Assembly (NCBI GenBank): GCA_041659005.1
Contig: JBAZZD010000002.1
Location: 25,817 to 89,816 of the forward strand
Reading direction: 5' to 3'
From: Minisyncoccota bacterium
GTDB taxonomy: Bacteria; Patescibacteriota; Minisyncoccia; UBA6257; GWB1-50-10
DNA length: 64,000 nt
The first letter of the stretch is position 1; every line of letters begins with the position of its first letter. The notes beneath the pieces are model-generated. The model saw nothing but the letters and a program-made list of their open reading frames with translations, made no database searches and was not told where the DNA came from. This document shows positions 1 to 64,000 of the stretch, one piece after another. A program made the translations under genes and the position numbers.

Positions 1-435
1 AGCTCATCATTTAAAGATGGTGATATGATACCAACAAAATATACCTGTGATGGAGAAGACACCAATCCATTGCTTGAAATTCGTCATGTGCCAGATACCG
101 CAAAAAGTTTAGCGCTTATTATTGACGATCCTGATGCAACGCGTGGGGTTCCATGGGATCACTGGTTATTATGGAATATTCCGCCACGATCTCAATATAT
201 TCAAGAAGGCGTTGTTCCATCGGGGGCGATACAAGGAGTAGGAAGTAATGGAAAGGTAAAGTATATGGGTCCGTGCCCAGTAAAAGGGAAAGATCCACAC
301 CGATATGTATTTTCGTTATATGCACTTGATTGCGCATTGGAACTTACTGAGGGTTCAAAAAAAGATGAATTATTACGTGCGATGGAGGGACACGTTATCA
401 TGCGAGCAGAATTAACGGGGAAGTATGAGAGATAA
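1..435 (+). CDS. PEBP/YbhB-YbcL family protein (Raf kinase inhibitor-like), 5' partial at window edge
   Basis: Frame 1 is open from nt 1. The sequence DGDMIPTKYTCDGEDTNPLLEIRHVPD...DDPDATRGV.WDHWLLWNIP matches the bacterial PEBP pattern (compare the YbhB stretch [21 protein letters not shown]). Stop at 435. Confidence 0.7.
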   Translation, partial: SSSFKDGDMIPTKYTCDGEDTNPLLEIRHVPDTAKSLALIIDDPDATRGVPWDHWLLWNIPPRSQYIQEGVVPSGAIQGVGSNGKVKYMGPCPVKGKDPHRYVFSLYALDCALELTEGSKKDELLRAMEGHVIMRAELTGKYER

Positions 436-440
436 ACATT

Positions 441-516
441 AATTTCGAATGACGAATTTCTAATTTTGAATGAAAGGGAGAAAAAAATTTTAAATTACAA
501 ATTTTGAATTTCAAAT
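441..516. repeat. AT-rich dispersed repeat pair (AATTTCGAATGACGAATTTCTAATTTTGAAT + AAATTACAAATTTTGAATTTCAAAT)
   Basis: First motif at 441-471 matches 53833 and 58842; second at 493-516 matches the 31-mer family at 58729. Confidence 0.65.
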
Positions 517-534
517 AAAAAAGAGGGGAAAATT

Positions 535-999
535 ATGAAACAGCCGAAGAATGATTCTAAATATATTTGGACTACGCATGCGTGGGAAAAAATGCAACAG
601 TATGGAATTTCAGAACAGCGAGTAAAACGCATTGTTCGGTTTCCAAAAAGGACGGAGGAAGGAGTCCTTGATGGTGCGGTTGCGGTAATGTCTCCATGCG
701 GGAGATCCGCTGTAGGAAGACAACCATCGCATACAAGTGAGATGTGGGTGATGTATGTTCTTTTTGATGGAAATCAAAAAGGAATTTCGCCTGCCTGCGC
801 AGGCAGGAATGACGAAATTCGAAATCCTAAACAAGAAAAAGAGAAGAAGAATGAGAGGCCACTTGATAATATACAATCCTTTTTAGGAAATACAGGGAAG
901 AGATTTAAAATTATTACGGTGTGGCGTTATCCTGGAGTAAGTCCGGTGCGAGATGCAATTCCTGATGACGTTTTGTCTGAAATTAGAGCATTATTATAA
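535..999 (+). CDS. hypothetical protein, DUF4258-like N-terminus; reading frame passes through a dispersed repeat (782-826)
   Basis: N-terminal YIWTTHAWEKMQQYGISEQRVKRIV resembles the DUF4258 H..ERM..RGI motif. The ORF contains the GC palindrome plus AT-repeat halves. An intrinsic terminator follows. Confidence 0.4.
   Translation: MKQPKNDSKYIWTTHAWEKMQQYGISEQRVKRIVRFPKRTEEGVLDGAVAVMSPCGRSAVGRQPSHTSEMWVMYVLFDGNQKGISPACAGRNDEIRNPKQEKEKKNERPLDNIQSFLGNTGKRFKIITVWRYPGVSPVRDAIPDDVLSEIRALL
782..826. repeat. composite repeat inside ORF 535..999: GAATTTCG + CCTGCCTGCGCAGGCAGG + AATGACGAAATTCGAAAT
   Basis: The 18-bp perfect palindrome (790-807) sits exactly between the two halves of the AATTTCG|AATGACGAA motif seen intact at 441, 53833 and 58842. 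Confidence 0.65.
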
Positions 1000-1008
1000 A
1001 TTTAAAAA

Positions 1009-1040
1009 AGACGCGAAAGATATTTCGCGTCTCTATTTTT
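1009..1040 (+). terminator. rho-independent terminator
   Basis: Hairpin agacgcgaaa-gat-atttcgcgtct followed by ctattttt. Confidence 0.6.
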
Positions 1041-1368
1041 GAAAGAAAAGTTCCCAGAAAAAGAGATGTCGCAGCCTCCACAGGTTTGCACTATTTTTTT
1101 TCTTAATGAAATTAACAAGAATGAGCACATATTTTTGTTTTGGCAATTCCCGTTTTACTGGAATTTCCCTTTCCAACTCATTGTGACATAGTCGACATAT
1201 GTCGATTGTTTCACTATTCTCAAAAAACCTTTTTGGATATATATGGTGTTTTGATTTTACCCGCTCTCCTTTTGTTGTGTATGGTTTGTTACATGCACAG
1301 CAACGGGGAATAAATTTTCTTTTGTGGTGATCTTTTCTTTTTCCATATTTTCTTTTATGACGTCCCAA
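1033..1368 (-). CDS. HNH endonuclease family small protein
   Basis: CCACNKPY...SKHHIYPKRFFENSETIDICRLCHNELE gives the CxxC...HH..P...N...LCxxCH HNH motif; basic N-terminus. Confidence 0.5.
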   Translation of the reverse strand: MGRHKRKYGKRKDHHKRKFIPRCCACNKPYTTKGERVKSKHHIYPKRFFENSETIDICRLCHNELEREIPVKRELPKQKYVLILVNFIKKKNSANLWRLRHLFFWELFFQK

Positions 1369-1641
1369 TTCTCCTCCGCAATTTTATATATGGGAAAAGG
1401 AAGAACCAGAAAAGTGTCATTTGTGTCATTTTCTTTTTAATGACGCAACTTTTTGGATGGCTGCTTATTATCAGCCTTTTGTGATACCATCGCTCGGAAA
1501 TCATAGCTCCTATCACAAGATAAAAGAACAATACTACTGGCACAATCAAAAAAAGTAATTCCATAGCAACTCCTTTTATTTTTTCGTTTTTTTCTTTATT
1601 ATTTAAATGTTAATTGTACGTTCGTACGATACTATAAATTT

Positions 1642-2637
1642 ATGAAATTGTCCATAGGAATTGTTGGTATGCCAAATGTTGGAAAATCGACACTATTTAC
1701 CATTCTTACAAAACAAAATGTGACTGTTGCGAATTATCCTTTTGCGACCATTGATCCAAATGTTGGAGTTGTCCCTGTTCCTGATGAACGTCTTGATTTA
1801 CTTACCACTTTATCAAAGTCAAAGAAAACAATTCCTGCAGTGGTTGAATTTTATGATATCGCAGGGCTTGTGAAGGATGCACACAAGGGAGAGGGATTAG
1901 GGAACCAGTTTTTAGCGAACATTCGAGAATGTAAGGCAATTATACAGGTGCTCCGTTGCTTTAAAGATTCCGATATCATTCACGTTGAACAAACCACTGA
2001 TCCGGTTCGTGATTTAGATATTATTATAACGGAACTTATTTTTAAGGATCTTGATACAGTTATGAAGCGACTCAATAAGTGTGAAAAAGAAACGCGTGCA
2101 GGAGACAAGCAGGCATTACAAGATATAGAGGTATTACGAGCGGTAAAGAAAACACTTGAGAGTGGTGGACTCACAAAAGCATTTGCACATGAATTAATCA
2201 TGAAAGATCTTTCACTTCTTACCGCAAAAGAGCAGATGTTTCTTCTTAATGGTGACGAAGAAGATGTCCCATTGGAATTGAAAGAAAAAATAACCGAGTT
2301 GGGCGGACAATATATAATAATGAATCTTGGATTTATTGAAGATGTGTCTCCAATTATCGTGAAAGCATATGAAGTTTTAAATCTCATCAGTTTTCTCACT
2401 ACGGGGGAGGATGAAACTCGTGCGTGGACGATTGAGCGTGGTGCGAAAGCACCTGAGGCAGCAGGAACAATTCATACTGACTTTGAACATAAATTTATTC
2501 GGGCCGAGGTAGTGAATTATTCAAAACTCGTGGAAGCAGGAGGATGGAGTCAGGCAAAACAAAAAGGATGGCTCCGCTTAGAAGGGAAGGAATATGTTGT
2601 TCAAGATGGGGATGTGATGGAGATTAGACATGGATAA
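1642..2637 (+). CDS. ychF: ribosome-binding ATPase YchF (Obg-like)
   Basis: MKLSIGIVGMPNVGKSTLF...NYPFATIDPNVG, then a TGS-like C-terminus GDVMEIRHG. Confidence 0.9.
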   Translation: MKLSIGIVGMPNVGKSTLFTILTKQNVTVANYPFATIDPNVGVVPVPDERLDLLTTLSKSKKTIPAVVEFYDIAGLVKDAHKGEGLGNQFLANIRECKAIIQVLRCFKDSDIIHVEQTTDPVRDLDIIITELIFKDLDTVMKRLNKCEKETRAGDKQALQDIEVLRAVKKTLESGGLTKAFAHELIMKDLSLLTAKEQMFLLNGDEEDVPLELKEKITELGGQYIIMNLGFIEDVSPIIVKAYEVLNLISFLTTGEDETRAWTIERGAKAPEAAGTIHTDFEHKFIRAEVVNYSKLVEAGGWSQAKQKGWLRLEGKEYVVQDGDVMEIRHG

Positions 2638-2736
2638 ATTACCTGCGACAAACAACCAAAAACCTATAACTGAAGAGAAAAGAATGGAGAGGAGCAATAC
2701 TGTCTACTTCTTATTTTCTGTTTTATAATATAGTTA

Positions 2737-3495
2737 ATGTATGAATTAAAGTTGGATCAGTATCAAGGACCACTTGATAAGTTATTAGAACTTATTGAAT
2801 CAAAAAAGATGGAAATTGGCACTATAGCGCTTGCGAGTGTTACTGCAGATTTTTTGCATTACCTTGAAGGATTTAAAATTGATTTAGGAATTGATGAAGA
2901 TTCATTGAGTGAGCACGCACAATATGATGCTCCGCTCGAATTACTTGCGGATTTTCTTGTTGTTGCGTCTCGATTATTGCTTATTAAATCAAAAACACTT
3001 CTTCCTTCGCTTGAACTAACTCCTGATGAACAAGCAGAAATACAAGACTTAGAAGTTCGATTGAAATTGTATCAAGAATTTAAACGAACTCAAGAACACG
3101 TTCGTGCGTGTTGGAGCGATATGCCAAAAATGTATACTCGCGAATTTATGCTTTCTGCTCAAGTATTATTTTATCCGCCATCGAGTATTGGACCCAATGA
3201 ATTGTTAGGCGCAATACTCAAAATTTCTGGAGCGCTTGAATCTGCGATGACTCCAAAAGTCAGAGTAAAAAATCAAATTTTAAATCTTCGCACAAAGATT
3301 GAAGAAGTTATCGCGAAACTTACAAATATTCCTCAGAATTTGCGGGCGCTCCACGGGGAGGGGAATAGGACTGAACTTGTTGTGTTGTTTTTAGCGATAC
3401 TTCACCTTATTAAGCAACAAATCGTGAAAGTGGAACAAGTAGATCATTTTAGCGAAATCATGATTGCGAAGATGGATGCGTTAAAGGTAGAATAA
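2737..3495 (+). CDS. scpA: segregation and condensation protein A
   Basis: LDQYQGPLDKLLELIESKKMEIGTIALASVTADFLHYL matches the ScpA N-terminal pattern; lies immediately upstream of scpB. Confidence 0.8.
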   Translation: MYELKLDQYQGPLDKLLELIESKKMEIGTIALASVTADFLHYLEGFKIDLGIDEDSLSEHAQYDAPLELLADFLVVASRLLLIKSKTLLPSLELTPDEQAEIQDLEVRLKLYQEFKRTQEHVRACWSDMPKMYTREFMLSAQVLFYPPSSIGPNELLGAILKISGALESAMTPKVRVKNQILNLRTKIEEVIAKLTNIPQNLRALHGEGNRTELVVLFLAILHLIKQQIVKVEQVDHFSEIMIAKMDALKVE

Positions 3496-3498
3496 ATA

Positions 3499-4116
3499 GT
3501 GAGATATATGGAAAATATTGCAAAACTTGAAGCATTGCTGTTCTTTTATGGTGAGCCAGTTGATATGTCAGTGATTGCTCGAATTCTTGGAATTACATTG
3601 GAAGAATGTGAGAAAGAAGTTTCACATTATGAACAAATATTGAGTTCATCAAACGGACGAGGGCTTTTGATTTTACGAAAGGGAAATTCAATTCAGCTCG
3701 CAACTAAGCCAGAACTTAAAGAGATTGGTGAGGCAATTGTAAAAGATGAATTTCGTGAATCACTTACTCCGGCGGCACTTGAAACACTTGCGCTTGTTGC
3801 ATATCTTAGTCCAGTAACTCGAGCGACCATTGATTATATACGTGGAGTAAATTCTAGTTATTCAATGAGGAATCTCTCGCTTCGTGGGCTTGTCGAACGT
3901 GGAGAGGAAAAGGGCGCGTCATTTCGTTATTCTCCCACACAAGAGTTTTTAAAACATATTGGTGTACAGCACGTAAAAATGTTACCAGAATATGAGCGAT
4001 ATCATTCGTTACTTCAAACATTCGCTCGAACAATGGAGGAAGTTTCGGTTTCTGAACATGAAGAGAAAAATCCAGAAACGCCATTTGATGAAGTACCGAA
4101 AGAAAAAGCTGAATAA
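3499..4116 (+). CDS. scpB: segregation and condensation protein B
   Basis: LEALLFFYGEPVDMSVIARILGI...RGLLILRKGNSIQLATKPEL matches the ScpB winged-helix pattern. Confidence 0.8.
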   Translation: MRYMENIAKLEALLFFYGEPVDMSVIARILGITLEECEKEVSHYEQILSSSNGRGLLILRKGNSIQLATKPELKEIGEAIVKDEFRESLTPAALETLALVAYLSPVTRATIDYIRGVNSSYSMRNLSLRGLVERGEEKGASFRYSPTQEFLKHIGVQHVKMLPEYERYHSLLQTFARTMEEVSVSEHEEKNPETPFDEVPKEKAE

Positions 4117-4121
4117 TACAC

Positions 4122-5045
4122 ATGAAATCGCATGTTCAATTTTTTCTACTCATCTGTCTCCTTATTGTTTCAGTTGTAATCTCTAACCTTCTTTTTAAAA
4201 AAGATGAACCTATAAGGAATGGTGTTGAGCAAGAGAACAAGGTGATTGTTGAAAAAATCAAACAAAAAAAATATCCAACACGAGATTGGAAAGTTTCTGA
4301 TCCAATAATTGATGCAGAAAGTGCAATGATATATTCACTTGATTCAAACTTTTCATATCTAAATTATCAAACATACAAACAATGGCCAATTGCGTCAATC
4401 ACAAAGTTACTGACAACGGTAGTGTTTATTGAAGACATAGGAATTCGTAAAAAAGTTCCAATGACAAAAACAGCACTTGAGACAGAAGGTTTATCGGGTG
4501 AATTTAAAAGTGGTGAGGTATATTCCGGACAGGACTTTATAACGATAATGTTGCTTGCGTCATCAAATGATGCAGCCACCGCGATCGAAGAGGTTGCTGG
4601 TGGGCGTGAAAAATTTGTTTTGTTATTAAATGCAAAAGCAAAAGCAATTGGAATGAATGATACCTATTTTGAAGATGCGTCAGGACTTTCTCCAAAAAAT
4701 GTTTCCACGTCAAATGATCTTATAAAACTTGCGCGATATATTGCGGAAAAACATCCAGAAATTTTGAGTTGGACGCGATTGCAAAGTTTCTTTGCTCAGT
4801 CAACAAACAGCTCAGAAAGCAGAGTCATTTATAATGTAAACCCGTTTGTAAAGGACTTTCCGTTTTTGGGGGGAAAGACGGGAACCTCACCCGAGGCGCG
4901 AGAAAATGTACTTGGGTTCTTCACTTTTCGAGGTGAACGTGTTGTCTGTATAATCTTAGGAAGTTATGATAGGGTAAACACGAAGGAAAAGATATTTAAT
5001 TGGGTACAGTCGGCGTATCCACAAGAAATTAAGACAATACATTAA
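4122..5045 (+). CDS. D-alanyl-D-alanine carboxypeptidase (S11 family, PBP5-like)
   Basis: Signal/TM N-terminus; SITK (SxxK), SSND (SxN) and GGKTGTS (KTG) motifs. Confidence 0.8.
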   Translation: MKSHVQFFLLICLLIVSVVISNLLFKKDEPIRNGVEQENKVIVEKIKQKKYPTRDWKVSDPIIDAESAMIYSLDSNFSYLNYQTYKQWPIASITKLLTTVVFIEDIGIRKKVPMTKTALETEGLSGEFKSGEVYSGQDFITIMLLASSNDAATAIEEVAGGREKFVLLLNAKAKAIGMNDTYFEDASGLSPKNVSTSNDLIKLARYIAEKHPEILSWTRLQSFFAQSTNSSESRVIYNVNPFVKDFPFLGGKTGTSPEARENVLGFFTFRGERVVCIILGSYDRVNTKEKIFNWVQSAYPQEIKTIH

Positions 5046-5051
5046 TCATAT

Positions 5052-6098
5052 ATGGTAGCGTTTGAAGCAATTAGAGTTCTTATGTTGTTTGCCCTCTCAT
5101 TTGTGGTTGCTCTTATTATTACTCCGATTGTATTGCGACTTCTTTTAAAGTTTGGGATAAAGAAGAAAAACATCCGTGATGCGGCTACCGCACCCATATT
5201 TCATCAATTTCATAAAAATAAAGGAGAAACGCCAACGATGGGCGGAGTCATCATTTGGGGGACGGTCGTAATTCTTGCATTATTATTTTTTATTTTTGGG
5301 AAATTATTTGGTGGATTTGCAAATTATTTTAATTTTGTAAGTAGATCAGAAACGTATCTCCCGCTTGGGTATCTTTTATTTGCTGCGATCGTTGGTTTAG
5401 TTGATGATTTTTTGGGTGTACTTCGTATTGGGCCAAAGGGAGGGGGGCTTAGCATGCGATACAAGATTATCATGTACACCGTTGTCTCTGCGGTTGGCGC
5501 ATGGTGGTTTTATTTTCGGTTGGGCTGGAACACACTCTATATTCCGTTTATCGGAGATATAACTATTGGATGGTGGTATTTCCCTTTATTTATGTTTGTA
5601 ATTGTTGCTTCTGCATTTTCAACGAACGAGACCGATGGTCTTGATGGACTTGCAGGAGGAACGCTTTTCTTTATCTTTGGAGCGTTTGCAGTTATTGCTT
5701 TTACAATCAAACATTTCGATCTTGCCGCAATGAACGCGGTGATTCTTGGTGCTCTTCTGGCTTTCTTATGGTTTAACATCTATCCTGCGCGTTTTTTTAT
5801 GGGGGATACCGGTTCAATGTCGCTAGGAATTACCGTTGGAGCAATGGCAATGTTAACCAACACGGTATTCTTTTTACCATTTTTTGGATCAATTCTTGTA
5901 TTTGAATCAGTGACAGTAATTATTCAAATGATTAGCAAAAAAGTGAGAAAAAAGAAAATCTTTCTTTCTACGCCGATTCATCATCACTTTGAGGCTCTCG
6001 GATGGCCAGAAACTCAAATTACAATGCGTTTTTGGTTTATAACGGCAGTAACTACCACAATCGGTCTTACACTATTCTTTATCGCTCGGTTTATATAA
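5052..6098 (+). CDS. mraY: phospho-N-acetylmuramoyl-pentapeptide transferase
   Basis: Multi-TM protein with NETDGLDGLAGG and FMGDTGSMSLG motifs. Confidence 0.9.
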   Translation: MVAFEAIRVLMLFALSFVVALIITPIVLRLLLKFGIKKKNIRDAATAPIFHQFHKNKGETPTMGGVIIWGTVVILALLFFIFGKLFGGFANYFNFVSRSETYLPLGYLLFAAIVGLVDDFLGVLRIGPKGGGLSMRYKIIMYTVVSAVGAWWFYFRLGWNTLYIPFIGDITIGWWYFPLFMFVIVASAFSTNETDGLDGLAGGTLFFIFGAFAVIAFTIKHFDLAAMNAVILGALLAFLWFNIYPARFFMGDTGSMSLGITVGAMAMLTNTVFFLPFFGSILVFESVTVIIQMISKKVRKKKIFLSTPIHHHFEALGWPETQITMRFWFITAVTTTIGLTLFFIARFI

Positions 6099-6118
6099 TC
6101 AATAATTTAATTACATAT

Positions 6119-7075
6119 ATGGATCGCTTTTTTCACCATTATTTTTTAAGAAAGAACAAAAGAGAAGAAATTCTTGAAAATAAGGAAATCTTGAAATGTG
6201 ATCAGGCCATATTGAATGTAGACCAGATTTTAAAAGATGAACAAATTGAATTTATTGCAGAAGAGTCTCTAAGTAAAAAAATTACGCAAAAGGTTTTTGA
6301 GACCTTGCCGCAAAAAATAAAAACTGCTTGCAAAAAAACTGCAGACGAAAACCTTATTGAGAGAAAAGAAGTGGAAGAGAGAAGAAATATAAAAGTAGGA
6401 TCAAATTCGCCAGAATTTATAAAGCTAAAAGATGATGGTTCAGTTGTTTTTAAATCAAAAGAAGGAGAGTTAGACAATTTGCGCACAGCAGTTAAAAAGG
6501 GAACTTATTATCGTCGCGAACGGGCGAGTTATATTGTGGATCGATTTTTTGAATTTGATATGGTGCCAACAACTACAATAAAAGAGATTAAGGATGAGAT
6601 TGGATCGGCTCAACGATTTATTGAAGACGCAAGGGAGTTTTGTGAAATTGATTATGAAAGCAAACAAAAGTACAAATCAGAAATAGCAAAACTTTTTATT
6701 TTTGATTATATTATTTGGAATTCGGATCGTCATTCGAGTAATTTTCTTGTGAAGGAAGATAAGTTGTACGCAATTGATAATGGGCTTTCGTTTGGAAATG
6801 ATAGATTTAAACCGTTTATGATTGATAGTCCCATCGATTTCAATTTTAAGGAAGATTTTATTTTAAAAATAAATGAAATTGCAAAAAATGATAAAATATT
6901 GGATATTATGCGACTCTCTCTTGAGGAACATCTTCCCGAAGAAGAGATAAATGCGTGTATTTGGAGAATAAAAAATATTGCAAAGATTTTAAACGACAAA
7001 AGAATTTTAAGTAAAAAAATTGAGGACCGGAGTAAAATTTCAGGAATGTTTATTTATAATTATGAGAAAAATTAA
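6119..7075 (+). CDS. phosphatidylinositol 3-/4-kinase family protein, PI4K type II-like
   Basis: Track ORF 6002..7075 overlaps mraY; the in-frame ATG at 6119 (MDRFF) is the likely start. GSNSPEFIKLKDDGSVVFKSKEGE (Gly-rich loop plus Lys), ERASYIVDRFFEFDMVPTT, DYIIWNSDRHSSNFLV (DRHxxN catalytic loop) and AIDNGLSFG (IDNGL activation motif) are co-linear with PI4KII-alpha. Confidence 0.75.
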   Translation: MDRFFHHYFLRKNKREEILENKEILKCDQAILNVDQILKDEQIEFIAEESLSKKITQKVFETLPQKIKTACKKTADENLIERKEVEERRNIKVGSNSPEFIKLKDDGSVVFKSKEGELDNLRTAVKKGTYYRRERASYIVDRFFEFDMVPTTTIKEIKDEIGSAQRFIEDAREFCEIDYESKQKYKSEIAKLFIFDYIIWNSDRHSSNFLVKEDKLYAIDNGLSFGNDRFKPFMIDSPIDFNFKEDFILKINEIAKNDKILDIMRLSLEEHLPEEEINACIWRIKNIAKILNDKRILSKKIEDRSKISGMFIYNYEKN

Positions 7076-7322
7076 TATTAAAAAACTTCAAAACAATGGT
7101 TCAACGTCAATTATAGGAACTTTTTCTCTTGATCATAATGGTGTCGTTTCTTATGTTGGAAATGAAACGTTTTGGGAAAATGTTCAGCTGGAGGGGGTCT
7201 ACACTGTAAAAAATGGGGAAGCACGAACATTTTTTCCTAAAGACGGCTCCGCGTTTTTTGATAATTTAAAGTATCACTTTAAGTCCGCTTATTTATTTGC
7301 AGAGGAAGAACAAGAAAAATAA
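7062..7322 (+). CDS. hypothetical small protein
   Basis: In-frame ATG (MRKINIKK) within track ORF 7020..7322, overlapping the previous gene's end by 14 nt. Confidence 0.4.
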   Translation: MRKINIKKLQNNGSTSIIGTFSLDHNGVVSYVGNETFWENVQLEGVYTVKNGEARTFFPKDGSAFFDNLKYHFKSAYLFAEEEQEK

Positions 7323-7349
7323 TTTTGTTTTTACTATAATGAATGTACT

Positions 7350-8855
7350 ATGGCTGTTCTCATAAAAAATGGCTTGGTATATGACGGATTAGGAAATGTC
7401 CCAGAACAGAAGGACATTCTTATTCGTGGACAGATCATTTCAAAAATTGGGACACTGTCTCGAACACGTGGAGATGAGGTAATTGATGCGAATGGGATGG
7501 TTATAACTCCCGGATGTATTGATGTGACATCGCACTCTGATCATCATTATTCTCTTTTTTATGAGCCCAACCAAGAAGATTTTCTTTCGCAGGGAATAAC
7601 TTCAATCATTGGTGGAAATTGCGGAGTTTCTCTTGCTCCATTGTTTGGGGTCCTTCCTGATATCGCTGCGGAGTGGGGAAGCAATGCTGGGATAAATGCA
7701 AGTTGGAATACAATGCGAGATTTTCTTTTATATTTTGAAAAAAAACCACTGGGAGTGAATTTTGGAACACTGGTGGGGTACACCGGACTTCGAAAGGGGA
7801 TTACAAAGAATGTATTTAGAGATCTGACTGATGGAGAATTAAATTCAATATCACGAATGATTGAAATTTCAATTCGTGAGGGAGCACTTGGTGTCTCATT
7901 TGGATTGGAACATATCCATGGGGTTCGAACTCCTTTCTATGAAGTTGAACATATTGCAAAGATGGTCGCACATTGTGGTGGAGTCTGTGCTATTCACATG
8001 CGTGACATGAAAGAAAAAATTCTTGAGTCAGTTCAAGAATGTGTTGAAATTTCTGAGCACTCGGGAGGTAATATACATATTAGTCATATGCAGCCAATAA
8101 AAAAATATGGCAAACAATATGCTGATGCGCTTGCGTTTATTTCGGCGCACGCAAATGCTGCTCATGTGCACTTTGATGTAAATACATTTGAAACAATTCC
8201 GTTACTTTTGTATGAATTACTTCCCGAATGGGCACAGGATGAGTCATTTGAACGAATGTGCGAAGGTATTCAATCAAGTGTATTTTCGTCTCGGATTATC
8301 GAATTTATTAAAAATAATGTCGCGCGAGATTATATAATTAGTCATGTTCCTGATAAAGCGTTGAAATTTCTTGAAGGAAAGTCAATTCGAGAACTTGCCC
8401 TCCGTGAAAACAAATCATATGAATCGATGATTCTCCAATTGATGATTGTAACAAGATTTAGGGCTACTGTGAGCGCTAAAATAGTTGATATGCCGTCAGT
8501 ACAAAATGCAATATATAACTCACAATCAATAATTTCCTCAAATGGTGCTGCGTTTGGCAAAAAGGAGTTTAAGCAGCATCAAGGGACAAATACAATTCCA
8601 GATTTCTTCTCCTTAATACGACAAAACAAGACTATTCCTTTTGAGAAAGCAGTTGAAAAAGTGACGGCTATACCAGCAAAAAAATTTGGAGTTAAAAAAA
8701 GAGGAGGTATTATTGAGGGAAATTATGCGGATATTGTTGTTTGGTCGGACGATAGACCAATGCACGTTTTTATAAATGGATCACAATCATGGAATTTTGA
8801 AAATGGATTTTGCGGAGTGCGTAATGGAATGGTAATTACCTCAACAGTTTCATGA
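7350..8855 (+). CDS. amidohydrolase family protein (N-acyl-D-amino-acid deacylase / D-aminoacylase-like)
   Basis: LIKNGLVYDG...ILIRGQIISKIG...VIDANGMVITPGCIDVTSHSDHHY fits the D-aminoacylase N-terminal metal-binding pattern. Confidence 0.7.
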   Translation: MAVLIKNGLVYDGLGNVPEQKDILIRGQIISKIGTLSRTRGDEVIDANGMVITPGCIDVTSHSDHHYSLFYEPNQEDFLSQGITSIIGGNCGVSLAPLFGVLPDIAAEWGSNAGINASWNTMRDFLLYFEKKPLGVNFGTLVGYTGLRKGITKNVFRDLTDGELNSISRMIEISIREGALGVSFGLEHIHGVRTPFYEVEHIAKMVAHCGGVCAIHMRDMKEKILESVQECVEISEHSGGNIHISHMQPIKKYGKQYADALAFISAHANAAHVHFDVNTFETIPLLLYELLPEWAQDESFERMCEGIQSSVFSSRIIEFIKNNVARDYIISHVPDKALKFLEGKSIRELALRENKSYESMILQLMIVTRFRATVSAKIVDMPSVQNAIYNSQSIISSNGAAFGKKEFKQHQGTNTIPDFFSLIRQNKTIPFEKAVEKVTAIPAKKFGVKKRGGIIEGNYADIVVWSDDRPMHVFINGSQSWNFENGFCGVRNGMVITSTVS

Positions 8856-9982
8856 TAAAAAAATTACGAATTCCTAAAAGTTCTTCTCCTGATTTTGTTT
8901 TTTTGGGATTTCTTGCGGTACTTATTATATTTGGACTTGTAATTCTTACAAGCGCGTCATCTGATCTCGCAAAAACAGAGACCGGGGACAGTATGTATTA
9001 TTTGAAACATCAAATAACAAATGGATTGTCAGTAGGTATAATTGGATTTCTGATTGGATATTTTCTTTATTATCGAATATGGGAAAAAATTTCAGTTCCG
9101 CTTCTTGTTCTTGGAATTGTTCTTCTGTTTCTCGTTTTTACCCCGTTAGTTGATATTCAAAAAGGGGGTGCAAGATGGATTGATTTTCAAATTTTTAAAT
9201 TCCAACCTGGAGAATTTATTAAATTAGCATTTCTTGTCTACCTTTCTGCATGGGTTGGTAAAAATCAAGAGCGGAGCAAAAGTTTTATTGGTGGGTTTAT
9301 TCCGTTTTCACTTCTTGTTGGGGTAGTGATGATATTACTTATATTACAACCAGCAACTTCAACTGCTGCTCTTGTTTTCTTCTCATCACTTATCACTTAT
9401 TTTATTGCGGGTGCAAAACCTAAGTTTTTTATTGGTATGATCCTTATTGGCGCCATCTCTCTTGGCGTACTTATTTTTGCTGTCAAAAATAATGACGGCG
9501 AAAATTATCGGTTAAAACGTGTTGCAACTTTTTTACACCCAGAAAGTGATCCACTTGGTTCTGGGTGGCACATAAATCAAGCGCTTAATGCAATTGGATC
9601 TGGTGGTATATTTGGCGTTGGGTTTGGGAAATCAACTTCAAAACTTTATTTTCTTCCTGAGCCAATAGGAGATTCAATCTTTGCGGTTATCGCCGAAGAA
9701 CTTGGATTTATTGGTGCTGTTGGTTTTCTTTTCTTTTTCCTTGCATTTTTATGGCGTGGATTTAAAATTGCTACACGCGCACCTGACAATTTTGCTAAGT
9801 TTTTGGTTGTTGGGTTTATGAGTATTCTTGGTCTCCAAGCGTTCGTAAACATTGCCGCCATATCAGGAGTTATTCCGTTAACTGGTGTGCCATTGCCATT
9901 TGTGAGTTATGGCGGTACTGCACTCGCAGTATTTCTTACTATGTCAGGCATTATTGCGAATGTATCAAAATATAAACGATAA
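8852..9982 (+). CDS. ftsW: SEDS-family peptidoglycan glycosyltransferase FtsW/RodA
   Basis: Ten TM segments; GDSIFAVIAEELGFIG and PLPFVSYGGT motifs; 4-nt ATGA overlap with the upstream gene. Confidence 0.85.
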   Translation: MIKKLRIPKSSSPDFVFLGFLAVLIIFGLVILTSASSDLAKTETGDSMYYLKHQITNGLSVGIIGFLIGYFLYYRIWEKISVPLLVLGIVLLFLVFTPLVDIQKGGARWIDFQIFKFQPGEFIKLAFLVYLSAWVGKNQERSKSFIGGFIPFSLLVGVVMILLILQPATSTAALVFFSSLITYFIAGAKPKFFIGMILIGAISLGVLIFAVKNNDGENYRLKRVATFLHPESDPLGSGWHINQALNAIGSGGIFGVGFGKSTSKLYFLPEPIGDSIFAVIAEELGFIGAVGFLFFFLAFLWRGFKIATRAPDNFAKFLVVGFMSILGLQAFVNIAAISGVIPLTGVPLPFVSYGGTALAVFLTMSGIIANVSKYKR

Positions 9983-9984
9983 TT

Positions 9985-11136
9985 ATGAGAAAAAATAATG
10001 TAGTAAGAATTGGTATCGCTGGTGGTGGAACGGGTGGACATATCTATCCGCTTCTTGCGGTATGCGATGCATTTTCAAAGAAACGTGGACCCTATGATGA
10101 CACCGTCATTGAATTTCACTATTTTGGAAGACCTGGAATCTATCAAAATGAATTTGATTTTAGAAGCATTCGCGCTCATTCAATTATTGGAAGTAGATTA
10201 CGTCGATATGCTTCAATTCAAAATGTTTTTGATATTCCCAAATTTTTTATAAGCATAGTACAGGCATTATTTTCGCTCCTTTTGGTCATGCCTGATGTTG
10301 TTTTTTCAAAAGGTGGACCTGGATCAATTCCTGTCGTCTTTGCTGCATGGTTTTACAGAATTCCGATAGTAATTCATGAATCTGATGCAGTTCCCGGACT
10401 TGCGAATAGAGTTGCTGCACGATTTGCAAGAAAAATTTGCATTTCATTTCCTGAGTCAAAAGAATTTTTTGATGAAAAGAAAGTTGTAGCGACGGGAAAT
10501 CCGATTCGCGATGAGCTTATAAAAAATAGAATGTCAAAAGTTGGAGCAAAAAACTTTTGGAGAATGGATGAGCATCTTCCACTCGCGCTTGTTGTTGGTG
10601 GCTCGCAGGGGTCGCAACGCATTAATTCATTTATAACAGAAAATCTTGAAGAATTACTTAAAGACGTACAAATACTACATCAGGTAGGACAGAGTAATTA
10701 TCAAGAAATTGAAATGTCCATGCGTGAAATTATGGCGCTTGTTCCGCGGGAACTTCATGGGAGGTATCGGGCAGTTTCGTTTATGGATGTCGAAGAAATG
10801 AAAAATGCAATGACTGCTGCTGATGTGATTATTTCTCGTGCCGGTTCTGGCGCAATTTTTGAGATTGCGTCATTTAAGACTCCAACAATTCTTATTCCAC
10901 TTGAAGAGTCTGCAGGAGATCATCAAAAAGTAAATGCATATGCATATTCAAAAACGGGTTATGCATTCGTGCTTGAGGAAGAGAATATGACGTTGCACAC
11001 ACTTCAATCTCGTATTCGTGCACTCATTTCTCCAGAATTTACACCAAATAATAGAGGAGAAAAAACAGATTTATTCTTTTTTTCTCAATCTGCCGAACGT
11101 ATTGCAGATGAGGTTATGGGCCTTATTTCAGGGTGA
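9985..11136 (+). CDS. murG: UDP-GlcNAc--MurNAc-pentapeptide-undecaprenol GlcNAc transferase
   Basis: IGIAGGGTGGHIYPLLAV N-terminus and GT28 C-terminal domain. Confidence 0.9.
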   Translation: MRKNNVVRIGIAGGGTGGHIYPLLAVCDAFSKKRGPYDDTVIEFHYFGRPGIYQNEFDFRSIRAHSIIGSRLRRYASIQNVFDIPKFFISIVQALFSLLLVMPDVVFSKGGPGSIPVVFAAWFYRIPIVIHESDAVPGLANRVAARFARKICISFPESKEFFDEKKVVATGNPIRDELIKNRMSKVGAKNFWRMDEHLPLALVVGGSQGSQRINSFITENLEELLKDVQILHQVGQSNYQEIEMSMREIMALVPRELHGRYRAVSFMDVEEMKNAMTAADVIISRAGSGAIFEIASFKTPTILIPLEESAGDHQKVNAYAYSKTGYAFVLEEENMTLHTLQSRIRALISPEFTPNNRGEKTDLFFFSQSAERIADEVMGLISG

Positions 11137-11158
11137 CTATTGTAAAATATGAGGTATA

Positions 11159-12553
11159 ATGGGGATTATGAGTGTCCGTGTACGTTTTGCGCCCTCGCCA
11201 ACAGGATTTTTGCATATTGGAGGGGTTAGAACTGCATTGTTTAACTGGCTCTTTGCCAAGCGCGAGGGCGGAGTGTTTATTTTGCGTATTGAGGATACAG
11301 ACAAAGAGCGATCTGAAAAGCGTTTCGAAGATGATATTCTAAAGAATTTTGAATGGTTCGGAATCAGTTCTGATGAACCAATCTGGCGACAAAGCGAAAG
11401 AATTGATGTGTATAAAAAATATCTTTTACAACTTTTAAATAAAGGGAAGGCGTATTATTGTTTTTGCAAAGAAGATGAGCTTGAATCTGAATATCAAGCA
11501 CAAATGAGTCAGGGAATCGCTCCAAAGTATAGTGGACGATGTCGCTCCATTTCTCGTGAGGATGGAGAACTACGTGCAAAAACTGAGCGGGCGGTGATAC
11601 GAATAAAAATGCCAGAGCAGTTAATACAATTTACGGATTCAGTTCGTGGAAAAGTAAGTTTTGATACAAAATTATTTGGTGACATTATTATTGCAAAAGG
11701 GCTTGAAGAACCATTATATAATTTTGCTGTAGTTGTCGACGATCATGAAACAAAAATTACTCACGTAATTCGCGGTGAGGAACATTTACCAAATACACCG
11801 AAACAAATTGTTATTCAAAATGCACTTGGGTTTCCAAGTGTTCAATATGGACACCTTCCGTTAATTTTGGACACAAGCAAAAAGAAACTTTCAAAGCGAT
11901 TTTTACAAGATTCATTGAATCAATATAGGGCGGATGGTTATCTTCCTTCGGCAATTCTTAATTTCCTCGTTTTGTTGGGGTGGCATCCAGAAAATGATCG
12001 CGAGATATTAACAGTTGAAGAGATGAAAAAGGAATTTTCATTAAAGAGAGTTCAAAAGGCAGGGGCGGTATATAACACAGAGAAACTCGATTGGTTAAAT
12101 GCGATGCATATACGAATGGTTCCACTTCCAGATCTTGTTGAGCAGGTTCTTCCTTTTGTTCCTGAGATCTGGAAGGTAGATACTACAAAACTTACTCGAG
12201 TTGTTGAGTTCACGCGAGAGCGAATGAAAAAATTGAGTGATTTTCCTCTTGAGGCAAAACCATTTTTTGAAATTGCTTCGTATGACGTTAAGCTTCTTAT
12301 GTGGAAAGATTTTCCTTTATCTGATTCAAAGAAGCATTTATTGGAGATTTTAACTCTCATTAAGAGTGGGGGAGACAGTAGTGTAAAAATAATGGAATAT
12401 GCAAACAAGGAGGGGAAGGGAAATGTGTTGTGGCCTCTTCGTGTTGCATTTTCTGGTCTTCAAAATTCACCTGGGCCACTAGAGCTCCTTTCAGTATTTG
12501 GACCGATTGAGGCAGAAAAAAGAATAATTGATGCGATTCAAAAGATTTCTTAA
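11159..12553 (+). CDS. gltX: glutamate--tRNA ligase
   Basis: RFAPSPTGFLHIGGVRTALFNW (HIGH motif) and KLSKR (KMSKS motif). Confidence 0.9.
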   Translation: MGIMSVRVRFAPSPTGFLHIGGVRTALFNWLFAKREGGVFILRIEDTDKERSEKRFEDDILKNFEWFGISSDEPIWRQSERIDVYKKYLLQLLNKGKAYYCFCKEDELESEYQAQMSQGIAPKYSGRCRSISREDGELRAKTERAVIRIKMPEQLIQFTDSVRGKVSFDTKLFGDIIIAKGLEEPLYNFAVVVDDHETKITHVIRGEEHLPNTPKQIVIQNALGFPSVQYGHLPLILDTSKKKLSKRFLQDSLNQYRADGYLPSAILNFLVLLGWHPENDREILTVEEMKKEFSLKRVQKAGAVYNTEKLDWLNAMHIRMVPLPDLVEQVLPFVPEIWKVDTTKLTRVVEFTRERMKKLSDFPLEAKPFFEIASYDVKLLMWKDFPLSDSKKHLLEILTLIKSGGDSSVKIMEYANKEGKGNVLWPLRVAFSGLQNSPGPLELLSVFGPIEAEKRIIDAIQKIS

Positions 12554-12554
12554 T

Positions 12555-13886
12555 ATGCAAAAAATACCCAGCATACTATTTGCAATGAGTGTGGTGATAG
12601 TTTTTGCATTTTTTATAACGCAAAAAACATTAGCGCAATCTTCTCCTTTTTCATTTTTCTCTAATGCGCTTGGTGATCTAGAAAAAAGTATTGAAGAAAA
12701 AAACAACGAGCTTCAAAAAATAAAAGAACAAAGAGACTCATTACAACGCTCACTTGATGTAGTGAGTGAAGTTGGGAATTCGTTAAAAAAGGACATTCAA
12801 GTATATAATACCAGCATTAATCAGCTAAATCTTTCGATAAAATCAAGTGCGGTAAATATTGAAAAACTTGATATGGAAATTGATGTTTTGGGAAATGACG
12901 TTCGTGACATGCAGGACGAAATTGAAACAAAGCAGATAGCGATTGGGCGGTTAATAGGGGAGATACAACAGGCCGACAATGAATCATTCATTGAACGAAT
13001 TTTGAAAAGTGAATCATTGAGCGAAAGTATCGCACAAGCGGAAAGTATAAAAACATTAAATTCTGCTTTGTCAACTAGTATAAAAGATTTGCAGTCATTA
13101 CGAACCGAATATAAAAATAAAATTGAATCAACAAAACAAAAGAAGGGACAAAAAGAAACACAAAAAGATACACTATTAACTTTGCAACAAATAACTGCGG
13201 AACAAAAAATAGAAAAACAGAAAATTCTTGAAGTTACAAAATCACAAGAACAGCAATATGCAAAACAGCTTGAAGAGCTTGATAAACGTCAAGAAGAAAT
13301 AGGAAATGCAATTTCTGAAATTGAAGACAGGTTGCGTACGTCGTTCAATCCAAATCTTTTGCCCATACAGCGTTTTGGTGTTTTGAATTTTCCACTTGAA
13401 TCACCATACGTTACGCAATGCTATGGAAAGACTCCCTCTGCACTAAAATTATACAAGACAAAATCTCATAATGGTCTTGATCTTGGAACTCCTGTTGGAA
13501 CACCAGTTTTTGCTGCTGAATCAGGAAAAATTGCAAAGGTAGGAAATAACGATCGAGGAGCATCTCGGTGGTCAAAATATCAATACGGAAAATATATTGT
13601 TATTAAACATGATAATAATCTCGCAACGCTCTATGGACATCTGTCTTCGCAAATAGTAAAAGAAGGAGCGCAAGTAGAAAAGGGTGCTCTTATCGGATAT
13701 TCCGGAAATACTGGGTACTCGTTTGGGCCTCATTTACATTTTGGTGTACTGTGGGCGCCTACACTACAATATAAAGCAATACCACCGGCAGCAGGAGTAG
13801 TACCAATTGGTGTTACGATTGATCCAGCAACATATTTACCCTCAATTGCTGGATATCCACATGGAAGGGATTCTGGATGTAAATAA
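12555..13886 (+). CDS. M23 family metallopeptidase with N-terminal coiled coil (EnvC/LytM-like)
   Basis: TM start, long coiled coil, then LYGHLSS...GNTGYSFGPHLHFGV M23 active site. Start taken at the ATG at 12555 just after the gltX stop; track start 12528 overlaps gltX. Confidence 0.8.
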   Translation: MQKIPSILFAMSVVIVFAFFITQKTLAQSSPFSFFSNALGDLEKSIEEKNNELQKIKEQRDSLQRSLDVVSEVGNSLKKDIQVYNTSINQLNLSIKSSAVNIEKLDMEIDVLGNDVRDMQDEIETKQIAIGRLIGEIQQADNESFIERILKSESLSESIAQAESIKTLNSALSTSIKDLQSLRTEYKNKIESTKQKKGQKETQKDTLLTLQQITAEQKIEKQKILEVTKSQEQQYAKQLEELDKRQEEIGNAISEIEDRLRTSFNPNLLPIQRFGVLNFPLESPYVTQCYGKTPSALKLYKTKSHNGLDLGTPVGTPVFAAESGKIAKVGNNDRGASRWSKYQYGKYIVIKHDNNLATLYGHLSSQIVKEGAQVEKGALIGYSGNTGYSFGPHLHFGVLWAPTLQYKAIPPAAGVVPIGVTIDPATYLPSIAGYPHGRDSGCK

Positions 13887-13897
13887 CAATTTCGTAT

Positions 13898-14329
13898 ATG
13901 AAAAAAATAATTTTATGTAACATCGCAGTAACATTCTTGGTTCTCAATTTCTTTTTCTATTCTAACAAAGTAAATGCGCAGATGATTAATTCGTCGAGTT
14001 CACTGGAATCAATAGTAAAAAGTTTTTTGCCTGATCCCGCAAAAGAAGTTCTCGACATTGCAAATGATGCACGAAAGAAAATCGAATCGAAAATTGGAAT
14101 TGATTTTGAGAAGATGACCGCTAATTGGGCATTGTCTGGGATAAATGCCGGATCTTCACAGAAAATAACCCCAGAATCTACAATAAACCTATTAGAACAG
14201 GTTTCAGGGCTCACAAGTACGGTAAATCCGGCCAACACGCCTGATTTTGTCGGTAGAGTTACGGATATCATCCGACAATTTATAAAATATATTTTTGATA
14301 TCATACGAAATATCCTTGGTATGATTTAG
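13898..14329 (+). CDS. secreted hypothetical protein
   Basis: Signal peptide MKKIILCNIAVTFLVLNFFFYSNKVNA. Confidence 0.5.
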   Translation: MKKIILCNIAVTFLVLNFFFYSNKVNAQMINSSSSLESIVKSFLPDPAKEVLDIANDARKKIESKIGIDFEKMTANWALSGINAGSSQKITPESTINLLEQVSGLTSTVNPANTPDFVGRVTDIIRQFIKYIFDIIRNILGMI

Positions 14330-14745
14330 GAGGGAATTTATAAAAAATCCACATATATCAATTAAAAAGATTTGGTATGTATTTGAAATGTTTGTACTCG
14401 CATTAAAAAGAGTGCATATGTCGTAAAGAGCCACTTATGGAAAACTTTCGTCGTATAGGAGACGCGCCTTTTATTGCGATGGCTATGTCGCAAAAGGTAT
14501 ATTGTGCGACATATCTAAATATCAAAATACCTCTCTTTGTGCACTTCCCCTGGGTTTCCCTATATCCTTTTAAGGTGATCATTTTTTCTCTAATCTGTTG
14601 TATTGCTTGTATTTTTATTCCCAATTTTTATTTTTGAATTATTTCTATATATAAAATTGTTTTTTGAATTGAACATTTTGCTGTTATTTCTGGGTCGGGG
14701 TACTCCCCCATATAATGTGCATTTATCTGTTGTGATGATTATCTA

Positions 14746-14776
14746 GAATAAAAAATCCAGCATTATATGCTGGAAA
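14746..14776 (-). terminator. rho-independent terminator (minus strand)
   Basis: ccagcatataatgctgg hairpin followed by attttttatt when read on the minus strand. Confidence 0.55.
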
Positions 14777-14779
14777 TTG

Positions 14780-15049
14780 TTATTTGTATGTGAATGGAAT
14801 ATTTTTTGTAGTTTGGAAGTGTCCGGGACGTGCAGATATCCCTTCGCGCAACGTGATTTTGCCATTACCGAGCACGTCGTCGTTTGCTGCAGACTTAAGA
14901 TGTTTCTGCGCGTGCTTTTTCGCCTCGGTAGCGTTATTTGCTTGGAACGTGTGGACAAAAATTTCATTTTTCCGTCCCAATATGGTTGTTTTTCCTATTG
15001 GTTTTTTAATGCCGCGTTCTTTCAACGGGTATGCAAGTTTGTAGTACAT
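14780..15049 (-). CDS. hypothetical small basic protein
   Basis: 89-aa ORF with a terminator directly downstream; no family recognised. Confidence 0.45.
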   Translation of the reverse strand: MYYKLAYPLKERGIKKPIGKTTILGRKNEIFVHTFQANNATEAKKHAQKHLKSAANDDVLGNGKITLREGISARPGHFQTTKNIPFTYK

Positions 15050-15250
15050 ATTTATCTCCTTTTAATTAATGTACATTTTGTACCTTACTATTTATATTGA
15101 ATTATGTCAATAAATAAAATAAAAAATCACTGGTACAATTGAATGATATAGTTATGAAAATTAATTTAAACAACACGAAGTCGCAAATCATATCAGAAGA
15201 TGTTTTTGTAATTTGTTTTGATTGCATAAACATTTCCTGTCTTTAACGGG

Positions 15251-16021
15251 ATGGACGATTTTAAAACCGCGGATGAATTTAAGGATGCGTGCGGATATAC
15301 ACTTGATAATGATGTGTGGTATCCTCGCGTAACAAAGATTGTTGAAATAAAAGCGAAACCGGCACTCTACTATTTTTATGCGAAAATGCCAAACTATCGT
15401 GCGGCAGAGCAGGTGAAGGAACAGTCAGCAGTAGAAGGAACAATGATTCATGAGGCAGCCGAGGCGATTCTTATGGGACAGAAACCTGTTATTCCCTACT
15501 CTATTACTCCATCAATGTCTGCGTTCGCTGAATATCTTTTAGAAAACAATATTGAAGTTGATCCAAAACATGTTGAGGTACGACTTACGAGTGATAAACA
15601 TAGATATGCAGGAACACTTGATGCAATTGCACGAATTGGCGGAAAACTTGGAATACTTGATATTAAAACCTCTTTAGAAATCTATCGAGATTATAATATT
15701 CAAACTTCTGCATATTTTTACGCAATGAAAGATTTAGTTCCAGAGCTTTCTACTCGCTGGATATTGCGAATTGATCAAAGTCGGCCTTGTATGAATTGTG
15801 GCGCAGTACTTCGGGCAAAAGGTGGACGCGAACAGGTAAAGATAAAATGGGATGATCCGTTTATGCGCTCGTGTAAACACGAGTTTGGCCCACTTGTTGG
15901 GCATATTGAATTAAAGGAACTTCATAATGTTGAAAATGATTTTGAGGCATTTCTTGGTGCAAAACGATTATGGGAATGGGAACACGAAGAATGGCTCAAA
16001 AAAATTGGATATTTGAAATGA
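15251..16021 (+). CDS. PD-(D/E)XK nuclease superfamily protein (RecB/Cas4-like fold) with Cys cluster
   Basis: GTLDAIARIGGKLGILDIKTS gives a D...D/E-x-K motif; Cys cluster CMNCGAV...SCKHEF. Confidence 0.55.
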   Translation: MDDFKTADEFKDACGYTLDNDVWYPRVTKIVEIKAKPALYYFYAKMPNYRAAEQVKEQSAVEGTMIHEAAEAILMGQKPVIPYSITPSMSAFAEYLLENNIEVDPKHVEVRLTSDKHRYAGTLDAIARIGGKLGILDIKTSLEIYRDYNIQTSAYFYAMKDLVPELSTRWILRIDQSRPCMNCGAVLRAKGGREQVKIKWDDPFMRSCKHEFGPLVGHIELKELHNVENDFEAFLGAKRLWEWEHEEWLKKIGYLK

Positions 16022-16029
16022 TGTAATAA

Positions 16030-16058
16030 AAATCCCCGCTTTTTGCGGGGGTTTGTTT
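16030..16058. terminator. bidirectional intrinsic terminator
   Basis: ccccgc-tttt-gcgggg hairpin flanked by A/T runs, between convergent genes. Confidence 0.6.
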
Positions 16059-16527
16059 ATATCGCTCCACCAATATAACGAAGTTCATATGCTTCACCAA
16101 CATCTTTTTCTGAGATCATTTCTTCACCAGAAAAGAAGTTTAGGTTCCCATGAGAAATATTGATGTATGTGAAATTATATTTCTCATTCTTAAAGAATTC
16201 TGGCCCTCTGTATGGTTTATCTTGATCTACTTCAAGAAGTGCAAGTTTCAGAAAGGAAGTTATATTCTTTTCTGTTCCATTTTTTGCGATTATTCTTCCA
16301 TGATATGACATTCCCCATACCGGTTTTCCTTCGAATAATACGACTTCAGATCCTAGGAAAGAATCTGTTCCAATATATTTATCGGTGTATTCCCAATCAC
16401 CACGTCGTACAATAATTTTTACTGCTCCACTTTTCTCATACTTAATTATTTCAGTTGCGCCTTCTTTATTTGCATATCCGTTCTTTTTTGCAAAGACGAT
16501 AAATGCAATAAGTTCCTTTTCATTCAT
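16057..16527 (-). CDS. hypothetical protein
   Basis: Track ORF 16057..16593. An internal ATG at 16527 is preceded by AAAAGGAG (an SD) and gives MNEKELIAF... Confidence 0.5.
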   Translation of the reverse strand: MNEKELIAFIVFAKKNGYANKEGATEIIKYEKSGAVKIIVRRGDWEYTDKYIGTDSFLGSEVVLFEGKPVWGMSYHGRIIAKNGTEKNITSFLKLALLEVDQDKPYRGPEFFKNEKYNFTYINISHGNLNFFSGEEMISEKDVGEAYELRYIGGAI

Positions 16528-16629
16528 GGTATTTCTCCTTTTTAATGAATGGCTCATTAAAACATTAAATTTGTCTTTTAGCAAGCGATACACTAGTTTC
16601 TATATAAAGAAATCGGTATTATTAAATAT

Positions 16630-17064
16630 ATGAATGATGCAAATCACGAATATTGGCCAAAGGTAGGTGTTGCCGTGATGATCCTTAAAAATGGTAATGT
16701 TTTAATGGGAAAAAGAAAGAGCACACATGGTGTGGGAGACTTATCATTTCCTGGTGGAAAGATGGAACACATGGAGTCGTTTGAGGAGTGTTTACGACGT
16801 GAAGTTCGTGAAGAAACAGGAATAGAAATCAAAAACATTAAATTTCTTCGTCTTTTAAATCTTAAGGGGTATCCTCCAAAACACTTTGTTGACGTTGGCT
16901 TTGTTGCTGACTGGGCGTCAGGAGAGCCCACAACTATGGAACCAGAAAAATGTGAAGGGTGGGAATGGTATCCACTTGATGCAATCCCGATGGAACGATT
17001 ATTCTATCGTTTGGATACATTTTTTGAAGCATACAAAACAGGAAAGAATTTCTTTGATGAGTAA
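16630..17064 (+). CDS. NUDIX hydrolase
   Basis: Nudix box GGKMEHMESFEECLRREVREETGI. Confidence 0.8.
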   Translation: MNDANHEYWPKVGVAVMILKNGNVLMGKRKSTHGVGDLSFPGGKMEHMESFEECLRREVREETGIEIKNIKFLRLLNLKGYPPKHFVDVGFVADWASGEPTTMEPEKCEGWEWYPLDAIPMERLFYRLDTFFEAYKTGKNFFDE

Positions 17065-17131
17065 TAATTGACTCTGGTTATTTTTGAGTATATTCTAAGG
17101 ATGATTTTTTCAAACAAAATATGGAGACACT

Positions 17132-17368
17132 ATGTCTGAGTTAGCAACCCAAAAAGGAAAAAAGTTTGCACTTGAACAGTTGGAAAAACGTAGGAAGAAC
17201 AAGCCGGAACAGATTGATAATACATCACTCTATGCTGGTTCGCCAATGTATTTCTATTGCAAAAGCTGTGGTCACCTTGCAGATACCCTACCGGAATCAT
17301 ATATCTCAAAACCAAAAGATTTATGCGATGAATGTCAGGCTCTCAAAGATCTTGGCTGGCTCGAGTAA
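17132..17368 (+). CDS. zinc-ribbon small protein
   Basis: CKSCGH...CDEC Cys pairs; followed by a terminator. Confidence 0.45.
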   Translation: MSELATQKGKKFALEQLEKRRKNKPEQIDNTSLYAGSPMYFYCKSCGHLADTLPESYISKPKDLCDECQALKDLGWLE

Positions 17369-17379
17369 TAAAAGATAAC

Positions 17380-17410
17380 AAATCCCCTCTTTCGAGGGGA
17401 TTTATGTTTT
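17380..17410. terminator. bidirectional intrinsic terminator
   Basis: aaatcccctc-tttc-gaggggattt hairpin followed by a T-run. Confidence 0.6.
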
Positions 17411-17415
17411 ACATT

Positions 17416-19920
17416 TTACTGTCCGTGACATTTCTTATATTTTTTTCCTGAACCGCAATAACATGGATCGTTTCTTCCTATATGCTTAGCATCAGCCGGA
17501 GGAATAACTTTTTGTGCTGGTTTGTTTAATTGAATATTTGATATATCCATTTCAAATATTGGAAATATTGAATTGAATACTAATTGTTCGTATGCGCGAA
17601 GCAGTCGCTCAAAAAGAATGTGTGCCTCACGGCGATACTCAACGATCGGTTCGTGTTGACCATATGCCCTAAGGTTTACTGTGTCTCGAAGGGACTCCAA
17701 GTGCTCCAAGTGTTCGATCCATAACGTATCAAGAATTCGAATAAGTTGTTGACCTACAATGAATGCTCGTTCGTTTTCAATTGATTCAGGAACTTTCGTG
17801 CGAAGCATTTTTGCTTCGTCTAATTTTTTTATATCTTCTTCATCCAAATTTTCTGAGCCGTGTCTTATTGCTGCTTCGTAGTGATTCAAAAATGAGTCAA
17901 GAAGATCGCACGCTATTGGGAGGATAGTATTATTTTCGCCTGTGCGTAAAATGTTTGCTCTGCGTCCATAGAGTGCTCCACGTTGTTTATTTAACACATC
18001 ATCAAACTCAAGAAGATGTTTGCGGATATCAAAATTATTTCCTTCCACTTTTTGTTGTGCCTGATTTACTGCTTTTGAAATAATTTTTGATTCAATTGGA
18101 ATGTCATCGGGGACATTCATCATTTTCATTATTGATCCGATGCGATCTCCTCCAAATATACGCATTAAGTCGTCCTCAACTGAGAGAAAAAATTGTGAGG
18201 ATCCTGGGTCACCCTGTCGTCCTGCACGTCCACGAAGCTGATTATCAATGCGTCGTGCTTCATGTCGTTCTGTGCCGATTACGTGCAGTCCTCCCAATTC
18301 TTTTACTTTTTCTGCAAGTTCTTTATTAAATGGAATACCGCCAAGAATAATATCAACTCCTCGTCCTGCCATATTTGTCGCGACGGTTACCGCTCCGAAT
18401 TTTCCTGCTTGTGCAATGATCGCTCCTTCACGTTCGTTATTTTTTGCGTTTAAAATTTCATGAATAATTCCCTCTTCCATAAGATATTGAGAGATTGCCT
18501 CGTTATTAGTAATAGATGTTGTGCCGATAAGAATTGGTTGTCCTTTTTCGTGACGCCGTCTCACTTCTTTTGCAATTGCACGATATTTTGCATCTTTTGT
18601 TTTATAAATAACATCCTCCATGTTGTTCCTAATTGTTGGACGGTTTGATGGAATTGAAACAACGTCAAGTTTGTAGGTTTTGTGAAATTCTTCAGCAGAC
18701 GTTTGTGCCGTGCCAGTCATTCCCGCGATCTTTTTATAAAGTCTGAAATAATTTTGGATTGTGATCTGTGCATATGTTCTATTTTCTTCTTTTACAAATA
18801 CTCCCTCTTTTGCCTCAATTGCTTGATGGAGTCCCCCGGAGTATCTTCGTCCTTGGAGTATTCGTCCGGTAAATTCATCAACAATGATAATTTCTCCGTT
18901 GCGCACGACGTATTCCTTGTCTTTGTGGAATAGTGACTTTGCTCGTACGCTTTCTTGAAGAAAATGAACGAGACGAGCATTTTCTGGAGTATACATATTT
19001 TCAATGTTCATTTCCCGTTCAACCTTTTCAATCCCTGATTCCAATATTGAAACTGTTTTTAATTTCTCATCAATTGTATAGTCCTCTTCTGGAATAAGTC
19101 GTTCTGCAATTCGCGCAAATATTTTATAAAATCCACTTGATTCGGTATCTGAGGCGGCAATAATAAGTGGGGTTCTCGCCTCATCAATTAAAATTGAGTC
19201 AACTTCATCAATAATTGCAAAGTTGTGTTCACGTTGAACTTTTTCTTTTTGTGAGGAGACAAGATTATCGCGCAAATAATCAAAACCAAATTCATGGTTT
19301 GTGCCGTAGGTAATATCTGCTGCATATGCTTCTCGTCGAGAAATTGGGCGTAAAAATTTTTCAACAACTCTAAAACTTCCAAGCTCATCACGTTCTTTAT
19401 CTGCATCAGTTCCCTCATATGTCGGATCATACATATACGCATTGTCGTGGACTATGCATGATGTTGTGAGTCCCACTGCGTGATAGATTTGCCCCATCCA
19501 TACTGTGTCGCGTTGTGCGAGATAGTCATTTACTGTAACCACGTGCACCCCCATACCTCCAAGTGCATTAAGAAATACCGCAGAAGTTGCGGTGAGAGTT
19601 TTCCCTTCTCCGGTTAACATTTCAGTGATTTTTCCTTCGTGCAACACAATTCCACCCATAAGTTGAACATCGTAATTGCGTTGTTTAAGCTTTCTTTTTG
19701 TCGCTTCGCGTGTAAGCGCAAATGCACGAGGAAGTGTACTATTTAGTGCTTCTTCAGTATCAGAAGAAGCAAGAATTTTTTCTTTTAATTTCTGTGCAGA
19801 ATCTAATAATTCAGCATCAGAAAGTTTCTCAAGTTCTTGTTCAAGTGCGTTAATTTCAGCCACACGTTCACGTAAGACCTTAATTTCATCAAATCCAAAT
19901 AATTTTGAGAACAGTGACAT
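17416..19920 (-). CDS. secA: preprotein translocase ATPase SecA
   Basis: 834 aa with DEAD-like motor, preprotein cross-linking region and C-terminal zinc-binding CYCGSGKKYKKCHG. Confidence 0.95.
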   Translation of the reverse strand: MSLFSKLFGFDEIKVLRERVAEINALEQELEKLSDAELLDSAQKLKEKILASSDTEEALNSTLPRAFALTREATKRKLKQRNYDVQLMGGIVLHEGKITEMLTGEGKTLTATSAVFLNALGGMGVHVVTVNDYLAQRDTVWMGQIYHAVGLTTSCIVHDNAYMYDPTYEGTDADKERDELGSFRVVEKFLRPISRREAYAADITYGTNHEFGFDYLRDNLVSSQKEKVQREHNFAIIDEVDSILIDEARTPLIIAASDTESSGFYKIFARIAERLIPEEDYTIDEKLKTVSILESGIEKVEREMNIENMYTPENARLVHFLQESVRAKSLFHKDKEYVVRNGEIIIVDEFTGRILQGRRYSGGLHQAIEAKEGVFVKEENRTYAQITIQNYFRLYKKIAGMTGTAQTSAEEFHKTYKLDVVSIPSNRPTIRNNMEDVIYKTKDAKYRAIAKEVRRRHEKGQPILIGTTSITNNEAISQYLMEEGIIHEILNAKNNEREGAIIAQAGKFGAVTVATNMAGRGVDIILGGIPFNKELAEKVKELGGLHVIGTERHEARRIDNQLRGRAGRQGDPGSSQFFLSVEDDLMRIFGGDRIGSIMKMMNVPDDIPIESKIISKAVNQAQQKVEGNNFDIRKHLLEFDDVLNKQRGALYGRRANILRTGENNTILPIACDLLDSFLNHYEAAIRHGSENLDEEDIKKLDEAKMLRTKVPESIENERAFIVGQQLIRILDTLWIEHLEHLESLRDTVNLRAYGQHEPIVEYRREAHILFERLLRAYEQLVFNSIFPIFEMDISNIQLNKPAQKVIPPADAKHIGRNDPCYCGSGKKYKKCHGQ

Positions 19921-19954
19921 AAATTTTGTAAGACAAAACGGTATCAGGATTCGT

Positions 19955-20021
19955 GGGCGACTACGGTGGTGACCTCCATTTTAACAATGTTGTTGAGCGA
20001 GTGCGCAATCCGTAGTCGCCC
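19955..20021 (-). promoter_or_regulatory. long stem-loop in the secA 5' leader enclosing an 11-codon uORF
   Basis: 12-bp stem gggcgactacgg / ccgtagtcgccc around a 43-nt loop, located 35-100 nt upstream of the secA ATG. Confidence 0.4.
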
Positions 20022-20123
20022 GCGCCGCCCAATACCGCTATGGATACATAGTAACATACCATTTCACTAAGGCAATATATTACATGAGAAAAGAAATGAA
20101 GTCCCAGCGTTAGTAGAAACCCC

Positions 20124-20152
20124 TTGCTTTTTTCATAGATGTATGCTACAAT
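20124..20152 (+). promoter_or_regulatory. sigma70-like promoter (TTGCTT-17-TGcTACAAT)
   Basis: -35 at 20124-20129, extended -10 at 20144-20152; no + strand CDS downstream. Confidence 0.45.
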
Positions 20153-20213
20153 GACCGTGTTGAGTGAGTGAATTTACTCTTGCCCTTACAGGCATAAGGA
20201 AATTCTTCCATTT

Positions 20214-20246
20214 CCCACCTCGCGCAAGCGAGGTGGGTTTTTGTTT
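20214..20246 (+). terminator. intrinsic terminator
   Basis: cccacctcgc-gcaa-gcgaggtggg followed by tttttgttt. Confidence 0.6.
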
Positions 20247-20273
20247 ACCCAGAACTGGTTGAGGGGTTTATCT

Positions 20274-21170
20274 CTACTTTTTAATCGAAAAATTAGAAAA
20301 TTGGTCTTCGTAATTAAGTGCAAAATGAAACTCAAGTTCTTTGTCATTTACTACTACTCTTCCTCCTGCTTGTTTCCGATTTATGTAATTCGCGAGTCGT
20401 TTTGTTGCAATTGGTCGCGCAATAAAACGTTCGATATAATCACCAACGCGCCCATTAAGAAGCAACTCAATATATCGCTTTATATTACTTGATTGGTGTA
20501 ATATTTTTTTTGCTTGTTCGATATTTAATACTGAAATGTCTGCCCAGTTATTTTTTTCAATAAATTTAGAAAAAGAATCTCCTGTAATAAAAATGGGAAT
20601 CATGTGTCGGTACAATTCATACCGATAATAATTGTGCGGTTCTTTTTCGTATGTTTCGGAGGTTACAATATGGTTAAAACAAAATTTGTTCGGACTGCTT
20701 GCTTCAAGATCATCAAGACGGCGTGCGCGCAAAAGAGAAAATAATGCACCCGCAAGATAACGTGCGGTAAAGATTCTCCCCTTCCTTACTCCGAGGATAA
20801 TATCAAAATCAGATGATGCACGAATTGCGCCAAATGAAATTGATCCGCTTACTGCCGCAAAATCAATAAATGGAATGTATCGAAACCATCGAGCGCCTCG
20901 CAGTAACCGTTTCCATTTTTTATCTAAATAGAAATCTTGTATGGTTCTTGTATTTAAGAGGTTTGAATGTTCTTTTGGTGCATAAAAACCATTTCCAAAA
21001 ATAATTTTCTTTTTTTTGATTAAGATGTCTAATGCATCAAATATATTACTGATAGAGATTTCTGTTTTAATGGGTGCGCGGGTTTTAATTTCCATGAGCG
21101 AGGTTGCTCGTCCCATAGCTCCATAAAACGAAATAAATTCGTATACGTGTTGTTCCAATGTGTTATTCAT
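20274..21170 (-). CDS. nucleotidyltransferase-fold hypothetical protein
   Basis: VSGSISFGAIRASSDFDIILGV gives the G[SG]x10DxD polymerase-beta-like motif. Start probably the MNNTLEQ at 21170 (8-nt overlap with rmuC); track ORF runs to 21203. Confidence 0.5.
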   Translation of the reverse strand: MNNTLEQHVYEFISFYGAMGRATSLMEIKTRAPIKTEISISNIFDALDILIKKKKIIFGNGFYAPKEHSNLLNTRTIQDFYLDKKWKRLLRGARWFRYIPFIDFAAVSGSISFGAIRASSDFDIILGVRKGRIFTARYLAGALFSLLRARRLDDLEASSPNKFCFNHIVTSETYEKEPHNYYRYELYRHMIPIFITGDSFSKFIEKNNWADISVLNIEQAKKILHQSSNIKRYIELLLNGRVGDYIERFIARPIATKRLANYINRKQAGGRVVVNDKELEFHFALNYEDQFSNFSIKK

Positions 21171-22230
21171 CTCTCTCGGGAGTAATAAGAGTAAGTGGTT
21201 CAATTCCGGTGTTTGTTCCTGTAATTCGTAACACGTCCTTATCTATTTTCCCTAATTCTTTGGATGCTTTATTGTAATGATTTACTGTTGTCTCAAGTGA
21301 CTTTCCCAGTGATTGCATAAACTGATCATGTGCGCCGATGTGTTTCCCGAGTTCCTCAACACGCTTTCGAATTTCTTTTGTGGATTCTTCAATCTGCATT
21401 GCCTTAAGTCCCTGAAGCACCGTTTGAAGGTATGCAAGAAATGATGTCGGAGAAACAATAATTACCTTGTATTTTCCTGCTGCACGTTGGATTAAGCTTT
21501 CAGTATTTTCATCTTTTAATACTCCGATTTTATTAATGAGTAAATCATAATAAATTGCCTCGTGAGGAATAAACATAAAAGCGAATTCCATTGTATTTTG
21601 TTCTGGACGTATATATTTTGACGTTTCCTCTATTCGAAGTTTTAAGTCTCCAACAAATTTCTTTTCGAGACGTGCGCGCTCTACTTCGTCATGTTCTTCA
21701 ACAAGACGGTTATAATTTTCAAGCGAAAATTTTGAATCAATTGGAATTATCTTGTCTTTCACAAATACCACCGCATCAACAATGAGTTCCTTCCCCTCAT
21801 CATCTCTTCCCATATGATATTGCATTTCATAACTCCCTGGTGGAAGAACATTTTTTAATAGTGTCTCAAGATAATACTCACCAACGATTCCTCGTTGTTT
21901 TGGATTTTTAAAAATGTCTTGTAGCGATTGTAATTGATCGGCAAATCCAACTACCTGCCTATTTGTTTCATCAAGTTTTGCAAGTCGATCAGTTACATCT
22001 TTTATAATTTTATGTGACTCGCCATATTGAGTTTGCATAAAACGAGATGATTCATGGAGTCGTGAATCGATCGCTCGAGAAAGTTCTTGAATTTGATTTT
22101 GCAATAACAGCAATGACGAATTATCCTCTTTTGGTGGTGTTTTTTTAAGCAAGCGGATAATAAAAAGAAATGCAACGCCAACCGCGATGATTAAGAAAAT
22201 AAATATTGTGATAAGTATTCCCGTGTTCAT
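21163..22230 (-). CDS. rmuC: DNA recombination protein RmuC
   Basis: N-terminal TM, coiled coil, then GEYYLETLL...IPIDSKF RmuC core. Confidence 0.8.
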   Translation of the reverse strand: MNTGILITIFIFLIIAVGVAFLFIIRLLKKTPPKEDNSSLLLLQNQIQELSRAIDSRLHESSRFMQTQYGESHKIIKDVTDRLAKLDETNRQVVGFADQLQSLQDIFKNPKQRGIVGEYYLETLLKNVLPPGSYEMQYHMGRDDEGKELIVDAVVFVKDKIIPIDSKFSLENYNRLVEEHDEVERARLEKKFVGDLKLRIEETSKYIRPEQNTMEFAFMFIPHEAIYYDLLINKIGVLKDENTESLIQRAAGKYKVIIVSPTSFLAYLQTVLQGLKAMQIEESTKEIRKRVEELGKHIGAHDQFMQSLGKSLETTVNHYNKASKELGKIDKDVLRITGTNTGIEPLTLITPERDE

Positions 22231-22235
22231 AATCT

Positions 22236-22595
22236 TTAGTTATTAGAAAGTAATACGGTAATGATAATAAACACCATTAATGCAAGAAATGCATTTCCAG
22301 CAGCAAAAAGATATGAAAGAAATCGTTCACGATTCCAGAATTCATACATAAGCACTCCATTTATGCCAAGTATGGTAAATCCTAAAAGCCAAATTCCCCA
22401 CATACTATTTTTTTCACCAAATACACTCACTCCCTTTAATTGGTCAAACTTGATAATTATTGATTCTGAAAGTGTTCCATAATTGGTGATCGTTATTAAA
22501 AGTGAAACGAACGAAAAAGCGACACTCAAAAGAATAAGCGCAGTATAGATTTTATGATGTTTGAAGAATGGTAGATACTTGACCATTGGATTCAT
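22236..22595 (-). CDS. hypothetical membrane protein
   Basis: Three predicted TM helices. Confidence 0.5.
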   Translation of the reverse strand: MNPMVKYLPFFKHHKIYTALILLSVAFSFVSLLITITNYGTLSESIIIKFDQLKGVSVFGEKNSMWGIWLLGFTILGINGVLMYEFWNRERFLSYLFAAGNAFLALMVFIIITVLLSNN

Positions 22596-22740
22596 TATAT
22601 ACGAAAATTTTTAATTTTGTAATTTTAACGAGCAAGCTCTTTTTCCCACGTCACTCGAATAAAATACAAATATTATTTGCTATTTTACTTCTCGCTAGCG
22701 GTAATAAATAAACGCAGAAAAACTTAATTTTTAAATAAAA

Positions 22741-22772
22741 AAGAACCCGCTATTGAGCGGGTTTTTGAAGAA
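22741..22772 (-). terminator. intrinsic terminator overlapping the stop codon
   Basis: aacccgct-caat-agcgggtt followed by cttttttattt on the minus strand. Confidence 0.55.
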
Positions 22773-23211
22773 TAAATAGCACACAATACCACCCCCCTAG
22801 ATATAAGAATATAGGGAGAAAGAGGAAAAGAACAAAGAAAAAATACTCACCGAATGTAATATCGGCAGTATCAGCAGAAAAATAGATTTTTGCCATCATG
22901 TGGTATATGTCAGATGGCATCCATGATGCGTTTAGATAAACCACTAGTTCGGTTCTGAAAAACGAGGTTGAATGCCAATTTCCTATCTTCAGGAATTTTT
23001 CTTGCATGAGAATTTGATTTCTTTCCGTAAGGATGGAATCTAATTCTCCTGAAAATCTAACACCTCGTTGTTGATGATCATCAACAACTTGTTCAAACTT
23101 TTCAGCAGTTGCCGAAAGTTTATCGCGCATTGTAAATTGATTCATAACGAATGAAATTGGGAGATATACCAGAAAAAGAAATAGTGTGATTCGCGCTAGT
23201 TTGCGTACCAT
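22750..23211 (-). CDS. hypothetical membrane protein
   Basis: N- and C-terminal TM segments. Confidence 0.5.
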   Translation of the reverse strand: MVRKLARITLFLFLVYLPISFVMNQFTMRDKLSATAEKFEQVVDDHQQRGVRFSGELDSILTERNQILMQEKFLKIGNWHSTSFFRTELVVYLNASWMPSDIYHMMAKIYFSADTADITFGEYFFFVLFLFLPIFLYLGGWYCVLFILQKPAQ

Positions 23212-23263
23212 TTTGCGTTTCCTTATTAAGTTTTTAATGATAGTCGTATTATATCACACTATA

Positions 23264-23292
23264 TTGACAAAGTCAAGTAGATATGATATAAT
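23264..23292 (+). promoter_or_regulatory. consensus sigma70 promoter TTGACA-17-TATAAT
   Basis: TTGACA at 23264-23269 and TATAAT at 23287-23292, about 170 nt upstream of tRNA-Leu. Confidence 0.6.
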
Positions 23293-23298
23293 GCAAAT

Positions 23299-23424
23299 AC
23301 ATTAATAATTTGATTGCGGAGTTAAAAGATGTTTGACCCATACTTTTCGCCGAATTAATGATTTCTTTTGGCCTTATCATTATTCGGCGTACATAAAGGC
23401 CAGCCCCTCCAAATGGAGGGGTTT
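23299..23424 (+). ncRNA. candidate leader or small RNA between the promoter and tRNA-Leu
   Basis: Structured segment: cgccgaattaatgat...atcattattcggcg stem, then cccctcc-aaat-ggagggg followed by tttactatttt (terminator-like). Confidence 0.3.
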
Positions 23425-23464
23425 ACTATTTTCCGACATTTTGTATACTGATTCAGTTAATAAT

Positions 23465-23548
23465 GCGCGGGTGGCGAAATTGGTAGACGCACTACCTTGA
23501 GGTGGTAGCGCTCGCAAGGGCTTGCAGGTTCAAATCCTGTCCCGCGCA
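23465..23548 (+). tRNA. tRNA-Leu (anticodon GAG), CCA not encoded
   Basis: Acceptor gcgcggg/cccgcgc, D-arm with GG, anticodon loop ttGAGgt, long variable arm, T-arm ggttcaaatcc. Confidence 0.85.
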
Positions 23549-23558
23549 CTAATAAAAT

Positions 23559-23586
23559 AACATCCGCAATGCGGATGTTATTTTAT
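23559..23586 (+). terminator. intrinsic terminator after tRNA-Leu
   Basis: aacatccgca-at-gcggatgtt followed by atttt. Confidence 0.55.
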
Positions 23587-23711
23587 GCGGATAGAATTTG
23601 AACGAGGGGTGGGTCGCCCCGCAATGCGGGGCGTGGTTAGCTATTCGAAACCGCAAGGTGTCAGAAAATTTCGTCCGCGAAATTTTGTTCAATTCCCTGT
23701 CCCGCGCACAA
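23587..23711 (+). other. tRNA-like element or pseudo-tRNA with inverted T-arm/acceptor-like ends
   Basis: 3' end tgttcaattccctgtcccgcgca copies the tRNA-Leu 3' end; 5' end gcggatagaatttgaacg is its approximate reverse complement; no valid cloverleaf. Confidence 0.4.
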
Positions 23712-23723
23712 ACAAAAAATATC

Positions 23724-23754
23724 CCGATGAATGGGATTTTTTTGTGTCACACGA
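23724..23754. terminator. bidirectional terminator hairpin
   Basis: atcccgat-gaa-tgggat flanked by aaaaaat and ttttttt. Confidence 0.5.
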
Positions 23755-23900
23755 AAGCGGATTTGAACCGCGGGCTCCCTGTTTTCTTAGCAAATGAAAT
23801 GAGTTTAGAAAACAGCAGTGTCGCATATTATGCGACCCGCAATCTTTGATTTTGAAGCCGTAGGTTTCGAGCACGGCAGCCCAGTAGGTGATTTTACTAA
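23750..23900 (+). other. second, more degenerate tRNA-like element
   Basis: Begins gcggatttgaaccgcggg (same 5' motif family); 3' end ccgtaggtttcgagcacggcagccca is weakly T-arm-like. Confidence 0.25.
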
Positions 23901-23917
23901 ATCATGCGAGAGGCAAA

Positions 23918-23950
23918 TCCCCGCCTATCGGCAGGCAGGCCGTCCTGCGC
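23918..23950. repeat. variant copy of the GC-rich palindromic repeat
   Basis: ccccgcctatcggcaggcagg is a near reverse complement of the 59492 copy cctgcctgccgtaggcagg. Confidence 0.5.
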
Positions 23951-24008
23951 ACTAAAACGCGAAAAGAAAGAATTTTCTTCCCCCTTTTTTTCGTTGTATA
24001 ATAAAAAA

Positions 24009-24794
24009 ATGAATTTTTTCAGCGAGGGTTTTATATCAAAAAGATCTAAGCCTTTAATTTCAAGTGAATCAATAAATTCTTTGAAATCAGAACATCTGAA
24101 AGAGGGTGTAAGTCCGATTATTGCTTGTATAGAAACTCCCAATCAAGCTTTTAATGATCATAATATAAAAGATTTTTTAAAAAATAGCACAAAACTTACT
24201 GATGTGGATTATTTTGGTGATTCCATTGAGCAAAAAGTGCGTGGATTTAAAAATATGGGAGATGGTTCATTTGTTATATCACCGATAGACAGTTCGGATA
24301 AATTTTCTCAAAAATTTCTCGATTGCACCGGATTAGTAGTAGCCGGTCAAAAAAAAGAAACAAAAGAAAATATATCACTATTAAGTCATCAAAATCCCGC
24401 TCATTTTTTAAATGAAGAATTTTGGAAAACAAATTTTAAAAATGACCTTAGACAACAATTGCAAGAATTAAAGAAAAAAAGTGTGGATAAAACTGTTGAT
24501 GTGGTAATTGTTGGTGGAAATCATTTTTTAAATGGCGAGTATAGCAATAGCAAAGAATATAGAGATAATTATCTTGATTCAATCAAACAATTATCTGAGG
24601 TGGTTGTCGAAGTTTTCAATTTTGAACCCGTTGTTATTACAGGACCAAAAACAGTTCGAGGAAGGCAAACTGATGACGTATATTATGATAATGAACATAG
24701 GAGATTATATATAGTGCGCAAGGACATTGGTGATACAACTACCGAAAGTTTTCTTCCTCGTGATATAGAGAAGCAAGAAAAAAAATGGAAATGA
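24009..24794 (+). CDS. hypothetical protein
   Basis: Track ORF 23904..24794; likely start is the in-frame ATG at 24009 (MNFFSEG), downstream of the repeat and tRNA-like elements. Confidence 0.5.
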   Translation: MNFFSEGFISKRSKPLISSESINSLKSEHLKEGVSPIIACIETPNQAFNDHNIKDFLKNSTKLTDVDYFGDSIEQKVRGFKNMGDGSFVISPIDSSDKFSQKFLDCTGLVVAGQKKETKENISLLSHQNPAHFLNEEFWKTNFKNDLRQQLQELKKKSVDKTVDVVIVGGNHFLNGEYSNSKEYRDNYLDSIKQLSEVVVEVFNFEPVVITGPKTVRGRQTDDVYYDNEHRRLYIVRKDIGDTTTESFLPRDIEKQEKKWK

Positions 24795-24832
24795 GAGCAA
24801 ATTAAATCCCCCATCAATGTGGGGGCCCGGTT

Positions 24833-25066
24833 TTAGTAGTTTTGTATATTAAAATTTGGAAAGTTAATTCGTGCATAGAAATTTCGGTAAAGCGCGCCAC
24901 TGAGTTCGCTAAGTAGGGCACTTTCAAGTAGGAGATAAGAAACGATAAATACTAACATGGTTAGTGGAAACAGTATTATTGGCATCATGAAAATCATCCC
25001 AAAAAAACAAGAGACTGTCATTGCCGCCAGGTACGAAATGTTTATCTGAAAAATAAGTTCATCCAT
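24833..25066 (-). CDS. hypothetical small membrane protein
   Basis: 77 aa with two TM helices. Confidence 0.35.
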   Translation of the reverse strand: MDELIFQINISYLAAMTVSCFFGMIFMMPIILFPLTMLVFIVSYLLLESALLSELSGALYRNFYARINFPNFNIQNY

Positions 25067-25140
25067 CGGTATTCCTCATTTATTTTTAATGAATAGATCC
25101 ATTGTTTATCAATTTTATGGGAAAAGCAACCCTATGTTCA

Positions 25141-25323
25141 CTAACGGGAAAAGTTTTTCTCTATAACGATTTTTGCGGGTTCATTTCCCCTTCCATAGAA
25201 ATATCCCAGAGAGAAGAAAAATACGCTTATAAGGGCAATTACGAGCCAAAAAAGAGCTCTTTTAACCCACTGTGGACTCTGGTGTTCGTCCGGTTCTATC
25301 GGGAGTTTTGTAAAATTAGACAT
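25141..25323 (-). CDS. hypothetical small membrane protein
   Basis: 60 aa with a single TM helix. Confidence 0.3.
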   Translation of the reverse strand: MSNFTKLPIEPDEHQSPQWVKRALFWLVIALISVFFFSLGYFYGRGNEPAKIVIEKNFSR

Positions 25324-25550
25324 CTTTTAATTAGTATAAACAATTTCTTTCCGCTTACGGAGAATATCATTTCGAATAAATATGTCGGAATAAAATAGAT
25401 AAATTACTGAGTAAAAGGAATTAAGAAATAGACTTTTTTGCATCGTTCAAATCCCTTTAGGTTGCGTTTGCAATAAAGTGTATTTCTTTTACTTTTACGA
25501 AGATTATTTATATTTTATGGAGACCATTTATAAGAAATGATATTCGTAGT

Positions 25551-25580
25551 CCTTGACATAGAATGCACATCTAGATTATT
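25551..25580 (+). promoter_or_regulatory. sigma70-like promoter for rpmA (TTGACA-18-TATTAT)
   Basis: -35 at 25551-25556 and -10 at 25575-25580, about 20 nt upstream of the rpmA ATG. Confidence 0.55.
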
Positions 25581-25599
25581 ATATATTGGTTAATAAGTT

Positions 25600-25872
25600 A
25601 TGGCACATACCAAAGCAAAAGGATCTACCAAATTAGGACGAGAGTCAGAATCTAAACGTCTTGGCGTGAAGCGTTTTGATGGACAAGTTGTAAAAGCGGG
25701 TGAAGTTTTGATTCGTCAGCGTGGAACAAAATATCATCCAGGAACTAATGTTCTTCGTGGTGGCGATGATACATTGTACGCGAAAGTTCCGGGAACGATA
25801 AAATTTTCGAGTAAACAAAAAGTAAATTTCGATCGATCAAAAAAACGGGTATCAGTAATAAACGTAAAATAA
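25600..25872 (+). CDS. rpmA: 50S ribosomal protein L27
   Basis: [51 protein letters not shown] is canonical L27. Confidence 0.9.
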
Positions 25873-25874
25873 TA

Positions 25875-25908
25875 ATTGAAATAAAAAACCACGAGCTTAC
25901 GCTCGTGG
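25875..25908 (+). terminator. intrinsic terminator after rpmA
   Basis: ccacgagc-ttac-gctcgtgg followed by ttttttg. Confidence 0.65.
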
Positions 25909-25920
25909 TTTTTTGAATGG

Positions 25921-25966
25921 TACATAAAATATAAATATTTAAACGGTCGTTTAGATATTTATATTT
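25921..25966. repeat. AT-rich 18-20 bp inverted repeat between convergent rpmA and rplI
   Basis: Left arm aaatataaatatttaaacg, right arm cgtttagatatttatattt (one mismatch). Confidence 0.5.
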
Positions 25967-25967
25967 A

Positions 25968-26408
25968 CTAATTTTCTTTTTTTACCTCAACAAGAATTTC
26001 TGTGGTAATTCCCTCTCCGAGATCAATTGTAACTTTATGTTCACCAAGCGATTTAATTGGATGATCAAGAATTGCTCGAGCGTCATGTGCATCATATTTA
26101 ACAATATCTTTTTCAATATCTTTTGTACTTACTGAGCCGAACAATTCTCCTTTTCCTCCCGCTTTGAGTGAAAAATGAAGCGTAGCATTTTTCATTGATT
26201 CTGCAATCTTTTTTAATGATTGCACTTTTCGTTTGTATGCCTCGCCTTTTTCTGATTGCTCTTTGTTAACCTTATTAATAATTCCTGAGGTTGCCTGAGC
26301 ACCTAGCCCTTTCGCAATAAAAAAGTTACGAGCATATCCATCGTTTATTTCTTTTATTTCTCCCTTTTTCCCCACTCCTTTTACATCTTTCAAAAAAATT
26401 ATTTTCAT
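25968..26408 (-). CDS. rplI: 50S ribosomal protein L9
   Basis: [36 protein letters not shown] is canonical L9. Confidence 0.9.
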
Positions 26409-26411
26409 AAA

Positions 26412-27620
26412 TTACTTCATTTGTTTTTCTATAATTTCAAGCGCTTTTTCGAGCTGAGGATCTTTTTTCTGTTCAATATCTTTTTCGGTCATTTTCACTT
26501 TTATATCTGGTTCAATTCCAAGTTTATCAATTTTCACTTTTTTGGGCGTAAACCAATGTGCAATAGTTACTTTTAGTTTTGATCCATCCTTTAAATCAAT
26601 CACTTCCTGCACACTTCCCTTTCCAAATGTTTTTTCTCCAACAAGTGTTACTCCGCGTATATCACGAATTGCTCCCGCGAGGATTTCAGATGCCGATGCA
26701 CTTCCCTCATTTACCAATATTACAAGCGGAATATTTATAAACAATTGATTTCCGTGGGCAGAGCGAACTGTTTCTTCTCCTGTTCGCGTTTGTTCAATTA
26801 CTACTGTTTTTCCAGATTCTAAAAACCAACCGCCTAAATCAACTGCCACGTCAAGGAATCCTCCTGGGTTATTTCTTAAATCAAGAATAATTCCATCGGC
26901 GTTTTGTTGCCTTGCCTCAACCGCCTTTTTATAAAAGATTTCTGAGACATTTGCATTAAAATTATAAAGATGCATGTGCGCAACTTTTTTTCCACTTGGA
27001 AGTGTTTTCATTTCAAGATCAAGAGTCGGAACCTGAACGATTGCACGAGTTATAGTAAACTCTTTTGGCTCTTTGAATGAGTCACGATAAATAAGCAAAC
27101 GGACAACGGTTCCTGGTTTTCCGCGAATGATTTTTACCGCGCTTTCTGTAGACATGTTTGTTGTGGTTGTATTGTCTATTCGAAGAATTTTATCAAGTGG
27201 CAATAATCCAACCTTTTCCGCTGGATTCCCTTTCAGTGGCGTAACAATAGTAATTTGTCCGTTTCTCAGTCCGATTTCTGCCCCAATGCCACCAAATTCG
27301 CCAGCAAGATCTTCGTCAAATTTCTTTGCATCCGATGGATCAAAAAAATCTGAATAAGGATCTTCAAGTGAAGCGACCATTCCACGAATTGCTCCATATA
27401 ACATTGAGTCATCTTTTATTGCACTTGCATCAACATATTTATTTTGTACTACATCAACTGTCTCCCAAAATAATGAGAAGTCAGATTTTATCAGTGCGCG
27501 CGGATCAGTTATTATTACTGATCGTTTATTTCCGTATGAATATCCAACAAATAATGATGCACCAATGATTACTAAGATAAGCAATGCACCAACAGAAACC
27601 CTCCATTTATTATTCCACAT
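26412..27620 (-). CDS. carboxyl-terminal processing protease (S41 family) with PDZ domain
   Basis: TM anchor, PDZ region, GSASASEILAGA S41 motif. Confidence 0.85.
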   Translation of the reverse strand: MWNNKWRVSVGALLILVIIGASLFVGYSYGNKRSVIITDPRALIKSDFSLFWETVDVVQNKYVDASAIKDDSMLYGAIRGMVASLEDPYSDFFDPSDAKKFDEDLAGEFGGIGAEIGLRNGQITIVTPLKGNPAEKVGLLPLDKILRIDNTTTTNMSTESAVKIIRGKPGTVVRLLIYRDSFKEPKEFTITRAIVQVPTLDLEMKTLPSGKKVAHMHLYNFNANVSEIFYKKAVEARQQNADGIILDLRNNPGGFLDVAVDLGGWFLESGKTVVIEQTRTGEETVRSAHGNQLFINIPLVILVNEGSASASEILAGAIRDIRGVTLVGEKTFGKGSVQEVIDLKDGSKLKVTIAHWFTPKKVKIDKLGIEPDIKVKMTEKDIEQKKDPQLEKALEIIEKQMK

Positions 27621-27680
27621 AGTGTCTTAATTAAATCAGAGTTCGTGAATGTATGCAAAAATGTGAAAGAATGTCTCTCA

Positions 27681-28226
27681 TCAATTTTCTATTTTGAAAT
27701 AATTTGGACCCTGTGGAGTGAGCTCTGACTCAAAAAGTGTGAGTTCTGTTGGATGAAATGTTTCGCTAAATTGTGTGTAAATTGGTTCAAGCCGTTCTTT
27801 CGCGCGTGCGTTAAATCGAGCAAGTGTTACATGTCCATTAAAGTGAGAAAGATTTTCTCGTTCCCACTGGATTCCGTTTCGATACAAATTCGCTTCAAGC
27901 GATAATTTTATTAGTTCTATCTCTTTAGATGTTTCTCGAGTGAGCGATGCCCATACCATTCGTTTTTCATATGTTGGTGGGCCATAATCAATTGAGTGAA
28001 ATTGAATGGAAAGCGATTCTGGAATTAATGTTCCCTTGAGTGACTCCATTATTCCATGAATTAGCTCATCATTCTGATCACCGAGAAAGGAAACGGTAAT
28101 ATGCAAGTTTTCATAACGAACAATGCGTGCGTCAAGCGGCAATTTTTTCACAAAGGAAGAGAGCGCCACATCAATAGAATCCCGTGTCGCTTTAGGCAGT
28201 TCGAACGCTACGAACAACCTTTTCAT
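27681..28226 (-). CDS. thpR: RNA 2',3'-cyclic phosphodiesterase (2H phosphoesterase, LigT/ThpR)
   Basis: Two H-x-T/S-x motifs: HITVSFLG and HVTLARF. Confidence 0.8.
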   Translation of the reverse strand: MKRLFVAFELPKATRDSIDVALSSFVKKLPLDARIVRYENLHITVSFLGDQNDELIHGIMESLKGTLIPESLSIQFHSIDYGPPTYEKRMVWASLTRETSKEIELIKLSLEANLYRNGIQWERENLSHFNGHVTLARFNARAKERLEPIYTQFSETFHPTELTLFESELTPQGPNYFKIEN

Positions 28227-28255
28227 ACAATAAATAATAGCATAGAATAATTGAA

Positions 28256-28624
28256 ATGCCGCTTGATCCGAATTATTTAGAGTTATTAAAAAAGCGGGGC
28301 GAAGAGAGTCATGTGTATAGGAATTATCAACTTACTGGACTTGAAGTTGCCGAAATGCTTCATGATCAGGCGCATAAAGCACTGTACATGAAACTTGCAA
28401 AACAACATGGTGCAACTGCATTGCTTTCAGTCGCTAAGCGAATTTCAGAACAAAAAGAAATAAAAAATAAAGGGGCGTATTTCATGAGGGTTTTTTTCTC
28501 TGAATTTGGAAAGCTCAACAATCAAAAAGAAACACGCAATGAATCAAAAAGAAGTAAAACCAATAGTAACAATACAAGAGGGAAAAGGAGAAGCGTTTCT
28601 GCGAAAGAAAACAGTCTTGTTTAA
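28256..28624 (+). CDS. hypothetical protein
   Basis: Its 3' end overlaps the inferred def start by about 86 nt in another frame; the C-terminal part may be spurious. Confidence 0.35.
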   Translation: MPLDPNYLELLKKRGEESHVYRNYQLTGLEVAEMLHDQAHKALYMKLAKQHGATALLSVAKRISEQKEIKNKGAYFMRVFFSEFGKLNNQKETRNESKRSKTNSNNTRGKRRSVSAKENSLV

Positions 28625-29051
28625 TTTTGATAATTACACAGACAAAGAATTGCGTGCGCTTATTAAAGTAATGCGCGAGACAATGAAACGTGCGAATGGT
28701 GTTGGGCTTTCAGCAAACCAGATAGGACTTGATGAACGATTTTTTGTTGCAGAGGCTCCCGATAGTCAGGGGAAACAGAAGTTTTATGCGATATTTAATC
28801 CAGTAATAATAAAATCTTCCAAAGAAATTTCAACTGTTGAGGAGGGATGTTTGAGCGTCCCAGAAACATGGGGTCCGACTCCTCGCGCATATCGCGTAAC
28901 TCTTGAGGGACAAGATATAAAAGGAAAAAAGATAAAACTAAAAGTGTGGGGGCTTCTTGCTCGTATTTTTCAACATGAGGTGGATCACTTAGATGGACAT
29001 CTATTTATTGATAGAGCAAAGAGCACAAGAAAGATCCAAATAAAAAAATAG
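28539..29051 (+). CDS. def: peptide deformylase
   Basis: GVGLSANQIG, EGCLS and QHEVDHLDG motifs. Start taken at the in-frame ATG at 28539 (MNQKEVKPIV) to keep the N-terminal helix. Confidence 0.85.
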   Translation: MNQKEVKPIVTIQEGKGEAFLRKKTVLFNFDNYTDKELRALIKVMRETMKRANGVGLSANQIGLDERFFVAEAPDSQGKQKFYAIFNPVIIKSSKEISTVEEGCLSVPETWGPTPRAYRVTLEGQDIKGKKIKLKVWGLLARIFQHEVDHLDGHLFIDRAKSTRKIQIKK

Positions 29052-29056
29052 CACTC

Positions 29057-29920
29057 ATGTCATATATTTTTTTCGGTACTCCAAAGTTTGCAGAAATAGT
29101 GCTGAAGCATCTTATTGATGCAGGACACATACCCGTAGCAGTTGTGTGCAACCCCGATCGACCAGTGGGAAGAAAAAAAGTTATTACTCCCCCACCAGTA
29201 AAGCAATACCTCAGTGAATTATCCGAGCCAATAAGAAATTCAATACAAATATTCCAACCAGAAAAATTAATTGAGATTGAAGCAGTGCTTAAAGAAATGA
29301 ATGTTGATTTATTTGTGGTTGCTGCGTATGCAAAAATAATTCCACAAACAATTCTTGATATTCCAAAATATGGAACGGTAGGCGTTCATCCATCGCTCCT
29401 TCCAAAACTTCGTGGTTCATCTCCCATTCAATCCGCAATTTTATTTGGAGAAAAAGAAACAGGAGTTTCATTATATTTTATTGATAAGGACGTTGATCAT
29501 GGGCCAATAATAAAAACAGATTTCTTAAAAGATTTTGATTGTGACGCAGTAACCTTTTTAGAACTCCATGATGCGCTCGCGCATCTTGGGGGCACAATGC
29601 TTTCTGAAATTATTGCCGAACTTATGAATGGAAAAGAAAAAGGTGCCGAACAAAATCATTCTGAGGCAACATTTACAAAGAAATTTGTTTCGCAAGATGG
29701 ATTTATTGATCATGATGATTTGCAACTTGCGATGCAGGGAGAAAACGAGCGGGCTAAAAAAATTAATAGAATGGTTCACGCGCTCAATCCAGAACCTGGG
29801 GTTTATACGCTCGTGAATGAAAAAAGAATGAAACTACTTAAAACAGAAATTAAAGACGGCAATTTGAAGCTTTTGCGTATTCAGATGGAGGGAGGACTGC
29901 CACAAGATATGCACTATTAA
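29057..29920 (+). CDS. fmt: methionyl-tRNA formyltransferase
   Basis: IFFGTPKFAEIVL...VVCNPDRPVGRKK...HPSLLPKLRGSSPIQSAI; def-fmt operon order. Confidence 0.9.
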   Translation: MSYIFFGTPKFAEIVLKHLIDAGHIPVAVVCNPDRPVGRKKVITPPPVKQYLSELSEPIRNSIQIFQPEKLIEIEAVLKEMNVDLFVVAAYAKIIPQTILDIPKYGTVGVHPSLLPKLRGSSPIQSAILFGEKETGVSLYFIDKDVDHGPIIKTDFLKDFDCDAVTFLELHDALAHLGGTMLSEIIAELMNGKEKGAEQNHSEATFTKKFVSQDGFIDHDDLQLAMQGENERAKKINRMVHALNPEPGVYTLVNEKRMKLLKTEIKDGNLKLLRIQMEGGLPQDMHY

Positions 29921-29969
29921 ACATTAAATTGACAAAATAATATATTTATTATATTATTAAACCACTATT

Positions 29970-31355
29970 ATGAATCGAAACGGAAAGGGATTCCACGGGT
30001 TTGGTATTGCACCAGCCATTTTGGAAGTGCTTGCAAAACTAAATTTTATTACTCCAACTCCTATACAAGAACAGGCACTTGCTGCCCTGTTAGAAGGAAA
30101 AGATGTTATGGGAATTGCACAAACGGGAACAGGAAAAACCCTTGCGTTTGGTATTCCACTTATCCAGAATGCAATTCAGAAAAAAGGAATATCACTTGTT
30201 GTTGCACCGACTCGTGAACTTGCACTTCAAATTGATGAGGCAATTTCGGCTATTGGAAAACCACTTGGAATAAAAACCGCAGTGTTAATAGGTGGCGAGC
30301 CATTTGGAACACAGTTGCGACAGCTTTCAAAAAATCCAAGTATTATTATTGGAACTCCAGGAAGGATTGTCGATCATACCGAACAAAAAACGGTATCATT
30401 TCAAAATGTAAAAATTCTTGTACTTGATGAGGCAGATAGAATGCTTGATATGGGATTTGCTCCACAATTAAAGAAAATTCATATGCTTCTGCCAAAACAA
30501 CGACAAACAATGTTGTTTTCAGCAACGATGCCCGAATCAATTGTTTCAGTTGCTCGTATGTATTTGTCACTTCCGATACGTGTTGAAGTTGCGCCACAAG
30601 GAAGTACCGCAAAAGACGTTGCGCAGGAAGTATTTTTTGTTCCTCATGAAGACAAGCCACGACTTCTTGAAAAAATTCTTCAAGAGTATCAGGGATCAGT
30701 ACTTGTGTTTGCTCGAACAAAACATGGAGCAAAACGCATTGCTTTTATGGTTCGTGGGTTTGGAAATCCAGCAACTGAAATTCATTCAAATCGTTCACTT
30801 AATCAAAGAAAAGAAGCGCTACAAGGATTTAAAAATGGAACGTATCGCGTGCTTGTCGCGACTGATATTGCTGCGCGTGGTATTGACGTGAAAAATATTG
30901 AACTTGTTATTAATTATGATTTACCAGAAAACGCAGAGGATTATGTACACCGAATTGGTAGAACGGGACGAGCGGGAGAGGTCGGGCGGGCAATATCATT
31001 TGCACGACCTGATGAAAAACGTGATGTTCGTGTCATTGAACAATTAATCTCGAAAGAACTTCCTGTTTCAAAACTTCCTGTGCTTCCTACGGCACATCCA
31101 CTACACAGAATTGAACAACGAGAAGAGCGACGCCCTTCGTTTTCTCGTTCTCATAGACCATCACGAGGTCGTTCTCAAGATGATAGACCACGACGATCGT
31201 TTAGTTCTTCTCATTCACGCTCAAGCGCACCAGCTCATACACATTCGTTTTCTCAAGAACGTAGATCAACAACAACAATGCCATCAAGAAATGGAGGAGA
31301 TCGAAGGCCAGCAGCTCCTTCAAGGAATGGAGTGAGGCGCAGGTTCAGACCTTAA
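29970..31355 (+). CDS. DEAD-box ATP-dependent RNA helicase with Arg/Ser-rich C-terminal tail
   Basis: AQTGTGKT, DEAD, SAT and HRIGRTGRAG motifs; tail RPSFSRSHRPSRGRSQDDRPRRSFSSSHSRSS. Confidence 0.9.
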   Translation: MNRNGKGFHGFGIAPAILEVLAKLNFITPTPIQEQALAALLEGKDVMGIAQTGTGKTLAFGIPLIQNAIQKKGISLVVAPTRELALQIDEAISAIGKPLGIKTAVLIGGEPFGTQLRQLSKNPSIIIGTPGRIVDHTEQKTVSFQNVKILVLDEADRMLDMGFAPQLKKIHMLLPKQRQTMLFSATMPESIVSVARMYLSLPIRVEVAPQGSTAKDVAQEVFFVPHEDKPRLLEKILQEYQGSVLVFARTKHGAKRIAFMVRGFGNPATEIHSNRSLNQRKEALQGFKNGTYRVLVATDIAARGIDVKNIELVINYDLPENAEDYVHRIGRTGRAGEVGRAISFARPDEKRDVRVIEQLISKELPVSKLPVLPTAHPLHRIEQREERRPSFSRSHRPSRGRSQDDRPRRSFSSSHSRSSAPAHTHSFSQERRSTTTMPSRNGGDRRPAAPSRNGVRRRFRP

Positions 31356-31361
31356 TAGTTT

Positions 31362-32045
31362 TTATAGTTCAGTTAATAAATCAACGAGAATAGTATTTTC
31401 GTTGATTTTTTTACCAGTTATCTTTGCACGTTTTCCATCTTCAAATGAAGGTGTGCATTGGTTATTGTCACTTTCGCATTGCCAGTTCGAAAAATCGAGC
31501 GTTGTGGTAAGTGCCGGTTTTCCTGGTTCTTCATATACAAATAACCATTCTCCATTTTTCTGTACAATATTCCCTTCTTTTTCGAATTGAGCAGCAGTTG
31601 TTATATCTGTTTTTGGCATATCGCCACAAATGACATCAGTAATTTTCCATAATGCATTTTCACGTGCTAGGGAGATTTTGATATCTTTAACGATTGTATC
31701 AAAGTATTCGCGGACGCTTACTTCAGCATTTTCACCATTTGTGGCAATCGGAAACACTTCAAAGTTATTAGGAATATCTTGTGCACATACAATTGGATCG
31801 TATCCCCCACTTGAAAATGATGAGACAATCGAGTCAATCTTTTTTTTAAAATTTAAAGAAAGTTGATCCGCGTTTTGATACGAACCATCTGAAAGCATAA
31901 ATTTTCCTTGAAACCACGATTCATAAAACGTAGTGACTGCTCGATCTGGTGTGGTTACCGCTGAATTTGAGGTGATAAGAAAAACAAGCATGACAAGCAC
32001 GACAATTCCAAAAATACCTGCAACTACCATTTTCTTCATATTCAC
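31362..32045 (-). CDS. membrane-anchored hypothetical protein
   Basis: N-terminal TM then a soluble domain with conserved Cys residues. Confidence 0.5.
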   Translation of the reverse strand: MNMKKMVVAGIFGIVVLVMLVFLITSNSAVTTPDRAVTTFYESWFQGKFMLSDGSYQNADQLSLNFKKKIDSIVSSFSSGGYDPIVCAQDIPNNFEVFPIATNGENAEVSVREYFDTIVKDIKISLARENALWKITDVICGDMPKTDITTAAQFEKEGNIVQKNGEWLFVYEEPGKPALTTTLDFSNWQCESDNNQCTPSFEDGKRAKITGKKINENTILVDLLTEL

Positions 32046-32129
32046 AGTATACTCCCGTTTTAAATTGAAATACCAACCAGTAGAATCTTGCCCGTTGGGT
32101 CGGTTCAGTTTCCACTAGTTGAAAACAAA

Positions 32130-32160
32130 AGAAAAACCCCTGTCGGGGGGTTTTTCTTTT
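32130..32160. terminator. intrinsic terminator hairpin
   Basis: aaacccc-tgtc-ggggggttt flanked by A/T runs. Confidence 0.55.
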
Positions 32161-32166
32161 TAGAAT

Positions 32167-32532
32167 TTACTGCAAAAGTTTTTCATCTGGCGCTGATTGT
32201 TCATTACTATTAGGAATAGTTTTTGCTTTATTATATACACATCCTCCATTCTGTTGATTTTGAAATCCGTATCCACTACGCATCATCCCAGTTCCATATC
32301 GTCCAAAAGAACGTGATCCTCCGAAGTTCTCTCCATTTATTACTCCTTTTATTTCTCCGATTTTTACTCCACCCATAAATACTGCCCAGAGAATTAAAAG
32401 ACCTAAAATCCAACGAAAAACATGGCAACCTTTGTGCATTCCGTTGTGACTGTGCATCATTTTCCCTCCTTTGCAGAACATGCAACATGATCCTACATTT
32501 TCTGTATTATTTTTTTCTTCTGTCATACACAT
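32167..32532 (-). CDS. Cys/His-rich N-terminus, single TM, Gly-rich C-terminus hypothetical protein
   Basis: SCCMFCKGGKMMHSHNGMHKGCH, then a TM helix, then a G/N/Q-rich tail; directly downstream of lexA on the same strand. Confidence 0.45.
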   Translation of the reverse strand: MCMTEEKNNTENVGSCCMFCKGGKMMHSHNGMHKGCHVFRWILGLLILWAVFMGGVKIGEIKGVINGENFGGSRSFGRYGTGMMRSGYGFQNQQNGGCVYNKAKTIPNSNEQSAPDEKLLQ

Positions 32533-32556
32533 ACTACGTTAAAGTATGGGAAAATA

Positions 32557-33213
32557 TTACATCTTTGGTTTTTTGATAACCTGCACCACTTTTCCATTAA
32601 TGATATAGTTGTCATTTTCATGAATATAGATTGGTGGGAAATCTTGATTTGAATCAGAAATAAGAATAATTTGTTTATTTTCGTCATCTTTATAGAAACG
32701 CTTTATGTTTGCCATTCCGTCAATAATAGAAAGAACAATATCTCCATTTTTTGGACTTCGATCGGTAGTATCCACAATTACATAATCGCCATCCTCAATT
32801 TTTTTCTTTTCAATCATTGCCTTGTTCATACTTGGTCCTTTTACACGAATTGCAAAAAGAACATGCGAAGTTGGTCGTGGACGAATAAGCGATTCCGATA
32901 TACGAAGGAATCCTTCAATATTTTCTTCTGCAATTGCAGTTGCGGGCCCTGCGCTTGCGTATCCAAGAATTGGAATGCTTAACAAGGTTCCCTGTCCTTT
33001 ACTTGTTTTTTTACTCCAGTTATCTCGTGTGTTCTTTATAATTCCCTTTGCCTTATCAATATTTAAGAGTCCACGCTTTTCAAGTTGACCCATATGATGT
33101 TTTATTTTCTGTGGTGAGGTTTCACCGATAAACGCACCAATTTCTCGCAAAGAGAACAATGCAAGATTTTTCATTTTGGCGAGTTCTAATAATTTTTCTT
33201 GTATGGTGTGCAT
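32557..33213 (-). CDS. lexA: LexA-family transcriptional repressor (S24 peptidase)
   Basis: N-terminal wHTH; VKGPSMNKAMI (Ser nucleophile) and ...GMANIKRF (Lys) in the C-terminal S24 domain. Confidence 0.8.
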   Translation of the reverse strand: MHTIQEKLLELAKMKNLALFSLREIGAFIGETSPQKIKHHMGQLEKRGLLNIDKAKGIIKNTRDNWSKKTSKGQGTLLSIPILGYASAGPATAIAEENIEGFLRISESLIRPRPTSHVLFAIRVKGPSMNKAMIEKKKIEDGDYVIVDTTDRSPKNGDIVLSIIDGMANIKRFYKDDENKQIILISDSNQDFPPIYIHENDNYIINGKVVQVIKKPKM

Positions 33214-33250
33214 ATGTTTATTTCATAATTGTATCATACTCCCGTAATGC

Positions 33251-33268
33251 TTGACACTGTGGACAGCT
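33251..33268. promoter_or_regulatory. candidate LexA operator / promoter overlap (TTGACA + CTGTggACAG palindrome)
   Basis: CTGT-N2-ACAG palindrome at 33257-33266, 45-55 nt upstream of the lexA ATG, overlapping a -35-like hexamer on the lexA strand. Confidence 0.3.
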
Positions 33269-33294
33269 TCAATACAACGAAATAAATCAAGTGT

Positions 33295-33708
33295 TTAGTC
33301 AAATAGGAAAAATGCAGCAATTGTGGCACCAATCCAACTCATCGCTGACAAGGTTCCACTAAGGAATAATGGCCACTTCTCCCCTTTTGTAAGTGAGGAG
33401 AATGATTTTTGTGTTGCCACATGAGTGAGTTTTCCGATCAAGAATCCATTTCCTACAAGAATGGCGACAAACACCATTTTGATGATAAAAAATGGATTAT
33501 GTATTAAATAGTTTCGGGCGGGATAAAAAAGAAATCCACCAGTAATGATAAGTGCAATTAAACCAATCCACGTGGCGATGTGAAGACGATCTATTTTTTT
33601 ACTATCCAGTACTTTAATTTTTCCTCGAAACCACGAAAACGCATCATGGTCGGCAATCAGAATAATAATTCCTGAAAAAATAAGTGAAATAATGTGTGCA
33701 GTAAACAT
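33295..33708 (-). CDS. hypothetical membrane protein (4 TM)
   Basis: Hydrophobic profile only. Confidence 0.5.
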   Translation of the reverse strand: MFTAHIISLIFSGIIILIADHDAFSWFRGKIKVLDSKKIDRLHIATWIGLIALIITGGFLFYPARNYLIHNPFFIIKMVFVAILVGNGFLIGKLTHVATQKSFSSLTKGEKWPLFLSGTLSAMSWIGATIAAFFLFD

Positions 33709-33714
33709 AATTAA

Positions 33715-34122
33715 TTATTGTGTTGCTAATACTCCGATTTTCATTGTTTCAAGTATTGTTTCCATTTTTTCATTTCCTCCGTGTTTATCTACGAATGCCT
33801 CAGTGCCATCTGTTCCACATCCTGTGAGGATTGGATCAGTTCCTCCGGGATGTTTTGGAATAAATGCAGTAACATCGTATACATTGCCTCGGATAATAGT
33901 GTAACAACTTGTTTCTAAATTATGTTTTGCAACATCAGCAGCAGAAAATGTTTGTGATACTGCTAGTGTTGTACTTGTACCTTGCTGTGCTTTTTGATTA
34001 TTATTGATAACCGAAACTTGTTCTGGCGCTGGCGTGCTATATTGTCGTTTATTTGAAAATATATATATTCCCCCACCTATAACAGCTACCACAACAATGA
34101 CCCCTAAGACAGTTTTATTCAT
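33715..34122 (-). CDS. cytochrome b5-like heme-binding domain protein, membrane anchored
   Basis: N-terminal TM; ...KHNLETSCYTIIRGNVYDVTAFIPKHPGG... (HPGG motif). Confidence 0.7.
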   Translation of the reverse strand: MNKTVLGVIVVVAVIGGGIYIFSNKRQYSTPAPEQVSVINNNQKAQQGTSTTLAVSQTFSAADVAKHNLETSCYTIIRGNVYDVTAFIPKHPGGTDPILTGCGTDGTEAFVDKHGGNEKMETILETMKIGVLATQ

Positions 34123-34244
34123 ATATTATATTATACAATTTTGGTGGTCTGTTTATTTCAAAAAACCTTGAACTACTTCATGAAAAAACTACTGCAACCT
34201 CCGGCGTCATTACTGAAGAAATTATTAAAGAGTGCAAGAAGATT

Positions 34245-34276
34245 AAATAAAAATTTCCCCGCGATATGCGGGGATT
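34245..34276 (-). terminator. intrinsic terminator
   Basis: tccccgc-gatat-gcgggga flanked by A/T runs. Confidence 0.55.
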
Positions 34277-34612
34277 TTAATCAAGAAGGTTAAGTGCGAC
34301 AGCGATAATTGCCCATGCTTCTTTTTCTTCAATTTTTAATTTTTCTTGAAGTTTGTTGGCAAGAGAGATATAGAGAAAATCTCTATATTGAGATTGAAGA
34401 ACTTGAAGATTTGGACTATTTATCAGCGTTTCAACAGAAATATTATTATGTTTTGCCACAAGACTATTAATATCCGTCTGGTTACTTGAAAGCTTATCAT
34501 CAAGATCTTTTTCTATTTCTTTGAACGTCTCTTCCATTTTTTTGTCTGGAACCTTTTTTGAAACAGAAACAAGAGCTTCGATTAATGCAAATTTTGAATA
34601 TTGGAGTTTCAT
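34277..34612 (-). CDS. hypothetical protein
   Basis: 111-aa ORF bounded by a terminator. Confidence 0.45.
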   Translation of the reverse strand: MKLQYSKFALIEALVSVSKKVPDKKMEETFKEIEKDLDDKLSSNQTDINSLVAKHNNISVETLINSPNLQVLQSQYRDFLYISLANKLQEKLKIEEKEAWAIIAVALNLLD

Positions 34613-34984
34613 TTTTTCTCCTTTTTAATTGTGAAAGAATAAAACAACAATATCGCTTTTGGGCGGTATTAGCAAGGTTTACTCCAAAATTCCTATTTTT
34701 ATATGAAATCTTCATACAATATAAATTCAACTCAAAAAGGAAATGAAAAAAATAATCCACAGCAAACTCAACGCCTTGGGCGCCTCAAACAGTGCTGCGG
34801 ATTATATTTTCAAGTTTCCCTTTTTCGTGAATTTATTTATTGTATTCCGACGTACGTATAAAAACAGGAATTCTTTCGTCTGGGCGTATATTGCGAACTC
34901 AGCACCCGAGGTGCTTCAAACAACGCTATAGATTATGTTTTTTTTAATCTTCTTCTCTTCACAATTTATACAGCGCACTCCAAA

Positions 34985-35002
34985 CCTGCCTGCGCAGGCA
35001 GG
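34985..35002. repeat. GC-rich perfect palindrome CCTGCCTGCGCAGGCAGG (dispersed repeat copy)
   Basis: Identical 18-mer to 790-807. Confidence 0.7.
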
Positions 35003-35042
35003 CGTATGCATAAAAGAGTGATTTTTTTGTCTAGGTGTTTTA

Positions 35043-35438
35043 TTACCAGTTGAGTACGGTCACGGTAACTTGAAGAATGGTTGCGAAATAGACCCATGCA
35101 AGATATGGGAAGTTTACTATCGCTACCCAACGAGCTCGTGGCCAAATTACTTTCATTGCCCACACGAGAGTTCCAAGGACTAAAAGGATATCAATAGTGG
35201 CAAGGATATTACTTTTTAATCCAAATTGAATTGGGGTGAATGCAATATTAAAAATCGCATTCAAAAAAAATGGCAAAAATATTCCTGTCGCATATTGTTT
35301 CTTTGTATATTTTATTAATACATATCCAAATGAAACAATGATGATAAGATACAATACCATCCACACTGGACCAAAAATCCACGCGGGCGGAGCCCATGAT
35401 GGTTTTAACAATTCACTATAGTATGCATAGTTTTCCAT
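35043..35438 (-). CDS. tspO: tryptophan-rich sensory protein TspO/MBR
   Basis: LKPSWAPPAWIFGPVWMVLY motif; five TM helices. Confidence 0.85.
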   Translation of the reverse strand: MENYAYYSELLKPSWAPPAWIFGPVWMVLYLIIIVSFGYVLIKYTKKQYATGIFLPFFLNAIFNIAFTPIQFGLKSNILATIDILLVLGTLVWAMKVIWPRARWVAIVNFPYLAWVYFATILQVTVTVLNW

Positions 35439-35538
35439 TGATTTTATTATAGACGATTTGCCGAATCATAAACCTTGACTAATCAACTATTTGCTGTTAT
35501 CCTATATTTATCATTAACAATTTCAGTGGAGAAGAAAA

Positions 35539-36030
35539 ATGAATGTTGATAAACTCATTCAAGAAATTTCCGGACTTGTCGGAAAAGTTCTTGATGTTGA
35601 ACACATCAAGAAAGAAGGACGAACCGGAGTTTTTATTCACATTTCGGACAAGAACACAAAGGGTTTGATCGTTGCGCAAGCATTTGGGGTACTTACACCG
35701 GAAAAGTACAAAAAATATTCCCTTTTTGCAAATAAAAAGGCATATTGGTTGAATAACAATCCCAACGCACTTTCAACTGTTGAAAGCAATGGAGATGTCC
35801 CTGGTGGAGGTGTTTCGGGAGAAAACTATATTGTCACCGTTTCGGGACTTAACCCAAAAGACGATTCGGCGCTTGCCATCTTAATCCTCTCATTATTGGA
35901 AAAAGAAGAAAGATGCATCTTTCGAAGAATCCAATGTGTTGAAAAGGCGGGATGTAGAAACGAAATAAATGCTTTTATTTTTCATATAGTAAATAAAGCA
36001 TTTGCAGGATTAAAAGAACCGCGCACATAG
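35539..36030 (+). CDS. hypothetical protein, paralog 1 of a tandem pair
   Basis: Shares HIK..K.GVFI...DK.T..LI....FG.LT...WL..NP.A.S..ESNGDV.GG.SG...V.VSGL...D.SALA.L.L..LE...KA.C.NE with the next gene; RBS GGAGAAG present. Confidence 0.55.
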   Translation: MNVDKLIQEISGLVGKVLDVEHIKKEGRTGVFIHISDKNTKGLIVAQAFGVLTPEKYKKYSLFANKKAYWLNNNPNALSTVESNGDVPGGGVSGENYIVTVSGLNPKDDSALAILILSLLEKEERCIFRRIQCVEKAGCRNEINAFIFHIVNKAFAGLKEPRT

Positions 36031-36040
36031 CGCGGCTTTA
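36010..36040 (+). terminator. intrinsic terminator between the paralogs
   Basis: ccgcgc-acata-gcgcgg followed by ctttatatttt. Confidence 0.5.
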
Positions 36041-36134
36041 TATTTTAGGATTTTGGTAATAGTTCTTGTTCTTGACTATTGGGAGTTTTACTCATATTTT
36101 AGATATATCATTAACATTTATTTCGGAGAACGTG

Positions 36135-36647
36135 ATGGGACGGAAAAAGAAATTTAAGCAAATATCCGAAAGGATAAAAGATCTTATTACCTGCGTGCTG
36201 GAGATGGAACATATCAAAGACTTAAAGAAAGCAGGAGTGTTTATCCAAGTCTTTGATAAAAAAACTGGAAATCTTCTTATCGGGAAAACCTTTGGATTAT
36301 TGACTTCGGATATGTGTGACGAATATTCAGGTGTTTCACAAAAAAAAGCAGTTTGGTTATACCTAAATCCACGGGCAACCTCGTCTTTAGAAAGTAATGG
36401 AGATGTTTCCCCGGGAGCAATTTCAGGAAGACGGCACGTTGTTTCGGTTTCTGCAGGATTGGAGTCTGGAGATGAATCTGCGCTTGCGGTTCTCGTTCTT
36501 GCCGAACTTGAATGCCGGAGAAAAGATTTTTATCGCCGTAATATCTATATTGCGAAGGCGGAATGCAAGAATGAGTTGTTTGATATTCTTGATTTTCTCG
36601 AAACAGTGTTTGACTGGAATCTCTTTCCCAATTTTGATATTGATTAA
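36135..36647 (+). CDS. hypothetical protein, paralog 2 of the tandem pair
   Basis: Track ORF 36066..36647; in-frame ATG at 36135 preceded by GGAGAA; conserved ESNGDV core. Confidence 0.55.
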   Translation: MGRKKKFKQISERIKDLITCVLEMEHIKDLKKAGVFIQVFDKKTGNLLIGKTFGLLTSDMCDEYSGVSQKKAVWLYLNPRATSSLESNGDVSPGAISGRRHVVSVSAGLESGDESALAVLVLAELECRRKDFYRRNIYIAKAECKNELFDILDFLETVFDWNLFPNFDID

Positions 36648-36675
36648 GACCGTGCAATGCACGGTTTTTATTTGA
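36648..36675 (+). terminator. intrinsic terminator
   Basis: accgtgca-atg-cacggt followed by ttttatttg. Confidence 0.6.
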
Positions 36676-36737
36676 CAATAATTGTGTAATAATGCATAAT
36701 CATCGTAGAATTATTTAACATAACGATAGGAGAAAAA

Positions 36738-37403
36738 ATGAAAACGGTACAAGGAAGTTTGCCCGCAATTATTCGTAATGATAGTAATCTTTACGAGGGC
36801 AATCTCGCTAAATATTTTAGGGCGATCTTTTTAAATGCCCAAAATTTGAAATATCCTTATCACAACTTTCGTCACATGTTCCACGTGCTGTGGTTGTGTT
36901 ATCAGGCATGTGTTTTTTATCGTGGAGTATTACCTTCGCGAAAGATGCGCAATTTACTTATTGCAGCATTATTCCACGATTTCGATCATTCCGGCCTTAT
37001 GGGGAATGATGATTTGAACATTGAGAGGGCCATACGGGGACTTAAGAAATTTATCCTCGAAGAGGATAAGAAATATATTGAGGAGATTATCATATTAGTT
37101 CGATCCACCGAATTTCCTTATAAAGTTCCATCTGGAACTCTTTCGTTAGCTGAACGAATCATTCGGGATGCCGACATGAGTCAGGCACTCTGCGAAGCAT
37201 GGATTCAACAAATTGTGTTCGGCCTTTCGGCCGAGTGGAACAAAAAACCGATTGAGATTCTTGAAGCGCAAGGCGCGTTTCATAAAAATCTTGAGTTCCA
37301 CACAGAGTGGGCGCAACAAATGTTTCCGCAGAAAGCAATTGATGACAAAATTGCAGAAGCTCATGATCTTTTGGAGCTTCTCAAAGACGAAGAGCCCGCT
37401 TAA
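36738..37403 (+). CDS. HD-domain metal-dependent phosphohydrolase
   Basis: HNFRHMFHV and ALFHDFDH (H...HD...D). Confidence 0.75.
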   Translation: MKTVQGSLPAIIRNDSNLYEGNLAKYFRAIFLNAQNLKYPYHNFRHMFHVLWLCYQACVFYRGVLPSRKMRNLLIAALFHDFDHSGLMGNDDLNIERAIRGLKKFILEEDKKYIEEIIILVRSTEFPYKVPSGTLSLAERIIRDADMSQALCEAWIQQIVFGLSAEWNKKPIEILEAQGAFHKNLEFHTEWAQQMFPQKAIDDKIAEAHDLLELLKDEEPA

Positions 37404-37436
37404 ATTTATTCCGCCGATTAACCGGCGGATTTTTTT
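37404..37436. terminator. bidirectional intrinsic terminator
   Basis: tccgccg-attaa-ccggcgga flanked by A/T runs. Confidence 0.6.
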
Positions 37437-37942
37437 AGAATGGTGTTTATATATTCTGTTTTTTTACTATAATACTCGCGTGTGGAGAGTCCGCTCCCCT
37501 GTTCTTTTAATTGTTCGTATCGAGTAAGTTCTTTTGGGTGAGTTTTTAAATAGGTCTCAAACAAAATATGATTTTTCCAATTTGCTTTGCGTTTATTAAT
37601 TAAAAATACATCAATTCGCTTATTTTGTTTTTTAAAAGTAAATCGCACCCTTTCTTCTTTGTAGATACTTTTTGGATTTCCGAATAGTTTTGAAAGTTCT
37701 TTTGTGTATTGCTTGAATTGATTATTTAAAATCGGAACAAAAATATCAATTTCGTCTTGTCCTGAAATTTTGAGTGCTGTTGCTCCCCCATGCACTACTT
37801 CTTGAATATCAGTATTTATCTCAATTATTTTCTTAACGCTTTGAAATATCTTTTCTGCATTAGTATCAAACGGAACGATAGTTATTTTATTTTCGTTTGA
37901 GAGATGCCCAATCCATTGTTTCTGCTTTACGGTGAGTGACAT
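37418..37942 (-). CDS. GrpB/UPF0157 family protein (nucleotidyltransferase-like)
   Basis: VHGGATALKISGQDEIDIFV matches the GrpB HIGSTAVPG...IDI motif. Confidence 0.65.
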   Translation of the reverse strand: MSLTVKQKQWIGHLSNENKITIVPFDTNAEKIFQSVKKIIEINTDIQEVVHGGATALKISGQDEIDIFVPILNNQFKQYTKELSKLFGNPKSIYKEERVRFTFKKQNKRIDVFLINKRKANWKNHILFETYLKTHPKELTRYEQLKEQGSGLSTREYYSKKTEYINTILKKSAG

Positions 37943-37981
37943 TACGCCTATTATAGTTGAAAAAACGCATAAAAACGTGTT

Positions 37982-38746
37982 TTATTTCCTTGCCATCCAA
38001 TGCAATCTATGACTGCTTAATTTTATACTCTTCGTATTAAATCTTTTACTTATATTTTCTAGGTATATCTTATCTTTAATTTTATTGAAATGAGGAATTA
38101 TCGGAGCTCTCTCGAGAATTTCTATAACCTCATTTATCGAAGGATAAATTTGATAATACAAAAAATATTTTGATTCAATCAACTTCATTCCGGATTGTTT
38201 CAATAACTTCTTTACTGATTTGAGTTTCGTTTCTTGTATTGGATAATTTTGTCCTCTTCCAAAAATTTTCTTTAATTCACTTTTATCTTTTTCACCAATC
38301 GTTTCTTCAAACATAATTCCTTCTTTTTTAAGAACACGTGATCCTTCATTCATAAAATTGATATCTGCAGAAAGTGGACCCCTTGAACTAAAAATAATAT
38401 CAAAATATTCATTTTTGAAGGGTAATTTTCTTCCGTCCTCAATTCGGAAAGTAACATTTTTGATGCCATCATTCTTTTTTTGTTGCTTTGCAGTTTTTAT
38501 ATATTCTTTAAATGGATCAATACCAATAATTTTCTTGAAGTATGGAGAAAGTTTTAGAGTTAATTCTCCAGACCCGCATCCCACATCCAATACGTTAAAA
38601 TTTCTATTTGCATGTTTTTTAAGATATTCAAAAAAATTTGGCTGTTCGCCTTGAGTCAATCTTCCCTGTCCATGGAATTCATATTTTCGATATGTCCTTG
38701 AACTTTTCTTATAAAAATTATTATCATCCTTATCCATAAGCTTCAT
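37982..38746 (-). CDS. class I SAM-dependent methyltransferase
   Basis: VLDVGCGSGELTLKL motif I. Confidence 0.8.
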   Translation of the reverse strand: MKLMDKDDNNFYKKSSRTYRKYEFHGQGRLTQGEQPNFFEYLKKHANRNFNVLDVGCGSGELTLKLSPYFKKIIGIDPFKEYIKTAKQQKKNDGIKNVTFRIEDGRKLPFKNEYFDIIFSSRGPLSADINFMNEGSRVLKKEGIMFEETIGEKDKSELKKIFGRGQNYPIQETKLKSVKKLLKQSGMKLIESKYFLYYQIYPSINEVIEILERAPIIPHFNKIKDKIYLENISKRFNTKSIKLSSHRLHWMARK

Positions 38747-38868
38747 TCTATCAAAAAAACTTCCTCTTCTGCGACGCTCCGCATTTTGGCGAAAACACCG
38801 ATTCTATTTTTTGGCTGCGGGTGTTGGACGATTTTCGAACCAATCTCAAGAGCTTATAATTCTTCTTT

Positions 38869-39396
38869 TTAATATATTTTGAATTCTGATATGTTCAGTA
38901 ATTTTCTAATCTCTGTTGCTTGTTCTGCATTTTTTGTATTTTGTGTCGAAGTTTCAGAATCAAAAAAGGAATTTGATAGAGCCATAAGAATTGTTCCTGC
39001 TTTTAATGCATCTTCTTTTTCCATTTTTATGAGTTTAATAATATAAAAAAATGAATAAAAATTAATGTTGCTTGTTTTTACTTGTAAGAGTGCTGAAAGT
39101 TCCCGTATTCTACTTGAAGCAATTTTGTATTCTTCTTTCATGATGTCGCAAAAAATAGTATTTCCGTAAAAATTTGCATATTTGATTAAATCGACAGCAA
39201 TTTCTTCAACTATCTTTTTTTGGTTATTAATTGGTTTTAAATATTGATTTTCAATTATTCTCTGAAGTGAAAAAATAATTATTGCAATAATTATTGCGCC
39301 GAGAATATTACCGTTTTGCGTAATATATCGAAAACTCAAACCAGAAACAACGCCAGTAATAAAGATTAGAACAAGTAGATATAGATATTTCCTCAT
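38869..39396 (-). CDS. hypothetical membrane protein
   Basis: Two N-terminal TM helices. Confidence 0.45.
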   Translation of the reverse strand: MRKYLYLLVLIFITGVVSGLSFRYITQNGNILGAIIIAIIIFSLQRIIENQYLKPINNQKKIVEEIAVDLIKYANFYGNTIFCDIMKEEYKIASSRIRELSALLQVKTSNINFYSFFYIIKLIKMEKEDALKAGTILMALSNSFFDSETSTQNTKNAEQATEIRKLLNISEFKIY

Positions 39397-39398
39397 TG

Positions 39399-39698
39399 TT
39401 AATTAATTTGTTTATTTTTGTATCGTTTTGCGATGAATCTCGCAAACAATCTCTTGTGAAAAGATGACATTTGTTTTACTGTTTTTTCTGCCTTGCGTGG
39501 GTTACTACTTTGAAAGGCTGCTAATGGTTTAAACCAAGTGCCACGACTTGTATATTTTCCACCCCAACCCCTCATATGCTCGTGCCATCGACGCCAAACG
39601 GGTCTTCGCGTCATTCCAGCATAAATTTGTTTAGATCCATCTGGTCTTGTGCTTTCTCCAAGATATACAGTTCCAGGTTTTGTTTTTTTAAAAAACAT
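39399..39698 (-). CDS. GIY-YIG nuclease superfamily small protein
   Basis: GTVYLGES...KQIYAGMTRRPVWRRWHEH gives the GIY...YIG...R..EH motif. Confidence 0.55.
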   Translation of the reverse strand: MFFKKTKPGTVYLGESTRPDGSKQIYAGMTRRPVWRRWHEHMRGWGGKYTSRGTWFKPLAAFQSSNPRKAEKTVKQMSSFHKRLFARFIAKRYKNKQIN

Positions 39699-39702
39699 TT
39701 GA

Positions 39703-40095
39703 TTATTTCTTATAAATTTCTAATTCAATTTTTTTATCTATATCTAATAATGCCTGCTTCATCTCACTAATGACGTTGTGGTAAAAATCCCTCCTTTTTT
39801 TTGGATCTTTCTCATTTATTAAAAGATCAAAAGCGGAACAGACGTTTTGAGGAAATAGATATAAAAAATCAAAACACATTTCAGCTTCATAGGTTCCATT
39901 TTCCATACCATCTATAAGCTTCTCTTTGTATTCCTTAGTTTTTCTATCTAAGCTCTCCCTTTTATTTCGTAATGATTCAATTATTCTTTCTTTTTGCCAC
40001 TTTTTTAGATCAGAGCGTGAAGATATAATTTGAACTATTATTCCGATTAAACCTCCAATAATAACCCCAGTAAGGCCTATGATTGTTTCCGTCAT
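39703..40095 (-). CDS. hypothetical protein with N-terminal TM
   Basis: TM then charged coiled region. Confidence 0.45.
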   Translation of the reverse strand: MTETIIGLTGVIIGGLIGIIVQIISSRSDLKKWQKERIIESLRNKRESLDRKTKEYKEKLIDGMENGTYEAEMCFDFLYLFPQNVCSAFDLLINEKDPKKRRDFYHNVISEMKQALLDIDKKIELEIYKK

Positions 40096-40426
40096 AACAT
40101 ATATGATAATCTAAAGAAATCAGACTGCAATAAGAGGGGGGCTTTTATGTTATTGTTGACACCAAATGGAGAAGAAATAATAATGTAAGAAGATAGTCTG
40201 ATCTTTGACGTGACAGCACGGGATATAGTTATGCTGAGCTCATATAGAGCTTGGCCAAACTCCAAATAAAAAGGTACAGTGCTAAAAGAAAGAAACCGAA
40301 AAAAGTATGCGGTTTTTTTGTTTTATACTGTGTTGGTTTACGTCGAAAATAGTGCTCATTTTCGACGCGATTCATACTCCTATTTATATTTGCACCTTAC
40401 GGTGCATTCTCCTTCGTTAAATCGGC

Positions 40427-40563
40427 TGCGGGACCGGAGTCGAACGTCGCTCGTAATTCACTCGCTCCCTAAAACCCCTCGGTTTTAGTATTTCCGCCAA
40501 GGAAGACTAAGTGTTCTTCCTTCGCCATCTCCTATTCGAATCCAGTATCCCACAAACGCAAGG
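40427..40563 (-). other. tRNA-like element downstream of tRNA-Gln with tmRNA-like 5' motif
   Basis: Minus-strand 5' end GUGGGAUACUGGAUUCGAAUAGG (CUGGAUUCGA matches the tmRNA D-analog); 3' end UUCGACUCCGGUCCCGCAGCC copies the tRNA-Gln 3' end; 5' and 3' ends are mutually complementary; too short for a canonical tmRNA. Confidence 0.35.
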
Positions 40564-40569
40564 CACAAA

Positions 40570-40600
40570 AATATCCGTTATTAATAACGGATATTTTTAT
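40570..40600. terminator. bidirectional AT-rich terminator hairpin after tRNA-Gln
   Basis: aaaaatatccgttattaataacggatattttt is a perfect palindrome. Confidence 0.5.
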
Positions 40601-40620
40601 TGTGTGCATTGCTGCGGGAC

Positions 40621-40689
40621 CTGGATTCGAACCAAGATTGACGGATTCAGAGTCCGCTGTCCTACCATTAGACGATCCCGCAATTATAT
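40621..40689 (-). tRNA. tRNA-Gln (anticodon CTG), CCA not encoded
   Basis: Minus strand reads gcgggat...gcgga-ctCTGaa-tccgt...cttgg-ttcgaat-ccagg-tcccgc-a; acceptor, anticodon and T stems all pair. Confidence 0.8.
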
Positions 40690-40789
40690 TTGTCCTACCA
40701 TTTTAGTTTATCCGCCGTAGGCGGAATCCCGCAATAACAGGTGAATATTACCAAAAAACCTATATAAACTCAAACCTAACAAACGAGTT

Positions 40790-41941
40790 TCATTTTTTAT
40801 GTGTAATCCCCTCTATACCCCCAAAAAAGAAAAATCTTTTTATATCATAGTCCCTTTTAATTTTCTTTAAATGAAGCGCTACTGCTTTGTCGTATGTAAA
40901 GTTTTTATCTAACAAAAGCTTAGATCCCTTAACTATCTCTGAGATTTTCTTTTTTAATAATTCATCAGAGACACAAATTGCTTTTTTGCCTTTATCTAAT
41001 AACTTATTACATTTCTTGTCCTTATCCATCATTGAAGGGTAAGAACCACATTTTGGAAGTACCGAATAAAATGGTAAATCATTAAAAAAGTATGCGGGCC
41101 AACGACACGTAGCAATTTCAAGCCAAGGAGTTCCCACAAGTGGAGGAATAAATGCAAAACCTGTGTGAGGTGAGATAAAAACGTCACATGTTGCAATAAA
41201 TGCTATTTGGTTCCATATGCCAACATCATAAACAATTTCAGCATTTGGTAATTGGTTTATTAGAAGATTTATTCTTACTAAAGAAAAATCACTTGTATCT
41301 GTTCTCCTATTATTACTTTTGCTTACGCCAGTAAAGTAAATTTTTAGATTTGGAATTGATTTGAAGAGTGCAAGACAAATTTTTAACCACATATCAATGC
41401 TCGGACTCTGTTTGGCGCCCGCAGAACCGCCAAGCATAATACAAATTTTCGGACCCCTATGTTTAAATTGTTTAGCAAATTTCTTTGCTTCTTTTGGAAT
41501 TGGAAGTGTAACTTTTGGATTAGGAACTATAGGCAAAATACTACTTTTGTGATATCCACTTTGTTCAACATATCCCTTATCAATTTTTGCGATTAGATGT
41601 TTATCAAGTATTTTATGTGCATTAATAAGATCTACGTCGTCATAGTCGAGGTTAAAATGACGAGCTCGATTATCAATACTGATATAATCCCATTTTTTTG
41701 GAATTTGTTGTATTGATTTTGCTTGTTTTCCAGATTCTTTAATTTCTTTTAACGATACGGAATATACCCTTTTTATCCACGGACAAGCTCTTGCTAATTC
41801 AACGGGAGAATCTGCATTGAGAATTAAATATATTTCTAAGTTTTTATTTGCTAGAAAATATGCCTTCGTAATTTTCAGAGGTTCAATAGCATGTCCTACT
41901 GGACGGTAGTATAGCCAGTTTACGAGAAGTTTTTTCTTCAT
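40790..41941 (-). CDS. glycosyltransferase family 9-like protein (heptosyltransferase fold)
   Basis: CIMLGGSAGAKQSPS...DVFISPHTGFAFIPPLVGTP resembles GT9 C-terminal motifs. Confidence 0.55.
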   Translation of the reverse strand: MKKKLLVNWLYYRPVGHAIEPLKITKAYFLANKNLEIYLILNADSPVELARACPWIKRVYSVSLKEIKESGKQAKSIQQIPKKWDYISIDNRARHFNLDYDDVDLINAHKILDKHLIAKIDKGYVEQSGYHKSSILPIVPNPKVTLPIPKEAKKFAKQFKHRGPKICIMLGGSAGAKQSPSIDMWLKICLALFKSIPNLKIYFTGVSKSNNRRTDTSDFSLVRINLLINQLPNAEIVYDVGIWNQIAFIATCDVFISPHTGFAFIPPLVGTPWLEIATCRWPAYFFNDLPFYSVLPKCGSYPSMMDKDKKCNKLLDKGKKAICVSDELLKKKISEIVKGSKLLLDKNFTYDKAVALHLKKIKRDYDIKRFFFFGGIEGITHKK

Positions 41942-41962
41942 TGATAAATTATAACAGGATTT

Positions 41963-42553
41963 TTGCTTATTTCCCCATTTGATATTGATAAAGTGTTTTA
42001 TTTATTGGATAATTTTAACGACCCAATGAATGATAATAATATATATTTTATATCGGGAAGTTGTGGTGTGGGGAAAACTTCAGTATTGAAAGAATTAAAA
42101 AATAATTTATCCAAAGAGTTATACGACTTTCATGATCTTGATGAACGTGGATATAAATCAATTGAAGGATGGAGACAAAGTGAACTTAAGTTTTTCAAAG
42201 AGCAAGCAGAGAAAAATTTGGAAAAAGGTATTTCCACTTTTATTTCAGGGTTTTCTAGGCCCACCGAAGTTTTTGATTCTTTAAAAGAAAATAAATACAT
42301 TACATTTATTCTTCTTCACGCAGAACCAGAAACAATCAGAGAAAGGATCATTAATCGTTATCCCACAGAGGAAGGCAAAAAAGCATTTTTTCAAAAACAC
42401 AATAAGACCGTTGAACAGTTTTCTGACGATAATGCGAACTATGTCGCCACTCTTAAAAAGGATTTTGAATTATTCCCAATTCATGTTATTAACACCGACA
42501 ATTTTTCCCCAAAAGATGTTGCAGAGAAAATTATTGATTTTATAAAAAAATAA
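41963..42553 (+). CDS. P-loop NTPase / nucleoside kinase-like hypothetical protein
   Basis: Walker A GSCGVGKTS. Track start is TTG at 41963; an in-frame ATG at 42026 (MNDNNIYFISG) is an alternative start. Confidence 0.55.
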   Translation: MLISPFDIDKVFYLLDNFNDPMNDNNIYFISGSCGVGKTSVLKELKNNLSKELYDFHDLDERGYKSIEGWRQSELKFFKEQAEKNLEKGISTFISGFSRPTEVFDSLKENKYITFILLHAEPETIRERIINRYPTEEGKKAFFQKHNKTVEQFSDDNANYVATLKKDFELFPIHVINTDNFSPKDVAEKIIDFIKK

Positions 42554-42554
42554 A

Positions 42555-43790
42555 ATGAAAAAGACGATTCGACTTTGGTATTTATACGACTTTGCAAACT
42601 CTTTTGCTTCTATTGTTTTAATCTTTTACTATCCGCTCATGCTTACCGAAAGAGGTGCAAGTGACGCATGGATTGGTGTCTCCGCATCTATTGCTACTGG
42701 GTTGCTCATGTTGTTTCTCCCCTATTTTGGTAGTTGGTCTGATAGAACGGGACAACGAATATGTTTTATTAAAATCGCATCAATGGTAATGGTGGCATCA
42801 CTTTTTGTAATGGCTTTTATGATGCAAGGAATTAATTCGTTTAGTGTGCTTGCATTATGTGTTCTTTCATTCTTTTATATACTGTTTCAGGTTTGTTTTC
42901 AGGGATCATATGTTTTCTATTCAGCAATGTTGCGACAGATAACTACCACCGATAACAATGCAAAGGTGTCTGGAATTGGATTGGGGTTGGGACAACTTGG
43001 AAACGCTGTTGCGCTTGCAGTAATAGGACCAATTATTGGGACACCATTAATAATCGCTGGATTGAACGGAAAACCGCTGTCTCTTCTCCTTGGGGGTGTT
43101 TTGTTCGCATTTATTTCGATTCCCTTTTTTCTTCAGAAAGACACAAAGAGCACCCCAAACGAGACGCATTTTTTATATAAGAAGTTCTTTCGAAAGATCT
43201 ATAACGAAAAACGAATATTTTACTTTATTCTTGGGTATGCACTTTTGTCAGATGCCATACTCACTTTTCAACTTTATGTTGCTATTTATGTTAAACGAAT
43301 ATTTTTCTTTTCGGACCAACTTGTTACATACGCGGGTATTACTGGATTAGCATTTGGATTGGTTGGCGGATTTATGGCGAATAAATTAGCAATAAAACTA
43401 AAAGACAAGGAAAAGGCACTGTGGGTTTCTGCAATCTTATATGCATTTTGTTTTTGTCTGTGCGCTTTTATTCCACGAATTTCGTCGCTTGTCTTTATTT
43501 CCCTTGCTATTTGTGGGCTTGCGTATGGATTGCTATTTTCGTTGGCACGAACTGTTTACTCAGAAATTTCTCCCCATAATGAGCAGGCGGAGTTTTTTAG
43601 TATTTTTACTGTATTTGAGCGAGCCGCCTCAATTGTTGGACCACTCTTATGGCTTCTGATTTTTTTCTCACTTAGGGAATTTGGTGAAAATATTCAATAT
43701 CGAGGGTCGGTGCTCTTCTTGATTATTATTTGTTTGGTGGGGCTCTATTTTTTGAAAAAAAGTAGAAAATATTTAATTATTGCTAAATAA
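42555..43790 (+). CDS. MFS transporter
   Basis: About 12 TM helices; GSWSDRTGQR MFS motif A. Confidence 0.8.
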   Translation: MKKTIRLWYLYDFANSFASIVLIFYYPLMLTERGASDAWIGVSASIATGLLMLFLPYFGSWSDRTGQRICFIKIASMVMVASLFVMAFMMQGINSFSVLALCVLSFFYILFQVCFQGSYVFYSAMLRQITTTDNNAKVSGIGLGLGQLGNAVALAVIGPIIGTPLIIAGLNGKPLSLLLGGVLFAFISIPFFLQKDTKSTPNETHFLYKKFFRKIYNEKRIFYFILGYALLSDAILTFQLYVAIYVKRIFFFSDQLVTYAGITGLAFGLVGGFMANKLAIKLKDKEKALWVSAILYAFCFCLCAFIPRISSLVFISLAICGLAYGLLFSLARTVYSEISPHNEQAEFFSIFTVFERAASIVGPLLWLLIFFSLREFGENIQYRGSVLFLIIICLVGLYFLKKSRKYLIIAK

Positions 43791-43934
43791 TATGAAAAAA
43801 ACATTACTTCTTCCTGTATTGTTGTTTTCGTGCTGATTACCACATTCCGCGCATGTCTTGCATGGTATCAAACGTCCTTGCATATTACCACATATAATTG
43901 ATTTTTCTTCTTAGTCAAGGTATAATGTTTAGGT

Positions 43935-44315
43935 ATGGAAAGGCAAAGGCATTCGCTCGAAAAAAATCACAAAAATAAGTCAGAAGACAGAGAGGCTAAC
44001 TTATCTCCAGAAGCATGTGTCAATTTGTCGGATGATATTTTGCGTGGAGAGGAGAAAAAACTAGAAACGAAGTTACGGATAATCAAGGGTTTACAGAAAA
44101 TGAATCTAACAGTAATGACTTGTATTGGTCTTGTTATTTTAGGTAAAGTTTTCGGAGGAGAAAATGAAGCTCGTCAACTATTACCTTTTATCGGTAGTAC
44201 TGTTGCTCTGGGAACATTTAATAATGTATTCCAGCACCTTGGTCCGAAGATCACCGAAAAACTAAATCGAGTACATGAGAAGATGAAGGGGTCGAAGATT
44301 GAACCGAAAAAATAA
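43935..44315 (+). CDS. hypothetical protein
   Basis: ORF with charged N-terminus and one TM helix. Confidence 0.4.
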   Translation: MERQRHSLEKNHKNKSEDREANLSPEACVNLSDDILRGEEKKLETKLRIIKGLQKMNLTVMTCIGLVILGKVFGGENEARQLLPFIGSTVALGTFNNVFQHLGPKITEKLNRVHEKMKGSKIEPKK

Positions 44316-44332
44316 AAAATATATTTAATATT

Positions 44333-44647
44333 ATGGAACCAATTTCCAAATCAAATTCGCAGAATAAAATAAATGTTTTATCTAGCATTTTAGATTCGAT
44401 CGGCCTAACTTCCGATCAAAAAGTAAAAACACTGGATAACCTTTCGCGGGCAATATACTTAAACGTGCTTTATCAGCTAAGCGACAGACTTTCCGATAGT
44501 CAGAAAGATGAATTGGAGAAGAAACAGCCACAGGGACAGAAAGAGATTGCAGAATCCCTTTCAAGCTTTTTTGCACCGGATGAAATAAGCAGATCATTTG
44601 AATTCGCCTGTAATGATGTGTTGGGTAGATTTCTGGACAAGATATGA
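44333..44647 (+). CDS. hypothetical protein
   Basis: ORF only. Confidence 0.4.
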   Translation: MEPISKSNSQNKINVLSSILDSIGLTSDQKVKTLDNLSRAIYLNVLYQLSDRLSDSQKDELEKKQPQGQKEIAESLSSFFAPDEISRSFEFACNDVLGRFLDKI

Positions 44648-44696
44648 GATTGGCATCTTCGTTTTCTGGTATTGAAGAAAGACAAAAGTAATATCT

Positions 44697-45233
44697 ATGC
44701 ACTGTTTACTTCTTCCTGGGTGGATGGAATCGTTGCACTTATATGAGGATCAAAAGGATCTCCATGTTTGTATTGGAAAATTAGACGGAGAGTGCACGTC
44801 TTCTGATTGTGTCGTGGGGTTAAGTCTAGGCACTCTTTCTGTTCTTAAAAGTATTAAACAGATTAAAGGGAAAATTATACTTGTTAATCCCCTACTTCCA
44901 CGAAGGAATATATTTAGATGGTTTGTCCAATGGCTTAATTATGTAACACACGAGGGACTTTTTTTAGAAAGACAAAAATTTACTAAAAATCCTATACGAT
45001 ATAGCAAAGAAATATTTCGTTGTGTACGGCTCTTGAGAACGGATTTTTCAATTATTTTTGACGACCCAATACAAAATAAAAATATTACGGTAGTTCATGG
45101 GAAAAATGACAGATATTTTTGTGACGAGCAAGCAGTGAAATTTCTGCGTTCAAAAGGAATTATGGTTATTGAGGTTGAGAGCGGACATAACTGGAATGAA
45201 GAGATAGAAAAGAGAATTTTCTCAATCACATAA
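44697..45233 (+). CDS. alpha/beta hydrolase-fold small serine hydrolase
   Basis: GLSLG nucleophile elbow (GxSxG) with downstream HGKNDRY and SGHNW. Confidence 0.5.
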   Translation: MHCLLLPGWMESLHLYEDQKDLHVCIGKLDGECTSSDCVVGLSLGTLSVLKSIKQIKGKIILVNPLLPRRNIFRWFVQWLNYVTHEGLFLERQKFTKNPIRYSKEIFRCVRLLRTDFSIIFDDPIQNKNITVVHGKNDRYFCDEQAVKFLRSKGIMVIEVESGHNWNEEIEKRIFSIT

Positions 45234-45237
45234 AAAT

Positions 45238-45262
45238 AACGCCCCAATGGGGCGTTGTAAAA
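45238..45262 (+). terminator. intrinsic terminator
   Basis: aacgcccca-atg-gggcgtt. Confidence 0.5.
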
Positions 45263-45279
45263 TTGTGATAAAAAAGTTT

Positions 45280-45882
45280 TTATTGCGGAACTGTGTAACG
45301 TATTCCCATTGAATATAATGGGAATTTATTCGTCATGTCGTAACCAGCAGAAGCGTAGCATTTCCATCCGCTGTTTATTTGTTGTGTGTATTTTAAGTCT
45401 ACACACCGCTTCCATACTTTCGTAAAACCGAGTACTGCATACGTTGCATCAAAATTGAATGCTGAAATTGTAGCTGAATGATAATTAATAAACTCGTTCA
45501 ATTTCCATTCTGGTTTATCGGGAAGGCCGGCCATAATTCCATACCAATGTAGGGTCGAAAAGAATTTAACTGGTTGAAATGCAACTTGTACTCCACCCCA
45601 TGCAGCGTCTTTGTAGAATCCTGCAGTCACCCCAAGTTTTAGAGTTGGAATAAGTTTTGTCAGTTGGAACCGTCCATAAACACGGCTTTGATTTCCAGTG
45701 AGACGGAATGTAGTGTTTTCACTTTTGAATGCGACATTCATATCAATGCCGCTCGAAAGTATTCCTCTCCCAAAACTTATATCAACACTTTCTAACTTCA
45801 ATTCGTCCTGTGCAAATGCACGATTTGGAATGATAAAAGCGATAACGAGCGCAAGCAAAAAAACAGTTGATAACTTTTTCAA
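45280..45882 (-). CDS. secreted beta-rich hypothetical protein
   Basis: Signal peptide ...PNRAFAQD; alternating hydrophobic pattern. Confidence 0.5.
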   Translation of the reverse strand: MKKLSTVFLLALVIAFIIPNRAFAQDELKLESVDISFGRGILSSGIDMNVAFKSENTTFRLTGNQSRVYGRFQLTKLIPTLKLGVTAGFYKDAAWGGVQVAFQPVKFFSTLHWYGIMAGLPDKPEWKLNEFINYHSATISAFNFDATYAVLGFTKVWKRCVDLKYTQQINSGWKCYASAGYDMTNKFPLYSMGIRYTVPQ

Positions 45883-45975
45883 TTTCTTCTCCTTATTAAT
45901 AAATTAATGATGTCTGCATTATATCACCAAATATATAATTTGTCAATAATTCGTTATACATAAATATGTGCATTT

Positions 45976-46422
45976 TTGCGGTATACTATTCCTATGGACG
46001 AGAAAAAATTTGATATATTAAAAACCGAGTTTTTATTAACTCAACAGCAAATGGACAAATATGATCAGTCCTCTACCACAATCAAAGCGTGGTCAGTCAC
46101 GCTATGGGTGGCAAGTTCTGGGTGGGCACTTCAATCAGGAAAACACGAATTGTTTCTATTAGGCATTGTTCTTGTACTTACTTTTTGGTTTTTTGACGGG
46201 ATTAACAAAACATTCAGAACAAATTATAAGAAGCGTAGGGATGAGGTTGCGGTGCTTTTGGCTAAGGTCTTCAAAGGAGAAGAAATTTCTTCTGATGTTG
46301 TTTCTCCAAGTCTTCCAAAATACGACCTAAGCCATGTGTTTTCTTATTCATTTACTCCGCACATTGCTCTTCCCTATATAGTGTTTCTCGTGCTTTCATT
46401 AGTATTCTTTTTTATTAATTAA
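45976..46422 (+). CDS. hypothetical membrane protein
   Basis: Three TM helices. Confidence 0.45.
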   Translation: MRYTIPMDEKKFDILKTEFLLTQQQMDKYDQSSTTIKAWSVTLWVASSGWALQSGKHELFLLGIVLVLTFWFFDGINKTFRTNYKKRRDEVAVLLAKVFKGEEISSDVVSPSLPKYDLSHVFSYSFTPHIALPYIVFLVLSLVFFFIN

Positions 46423-46774
46423 TTTTAGAGGAAATTGACCTTACTACATATACGGTGGTATAGTATCGTCAGTTTTTTACAAATTAATCTGGAGATATAA
46501 ATGAAAAATATTATGCTTTTTTTCATGTTTTGGGCCCTTTTTGTGTTTTTTGTTCTCTTTGTACATCTTTTTGATGTTAATGAAGTCATAAAGTGCCCAC
46601 TTATTACTTTTGATGTAATATTTTCACTTCTCGCCGCGTTTTTTTTCTTTAAGCTTTTTTCAGAAAAGTTAAGGAAACGTAATGTAACCAAAGCGCTATA
46701 GTGGTACACTAAATAGTAGAGAAAGAATTAAAAAAATAAACCCTCGATGTCATTCGAGATTAAGGAGTTCTAAA

Positions 46775-47212
46775 TTGAAACGATACTTTCTTTTTTTATT
46801 TTCTCTTCTCTTCTTGAGTGGGTGTTACACCCAAATTCAAAAAGAAACAAGAGAATATTCACATGAATCGACCGTCGTTGATTCTGCGCGAGGAATTAAT
46901 CCTCATATATTAATATTAAGGAACGATCCGTATCTATTCCCTTACTATCAGTATCCATTTTGGAGGGAAAACTGGTATCCTTTTGGGTTATATTGGGATA
47001 TGCATCACCGGTTTGGTTTCTGGGATTATCGTTATAATCGACCATGGATACACTATCCACCAAAATGGAAGAATCCGATTTTATCAAAATCCCGTCCGTC
47101 TATTCGAATACGAAACGATTCTTCCGGAGAACGAGGAACTGACCGAAATAAAAATAGGGATCTTCCCTCAAGAGAAAAAGATAGGTCAAAAAAAGATTCT
47201 CCACGGAAATAA
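46775..47212 (+). CDS. lipoprotein, aromatic-rich
   Basis: Lipobox LLFLSGC; W/Y/F-rich middle; basic tail. Confidence 0.5.
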   Translation: MKRYFLFLFSLLFLSGCYTQIQKETREYSHESTVVDSARGINPHILILRNDPYLFPYYQYPFWRENWYPFGLYWDMHHRFGFWDYRYNRPWIHYPPKWKNPILSKSRPSIRIRNDSSGERGTDRNKNRDLPSREKDRSKKDSPRK

Positions 47213-47227
47213 ACGTGATATGAACGA

Positions 47228-47262
47228 AAGCGTTAAATAAACCCGTCCTCATTTTGGACGGT
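47228..47262 (+). terminator. intrinsic terminator
   Basis: ccgtcc-tcatttt-ggacgg followed by tttttttta. Confidence 0.6.
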
Positions 47263-47341
47263 TTTTTTTATTTATATATATGTGTGTACTTCTTAATATT
47301 CGCTCGCTAGACATGGTTGCCGTTTCTTGTATGTTTTTGGT

Positions 47342-48565
47342 TTATTCAAATCTCAATGCCTCAATTGGATTGAGTTTTGCGGCGCGACTTGCGGGATAGT
47401 ATCCAAAGATTATTCCAATTGCTGCAGAAATACCAAATGCAAACAAAACAGAATTCAGAGAAACTTTTGTTTGCATAATACCAAAATACGAAACACCATA
47501 TGCAACGAGCCACCCCAGAATTACCCCAATAATTCCTCCAACAAATGTTAGTGCAATTGATTCTACTAAAAATTGAAAACTAATATCGGCACGTTTTGCT
47601 CCAATTGCTTTTCGAAGTCCAATTTCACGCGTTCGTTCAGTTACGGTAGTAAGCATCATATTCATGATTCCAATACCACCAACAACAAGCGAGATTCCTG
47701 CGATAGCCCCCAAGAGAATAGTAAGTGTGCCAGTAATACTTGAGGCTGTTGCCACAATATCGCTTTGATTCATTGTGCTAAAATCGGCGAGCGTTGGATC
47801 TGAAATATGGTGTCGTTCTAAAAGTAGCGTGGTAATTTGCGACTGTACATCACTCATTACATCAGGTGATTCTGCTTTTACACTTATTGTTGATACGTAA
47901 TCATCTCCCGCAAGGAATTTTTGTGCGGACGATAGTGGAATAAAAATCATATCATCTTGACTTCCAAAACCACCGCTTCCTTTTGCTTTAGTTATTCCAA
48001 CGACTTTAAATTCAATTTGTTTTATTCTAATTGTTTGTCCAATTGGATCCACTCCTTCTCCAAATAAGTCGTCTCTAGTAGTTGGTCCAATTACTGCGAT
48101 TTTTGCTAAGCTTCGAATATTTTGGTCGGTGATAAATGATCCGTTATCAAGTTCTATATTTCGCACATCTGGATAATTTGTGACCGTACCAACAACTTGT
48201 GTGTTTGTATTTGTTCCTTTTCCTGTTATCTGATATCTACCAGAAAGTTCAGCGGCAGTTGAACTAATTCCAGTTACCGTATTTATAATTGCATCTGCAT
48301 CGCTTTGAACAAGAGTTCGTGCAGATCCGCGTCCTTGACTTACCTGAACTCCAACGCCACGTTGTGCTCCTGGTGTTACCAAAATGAGATTTGAACCAAT
48401 TGATTGGATATTTGATTCAATAGTATTTTGTGCTCCCTGCCCAATTGAAACCATTGCGATAACTGAAGCAATTCCAATTACAATACCAAGCATGGTAAGT
48501 CCTGAACGTGCTTTGTTTCCAGTGATTGCCTCATATGTTTCTTCTAGTGTATCAGCAAGTTTCAT
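47342..48565 (-). CDS. ABC transporter permease, MacB/FtsX-like
   Basis: N-terminal TM, large periplasmic domain, C-terminal 3-TM FtsX domain. Confidence 0.85.
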   Translation of the reverse strand: MKLADTLEETYEAITGNKARSGLTMLGIVIGIASVIAMVSIGQGAQNTIESNIQSIGSNLILVTPGAQRGVGVQVSQGRGSARTLVQSDADAIINTVTGISSTAAELSGRYQITGKGTNTNTQVVGTVTNYPDVRNIELDNGSFITDQNIRSLAKIAVIGPTTRDDLFGEGVDPIGQTIRIKQIEFKVVGITKAKGSGGFGSQDDMIFIPLSSAQKFLAGDDYVSTISVKAESPDVMSDVQSQITTLLLERHHISDPTLADFSTMNQSDIVATASSITGTLTILLGAIAGISLVVGGIGIMNMMLTTVTERTREIGLRKAIGAKRADISFQFLVESIALTFVGGIIGVILGWLVAYGVSYFGIMQTKVSLNSVLFAFGISAAIGIIFGYYPASRAAKLNPIEALRFE

Positions 48566-49284
48566 ATTGTTTCTTTTATTGCGTGGTGTGCCATTCGACG
48601 AGTATGATTTTTTTTGTCTTCTACAATTAGACCATCACGTATGTGAATGATTCGTTCAGCATGTTCTGCAACATCTGTTTCATGTGTTATAAGAATAATG
48701 GTTCTTCCCTTTTCTTTATTCAGTTTTTGGAATGTTCCTAATACAATTTCTCCCGTTTTTGTATCAAGATTTCCCGTTGGTTCATCTGCTAATATAAGCG
48801 ATGGATTGTTTACTAATGCTCGCGCAATTGCAACACGTTGAATTTGTCCTCCTGAAAGCTGATTTGAACGATGAAAGAAGTGCGTTTCTTCAAGACCAGC
48901 ACTTTTTAACGCCTCTCGTGCTCTTTGTTCGCGTTCGTGCGCACTTATTCCCGCATACATTAGTGGAAGCATACAATTTCGCAACACGGTCGCGCGAGGT
49001 AAAAGGTTGAATGCTTGAAATACAAAACCAATCTTGTTTTTTCTAATATCGGCGAGCTCATCATCAGAAAAGCGAGATACATCATGATTATCAAGAAAAT
49101 ATGATCCGCTTGTTGGCGTATCAAGCGCGCCCAAAATATGCATTAACGTTGATTTCCCCGATCCTGATGGTCCCATGATTGCAACAAACTCTCCATCGTG
49201 AATTTTGAAACTTACTCCATTTAGCGCGATAGTTTCAATGTCCGCAGTTTTATAAATTTTTTTTACATCAAGAATTTCTATCAT
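48562..49284 (-). CDS. ABC transporter ATP-binding protein (MacB-type)
   Basis: GPSGSGKST, LSGGQIQRVAIARAL and ILADEPTGNLD. Start taken at the MIEILDVKKIY ATG at 49284 (1-nt overlap with the upstream gene). Confidence 0.9.
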   Translation of the reverse strand: MIEILDVKKIYKTADIETIALNGVSFKIHDGEFVAIMGPSGSGKSTLMHILGALDTPTSGSYFLDNHDVSRFSDDELADIRKNKIGFVFQAFNLLPRATVLRNCMLPLMYAGISAHEREQRAREALKSAGLEETHFFHRSNQLSGGQIQRVAIARALVNNPSLILADEPTGNLDTKTGEIVLGTFQKLNKEKGRTIILITHETDVAEHAERIIHIRDGLIVEDKKNHTRRMAHHAIKETI

Positions 49285-49285
49285 T

Positions 49286-51085
49286 TTAATGTGGTATTGC
49301 CGATCGTGTTCCGCCGCCACCAAACAAACTTGGGGTTGTTGATTTAGTTGCTGCGGTAGTTGCCGAGATTGTACGCACAACAACATGTTCGCCCTCCGTA
49401 AGACCGGAAATTATTTCTGTATAACTGTCGCTTGCAATCCCTGTTTCAATTGTTTTTTCTGTTGGTATTTCTTTTGTCGTAAATCCAGTAGATGCGGTGC
49501 CATTCGTTGGAATGACGGAAAATACTTGAACATAATTTGTATTCCCTTGTGTTTTTATTGCGCTATCAGGAATTGCAAGTACGTCTTGTTTCATATCAAT
49601 AATAATTGAAGCACTTACACTCATTCCTGATTTTATGCGATTGTCCTGTGTGTCAAAACTTATTTTTACCGCATATGATACTACGCCCTGAGAAACAGCA
49701 CCGAGTGCATCAACTGAAGCAACTACCCCAGAGATACTCAAATCAGGAACGGCGTCAAAGGTAAGGGTCGCTTTTTGCCCATTTTTAATTTTTGCAGCAT
49801 CAATCTCATTTAAGGAAATTTCCGCAATTTTTTGTTTTGTTATTAGCGACCCAAAAACTGTTCCTGAACTTACTGAGTCGCCATTTTCAATATCAACACT
49901 CGCAATTACTCCGTCAAACGGAGCTCTAACTGTATAATCGAGAAGTTCATCTTTTAAATCTGCAAGCGTATCCCTCTTTTTTTGGACTGAATTTCTTTCT
50001 GACTGTAGAGAAAGTGGGTCATTACCCTTTTCATTGTTGATTTTATAAACAGCTATCCCCTGTTCAGTTTCTAATATTGTATCTTTTAGATTTTTAACGG
50101 TGCGATCTTGTGTGGATAATGCGGAAACTTGCGTATTAGCAATCCCAATTTTGCTTGCAAGAGTCGTTTGGGTGGTTGAAATATATGAATTTAGTCTAAT
50201 ATCTTTTTGTTCTGCAATATCAAGAACTGTATCGATAAGATTTTTTTCGCTTTTTAATGCTTGTGTAATTGCAACTGCCGCATCAGAAGAATCTAATAAA
50301 ACATTTTCTATCTCTTCATTGTTTGAGTACATTGTGAGTACTTTAAATTTGGAAATAGAAGTATCATATTTTTCTCTTGCGATTGCATAATCACGTTTCG
50401 CGATTTCTGCAAAAGAAGTGATTTTGTCTTTGTCGTCCTGGTTATTAAATGGATTGCGATATGCATCAACATTCCATTGTCCACCTTGACTCAGATCTGT
50501 TCCATGAAGAACATTTTCTGCCGTTGTCATTACTGATGGAAGATTGAGAAACGCATTTGAAATAGTTATAAATGAATCGTCATATGCATTCTCAAGACTT
50601 TCTTTTGAGTCTTGTAGTGTTTTTAATTTTTTACTGTAATCGATTGGTGCTTGTGCGGTATCTTGTTCTAACGAATATTCTGCTTCTCGAAGTGCAGATT
50701 CTGCATCACGAATGCTTTTTTGTGCTGTTGTTGAATCAATTGAAAAAAGTGCCTGACCCTTTTTAACCTCAATGCCAGCTCCAACGCCTATCCAAGTAAC
50801 ATCTCCAGAAACTTTTGGTTTAATTTCAACTTGATTTTTTGCTGAAACCTGACCGCTTCCGCTTACAGTAACCATGATGGTTTGCTTAGATACGTTTGCA
50901 GTTACATATTTTGTTGGCACTATTGCGGGTGAAAAACCACCAAAAATCCAATAGATAACAACAAAAAGAACTATCAGAATGATGGCTGATAGTAATTTAT
51001 GTAATTTTATATACGAAAGGACGCGACGAGAACGATTTAATTTATGTTCGCTTTTCATAAAGATAGAACTATATATATAATACAC
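49286..51085 (-). CDS. HlyD-family periplasmic adaptor with very long coiled coil
   Basis: TM anchor, beta-barrel/lipoyl segments flanking a coiled coil of over 250 aa; operonic with the ABC ATPase and permease. Confidence 0.8.
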   Translation of the reverse strand: MYYIYSSIFMKSEHKLNRSRRVLSYIKLHKLLSAIILIVLFVVIYWIFGGFSPAIVPTKYVTANVSKQTIMVTVSGSGQVSAKNQVEIKPKVSGDVTWIGVGAGIEVKKGQALFSIDSTTAQKSIRDAESALREAEYSLEQDTAQAPIDYSKKLKTLQDSKESLENAYDDSFITISNAFLNLPSVMTTAENVLHGTDLSQGGQWNVDAYRNPFNNQDDKDKITSFAEIAKRDYAIAREKYDTSISKFKVLTMYSNNEEIENVLLDSSDAAVAITQALKSEKNLIDTVLDIAEQKDIRLNSYISTTQTTLASKIGIANTQVSALSTQDRTVKNLKDTILETEQGIAVYKINNEKGNDPLSLQSERNSVQKKRDTLADLKDELLDYTVRAPFDGVIASVDIENGDSVSSGTVFGSLITKQKIAEISLNEIDAAKIKNGQKATLTFDAVPDLSISGVVASVDALGAVSQGVVSYAVKISFDTQDNRIKSGMSVSASIIIDMKQDVLAIPDSAIKTQGNTNYVQVFSVIPTNGTASTGFTTKEIPTEKTIETGIASDSYTEIISGLTEGEHVVVRTISATTAATKSTTPSLFGGGGTRSAIPH

Positions 51086-51128
51086 GAAACATTATAAATA
51101 TATTACAGAACTTTATCCCACTCGAAGA

Positions 51129-51941
51129 ATGCCTTATACTGACTACATGAAATGGCCAACGACACTCATCTTTGTTCGTCACGGAGAATCAGCGTTTAAT
51201 GCACTAAAAATAAAGAAGCAGCACATTGAGCATTATGAGGAATTTAGAAAATTATTTAGTAATGAATTTTCAGTTGCCACAACACCCGATTGGCCAAGTA
51301 AAAAATTAACCGATATGGCGAATGAGATATGGGATGAGTGCAGGCTAGATCAAAATGACTATGATACTCCCCTTACTGACATGGGACGCGCGCAGGCACG
51401 AACAACAGGAGAACAACTTTCAAAACAGTCGTATATTCCCGATGTTGTGTTTGTCTCTCCTTATTTACGAACACGTCAGACATTGGAAGAAATTCAGAAG
51501 GGTTGGCCGGCACTTAGAGATGTACGCGTAGTTTCCGAAGAACGAATTCGAGAACAAGAACATGGACTTTCAACGCTCTATAATGATCGAAGTGTTTATT
51601 TTACACTGAATCCGCTTCAAGGACTTTTATACAAACTTGAAGGAGATTATGGATATCGATATCCCAATGGAGAAAATAAAGCAGATGTGCGAGATAGAGT
51701 ACGAAGTTCTTTAAGTACCACTGCGCGTGAATATTCTGAAAAAATAGTACTTTCAATTTCACATCACCTTACCCTTTTGTCTCTACGCGCGAATCTTGAG
51801 CGATGGGACAGAGAGCAGTTTATGAAGGTTGATTATGAAGATTTTCCAATAAACTGTGGGGTGACTATTTATAAAGGGAATCCGCAGAAGGGACAGAGTG
51901 GACGACTTGAACTTGAGTCATACAATCAAAAGCTTTACTAA
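51129..51941 (+). CDS. histidine phosphatase family protein (phosphoglycerate mutase-like)
   Basis: LIFVRHGES (RHG motif) and downstream His. Confidence 0.75.
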   Translation: MPYTDYMKWPTTLIFVRHGESAFNALKIKKQHIEHYEEFRKLFSNEFSVATTPDWPSKKLTDMANEIWDECRLDQNDYDTPLTDMGRAQARTTGEQLSKQSYIPDVVFVSPYLRTRQTLEEIQKGWPALRDVRVVSEERIREQEHGLSTLYNDRSVYFTLNPLQGLLYKLEGDYGYRYPNGENKADVRDRVRSSLSTTAREYSEKIVLSISHHLTLLSLRANLERWDREQFMKVDYEDFPINCGVTIYKGNPQKGQSGRLELESYNQKLY

Positions 51942-51952
51942 TAATTTACTAT

Positions 51953-53059
51953 ATGCGGTATCTATTTATTATTGTTTTATTGCTTATACAAATAATTCTT
52001 TTTGGTGCACATTATATTTTGTATCGTGGAATTATTGATATTTTTATAATAAAAAATACTAATATATTATTTACACTTAAAATACTATTGGGGTTACTTT
52101 CTGTTAGTTTCCTGATCGCATCGCTTGTCGGCTCAAAAATATACTCTTCATTTACTGAAACATTTTACACTGGAGCTGCTACATGGCTTGGATTATTGTT
52201 ATATCTATTTGTTGCTTCAGCAATATTCTTTTCTGTCCGATTTGGTTTTGGAAACATTTTTTCAATAACAATCATTCACGGAATAGGAACGATACTTCTT
52301 TTTATCGGACTTGGTGCGGGAGTGTATGGATTATATAATGCTCGCACTATACAAATATCAGAAATTACCCCAGCAATAAAAAATCTTCCTGATGCATGGA
52401 GGGGAAAAACTGCTGTATGGATAAGCGACATTCATATCGGGCAGGTATATTCGACATCATTTAGCAAGAAAATTGCGGAAAAGATTCAATCGCTTAATCC
52501 TAATATCGTTTTTTTAGGTGGAGATGTTTTTGATGGAACTGCTGGAAATTTAAAAGAAGCAGTAACTCCACTTGCGAATATAAAAAGTAAATACGGAACC
52601 TATTTTATTAGTGGAAATCATGAGGAATTTTCTGCAGATGATTCATTCATTAATGTGGTAAAAGAAAGTGGTATAACGGTATTAAAAAATGAGTCGCTTG
52701 TTATTGATGGGGTAAATATTGTCGGTGTAGATTATCGAGATTCAGAAAATAGGGACACATTTACTACTACACTGAAAAGACTCATAAAACCTGAACTTCC
52801 AACAATTCTCTTAAAACATGCACCGACAAATCTAGATATTGCGTCTGATGCGCATGTTGCATTTCAAATATCGGGACACACGCATGTTGCACAGGTGTTT
52901 CCATTTATGTACATAACAAAAATGGTATATGGGATATATGAATATGGACTACATCCTTATAATGATATGAGTGTATATACATCAAGTGGCGTTGGAACGT
53001 GGGGCCCCCCTCTTCGCGTAGGCACAAAATCAGAAATTGTAAAAATATTATTTCAATAA
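51953..53059 (+). CDS. membrane-anchored calcineurin-like metallophosphoesterase
   Basis: Four or five TM helices then SDIHIGQ, GGDVFDG, GNHE, GHTH. Confidence 0.8.
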   Translation: MRYLFIIVLLLIQIILFGAHYILYRGIIDIFIIKNTNILFTLKILLGLLSVSFLIASLVGSKIYSSFTETFYTGAATWLGLLLYLFVASAIFFSVRFGFGNIFSITIIHGIGTILLFIGLGAGVYGLYNARTIQISEITPAIKNLPDAWRGKTAVWISDIHIGQVYSTSFSKKIAEKIQSLNPNIVFLGGDVFDGTAGNLKEAVTPLANIKSKYGTYFISGNHEEFSADDSFINVVKESGITVLKNESLVIDGVNIVGVDYRDSENRDTFTTTLKRLIKPELPTILLKHAPTNLDIASDAHVAFQISGHTHVAQVFPFMYITKMVYGIYEYGLHPYNDMSVYTSSGVGTWGPPLRVGTKSEIVKILFQ

Positions 53060-53086
53060 TTATTAACGTTATCTTATAATAAAAAT

Positions 53087-53824
53087 ATGAACAAAACAGC
53101 GGTTATTGTTGCTATTGTAGCGCTTATGGCTGCTCTAGGACTTACGGGATATAAGATCGTGAAAGACACTGGCGCGCCAGTCCCTTATGCGGTTGATACG
53201 GATTTGCAGATGGTTTCCAATGTTATTGATGGGGACACGTTCACAATTTTAGATGGCCCCAAAATTAGACTTATTGGTATTGATGCTCCAGACGAAAAAG
53301 AGTGTTATTTTGCGAGTTCAACGGAATATCTTAAATCGCTAATTGAAAACAAGAAAATAAAACTTGAAAAAGATATTTCAGGAACGGATGAGTATGGACG
53401 ATTGCTTCGATATGCTATATTCCCCAATCCTGATGTAACAGAAGACAGTATCTTGATAAACGAAAGAATGGTTCGTGAGGGATATGCGGTGCGACAACAG
53501 GAATCGCCCGACAATCGATATCGTGATTTATTTGCAACTGCCGAGGCAGAAGCAAAGAAACTTGGAAAAGGACTTTGGAGTGCGTGCAAGGCTGCATCAA
53601 CAACTCCGGCAAATGAGGAACGAGAAATTGATCTTGGTCCCCCATTTCCTGAATGTATAGTAAAGGGAAATATTTCAGAAAAAGGATATGGAAAAACCTA
53701 CTTAGTTCCTGGGTGTGACAATTACGAAAAGACAAAAATTGATGAGCGGAAAGGAGAGCAGTATTTTTGTTTTGAAGACGATGCCATTGAGGCGGGATTT
53801 AGGAAGGCAGAGAATTGTCCATAA
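53087..53824 (+). CDS. thermonuclease (SNase-like) with Cys-containing C-terminal extension
   Basis: VIDGDTF...RLIGIDAPE...GRLLRY; extra C-terminal domain with four Cys. Confidence 0.8.
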   Translation: MNKTAVIVAIVALMAALGLTGYKIVKDTGAPVPYAVDTDLQMVSNVIDGDTFTILDGPKIRLIGIDAPDEKECYFASSTEYLKSLIENKKIKLEKDISGTDEYGRLLRYAIFPNPDVTEDSILINERMVREGYAVRQQESPDNRYRDLFATAEAEAKKLGKGLWSACKAASTTPANEEREIDLGPPFPECIVKGNISEKGYGKTYLVPGCDNYEKTKIDERKGEQYFCFEDDAIEAGFRKAENCP

Positions 53825-53832
53825 GGACAGTT

Positions 53833-53864
53833 AATTTCGAATGATGAATTTTGAATTTCTAATT
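53833..53864. repeat. AT-rich dispersed repeat copy (AATTTCGAATGATGAATTTTGAATTTCTAATT)
   Basis: Matches 441-471 and 58842-58870. Confidence 0.65.
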
Positions 53865-53964
53865 AAAAAGATATGCATCCAAATAAGAACAGGAATTGCA
53901 GATGCAATAGTTGCTGTTTGTGACCAATTTTCAAAAAATTGAAAATAAAACCCCCATTTGGGGG

Positions 53965-54417
53965 TTATTTAATTTTTGCAACCAAAGTAGTGTCATAAAA
54001 TTCAACCGGTGCATTATCGTATTTCCTGACAGCATTTTCGCCATTGTGAAGTGGTTCTATTTTTACAAAGGTCCAGCGCGAATTGAGAAACCTGTCACTG
54101 TCGGAATTATCTACCGGCATCGGACAAGAGATGAATTCATCTCCAATATTTAAATCTCTAAATGTCAGTTTGACATCTGAATCAACGACAAGTGTTAAAT
54201 GATGTTTTTCCAAAAAACTTTTTAAAAATAGATAAAATGCAGCCTTTTTTTCTTGTATTAACTCAAGACGAAAGCCATTATCTGATGCATACGAAATCTT
54301 TTTCACACAAACAGACGGAGATTCGTTTAGGGATTTTCGAAAGTCAATAACATACTCATACGGAACTTGCAAATAAATGCATATATTCTCGGATACGATT
54401 TTTACTGATTCAGCCAT
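53965..54417 (-). CDS. hypothetical protein
   Basis: Track ORF to 54540; ATG at 54417 preceded by AAAGGAG; terminator downstream. Confidence 0.45.
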   Translation of the reverse strand: MAESVKIVSENICIYLQVPYEYVIDFRKSLNESPSVCVKKISYASDNGFRLELIQEKKAAFYLFLKSFLEKHHLTLVVDSDVKLTFRDLNIGDEFISCPMPVDNSDSDRFLNSRWTFVKIEPLHNGENAVRKYDNAPVEFYDTTLVAKIK

Positions 54418-54840
54418 TTTCGGCTCCTTTTTATTTTTGTAAATGAATAAACATACCTTACAATAAATTTCATTCAATAGCAAACAAGCGAGAGAGCAAT
54501 AAAAAGCCGGCTCGATATGAGCCGGGGAAGAAATAAACAATTTATAAGTTTAATCACCACTGTTGATTTTCACTCATCATTATTTATTGGAGGAAAAATC
54601 TCAAATAAGGGCTTATCCGACTACCATTGGATATTGGTTCGGAATTTCCACTTTACACACAAGGTGTTGGATATTTTAATCCTTGTGTGCGTGGTATGTT
54701 TTTTTATTCCACTTTGAGATCTTTATATGCACGGTTCGCAAGTAGTGCAAGGAACTATAAGTAGTGTAGCAAAAGAAATTTGACATGGCAAATATACGGA
54801 ATATCCTGTACGTAGAACATAAACATTAAGAGGATTTATC

Positions 54841-55371
54841 ATGAAAGCGAAAAATATTATAGTGGTCAGAATTTCAGAACTTGAGAAAGAAAGGACTACT
54901 GCCGAAAGAGAGCTAGAAAAAGAGAGGGCACTTATTTTTAATGACATGGTTGAAAGCTTTAATTGTGAAATTACAAGCACTAAACTTCTTGAACAAAAAA
55001 TAGAAAGAATTAATCGTGCACTTGCAATTCTCTATGAAGTTCGAGATGAAAATTTTGTTATTTCAGATTTGCAGGAAAAAACGCTTGCAGAGCAAATCAG
55101 TCAGATAAAAAATAAAATATCTGAGTTGTTCGCCAACCTTGCTGATCTTGCAGTAATAAAAAACACGAATTCATTTGCCCACTCATTAATTAAAAATGGA
55201 TTTAGTAACGATGAGCAATATGATCCCACGGTGTGCATTTGCGATTGTCACGTAATAACCAAAGAAGAGAAGAAACACGAGAGCGCGATCCCGTGTTGTA
55301 CTGTTTGTTTGCGGTGCGGAAAGAACATCAATCTTGGCCTCATGGAAGCGCATGAGAAAATATGCAATTAA
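54841..55371 (+). CDS. coiled-coil protein with C-terminal Cys-rich zinc-ribbon
   Basis: Coiled-coil N-terminal half; CICDCH...CCTVCLRCG...HEKIC. Confidence 0.5.
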   Translation: MKAKNIIVVRISELEKERTTAERELEKERALIFNDMVESFNCEITSTKLLEQKIERINRALAILYEVRDENFVISDLQEKTLAEQISQIKNKISELFANLADLAVIKNTNSFAHSLIKNGFSNDEQYDPTVCICDCHVITKEEKKHESAIPCCTVCLRCGKNINLGLMEAHEKICN

Positions 55372-55480
55372 ATTGTCCCCACAGATGTGGGGATTTTATT
55401 TTAAAAAAAATGCAGCGATACCAACTATAAGAATGAATATACACACACCGATAAATATCTTTCCAAGTGATCTCATTTGA

Positions 55481-55624
55481 TTAGGGTTTTTTCGATTTGA
55501 ACCAATATGCGACGATAAAAAATATAACAATCCACACTAACCAAAAATAGAGATTCCATTCTATTAGTGCAACCGCAAAGAGAAGTAAAATAGTAATTAT
55601 TAAAAGAATAACGTCTTTTTTCAT
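55481..55624 (-). CDS. 47-aa hydrophobic peptide translationally coupled (ATGA) to the upstream gene
   Basis: ATG overlaps the stop of 55621..56496. MKKDVILLIITILLLFAVALIEWNLYFWLVWIVIFFIVAYWFKSKKP has two TM segments. A second 26-aa hydrophobic ORF follows at 55396-55476. Confidence 0.35.
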   Translation of the reverse strand: MKKDVILLIITILLLFAVALIEWNLYFWLVWIVIFFIVAYWFKSKKP

Positions 55625-56496
55625 TTAGAAGCTCTTACTTGTTTATTGGGTTCTTTAAATCGATACAACGCATTGGAAATTGTGAATGAAGCATTATCAT
55701 TCCAATATTGTTGGTTTACCCCAATTTTTTCTTTTAGTTTTTCTTTTGCCCATAGGCGGATAGCATCATATTTTTTTGCGATCTCAATTCTTTCATTTCG
55801 CCTCGCAAATGAACCAAAGACATTCCCCTGTTCTATAAATTTCTCCAATATCTGAATTCGTAACGGATGTTTTGCAAGTTTTTCCATATTTTTTTCCATC
55901 CATAGTTCATTTAATTCTTGTACAGTTTTTACATCTGCAGCAATTATGATTCTTGGAATATCTTTTATTCCAACTTTCCCTGTTTCCTCATCAAGAAAAT
56001 ATTTAACTTCTGGAAGATGATCTGAAACAATATCATTGTGAATTCGTTCCATTTTCTTTTCGATTCCCTCATTTAATGGCCCACCACCAACAGAAAGAAT
56101 ATCAATTGCAAGCGTCATTTCTTCCTTTGTTTCAGGATTAATAACGCGTAACACTTCATCTATTCCGTGCGCAATGTCGTCAAACTCATTTGTTTTTATT
56201 GCTTGAAGACCATCTATCCAATCTCCTTTTTTGAAACGCATATGTGTAATCGCTTCTAAAATAGTTGCACAGTTAGATCCGTATTCGTCTATTTTGTTTT
56301 TTTCAAATTTTTCTTTGCGATTTGCAACATATGCCTTATCTGCATGGATATTTTCAGAACCAAAAAAAGATTCAAACTTTTCAAAAGGAACCTCTTCTTT
56401 TTTTATCACATTTTTTGCTCGTGTTACTCCTTGCTCAAACGAAATTTTGTTCAAAGACGGCAAGTTAAAATCGTTTCCACCAAAATTTCCTCTCAT
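55621..56496 (-). CDS. hypothetical protein
   Basis: 291-aa ORF; no family recognised. Confidence 0.5.
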   Translation of the reverse strand: MRGNFGGNDFNLPSLNKISFEQGVTRAKNVIKKEEVPFEKFESFFGSENIHADKAYVANRKEKFEKNKIDEYGSNCATILEAITHMRFKKGDWIDGLQAIKTNEFDDIAHGIDEVLRVINPETKEEMTLAIDILSVGGGPLNEGIEKKMERIHNDIVSDHLPEVKYFLDEETGKVGIKDIPRIIIAADVKTVQELNELWMEKNMEKLAKHPLRIQILEKFIEQGNVFGSFARRNERIEIAKKYDAIRLWAKEKLKEKIGVNQQYWNDNASFTISNALYRFKEPNKQVRASK

Positions 56497-56517
56497 GTTT
56501 TTAGCATACTTAATTTT

Positions 56518-57210
56518 TTATATTTTGACAATTTCTGATATTTCTTTCCCACTTAGTTGTCTTCCTTTTCCTGGCTCCAAGCCACGACCGGTAAGAGAAC
56601 CAATTCTAATACGTTTTAATTTTGTTACTGTCCACTGTACAACATCTGCCATCCGACGAACCTGATGTTTTTTACCCTCCCGAAGGACTATTCTAAATCT
56701 ATGTGGACCAACTAATTTTGTTATCGCGGGCAATGTTTGAATTCCATCAATCAAAACTCCACGACTTAATAGTTTTAATTTGTCTTGAGAAACATCCTCG
56801 CGTACATCTACCTCATATTCCTTTTCAATTTTTCGTTCTTCTCCCGTGACTGCTTTTGTTACTCGTCCATCATTAGAAAGCAAAATCAATCCCTCACTTT
56901 CTTTGTCTAATCTTCCTACAGTATTTAGTTGCATGAATTCAGGAAATAATACAAAAATGCTCGGTCCCTCATCCCGCGATTTTGTACACGTATATCCTCT
57001 TGGTTTATAGCATAACAAAGTAATTTTCCCTTGTGTTTCGGTTATCTTTCTTGGAATTATGAGTTCAATTTTATCTTTTTCTGAATCAATTTGTATTCCC
57101 ATTTCACGTACTACCATGCCGTTTACTTTTATATATCCACGTTTAATATAATCTTCAGCCTCTCTTCGGGAACATAATCCTTTTTCCGAGCAGTATTTTT
57201 GGATCCGCAT
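56518..57210 (-). CDS. pseudouridine synthase, RsuA/RluB family, with S4 domain
   Basis: S4 N-terminus MRIQKYCSEKGLCSRREAEDYIKRG; catalytic GRLDKESEGLILLSNDG. Track ORF extends to 57333. Confidence 0.8.
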   Translation of the reverse strand: MRIQKYCSEKGLCSRREAEDYIKRGYIKVNGMVVREMGIQIDSEKDKIELIIPRKITETQGKITLLCYKPRGYTCTKSRDEGPSIFVLFPEFMQLNTVGRLDKESEGLILLSNDGRVTKAVTGEERKIEKEYEVDVREDVSQDKLKLLSRGVLIDGIQTLPAITKLVGPHRFRIVLREGKKHQVRRMADVVQWTVTKLKRIRIGSLTGRGLEPGKGRQLSGKEISEIVKI

Positions 57211-57269
57211 ATATGCACATGATACATTGAATTGTCGCAAAATAAAACCGCCCATATTGGGCGGGAAAC

Positions 57270-57575
57270 TTATTCTTTTTTTACCTTTTTTTGGGAGGCG
57301 CATAACTTTTCGAAAAACTTTGTATGTAAACATTTTTTTGGTTCGTATAATTTGAACATTGAACCGGTTAATTTCATCTTCCTTCCTTTTACCTCCACCG
57401 TTATAAATTGGTGGTGTCCAAGAGCTTCTATTTTTTCCTCGGGTATTTCCTCAACCGCGAGAACCATAAATTCATTTTTCCCAAAGAGTTTTTTATATTC
57501 TGCTTTTTTCTCATTAGTGAGGACAGGAGTTTGAGTATCAAACACCACTAAACTTTGCCGATTGAAATTAATCAT
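57270..57575 (-). CDS. hypothetical protein
   Basis: 101-aa ORF. Confidence 0.4.
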   Translation of the reverse strand: MINFNRQSLVVFDTQTPVLTNEKKAEYKKLFGKNEFMVLAVEEIPEEKIEALGHHQFITVEVKGRKMKLTGSMFKLYEPKKCLHTKFFEKLCASQKKVKKE

Positions 57576-57703
57576 TTTTTTCCTATTTTTTTGTGAATTT
57601 GCAATTGGATTTTCATTATCGCACAGACCGATGAGGATGTCAATCCCCCACTAACTAACAACACACAACCGACGACCAACAACTCGAGAAGACAGATCCA
57701 CAA

Positions 57704-58681
57704 TTAAGTATAATTTTTGATGATGAATTTTGTCTCGTTAATATCTTTTGAGTTCATTAATTTTATGCGAAGTTCTTTCGCGCCGTCAAAATCAGATATA
57801 TATATTTTAAAAAACTTTTTCAAATAATCAAATTTTCTTATTGATGATTCTTTGTCATTTTTATACATCCCTTCAAATTGTTTTATGTGATCCGATAAGA
57901 TCGTGATCCTATCATCAATAGTTAATATTTTTTCTCGTTTCCTGAATGCGTAGATATTTGAAAATATACCACGCCCAATCATAACACCATCAACCCCGTA
58001 TTTTTCACATTTTTCTATTGCTTCTTGCCTATTTAAAACGTCGCCATTTCCCAAAATTATTGGACATGTTCGCTTCGTATTATATGAGCGGATAATATCG
58101 GTAGCGCGTTTAATTGCGTCCCAGTGTGTGGGAACCTTAGAGGCCTCTTTCATTGTTCTACCATGTATTGTAATTGCATCAAGACCTGATTCCGCTAATA
58201 GTGGAATCCACGTTTCTACTTCGTCTTTAGAATATCCAATTCTTGTTTTCACCGATACAGGAATTTTTCCTGCTCCTTCTTTGGCCTTCGCAATAATTTC
58301 CACTGTTCGCCTTGGATTTTTTATAAGTGCGGCACCCGCACCCTGTCGGATAACTGACTTGTCTGGACATCCCATATTAATATCAATTCCATCAAATCCC
58401 AGAGAAGCAACCAATTTCGTTGCCTCATATATTTTCTCTGGATTTGAAGAAAATAATTGCGCAACAATTGGGTGTTCCCTTTTTGAAAACTTTAGATCGT
58501 GAAGGAGTTTTTCCCTCCCCTTCTGACTACAGAGACCATCTGCGGAGACAAACTCAGTCCACATGACGTCCGGTTTCCCATATTTTGTAAGAATTGCGCG
58601 AAAAGCAACATCGGTTACATTTGCCATCGGTGCGATTGCTACAAACGGTTTTTCAATTGTTTTCCAAAACCCTTTTGGCAT
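57704..58681 (-). CDS. tRNA-dihydrouridine synthase
   Basis: AIAPMANVTDVAFRAI and FDGIDINMGCP motifs. Confidence 0.85.
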   Translation of the reverse strand: MPKGFWKTIEKPFVAIAPMANVTDVAFRAILTKYGKPDVMWTEFVSADGLCSQKGREKLLHDLKFSKREHPIVAQLFSSNPEKIYEATKLVASLGFDGIDINMGCPDKSVIRQGAGAALIKNPRRTVEIIAKAKEGAGKIPVSVKTRIGYSKDEVETWIPLLAESGLDAITIHGRTMKEASKVPTHWDAIKRATDIIRSYNTKRTCPIILGNGDVLNRQEAIEKCEKYGVDGVMIGRGIFSNIYAFRKREKILTIDDRITILSDHIKQFEGMYKNDKESSIRKFDYLKKFFKIYISDFDGAKELRIKLMNSKDINETKFIIKNYT

Positions 58682-58728
58682 AGATGAATCATGACATTAT
58701 ATAGAACTGACAACAAGATACAGAGAAA

Positions 58729-58913
58729 AATTTCAATTTATAATTTACAAATTTCAAATGAGAGAATGAAGAGAAAGGAGAATTTCAATTTATAATTTAC
58801 AAATTTCAAATAAACGAGAATTAAAGAGTTTGGAATAAAATAATTTCGAATGACGAATTTTGAATTTTCTGCCCAAGGCAGATCAGTCTAAGGCTGACAA
58901 TTTATAATTTACA
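58729..58913. repeat. tandem and dispersed AT-rich repeat array (2.5 copies of the 31-mer AATTTCAATTTATAATTTACAAATTTCAAAT plus one AATTTCGAATGACGAATTTTGAATT copy)
   Basis: 31-mers at 58729-58759 and 58781-58811 (period 52), partial at 58888-58913; AT-motif copy at 58842-58870; hairpin ctgcc-caag-gcag at 58863-58875. Confidence 0.7.
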
Positions 58914-59012
58914 AATCTCAAATGGTGAAATTCATTTTTTTTAAAATAAATGGAGAAAATATAAAAAAGATAAACCCTTCGACAAGCTCAGGGTATTTTT
59001 GTTAGCAAAAAT

Positions 59013-59040
59013 AAAGACCCCGCATTAGCGGGGAAAAAGA
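59013..59040 (-). terminator. intrinsic terminator
   Basis: ccccgc-taat-gcgggg followed by tctttattttt on the minus strand. Confidence 0.6.
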
Positions 59041-59388
59041 TTAAGACAGAGGTTCGATATCACACCAAAACGGACTTACTGAAAGTCGATCGCCAGTTTT
59101 TAGAATTTTAAAAACTACCCACCAATGTTGTTCATGTTCCCATTTATAAATCTCATCGATATAACAAGAACCGAATCCGAGGAATTCACACTCCCCGATC
59201 AAGAACGGATCAAGAATTTTAACATTGTATTTTTTTCCAATATCTTGTGCGAAAAGATTCGTCGCGCTCCCATTTGAACATCCGCTAACATGCTTAAAAT
59301 TCGAAATTGGAGTTGTAAGGGTCGCACTGTGACCAAATTCTCTTATTTCTCCGAATAAATTATATAAGTAGAGTTTTTCCTTAGGCAT
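59041..59388 (-). CDS. hypothetical protein
   Basis: 115-aa ORF with a terminator. Confidence 0.45.
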   Translation of the reverse strand: MPKEKLYLYNLFGEIREFGHSATLTTPISNFKHVSGCSNGSATNLFAQDIGKKYNVKILDPFLIGECEFLGFGSCYIDEIYKWEHEQHWWVVFKILKTGDRLSVSPFWCDIEPLS

Positions 59389-59471
59389 TACTGCCTCCTC
59401 TTTTTATTATTAAATATGATAATATTCTGCCATGTATTAATACAAATTGCAATGGTTGATACTTGATTCTC

Positions 59472-59510
59472 CCCCGCCAAAAGCGGGTCAGCCTGCCTGC
59501 CGTAGGCAGG
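59472..59510. repeat. GC-rich palindromic repeat variant (CCTGCCTGCCGTAGGCAGG) with adjacent cccgcc-aaaa-gcggg hairpin
   Basis: Same CCTGCC...GGCAGG arms as the 790 and 34985 copies. Confidence 0.55.
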
Positions 59511-59538
59511 GATGATGGAGAAAAATAAAAAGCCCCTA

Positions 59539-60228
59539 TTAGGGCTTTGAAAGTGTGTATGCTTTTACCACTATGCTTATAATGGCAAATGGAAGTGAAA
59601 TTGCAAACAGGATATTTGCAAATGAAATTTCACTAAATGCTATTAAGAGGATTCCAATTGCTTGGAGAGAAAATTTCACTTTTCCGAAAATGTTGGAACG
59701 AAAATTTGTATTCTCTTTTTTCTTTAATCCTTGCAATGTAAATCCCACGAGTGCAATGATTAGCAAAAATAATTCAATCCCAATCATTGGAAATATAACC
59801 CAATGAGAAAGCTGACCAAGAAATGGCATTACAATAATAATAAGGGACACCTTATCACAGAGAGGGTCAAACCATTCACCGAATGCGGTATGTCCATCTA
59901 TTTCTGCCCATGCCCCGTCAAATTTATCGGTGAGTAGGGCAATAATTACTATCGGTGACACAAAATACCATGGAACGCCGTATGTCTGCATTATCATTGC
60001 TATTGTGATGAGAAATGGTCTTAGGACTGACAAAAGATTAGGAACAGTAACAATCGCTTCTCCTTGAACTCTCCAATTGAGGATAGTTGTTATCAATTCC
60101 TCATGTTTGTCTTCTCTGCGTTCGCGACGTTTTTTTATCCATTCGCGAGTACTTATCGCATATGGACGAAGAACATTCGCTATAACACGATTTAGCGCAT
60201 TGTATGCGCCCTCCATAAATTTTTGCAT
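59539..60228 (-). CDS. CDP-alcohol phosphatidyltransferase family protein
   Basis: DKFDGAWAEIDGHTAFGEWFDPLCDKV gives D-G-x2-A-R/W...G-x3-D-x3-D. Confidence 0.75.
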   Translation of the reverse strand: MQKFMEGAYNALNRVIANVLRPYAISTREWIKKRRERREDKHEELITTILNWRVQGEAIVTVPNLLSVLRPFLITIAMIMQTYGVPWYFVSPIVIIALLTDKFDGAWAEIDGHTAFGEWFDPLCDKVSLIIIVMPFLGQLSHWVIFPMIGIELFLLIIALVGFTLQGLKKKENTNFRSNIFGKVKFSLQAIGILLIAFSEISFANILFAISLPFAIISIVVKAYTLSKP

Positions 60229-60372
60229 ATATAACTCCTTTTAATTTACTAAAGTTATTTTATCATAATTTTGAAGAGTTGTCCATTTTAATAACCAATA
60301 ACAGACAACCTATGACCCACAACATAAAAATCCAACCTTGTAACAAGGTTGGATTTTTAATAAATCTACGTC

Positions 60373-63300
60373 CTATTTCTGAATGCTTGGAGGTTTTACA
60401 ATCATTTTATCTATTGTCTCGAAAGTTAAGTTGGAATCAATAATTCCCGTTGGTGTTTTAAATTCAAATATATCGGGCGCACTTTGCCTTACAAGCCCAA
60501 CAACTGGCTCGGAAATATTATTTGGTGAAAGTAAACGTGGTTCCCAGAACGAAGATGTTGCACCATCGGGAATTGAAGGAGGTGTTGTGAGAGTCTCAAG
60601 CTCGTGAAACTTACTAATTGCTCCTTGGAAATTATCTGAAAGAAACGAACCAGTTTCTGGATCGGTAAATTGAGTAAATGTTTGCTCGTTCATTTCGTGT
60701 CCTTGTGCAATATAGTCCGTAAACGATTGTGCACGATAGGTATCCAATCCATATGTCTTTGCAAGTCCAGTTGTTTCTCGCATTAAATCTACATTGTCAG
60801 AGCTATTAAGAAATTTAAATGCACCACCCTCATGAAGTTCATCAACAAGATTGTTGGTGTGAATTTCACGAAGTGCGTCGCGCACCGCCCCAATTTTAAG
60901 ATATTCTGGATGTTGCTCAGTAAGTTTTACTAAACTTTCAGCTCCGTTTGCTTTTGCCCAGTCTTGTGGTTGAGTTCCTTCAACAAAATTTGGATTTCCT
61001 TTGTAATTTAAATATGCTTGGGAAAGCTCGTTATTTCCTTTGATATCAATTGGAAGTTCTTTTGTTGTTTCAACGCCAAATGCGTCAGTTCCCTTTACTA
61101 CAAATGTTTCTGTCTGCCCTTCGGGAGTCACCACCACTTCGTTAAGTACATTGGTTTTTGCTCCCAATATTTCATGCGAAACTTTTGGTTTCATTGATTC
61201 AAGAAACGCCGCACGTTGAGAAGCATTGGATTGCATGATGCTTTCCATTTGCTCGCGTGAAAGATGTTTTGCTGACTCAAGTGCATTTTGAATATCCTGA
61301 TTATTTTCAAATAAAGAATCTAATTCCTTTCCGTATCCAACTTTTATTTGATCAGCATTTTCCAATCCAAATTTATGTGGATCGGCAGTTACCTGATCTT
61401 TCAAGTGATCAATGAAATAAGTTTTTTGTGCCTCATTTAGATCACTGAATCCTTTTACATTCTTTGCTGAATCTTCTTCAATAAGCCTCCATACCGAGTC
61501 GCCTTTGTGCGCAGTTGCAAGATCTTCAACGTGTCCTGAAGATGGAGGAATATGTTCTGGGTTTATTTCTCCAGATTTTGGACCGTTCACAATATGCTCC
61601 GCCCCTGTTGAGGCAACAGCCCCCATCGCTACGTCTGCACCCGTATCAATGAGTTGTGCACCAAGATTTCCTCCAATAACACCGGTTAGAACCGTCATAA
61701 GTCCACGATTCCATTTTCGATATTTATTTGCTACCGCCTCTTTCTTTCTAAATTCTAAATCAACCTCTTTCCCATATGCATAATTTTTTTCTGCAAAGGT
61801 ATCAAAATTTCTCTGTAACACTAATTCCCTCAATTGTTCATCTCTGGTTAACTCGTCTGCTTTTACTTCAACAGTTTCTTCATATGCCTTGCGAACATCA
61901 TGCGAATACGTTGAATCAACTATTTTTTCTCCAACATATTTTTGGAGGTAGTACCCAAACGTTCCGCCAGTTACTGAACGGATTGCACGATATCCGATAT
62001 AAAGTGGAACAGACATTGCTGCCGCAGTAACTGCTCCGGCGCCCAATGCAAGACCTCCACCGGCAACTACTGCACCAATAATTGCGGAACGATATGGACG
62101 TTGAATTTTAGAAAGTTGAGTCATCGCTTTCTTGAAAATCCCCGGATGCTTCAGCTGTTCCGCCTCATAAATTTCTTCAATTTTTCTCTGGTCTATCTGT
62201 TGTTCACGGAACACCATCTTCAAAAGGAGTTGTTCGTATGAGTTTGTTAGATTTACTTCTTCATATTCTCCTTTCTTTCCATTAAAAATACGCGTCTTTT
62301 TTCCTGTCACTATTTTTTCAACAAGGAGTGCATCAATTTGTTCTGGTGTATATCCATGTCCCTTAAATTCTTCTTCCAAGGCTGCCGCTTTGTCTTTAAG
62401 CATCAATGTTTTTAGCTCCTTGAGCGTTGGCTCAAAACGGTTGCTTAGTTCAAGATTTGAATAGGAGCGATCTCCCTCACGAAGCTTGCTCTTCATTATT
62501 TTAAGAGAATCTTCATATGAAATTCCTTTTTCTTTTGCGTGTCTCAAAACATCTATGCGGATTGCTTCGCGTGCATCTTTGATTTCATACACTTCAAGTG
62601 CTTTATCAACTACTCTCTGTGTAAATGTTCTTTCAATGACTGGAATAACTTTTGCCTTATCTGCGGGAGAAATCATTTTCCAGTCCTTTTTAAGAATATC
62701 TTGGAGTAATGTTCTATCGTCCGCACTTGCATTATATGCAACAAGAGAAAAATCACCATTCCCACAAAGAAGATCTAACACTTTTCGTGCTTGATCGGGT
62801 GTATATTCCTTTTTTGGGCCTCGCTCTACGGATATTGGAACACTTGGAGCAACATTTCGTATTGCTTCAGCTGTGCGAGCAGTTGCGGGTGGTGCATCAC
62901 GATTTACTGCTGGGGCTTCCACATTATTACTAGTAGTTCGTGGTTCAGTTTCCTGATTTAATGATGGTGGATTTTCTGGTCTTGGTGGCTCTTCGTGGAG
63001 AATAACTGGAGGCTCTATTTTTGAGTCACTTTCTTTTTTTTGATTATAAAAATCTTTTAGTTCCTCGTTTGTTTGTTTTATAGCTCGCGCGTTCTCTTCA
63101 TCGCTTCTAATTCCGTATTTGGAAATTTCTTCTGGAGTAAAATCTGGTTTTTTCTTTTCTTTCCCCCTTTTTGTATTGGGTATTGATTCAGATTTTGATC
63201 TGTCACCATCGGGCTTCTTTTCCTTAGAAAGATCAATGTCTTCTTGCATCTTTTTCTCTAGATCCCTCTTCTCCTTTAAAATAAAATAGTCTTCTAAAAC

Positions 63301-63639
63301 TCCTTCTCTGATTTCCTCTGGAATCTCTTCCGCCCTTTTTGGGTCAGAAATAATTTTACTTATTTCGTTTAAATCTCTTTGTGTGTTTTTTAGACTGTTT
63401 AAATTTTCTTCGCTTTCACTTTCTTCCTTCTCTTCTTTTATTTCACTTTTTGCGTCATAACTATCCTTCGATTCTTCAGAAATAGAATTCAACTGTTTTT
63501 CCTTTTCGTCTTCATTTGCTTCACCGATTTTCAAATCAACCACACGTTGTTTAAGTGTGGGTGTAAAAGAATCCACCATCTTTTTTTTGGCTTCCTCTAT
63601 TTCCTTTTGTGTTTTTGGTTTTGGAGGTTGTTCGCTCAT
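60373..63639 (-). CDS. very large (1088 aa) membrane/surface protein, acidic coiled N-terminal region
   Basis: E/K-rich low-complexity N-terminal 250 aa, two Gly/Ala-rich TM segments mid-protein, large C-terminal domain. Confidence 0.6.
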   Translation of the reverse strand: MSEQPPKPKTQKEIEEAKKKMVDSFTPTLKQRVVDLKIGEANEDEKEKQLNSISEESKDSYDAKSEIKEEKEESESEENLNSLKNTQRDLNEISKIISDPKRAEEIPEEIREGVLEDYFILKEKRDLEKKMQEDIDLSKEKKPDGDRSKSESIPNTKRGKEKKKPDFTPEEISKYGIRSDEENARAIKQTNEELKDFYNQKKESDSKIEPPVILHEEPPRPENPPSLNQETEPRTTSNNVEAPAVNRDAPPATARTAEAIRNVAPSVPISVERGPKKEYTPDQARKVLDLLCGNGDFSLVAYNASADDRTLLQDILKKDWKMISPADKAKVIPVIERTFTQRVVDKALEVYEIKDAREAIRIDVLRHAKEKGISYEDSLKIMKSKLREGDRSYSNLELSNRFEPTLKELKTLMLKDKAAALEEEFKGHGYTPEQIDALLVEKIVTGKKTRIFNGKKGEYEEVNLTNSYEQLLLKMVFREQQIDQRKIEEIYEAEQLKHPGIFKKAMTQLSKIQRPYRSAIIGAVVAGGGLALGAGAVTAAAMSVPLYIGYRAIRSVTGGTFGYYLQKYVGEKIVDSTYSHDVRKAYEETVEVKADELTRDEQLRELVLQRNFDTFAEKNYAYGKEVDLEFRKKEAVANKYRKWNRGLMTVLTGVIGGNLGAQLIDTGADVAMGAVASTGAEHIVNGPKSGEINPEHIPPSSGHVEDLATAHKGDSVWRLIEEDSAKNVKGFSDLNEAQKTYFIDHLKDQVTADPHKFGLENADQIKVGYGKELDSLFENNQDIQNALESAKHLSREQMESIMQSNASQRAAFLESMKPKVSHEILGAKTNVLNEVVVTPEGQTETFVVKGTDAFGVETTKELPIDIKGNNELSQAYLNYKGNPNFVEGTQPQDWAKANGAESLVKLTEQHPEYLKIGAVRDALREIHTNNLVDELHEGGAFKFLNSSDNVDLMRETTGLAKTYGLDTYRAQSFTDYIAQGHEMNEQTFTQFTDPETGSFLSDNFQGAISKFHELETLTTPPSIPDGATSSFWEPRLLSPNNISEPVVGLVRQSAPDIFEFKTPTGIIDSNLTFETIDKMIVKPPSIQK

Positions 63640-63646
63640 GTGAATT

Positions 63647-63961
63647 TTATGATAAATGTGCCGGCATCATCATTTCTTTATACTTTGCGACTTCTTCACG
63701 AATAATTTCTTCAATAGAAGGAATATTTTGCTTTAAGAAGTTTGTGATTTCTGCGTGATCGGTCGCAGTATCAATAAGTGTTTCCAATGATTCTGCCTGA
63801 GCTTCATTAAGGTTATCCATAATACGAAGCCAAATTGCGCGTGCAATTAATTCTGACATTTCATCAAGTATATTTTTTCGTTCTGCATCGGGAAGACCAT
63901 CAAGATGAAGTTCCTTTATAAGATCGACATTCAGCAATGACTCAATTTTTTTTGTATCCAT
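63647..63961 (-). CDS. hypothetical protein
   Basis: 104-aa ORF just upstream of the large protein on the same strand. Confidence 0.45.
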   Translation of the reverse strand: MDTKKIESLLNVDLIKELHLDGLPDAERKNILDEMSELIARAIWLRIMDNLNEAQAESLETLIDTATDHAEITNFLKQNIPSIEEIIREEVAKYKEMMMPAHLS

Positions 63962-64000
63962 TTTTAATTGTTTGTATTATACAACGACTTACGCCATAAG

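Follow-up and report, generated by a model that had tools for sequence, protein, structure and literature searches.

Paralogous Patescibacteria proteins encoded in tandem beside TspO, with a predicted GlcG/DUF336-like fold

Two adjacent genes of an ultra-small Minisyncoccota (Paceibacterota) bacterium, here called A and B, encode small, diverged paralogs that are probably soluble and that, on the evidence of a structure model, are best read as a branch of the GlcG/DUF336 (profilin-like) fold that Pfam does not cover. The pair lies next to the gene for a TspO/MBR membrane protein in the window (the whole stretch of DNA analysed, 64 kb in length), and the locus joins TspO, the DUF336/GlcG fold and an orphan family of Patescibacteria, whose genomes are rich in unannotated families. 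The reading that we tentatively favour is that A and B form a cytoplasmic hetero-oligomer of GlcG fold that senses or binds a ligand and is linked in function with TspO, the preferred candidate for the ligand being a tetrapyrrole. To our knowledge, bacterial TspO has no agreed function and no defined protein partners, and we know of biochemistry for only three bacterial members of the widespread DUF336/GlcG group.

As the first-pass annotation had described, both open reading frames are present in tandem on the forward strand, and their products are 44% identical over 140 aa in BLASTP (E 5e-39). The collinear motifs that it had picked out (HIK, GVFI, FG.LT, ESNGDV, SG, V.VSGL, D.SALA and KA.C.NE) all fall within the A/B alignment and are invariant among six close homologs; likewise, each gene has its own GGAG ribosome binding site, and a terminator-like hairpin stands between the two genes (Table 1). 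The mechanical ORF list also contained a 193-aa version of gene B starting at TTG 36066. We prefer the shorter version because the longer one would span B's own promoter-like site. Comparison with the ortholog pair in L001 gave dN/dS values of 0.17 for A and 0.15 for B, which indicates that both are real, constrained genes under purifying selection. A hypothetical protein from a Candidatus Paceibacterota MAG matches the gene A product at 100% identity, and orthologs of gene B show 85-91% identity. By inspection, both sequences are without a signal peptide.

Table 1. Features of the A/B locus and its surroundings (positions in the window; L numbers are genomic loci of relatives)
Feature	Position	Strand	Evidence and remarks
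137-aa membrane protein paired with the cytochrome b5 gene	33295..33708	-	weak DUF2214 match
Membrane-anchored cytochrome b5-like heme-binding domain protein	33715..34122	-	PF00173, E 5e-21
111-aa protein downstream of TspO	34277..34612	-	tblastn: beside TspO in L072, L073, L017 and L008, 43-55% identity
TspO/MBR membrane protein	35043..35438	-	PF03073, E 7.6e-27; divergent from the array
Promoter-like site of gene A	35475..35503	+	consensus scan; TTGACT-17 nt-TATCCT, upstream TG
Leader box of gene A	35509..35521	+	pattern search; TATCATTAACAAT, between -10 element and ribosome binding site
Ribosome binding site of gene A	35528-35531	+	sequence; GGAG
Gene A	35539-36030	+	ORF list and sequence; 163 aa; GlcG/DUF336 fold predicted
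Terminator-like hairpin and T-run 3' of gene A	36019..36045 (hairpin 36019-36035)	+	-12.3 kcal/mol, z -3.1
Promoter-like site of gene B	36072..36100	+	same architecture as gene A promoter; TTGACT-17 nt-TATTTT
Leader box of gene B	36106..36118	+	pattern search; TATCATTAACATT
Ribosome binding site of gene B	36125-36129	+	sequence; GGAG
Gene B	36135-36647	+	170 aa from ATG 36135; paralog of A
Terminator-like hairpin and T-run 3' of gene B	36649..36673 (hairpin ~36649-36665)	+	ACCGTGC/GCACGGT; -13.7 kcal/mol, z -5.1
Promoter-like site of the PDE-like gene	36672-36700	+	consensus scan; strong, 11/12
Compact class-I-PDE-like HD phosphohydrolase	36738..37403	+	PF00233, 27.6 bits (cut-off 24.8)

The earlier view that the pair cannot be placed in a known family by sequence stood up to a wider search. 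Comparison of A and B with Pfam, NCBIfam, PADLOC, PHROGs and PDB sequences by phmmer and hmmsearch returned nothing or noise (0 PADLOC families; PHROGs at E 0.03 or worse), the Pfam GAF models gave no match, and CinA-C and Asp23, which had been raised as possible assignments, were not matched in Pfam or NCBIfam at E up to 10. PF03928 (Haem_degrading) was unmatched by A, B or any of 83 aligned relatives at E up to 10, and an HMM built from four DUF336 sequences of the PDB scored at most 4.7 bits on the family. Alignment of the family by hhalign with a DUF336 profile of only four sequences gave a probability of 1.5% and an E-value of 0.033, and placed GG90/91, S102-G103 and D109 in the same register as the GG, GVSG and D motifs of DUF336. 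Membership of DUF336 is not demonstrable at this level. An exhaustive profile search collected ~70 cluster representatives of the A/B family, and all members that bear organism names are from Patescibacteria/CPR. Two of the hits, P0019 and P0024, are repetitive proteins and were treated as spurious, in L016 the gene that follows P0011 proved to be no paralog, and the N-terminal extension of P0073, which starts MPF and might be tautomerase-like, had no Pfam match. An apparent mention of DUF336 in an HD-GYP paper was rejected, since it really concerned DUF3369/DUF3391 and had been caught through prefix matching.

AF2 gave an unusable model from a single sequence (pLDDT 47); run on the 83-sequence alignment, it returned a model of A with pLDDT 96.2 and pTM 0.91. 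The predicted elements (H3-18/H21-25, E30-37, E43-50, H54-73, H80-83, E91-93, E97-102, H106-120 and then two extra helices) follow the order a-b-b-a-a-b-b-a plus two C-terminal helices, which matches the three-layer a/b/a topology of GlcG-like proteins, a-b(2)-a(3)-b(2)-a (PMC4923194). When the model was compared with the PDB by Foldseek, a check that the first-pass annotation had proposed, ranks 1-19 were occupied by DUF336 proteins only (EfgA, HbpS, PduOC with heme, OrfY, Ybr137w and 4nkp; structures 4clc, 4nkp, 3fpw/4bmw, 6bws, 2a2l and 5cx7), with probabilities of 0.8-1.0, TM of 0.35-0.59 and E-values of only 6e-3. Below rank 19, most Roadblock/GAF matches had a probability of 0.3 or less, and the best GAF structure, 4g3k, reached 0.10 with a TM of 0.24. 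The BFVD library of viral structures contained no relatives, with nothing above a probability of 0.44. As none of the sequence methods connects the family with DUF336, the fold call depends on a single predicted model and these modest Foldseek scores. Characterised GlcG/DUF336 members are small-molecule sensors or binders (PMC8153426, PMC4923194). The pair had been suspected to be of a sensor/ligand-binding or an immunity type; the first half of this proposal fits the predicted fold, and the second was left without a defence-model match, a toxin-like partner or viral structural relatives.

The best TM-score was obtained with EfgA of Methylorubrum extorquens (DUF336; PDB 6bws/6c0z), which, like A and B, is cytoplasmic, ~150 aa long and single-domain (6bws_A, TMt 0.59, rmsd 3.7 over 142 columns), and which has no detectable sequence similarity to them. 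The ligand residues of EfgA are K57, S114 and D121 (PMC8153426), and putative Lys/Ser/Asp counterparts are kept in A and B. The candidate canonical pocket, consisting of a Lys on the long helix, a Ser-Gly that ends strand 4 and an acidic residue that opens the last core helix, is intact in both proteins; K67, S102 and G103 each reach 90% conservation or more among the 83 family members, which also have an acidic residue at 108/109. The hhalign register supports the S/G/D equivalence, and that of K follows from its position on the long helix only. In several fused or paralogous domains of the subclade K67 or S102 is replaced. Cys139, on the other hand, is invariant in 18/18 subclade domains, and together with invariant Glu121 and Glu142 on the extra C-terminal helices it may form a subclade-specific site. 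EfgA forms a homotetramer, and its gene stands alone and occurs almost only in methylotrophs (PMC8153426); A and B differ from it in the two extra C-terminal helices with their invariant Cys, in their hetero-paralog or fused architecture and in their TspO context.

Other top Foldseek matches were HbpS of Streptomyces reticuli (3fpv/3fpw/4bmw) and the 'extracellular heme-binding protein' 4nkp, members of the same fold family that sense or bind tetrapyrrole or iron, in agreement with the heme/porphyrin flavour of the A/B neighbourhood. HbpS is a secreted homo-octamer that passes its signal to the SenS/SenR two-component system; unlike HbpS, A and B have no kinase partner nearby. The C-terminal domain of Salmonella PduO (5cx7), also in the top list and of the same GlcG-like topology, occurs as a fusion with an adenosyltransferase and forms a homo-octamer; its heme sits at a dimer interface, so that two subunits can form a joint tetrapyrrole site (PMC4923194). 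Heme binding in DUF336 proteins relies on non-conserved residues, and His18, the heme ligand of PduOC, is unconserved even within DUF336 (PMC4923194); neither an equivalent of His18 nor a heme-binding motif was demonstrable in A and B. His22 was considered as the equivalent but is probably not one, as it lies ~8 residues before strand 1 versus roughly 15-20 for His18 by our own estimate. GlcG/OrfY (2a2l), the PF03928 type, has the same size and predicted fold as A and B and the same motif order (Lys-Ala helix, GG, V-S-G, Asp), but its HMM misses all 83 family members and the profile-profile similarity is not significant.

Comparison of gene neighbourhoods showed that the array (A and B, or whatever takes their position) is divergent to and adjoins TspO in 6/6 independent lineages with usable context. 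TspO adjoins the array or a fused form of it in the window, L001-3, L072, L008/9, L012, L013-15, L017 and L073. The cytochrome b5-like gene is kept near TspO in L001, L008, L013 and L072, and the 137-aa membrane protein, in which four hydrophobic segments were seen by eye, is 64-88% identical in the same four. The right flank varies among lineages (PDE-like gene, Na/Ca exchanger or response regulator/VTT), and the head-to-head TspO junction and the promoter/leader box are kept despite this rearrangement. In three lineages the array position holds a single fused protein of 315-328 aa with an N-domain and a B-like C-domain, and in two it holds a different paralog pair; P0006, P0008 and P0009 are fused proteins of this kind, and the C-terminal domains of the fused counterparts share 34-41% identity with gene B. 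Across lineages, array proteins are 27-41% identical versus 58-82% for neighbouring genes. The array diverges ~three times faster than its neighbours. The first-pass annotation had missed TspO (rather than the HD gene) as the conserved partner, as well as the fused counterparts and the CPR-wide extent of the family.

Since known DUF336 proteins are obligate oligomers (dimers to tetramers, octamers or decamers) and the halves are fused in three lineages, we infer that A and B may assemble together as two diverged subunits. Their small ligand would occupy either the canonical pocket or the subclade-specific Cys139/Glu121/Glu142 site, and the pair could sense or buffer whatever TspO handles. A tetrapyrrole, or else a related signal of redox or electrophile type, is the probable ligand; of these we prefer a tetrapyrrole, meaning heme or porphyrin, because HbpS and PduOC bind heme or cobalamin, TspO ligands are porphyrins and a cytochrome b5 gene belongs to the conserved block. 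According to two papers (PMC10077581, PMC13185565), porphyrins are conserved TspO ligands, loss of tspO in fermenting B. cereus disturbs the porphyrin/iron balance, and TspO is also tied to oxidative and redox stress. The bacteria that carry A and B are presumably unable to make heme. A more specific proposal, which we regard as quite unlikely, is that A and B are a dedicated cytoplasmic partner of TspO that accepts or senses the porphyrin or heme handled by TspO through a new Cys site on the lineage-specific C-terminal helices, with rapid diversification, fusion and turnover tracking changing ligands or hosts. If true, this would define genetically, for the first time in bacteria, a partner module of TspO, and would assign a function to a dark-matter family specific to CPR. 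The literature searched held no link between TspO and Patescibacteria, and a review of TSPO binding partners is silent on gene neighbourhoods. For the locus itself, the 'Rosetta-stone' fusion points to hetero-oligomerisation, the invariant Cys is a mutable target, and the tspO junction with its leader box is fixed.

The same fold could also serve another kind of ligand, A and B then being a sensor of the EfgA type for a small reactive compound (electrophile, aldehyde or oxidant), in which the Lys/Ser/Asp pocket and/or Cys139 would be reactive and the output would fall on translation or stress physiology. We judge this unlikely, while giving it appreciable weight. EfgA is itself a cytoplasmic DUF336 member whose K57/S114/D121 are matched in A and B, the invariant Cys beside variable K/S positions in the subclade suggests thiol chemistry, and the link of TspO to oxidative and redox stress would suit such a sensor. 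In addition, distant single-copy family members have translation and cell-envelope genes around them (S6/S18/EF-P/L25/Pth in L005, mraZ-murE in L006 and def-fmt-S1 in L007). However, these distant contexts number only three, no aldehyde-generating or -detoxifying gene lies beside the array, EfgA homologs are almost exclusive to methylotrophs (PMC8153426), and the conserved TspO/cytochrome b5 context favours porphyrin or heme.

Adjacency to TspO is confined to one lineage of Paceibacterota, in which the array-linked TspO proteins are 75-90% identical, and 54 other TspO loci, including other CPR at up to 66% identity, are without the A/B family. Because of this confinement, plain vertical synteny could account for the adjacency; the neighbourhood would then carry no functional meaning, the single-copy CPR family would have a generic role, and neutral turnover of paralogs would have produced the tandem, fused and reshuffled arrangements. 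This, too, we hold to be unlikely but worth serious consideration, as the array-bearing genomes form one tight TspO clade, the unrelated neighbours GrpB and a LexA-like S24 peptidase are syntenic as well, and the distant family members, which are single-copy and away from TspO, sit in unrelated contexts. Yet the TspO junction and the promoter/leader box were kept in several lineages in which the right flank was rearranged, and Cys, Glu and Gly positions stayed invariant while the array diverged ~three times faster, which speaks for a constraint that is specific and changing and against drift. If the TspO link were only synteny, ~70 orphan protein clusters would still gain a predicted GlcG-like fold annotation.

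The neighbours reported earlier, namely TspO, GrpB, a methyltransferase and an HD-type gene, were all recovered, the last being more precisely class-I cyclic-nucleotide phosphodiesterase-like. Its product exceeds the Pfam PDEase_I cut-off and matches the catalytic cores of PDE10A/PDE5 (E 9e-6). GAF-GAF-PDE is the architecture of eukaryotic PDE2/5/6/10/11, and their tandem GAF-A/GAF-B, like A and B, are two profilin-like modules upstream of a class-I-PDE-like catalytic part. A and B could be imagined as trans-acting regulatory subunits of the downstream enzyme, a split analogue of GAF-A/GAF-B in which a ligand or nucleotide gates hydrolysis. The gene order of two profilin-fold domains and then a PDE mimics that architecture and is kept in L001-3 and L072, and GAF and Roadblock folds do appear lower in the Foldseek list. 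We nevertheless consider this arrangement very unlikely to be regulatory: L001-3 and L072 are the closest relatives and the only ones with the PDE-like gene beside the array, which lacks it in L008, L013, L017 and L073; A and B are separate transcription units, and the PDE-like gene is set off from B by a terminator and preceded by a strong promoter of its own; and the Foldseek probability for GAF was at most 0.1 versus ~1.0 for DUF336. Rapid divergence, tandem duplication and paralog turnover might suggest an immunity, toxin-antitoxin or other conflict module, which is extremely improbable in view of the lack of any PADLOC or PHROG family or viral structural relative, a stable chromosomal position with no mobile-element genes alongside, a dN/dS of ~0.16 between close orthologs and a predicted fold that belongs to sensors and binders.

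Finally, the -35 element and the extended -10 element of gene A are kept in five diverged loci. The stop codon of gene A lies in the loop of its terminator-like hairpin. A match of Rfam Leu_leader to the terminator hairpin was sub-threshold (27.5 versus 50 bits) and was taken as chance, and an inverted repeat sought in the tspO-A intergenic region was not found. The box [AT]CATTAA[CTA]AA stands at the same position upstream of most subclade genes examined, the exceptions being the L010_next leader, which is without it, and the gene B copy, which ends in CAT. The exact pattern occurs 10 times in the 64-kb window, versus 5 expected.

Genes A and B, described in the first-pass annotation as tandem paralogs of unplaced family, aligned by BLASTP with 44% identity and 65% positives over 140 residues with a single gap (E 5e-39), and the whole collinear motif set claimed for them was present in this alignment and invariant in the six closest homologs. 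Comparison with the ortholog pair of the related locus L001 gave dN/dS values of 0.17 for A and 0.15 for B. These results indicate that A and B are real paralogous genes under purifying selection. Their expression signals are separate but twin: each gene carries a promoter-like site, a nearly identical leader box, a terminator-like hairpin and, as already noticed from the sequence, its own ribosome-binding site (RBS), with the anticipated hairpin found between the two genes. An alternative B ORF starting at TTG would encode 193 aa and enclose B's own promoter-like site, and the 170-aa form was therefore preferred. Upstream TTG/GTG starts also appear in some database entries (P0005, 191 aa), and this long version is probably an annotation artefact. 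An Rfam match to the Leu_leader RNA at 35964-36043 (+), scoring 27.5 bits where the gathering score is 50 (E 0.007), coincided with the terminator hairpin of A and most likely reflects a chance likeness of hairpin plus U-run.

Features of the A/B locus and its surroundings (window coordinates)
Feature	Position	Strand	Description
LexA-like repressor gene	32557-33213	-	Peptidase_S24 plus weak LexA DNA-binding domain
tspO block	33295-35438	-	137-aa membrane protein (weak DUF2214 match), cytochrome b5-like heme domain, 111-aa protein, TspO
Promoter-like site, A	35475-35503	+	TTGACT-17-(-10)
Leader box, A	35509-35521	+	TATCATTAACA, nearly identical in A and B
RBS, A	35528-35531	+	GGAG
Gene A	35539-36030	+	163 aa ORF
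Terminator-like hairpin + U-run, A	36019-36035		-12.3 kcal/mol, z -3.1
Upstream extension of B in database entries	36066-36134		covers promoter-like site and leader box
Promoter-like site, B	36072-36100	+	TTGACT-17-(-10)
Leader box, B	36106-36118	+	TATCATTAACA, nearly identical in A and B
RBS, B	36125-36129	+	GGAG
Gene B	36135-36647	+	170 aa ORF
Terminator-like hairpin + U-run, B	about 36649-36665		-13.7 kcal/mol, z -5.1
Promoter, class-I-PDE-like gene	36672-36700	+	near-consensus, TTGACA-17-CATAAT
Class-I-PDE-like gene	36738-37403	+	221 aa; PF00233 27.6 bits, cut-off 24.8

AF2 modelling with an alignment of 83 relatives gave a confident structure (pLDDT 96.2, pTM 0.91); modelling from the single sequence was useless (pLDDT 47). 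The model comprises a helix at residues 3-18 (plus 21-25), strands 30-37 and 43-50, a long helix 54-73, a short helix 80-83, strands 91-93 and 97-102, a helix 106-120 and then two further helices, 124-137 and 140-156. The predicted topology of A is thus the a-b(2)-a(3)-b(2)-a 'GlcG-like' profilin-type arrangement described for PduOC, OrfY and HbpS (PMC4923194), to which helices specific to the lineage are added at the C-terminus. In a Foldseek search of the PDB, ranks 1-19 were occupied exclusively by DUF336 (GlcG family) proteins, among them yeast Ybr137w (4clc), the heme-binding protein 4nkp, HbpS (3fpw, 4bmw), EfgA (6bws), which is the nearest known shape, OrfY (2a2l) and PduOC:heme (5cx7), with probability 0.8-1.0, TM-score up to 0.59 and identity of 13-20%. 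Below rank 19, most Roadblock, MglB and GAF proteins had probabilities of at most 0.3, and a viral structure library used as background control stayed at or below 0.44 in probability and 0.34 in query TM. Hence, we count the predicted GlcG-like fold among our results and regard it as highly likely for the family.

Sequence methods did not confirm homology to DUF336: when the family was compared by hhalign with four DUF336 sequences from PDB alignments, the probability was 1.5% (E 0.033), and the DUF336 HMM scored at best 4.7 bits on family members. Because membership of Pfam PF03928 is defined by sequence and the family fails at that level, it is not filed there. As expected, the hhalign register placed GG90/91, S102-G103 and D109 opposite the GG, GVSG and Asp motifs of DUF336, and K67, S102 and G103 show conservation of 90% or more over the 83 members. 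EfgA residues K57, S114 and D121 have been implicated in formaldehyde binding (PMC8153426), and the S and D motifs aligned with the family contain two of the three (S114, D121; the offset between PDB chain and native numbering was checked against the published mutant list). K67 would be the counterpart of K57, judged solely by its position on the long helix. All in all, the family is probably a distant relative of GlcG/DUF336 proteins that works like them.

When a six-sequence profile HMM was run exhaustively against 1.84 billion cluster representatives, 70 proteins scored E 1e-3 or better and just nine of these 1e-10 or better; word-indexed search found only three close homologs for A and two for B. 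A Candidatus Paceibacterota MAG encodes a hypothetical protein 100% identical to A, and all named members belong to Patescibacteria (Paceibacterota, Parcubacteria, Moraniibacteriota). None of the 83 aligned members matched a Pfam family, and neither A by itself nor a 69-member profile of the family found anything in PDB sequence searches. Distant single-copy members were seen among S6/SSB/S18/EF-P/GyrB/L25/Pth (L005, 6001-6525), among mraZ-rsmH-PBP-murE (L006, 6001-6540) and near def-fmt-S1 (L007, 6001-6510); these translation and cell-envelope settings, three loci only, recall the tie of EfgA to translation and def. Another distant member, P0073 (265 aa), has an N-terminal extension of ~125 aa beginning MPF; this extension matched no Pfam family, and a suspected tautomerase-like Pro-1 domain was not supported.

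The nine top-scoring representatives make up a subclade that has the C-terminal extension, with an 'A.C..E' motif in it, in common. Two-domain fusions of a degenerate N-domain with a B-like C-domain account for three of the nine (P0006, P0008 and P0009; 315-328 aa), and at L008, L012 and L013 the fusion holds the position of A+B, head-to-head with tspO; in L008, GrpB also follows. The composition of the array (A+B, or whichever subclade genes occupy this position) varies among related genomes: L017 and L073 carry a B/P0010-like and then a P0012-like gene, L011 a fusion and, after it, a third paralog with a single domain, and L010 a P0010 gene and then a P0012-like start. An extra copy, P0011, lies about 10 kb away in the L017 genome. 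G50, G90, G94, G103, E121 and C139 are invariant over 18 subclade domains, W70, S110 and L117 are kept in 17 and E142 in 16; K67 and S102, replaced in several domains, are intact in both window proteins.

The tspO, HD-type and GrpB genes noted earlier near A and B were indeed seen in the window group. The array was divergent to tspO in all six independent lineages with enough contig (the window with L001-3 and L072; L008/9; L012; L013-15/L074; L017; L073). Past tspO, the 111-aa gene, the membrane-anchored cytochrome b5-domain gene and the 137-aa membrane protein gene are conserved. The tspO block recurs in L001, L008, L013 and L072 and in part in L017 and L073, and might represent a compact heme/porphyrin or redox module; the bacterium itself is expected not to respire. 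The opposite side of the array is variable: the class-I-PDE-like gene is confined to the window group, L008, L017 and L073 have a Na/Ca exchanger there, and L013 has a response regulator plus VTT. Among 55 loci that the window's TspO retrieved from GTDB species representatives, only L017 (TspO 82% identical) had family members nearby; the other CPR loci (at most 66% identity) had none. Since the TspO proteins of array-bearing genomes are 75-90% identical, the association is lineage-restricted and could be inherited synteny without function. We consider synteny without function unlikely. Relative to L008, L012 and L013 the neighbours keep 58-82% identity (TspO 75-81%, the 137-aa membrane protein 64-82%, cytochrome b5 58-68%, GrpB 77%), whereas A keeps only 27-29% and B only 34-41% with their positional counterparts. 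By these alignments the array changes several times as fast as the genes around it, yet a handful of residues are invariant, which we count against pure drift.

We tentatively propose that A and B assemble as a GlcG-fold hetero-oligomer binding a ligand tied to TspO, the fold and assembly parts being much firmer than the ligand part. Assembly is suggested because characterised DUF336 proteins are obligate oligomers made of beta-sheet-extending dimers (PMC4923194) and because fusion is a classic indicator of interaction. The complex would bind a small ligand in the canonical Lys/Ser/Asp pocket, or alternatively at a site involving Cys139, Glu121 and Glu142. The ligand may be related to whatever TspO handles, a tetrapyrrole being favoured because HbpS and PduOC bind heme and cobalamin (PMC8153426, PMC4923194), porphyrins are conserved TspO ligands (PMC10077581, PMC13185565), and a cytochrome b5 heme protein is encoded in the same block. 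Loss of tspO is reported to upset porphyrin/iron balance in fermenting B. cereus (PMC10077581, PMC13185565). By inspection, A and B have no signal peptide or hydrophobic segment and should therefore be cytoplasmic. They differ from all characterised DUF336 members in two extra helices with an invariant Cys, and further in being encoded as hetero-paralogs or fusions, in occurring, among named members, in Patescibacteria only, and in their head-to-head TspO junction and rapid diversification. EfgA-like sensing of an electrophile, aldehyde or redox signal seems unlikely; it would agree with the pocket conservation, with the invariant thiol and with the settings of the distant single-copy members, but this locus has no aldehyde-related context. 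Another GlcG-fold orphan would not astonish a specialist; the TspO linkage and natural fusion make the long-standing question of the partner of bacterial TspO directly testable, and A and B, small and, judged from sequence, apparently soluble, suit such tests.

The neighbour previously called an HD phosphohydrolase is present and is, more specifically, class-I (eukaryote-type) 3',5'-cyclic-nucleotide phosphodiesterase-like. Its residues 26-90 match PDE10A/PDE5 catalytic cores (E 9e-6), and the metal-site motifs YHNxxH, HDxxH and D(A)DMS are visible; the protein spans only about two-thirds of the PDE catalytic domain length. With these matches and a score above the Pfam PDEase_I threshold, A and B might be trans-acting regulators of this enzyme, a split analogue of GAF-GAF-PDE, but its gene forms its own transcription unit and, in four of six lineages, does not lie next to the array, which makes such a role very unlikely. 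A conflict or immunity module, also raised in the first-pass annotation, is the least probable reading, with no match to PADLOC defence models or PHROG families, no viral structural relative and no mobile context.

The intergenic promoter is kept across TspO-adjacent loci, and most subclade gene leaders examined, those of both window genes included, have a box [AT]CATTAA[CTA]AA downstream of the -10 element and ahead of the RBS. The box recurs in the window, L001, L008, L010-L013 and L016, in both paralogs and across lineages with proteins of only 25-35% identity; L010_next lacks it, and the copy at gene B ends CAT. Elsewhere in the window the exact box is rare (10 occurrences, 5 expected). 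It matched no Rfam family and might act as an operator, at the start of transcription or at the RNA level. The LexA-like repressor gene lies about 2 kb from the array and is syntenic in L001, L008 and L017.

Follow-up and report, generated by a model that had tools for sequence, protein, structure and literature searches.

A candidate miniature, non-coding insertion cassette with inverted and direct copies of a tRNA 3´ end behind tRNA-Gln in a Patescibacteria genome

The window, meaning the whole 64,000-nt stretch of DNA analysed here, carries an intact tRNA-Gln(CTG) gene on its minus strand and a tRNA-Leu(GAG) gene on its plus strand, together with housekeeping genes that include secA, rplI, def and fmt. 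The best relatives of the neighbouring MFS gene are found in Paceibacterota/Nomurabacteria MAGs (≤70% identity), and we therefore assign the window to a CPR/Patescibacteria (Nomurabacteria-like) chromosome. The 383-aa gene upstream of tRNA-Gln encodes a conserved glycosyltransferase-like protein. The features around tRNA-Gln are, in the direction of its transcription:

40691..40733, minus strand: 5´ fragment of tRNA-Gln, composed of TTGCGGGAT, a 25-nt hairpin insert and TGGTAGGACA (from repeats and the upstream regions of relatives)
40611..40682, minus strand: intact tRNA-Gln(CTG) (ARAGORN; Rfam tRNA model, 61.8 bits)
40567..40598, either strand: perfect 16+16-nt palindrome with an A-tract and a T-tract (100% complementary), resembling a bidirectional intrinsic terminator
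40535..40554, minus strand: arm 1, an inverted copy of the tRNA-Gln 3´ end, TGTGGGATACTGGATTCGAA, which holds a "tmRNA-like" decamer
40496..40525, minus strand: core hairpin 1, with an 8-bp stem AAGGAAGA/UCUUCCUU and a closing GC (MFE structures)
40469..40488, minus strand: core hairpin 2, CUAAAACC GAGG GGUUUUAG (MFE structures)
40446..40468, minus strand: core hairpin 3, imperfect, with tandem G.A mismatches (MFE structures)
40425..40445, minus strand: arm 2, a direct copy of the tRNA-Gln 3´ end, GTTCGACTCC-GGTCCCGCAGC, the distal cassette boundary

The first-pass annotation had described tRNA-Gln, a palindromic terminator and then a tRNA-like element on the minus strand, and this order holds, at 40682..40611, 40598..40567 and 40554..40425, respectively. 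The start it gave for the element, 40563, does not: the first 9 nt are spacer, and the tRNA-like part begins at 40554. The element core, minus strand 40554..40425, thus has TGTGGGATACTGGATTCGAA at its 5´ end and TTCGACTCCGGTCCCGCAGC at its 3´ end, and only 12 nt separate arm 1 from the terminator. The 3´ terminus, GTTCGACTCCGGTCCCGCAGC at 40445..40425 (minus strand), had been called nearly identical to the end of tRNA-Gln, and arm 2 indeed matches it at 19 of 21 positions; an exact 11-nt repeat, GGTCCCGCAGC, is present both at the tRNA end (40611-40621) and at the element end (40425-40435). Arm 1 carries the same segment in the opposite orientation. Once reverse-complemented, it matches the tRNA 3´ end at 17/21 positions and arm 2 at 13/20, and CTGGATTCGAA is complementary to TTCGAATCCAG of tRNA-Gln (T-loop plus 3´ T-stem strand) at all 11 positions. 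The segment copied in both arms is the last ~21 nt of tRNA-Gln, from the T-loop to C74.

Overall, the locus reads as tRNA-Gln, a bidirectional terminator, ~20 nt of tRNA end inverted, three hairpins, and a direct ~20-nt copy of the same end. The terminator palindrome forms the proximal portion of the cassette and lies in the middle of a longer palindrome of ~100 nt, and a conserved junction, GGCGGAAAUACU, lies immediately 5´ of core hairpin 2. No ORF was found in the cassette. As expected for an attachment site, the insert is bounded by a copy of the tRNA 3´ segment in direct orientation, and tRNA-Gln itself is intact. On the other side of the gene, the tRNA-Gln 5´ fragment occupies the position at which the tRNA starts in relatives (compared in L073, L062 and L067).

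The element had been proposed to be a tmRNA- or tRNA-like functional RNA on the strength of the decamer CUGGAUUCGA, which is presumably present in the 5´ region of E. coli (enterobacterial) tmRNA. This string is also the exact reverse complement of the adjacent tRNA-Gln T-loop/T-stem, and the motif varies with the neighbouring tRNA, being AAUUUGAAC after tRNA-Leu and GGAAUCGAA after tRNA-Gln(UUG). For tRNA-Leu, whose T-loop is UUCAAAU, the matching element strings are GAAUUUGAAC and GGAUUUGAACC, the latter an exact complement. Since the motif complements the local T-loops, we read the 5´ part of the element as an inverted tRNA 3´ end rather than as an analogue of the tmRNA D-loop. In L005, a related Patescibacteria contig, the tmRNA is canonical, 384 nt long and provided with a tag peptide, and its 5´ region, GGGGAUGUCAGGCAUCGAC, has GUCAGGCAUCGAC in place of CUGGAUUCGA.

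The searches that had been suggested for such an RNA gave nothing on the element. Across the whole window ARAGORN, including its tmRNA mode, reported only tRNA-Gln and tRNA-Leu; Rfam yielded no tmRNA or tRNA match on the element, either at the gathering threshold over the window or at E ≤ 10 with lax filters over 40200-40900, and the low-scoring matches were to microRNA and sRNA models aligning to long hairpins. A tRNA cloverleaf on 40425-40563 was absent even at E ≤ 10, and the elements behind tRNA-Leu were likewise without an ARAGORN or Rfam match. Sequence derived from the tRNA is confined to its last ~21 nt and their complement, and a T-arm cannot form because no strand upstream of GUUCGA pairs with CUCCGG. 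The first-pass annotation had itself remarked that the element is too short for a canonical tmRNA and lacks a G3:U70 pair, and both remarks hold: the element is ~130 nt, short of the 260-400 nt or so typical of a tmRNA and of the 384 nt in the relative, and position 3:70 is U.G, with a Gln-type U1:A72 acceptor. It consists of three simple hairpins, without a tag frame or pseudoknots.

Reading the element as a tRNA pseudogene, or as a tmRNA in miniature or degenerate form, would account for the decamer held in common with the enterobacterial tmRNA 5´ region and for the tRNA-Gln-like 5´ acceptor strand and 3´ end. What the element has in common with tmRNA is this 10-nt string (found in some tmRNAs), an acceptor-like pairing of the ends and a large insert between them; it differs in having no T-arm, alanine identity pair, tag ORF or pseudoknots, in being about one-third the length, and in matching no model. 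Given also a decamer that complements the local T-loop and changes with the tRNA, and the canonical tmRNA in a relative, the tests refute this explanation, which we regard as having next to no chance of being correct. The cassette is not a tmRNA, since it is built from inverted and direct tRNA-end copies around hairpins.

Three further origins were considered and rejected. The 5´ part as a direct copy (an acceptor 5´ strand plus T-arm, TTCGAA being palindromic) is ruled out by the tRNA-Leu strings AAUUUGAAC and GGAUUUGAACC. Group I introns occur in Patescibacteria tRNAs (PMC13011429), but a tRNA containing such an intron does not fit: there was no Intron_gpI match, the insert is ~90 nt and the 5´ part is inverted (compare AAUUUGAAC of tRNA-Leu). 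A retroelement primer-binding site was dismissed as well; GCGUUU, not UGG, precedes arm 1, and no reverse transcriptase was detected in the ORFs scanned.

The ends of the Gln element, noted earlier as mutually complementary, pair into a ~19-bp rod in the MFE fold, closing the three hairpins (-56.2 kcal/mol, z = -3.9; 0/200 shuffles folded as well; z = -4.5 in a second fold). Across the elements, folding z-scores span -3.9 to -4.6. The ends are complementary because the tRNA end is present in both orientations, and the "tmRNA motif" follows from the same arrangement. The hairpin made of the tRNA 3´ half, the terminator and arm 1 is stronger than any other structure at the locus, including the rod between arms 1 and 2; from the T-loop through arm 1 (40640..40535), the strand folds into a single 106-nt hairpin (-34.2 kcal/mol with DNA parameters, z = -10.4). 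In 6/6 elements compared, each arm is nearer to the tRNA than to the other arm.

The two strands are not equivalent. For the Gln element, the tRNA-sense fold reaches -53.4 kcal/mol with four G.U pairs, versus -34.4 kcal/mol and none for the antisense fold, and the tRNA-sense strand folds better in 11 of the 14 elements. The paired hairpins, the conserved junction and this strand asymmetry argue that the cassette is not decaying junk, and the predicted folds suggest that a single-stranded, tRNA-sense form, whether RNA or DNA, appears to matter. A promoter scan of the minus strand at the element detected no promoter-like site.

The same element type had been proposed to sit behind both tRNAs of the window, and this is borne out by the two elements after tRNA-Leu, which share the architecture:

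23465..23549, plus strand: tRNA-Leu(GAG), followed by two cassettes in tandem (ARAGORN, Rfam)
23550..23709, plus strand: Leu cassette A, of the same type as the Gln cassette (element 23585-23709; terminator palindrome 23552-23586)
23710..23952, plus strand: Leu cassette B, with a second core type (element ~23757-23952; terminator 23721-23737)

Leu cassette A comprises arm 1, GCGGATAGAATTTGAAC, three hairpins and arm 2, GTTCAATTCCCTGTCCCGCGCAC. In Leu cassette B, arm 1 is GCGGATTTGAACC, an exact complement of the Leu T-loop, and is followed by the core and then ...GAGAGGCAAATCC...CCGTCCTGCGCAC. This second core, type B (TGGATTCGAACCGCGGG...GAAGGTTTCGA...GAGAGGCGAATCCAGGTCCCGCAGC), also occurs in L065, L072 and L073, where it has Gln-matched arms; Leu cassette B is thus a type B core with Leu-matched arms. 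The cores fall into no fewer than three recurring types.

Type A is represented by three full members, the Gln cassette, the L067 e2 cassette and Leu element A, which have a four-way junction in common. Their hairpin 1 stems are unrelated in sequence yet paired over 8 bp (AAGGAAGA/UCUUCCUU in the Gln cassette, GGGAAAAC/GUUUUCCC in L067 e2, CGCCCCGC/GCGGGGCG in Leu A). All three share the sequence of hairpin 2 and of the junction GGCGGAARUAYU, and hairpin 3 varies but stays paired, forming a perfect 8-9-bp stem in L067 e2 and Leu A (by alignment). With three full members, the covariation evidence is qualitative. A covariance model (R1) trained on these three elements scored the Gln element at 120.5 bits and Leu A at 101.7 bits, both being in the training set, and over 0.6 Mb of related loci it found one weak additional type-A-like copy, in L072 (24.6 bits).

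Related sequence, ~1.2 Mb in total, was surveyed for empty and occupied sites. When metagenomes were scanned with the first 40 nt of tRNA-Gln, 12 contigs were returned; ten carry an identical 72-nt tRNA-Gln, and their 3´ flanks are wholly different. The closest relative, L062/L074, matches the window at 89% nucleotide identity over the region spanning the tRNA and the MFS gene, and the upstream 383-aa glycosyltransferase-like proteins of the two are 94% identical. L062/L074 lacks a cassette, and its homology to the window breaks off at 40607, ≤4 nt from the tRNA 3´ end. The first-pass annotation had reasoned that absence of the element from close relatives with intact tRNA-Gln flanks would favour an insertion scar, and such absence was found in L062/L074 and in other contigs with the identical tRNA. 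Three further relatives found through the neighbouring glycosyltransferase-like gene (P0008, P0015 and P0016) had no syntenic tRNA-Gln.

In L064 and L068, the flank caagtYgWG..TTAYC.CGCTCGAG (caagtcgag...ttatc.cgctcgag) lies directly behind the tRNA and represents the empty site. The same flank recurs behind the last tRNA-end copy in L067 and L072 (20-26/30 nt identical), where it is preceded by two cassettes and one cassette, respectively. Tandem arrays are present both in L067 and behind tRNA-Leu in the window, with two cassettes each. Over the 186-nt unit of the window, from tRNA end to arm 2, identity with L067 e2 is ~70%, and the aligned sequence takes in the terminator-proximal AATGCACACAAT. 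In L069, a type-A cassette is represented by its proximal half alone, and this fragment and the type-B cassette of L065 are 72% identical in the proximal segment. Cassettes of different types sharing a terminator-proximal segment point to a mosaic make-up. Between tRNA-Gln and GrpB lies a variable island, which holds different sets of genes in the window, L074 and L068.

Cassettes whose arms match the local tRNA were found behind seven isoacceptors in Patescibacteria contigs:

Gln-CTG: the window, L065, L067, L069, L072 and L073
Gln-TTG: L008 and L009; L079-85 with the inverted arm only
Leu-GAG: the window and L086
Lys-CTT: L008
Lys-TTT: L010
Arg-TCT: L022
Arg-GCG: L075 and L076

All have the order terminator, complement of the acceptor 3´ strand, complement of the T-stem/T-loop, hairpins, and direct copy of the tRNA end, often with a hairpin exactly at the acceptor/T-stem junction of the inverted arm. 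The inverted arm of L008 is complementary to its tRNA at 21/21 positions. The T-stems of L008 and L009 differ and both arms track the local tRNA; a ~30-nt block is nearly identical between the two, and the hairpin stems change with compensation. One arm is missing in some members (L069, L079-85 and L009). Nothing similar was detected at the non-CPR loci examined.

Collectively, the comparison of alleles identifies the Gln cassette as an insertion polymorphism, with empty and occupied versions behind the same tRNA and a duplicated tRNA end. The same alignments indicate that cassettes stack in tandem, that proximal terminator segments are common to different core types, and that the arms always match the local tRNA; the inserted cassette leaves the tRNA intact and supplies it with a terminator. 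An earlier suggestion that the element might be a mobile-element attachment scar was thus correct as to an attachment feature, which is absent in relatives, and mistaken as to a passive scar, since the cassettes are a recurrent, conserved family.

We also searched for genes that might move such a unit. No integrase, transposase or recombinase domain (including IntI) was detected in the 30 window ORFs scanned, among them the genes beside both tRNAs, and no integrase or transposase consistently adjoined the other cassette loci. In L088, tRNA-Leu(GAG) is followed directly by a serine recombinase gene. Viral contigs scanned with tRNA, type-A and type-B patterns gave zero matches, and BLAST searches of phage and plasmid collections with the cassette gave none; no excised form, circle junction or phage- or plasmid-borne copy was found in the viral, phage and plasmid collections. 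Two window proteins had no exact-protein record. The possibility that the cassette is the end of a larger island was rejected, as no distal tRNA-end copy was present (36-40.4 kb island; L074, L073, L068 and L064). Our literature search turned up descriptions of tRNA group I introns and of tRNA-site island arrays and no description of this cassette family.

We conclude that the element is probably a miniature, non-coding insertion cassette specific for tRNA 3´ ends. Such a cassette would move, or would have moved in the past, as a small unit through site-specific recombination at the tRNA 3´ end, with the duplicated tRNA end as the attachment core and a recombinase acting in trans. A circle of core, terminator, arm 1 and hairpins that integrated at the core would generate exactly the observed order, and by restoring the tRNA 3´ end and bringing a terminator, the cassette would keep the tRNA functional. 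The inverted arm and the tRNA end, joined in the ~100-nt palindrome, may reproduce the target duplex as a fold or cruciform; of all steps in the model, this is the weakest. A folded single-strand or cruciform substrate is suggested by the tiny size, the palindrome that recreates the target, and the strand asymmetry. Integron attC sites and the CTX phage attP recombine as folded substrates.

Several observations count against an insertion cassette. A double-stranded circle of ~186 bp is an awkward substrate for recombination, and seven tRNAs are served by one family, unlike the expectation for a sequence-specific integrase; the main difficulty, many tRNAs with fully matched arms in one family, fits better with arms that are copied from, or matched to, the target than with a classical integrase. 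The covariation in the core hairpins and the folding bias towards the tRNA sense also fit a functional RNA. In addition, loss by deletion between the direct repeats, and not gain, could underlie the polymorphism. A bolder, either-or formulation, which we put forward as a speculation with rather more against it than for it, is that Patescibacteria carry a hitherto undescribed class of integrase-less, structure-defined mini-cassettes of 130-250 bp that home to many tRNA 3´ ends through a folded target copy made of tRNA end and inverted arm, with targeting set by the arms and not by a sequence-specific integrase, or else that the family is an RNA mimicking the top half of tRNA and made by read-through of the terminator.

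A structured small RNA of this kind, produced by read-through from the tRNA promoter and by tRNA-like processing, would use the rod between arms 1 and 2 as a stand-in for the acceptor/T-stem stack, while the three hairpins would carry the function. The type-A structures lend this explanation its main appeal: the four-way junction is kept in three members with hairpins 1 and 3 paired despite unrelated sequences, the sequence itself is retained at the junction GGCGGAARUAYU and in hairpin 2, and in L008 and L009 compensated stem changes flank a nearly identical ~30-nt block. The G.U wobbles on the tRNA-sense strand (4 vs 0, with -53.4 vs -34.4 kcal/mol) and the z-scores of -3.9 to -4.6 point the same way. 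However, a strong bidirectional terminator stands between the tRNA and the element, with neither room for nor sign of a promoter of its own, and the element is missing in the closest relative and in other genomes with the same tRNA. Arm 1 moreover fits the tRNA better than it fits arm 2, the tRNA/arm-1 hairpin is far stronger than the rod that such an RNA would depend on, a T-arm is impossible, the tRNA and tmRNA models find no match, and one arm is lacking in L069, L079-85 and L009. On balance we consider a small RNA unlikely.

An inert scar, the attachment debris of prophages or islands that entered at tRNA-Gln and were later mostly deleted, with no activity of its own, would explain the direct repeat of the tRNA 3´ end, a classic integration footprint, as well as the variable island between tRNA-Gln and GrpB, whose gene sets differ in the window, L074 and L068. 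The serine recombinase gene directly behind tRNA-Leu(GAG) in L088 would also be in keeping with this origin. Partial tRNAs and tandem arrays of remnants at tRNA genes have been described for the tycheposon islands of Prochlorococcus (10.1101/2020.12.28.424599). Random decay, though, would not produce the same ~130-190-bp architecture across genomes and tRNAs, and debris leaves unexplained both the inverted copy of the tRNA end and its inner boundary, which is always at the T-loop. The larger islands are also without a distal tRNA-end copy. We judge an inert scar to be quite improbable, and an insertion cassette remains the explanation that we favour.

We compared the cassette with known systems of site-specific insertion. 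With tRNA-site islands (tyrosine-integrase islands, tycheposons and streptococcal CIMEs), it has in common insertion exactly at a tRNA 3´ end that leaves the tRNA intact, a direct repeat of the tRNA 3´ end bounding the insert, tandem stacking, and both empty and occupied alleles; integrase-less derivatives that keep only the ends also exist among these islands. Unlike them, it is 130-250 bp and non-coding, has an additional inverted tRNA end that forms a ~100-nt palindrome, contains a conserved multi-hairpin core, serves seven tRNAs, and has no cognate integrase that we could find.

Integron attC sites and CALINs resemble the cassettes in forming arrays of small units at one fixed site, with an outer arm that repeats the primary insertion site. 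Both attC sites and the cassettes are imperfect inverted repeats (60-140 nt for attC) in which structure, not sequence, is conserved, and long attC sites are branched. In contrast to attC, the cassettes lack RYYYAAC/GTTRRRY cores, intI and ORF cargo, and their site is a tRNA end, not attI. The cassette arms are TGTGGGAT...TTCGAA and GTTCGAC...CCCGCAGC, and GTTCGAC departs from GTTRRRY at position 4. The folded attP of CTX phage (an IMEX that uses XerCD at dif) has inverted, target-like copies tens of nt apart that fold into a target duplex, as the tRNA end and arm 1 of the cassette may also do, and the integrated order predicted for CTX (target, rest of the element, inverted copy, loop, hybrid copy) is that of the cassette. 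The cassette differs in using a tRNA end instead of dif and in being ~40 times smaller and non-coding.

Finally, MITEs and REPINs are, like the cassette, small, non-coding and hairpin-rich, with inverted ends (~19 nt and imperfect in the cassette), multiple copies per genome and dependence on an enzyme acting in trans, which for the cassette would be a presumed feature. The cassette differs from them in producing no target-site duplication, in being confined strictly to tRNA 3´ ends, and in having ends that copy the target and not a transposase site. A DDE-type MITE was rejected because the flanks, ...GCGTTT at one end and AGCCGATT at the other, show no target-site duplication. We rate the cassette as an insertion feature of tRNA sites whose design, at once miniature, structured and target-mirroring, is unusual.

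These observations remove a false lead, as the element is neither a mini-tmRNA nor a new tRNA-like RNA gene, and cassettes that go unrecognised will mislead the annotation of RNA genes and tRNA pseudogenes. They also show that in small CPR genomes the 3´ flanks of tRNA genes are sites of fast turnover that gather tiny, structured, non-coding cassettes with tRNA-copying arms. Should the cassettes turn out to move as units, they would rank among the smallest known mobile DNAs with site specificity, would offer a handle on recombination in Patescibacteria, and may serve as strain-level markers.

Partial copies of tRNA-Gln are found at the 5´ side of the gene as well, as illustrated by a fragment next to the window's tRNA-Gln(CTG) (40682-40611, minus strand):

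Window 40691-40733, minus strand: tRNA-Gln 5´ fragment, composed of TTGCGGGAT, a 25-nt hairpin insert and then TGGTAGGACA

The insert is similar to the junction of type A, the three-hairpin core type of the cassette (the small non-coding element directly 3´ of the tRNA) in the window. The fragment occupies the position of the tRNA-Gln start in relatives, just downstream of a promoter-like TTGAGT (40773-40768) N17 TAATAT (40750-40745). In two related loci, L067 and L071, the intact tRNA gene is preceded upstream by copies of its first ~19-20 nt. The 5´ copies in the window, L067 and L071 therefore show that the D-loop side takes small insertions too, with the intact tRNA displaced downstream.

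A further arrangement was detected in the related locus L072 using R1, the covariance model built from three type-A elements:

L072 6794-6906, plus strand: degenerate type-A-like element (24.6 bits)

This element, with the 3´ end CCAGGTCCCGCAGCC, lies upstream of tRNA-Gln and is inverted relative to it; thus outward-facing tRNA-end copies flank the tRNA gene and its promoter, which hints at a past inversion. Between tRNA-Gln and the GrpB gene lies a variable island (window ~37980-40100, minus strand, versus L074 5315-8388). In the window this island has 30% GC and carries a SAM methyltransferase gene, a weak DpnII/MboI-like ORF and two small ORFs; its counterpart in the 89%-identical relative (L074) holds six different genes, among them Fic and DUF6680. 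In L068, GrpB adjoins an inverted tRNA-Gln.

Small hairpins recur around these tRNAs:

Window 40341-40367; L070 5321-5344 and 5443-5466; L073 9293-9317: hairpin module CGTCGAAA...TTTCGACG
L022 14674 and 14751; L009 6989; L065 26; L088 1202: 11-mer GAGCGAAGCGA
L008 7984-8116 (minus) and 19829-19868 (plus); L009 6916-7050 (minus); L010 6985-7012 (plus): mini-hairpin NNN-UACU-NNN

The first, often with AAAATCA 5´ of it, recurs in tRNA-Gln 3´ flanks independently of cassettes. The 11-mer includes GCGAAGC, an unusually stable DNA mini-hairpin, and occurs six times, versus ~0.6 expected, in the 1.2 Mb of sequence examined; five of the six occurrences fall in tRNA-flanking modules on CPR (Patescibacteria) contigs. 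In cassettes that follow the Gln-TTG and Lys tRNAs, the third lies directly 5´ of the T-stem 3´ copy, and its stems (GGC/GCC, GUG/CAC, GCG/CGC) covary between genomes.

Recombinase genes were also noted near tRNAs in relatives:

L088 ~875-1111, minus strand: serine-recombinase (Resolvase-domain) gene, directly 3´ of tRNA-Leu(GAG) (1244-1328)

Its start is at most ~130 nt from the tRNA-Leu 3´ end, and in L079-L085 a split large serine recombinase lies ~2.8 kb from tRNA-Gln(TTG). These serine recombinases could be candidate trans-acting enzymes.
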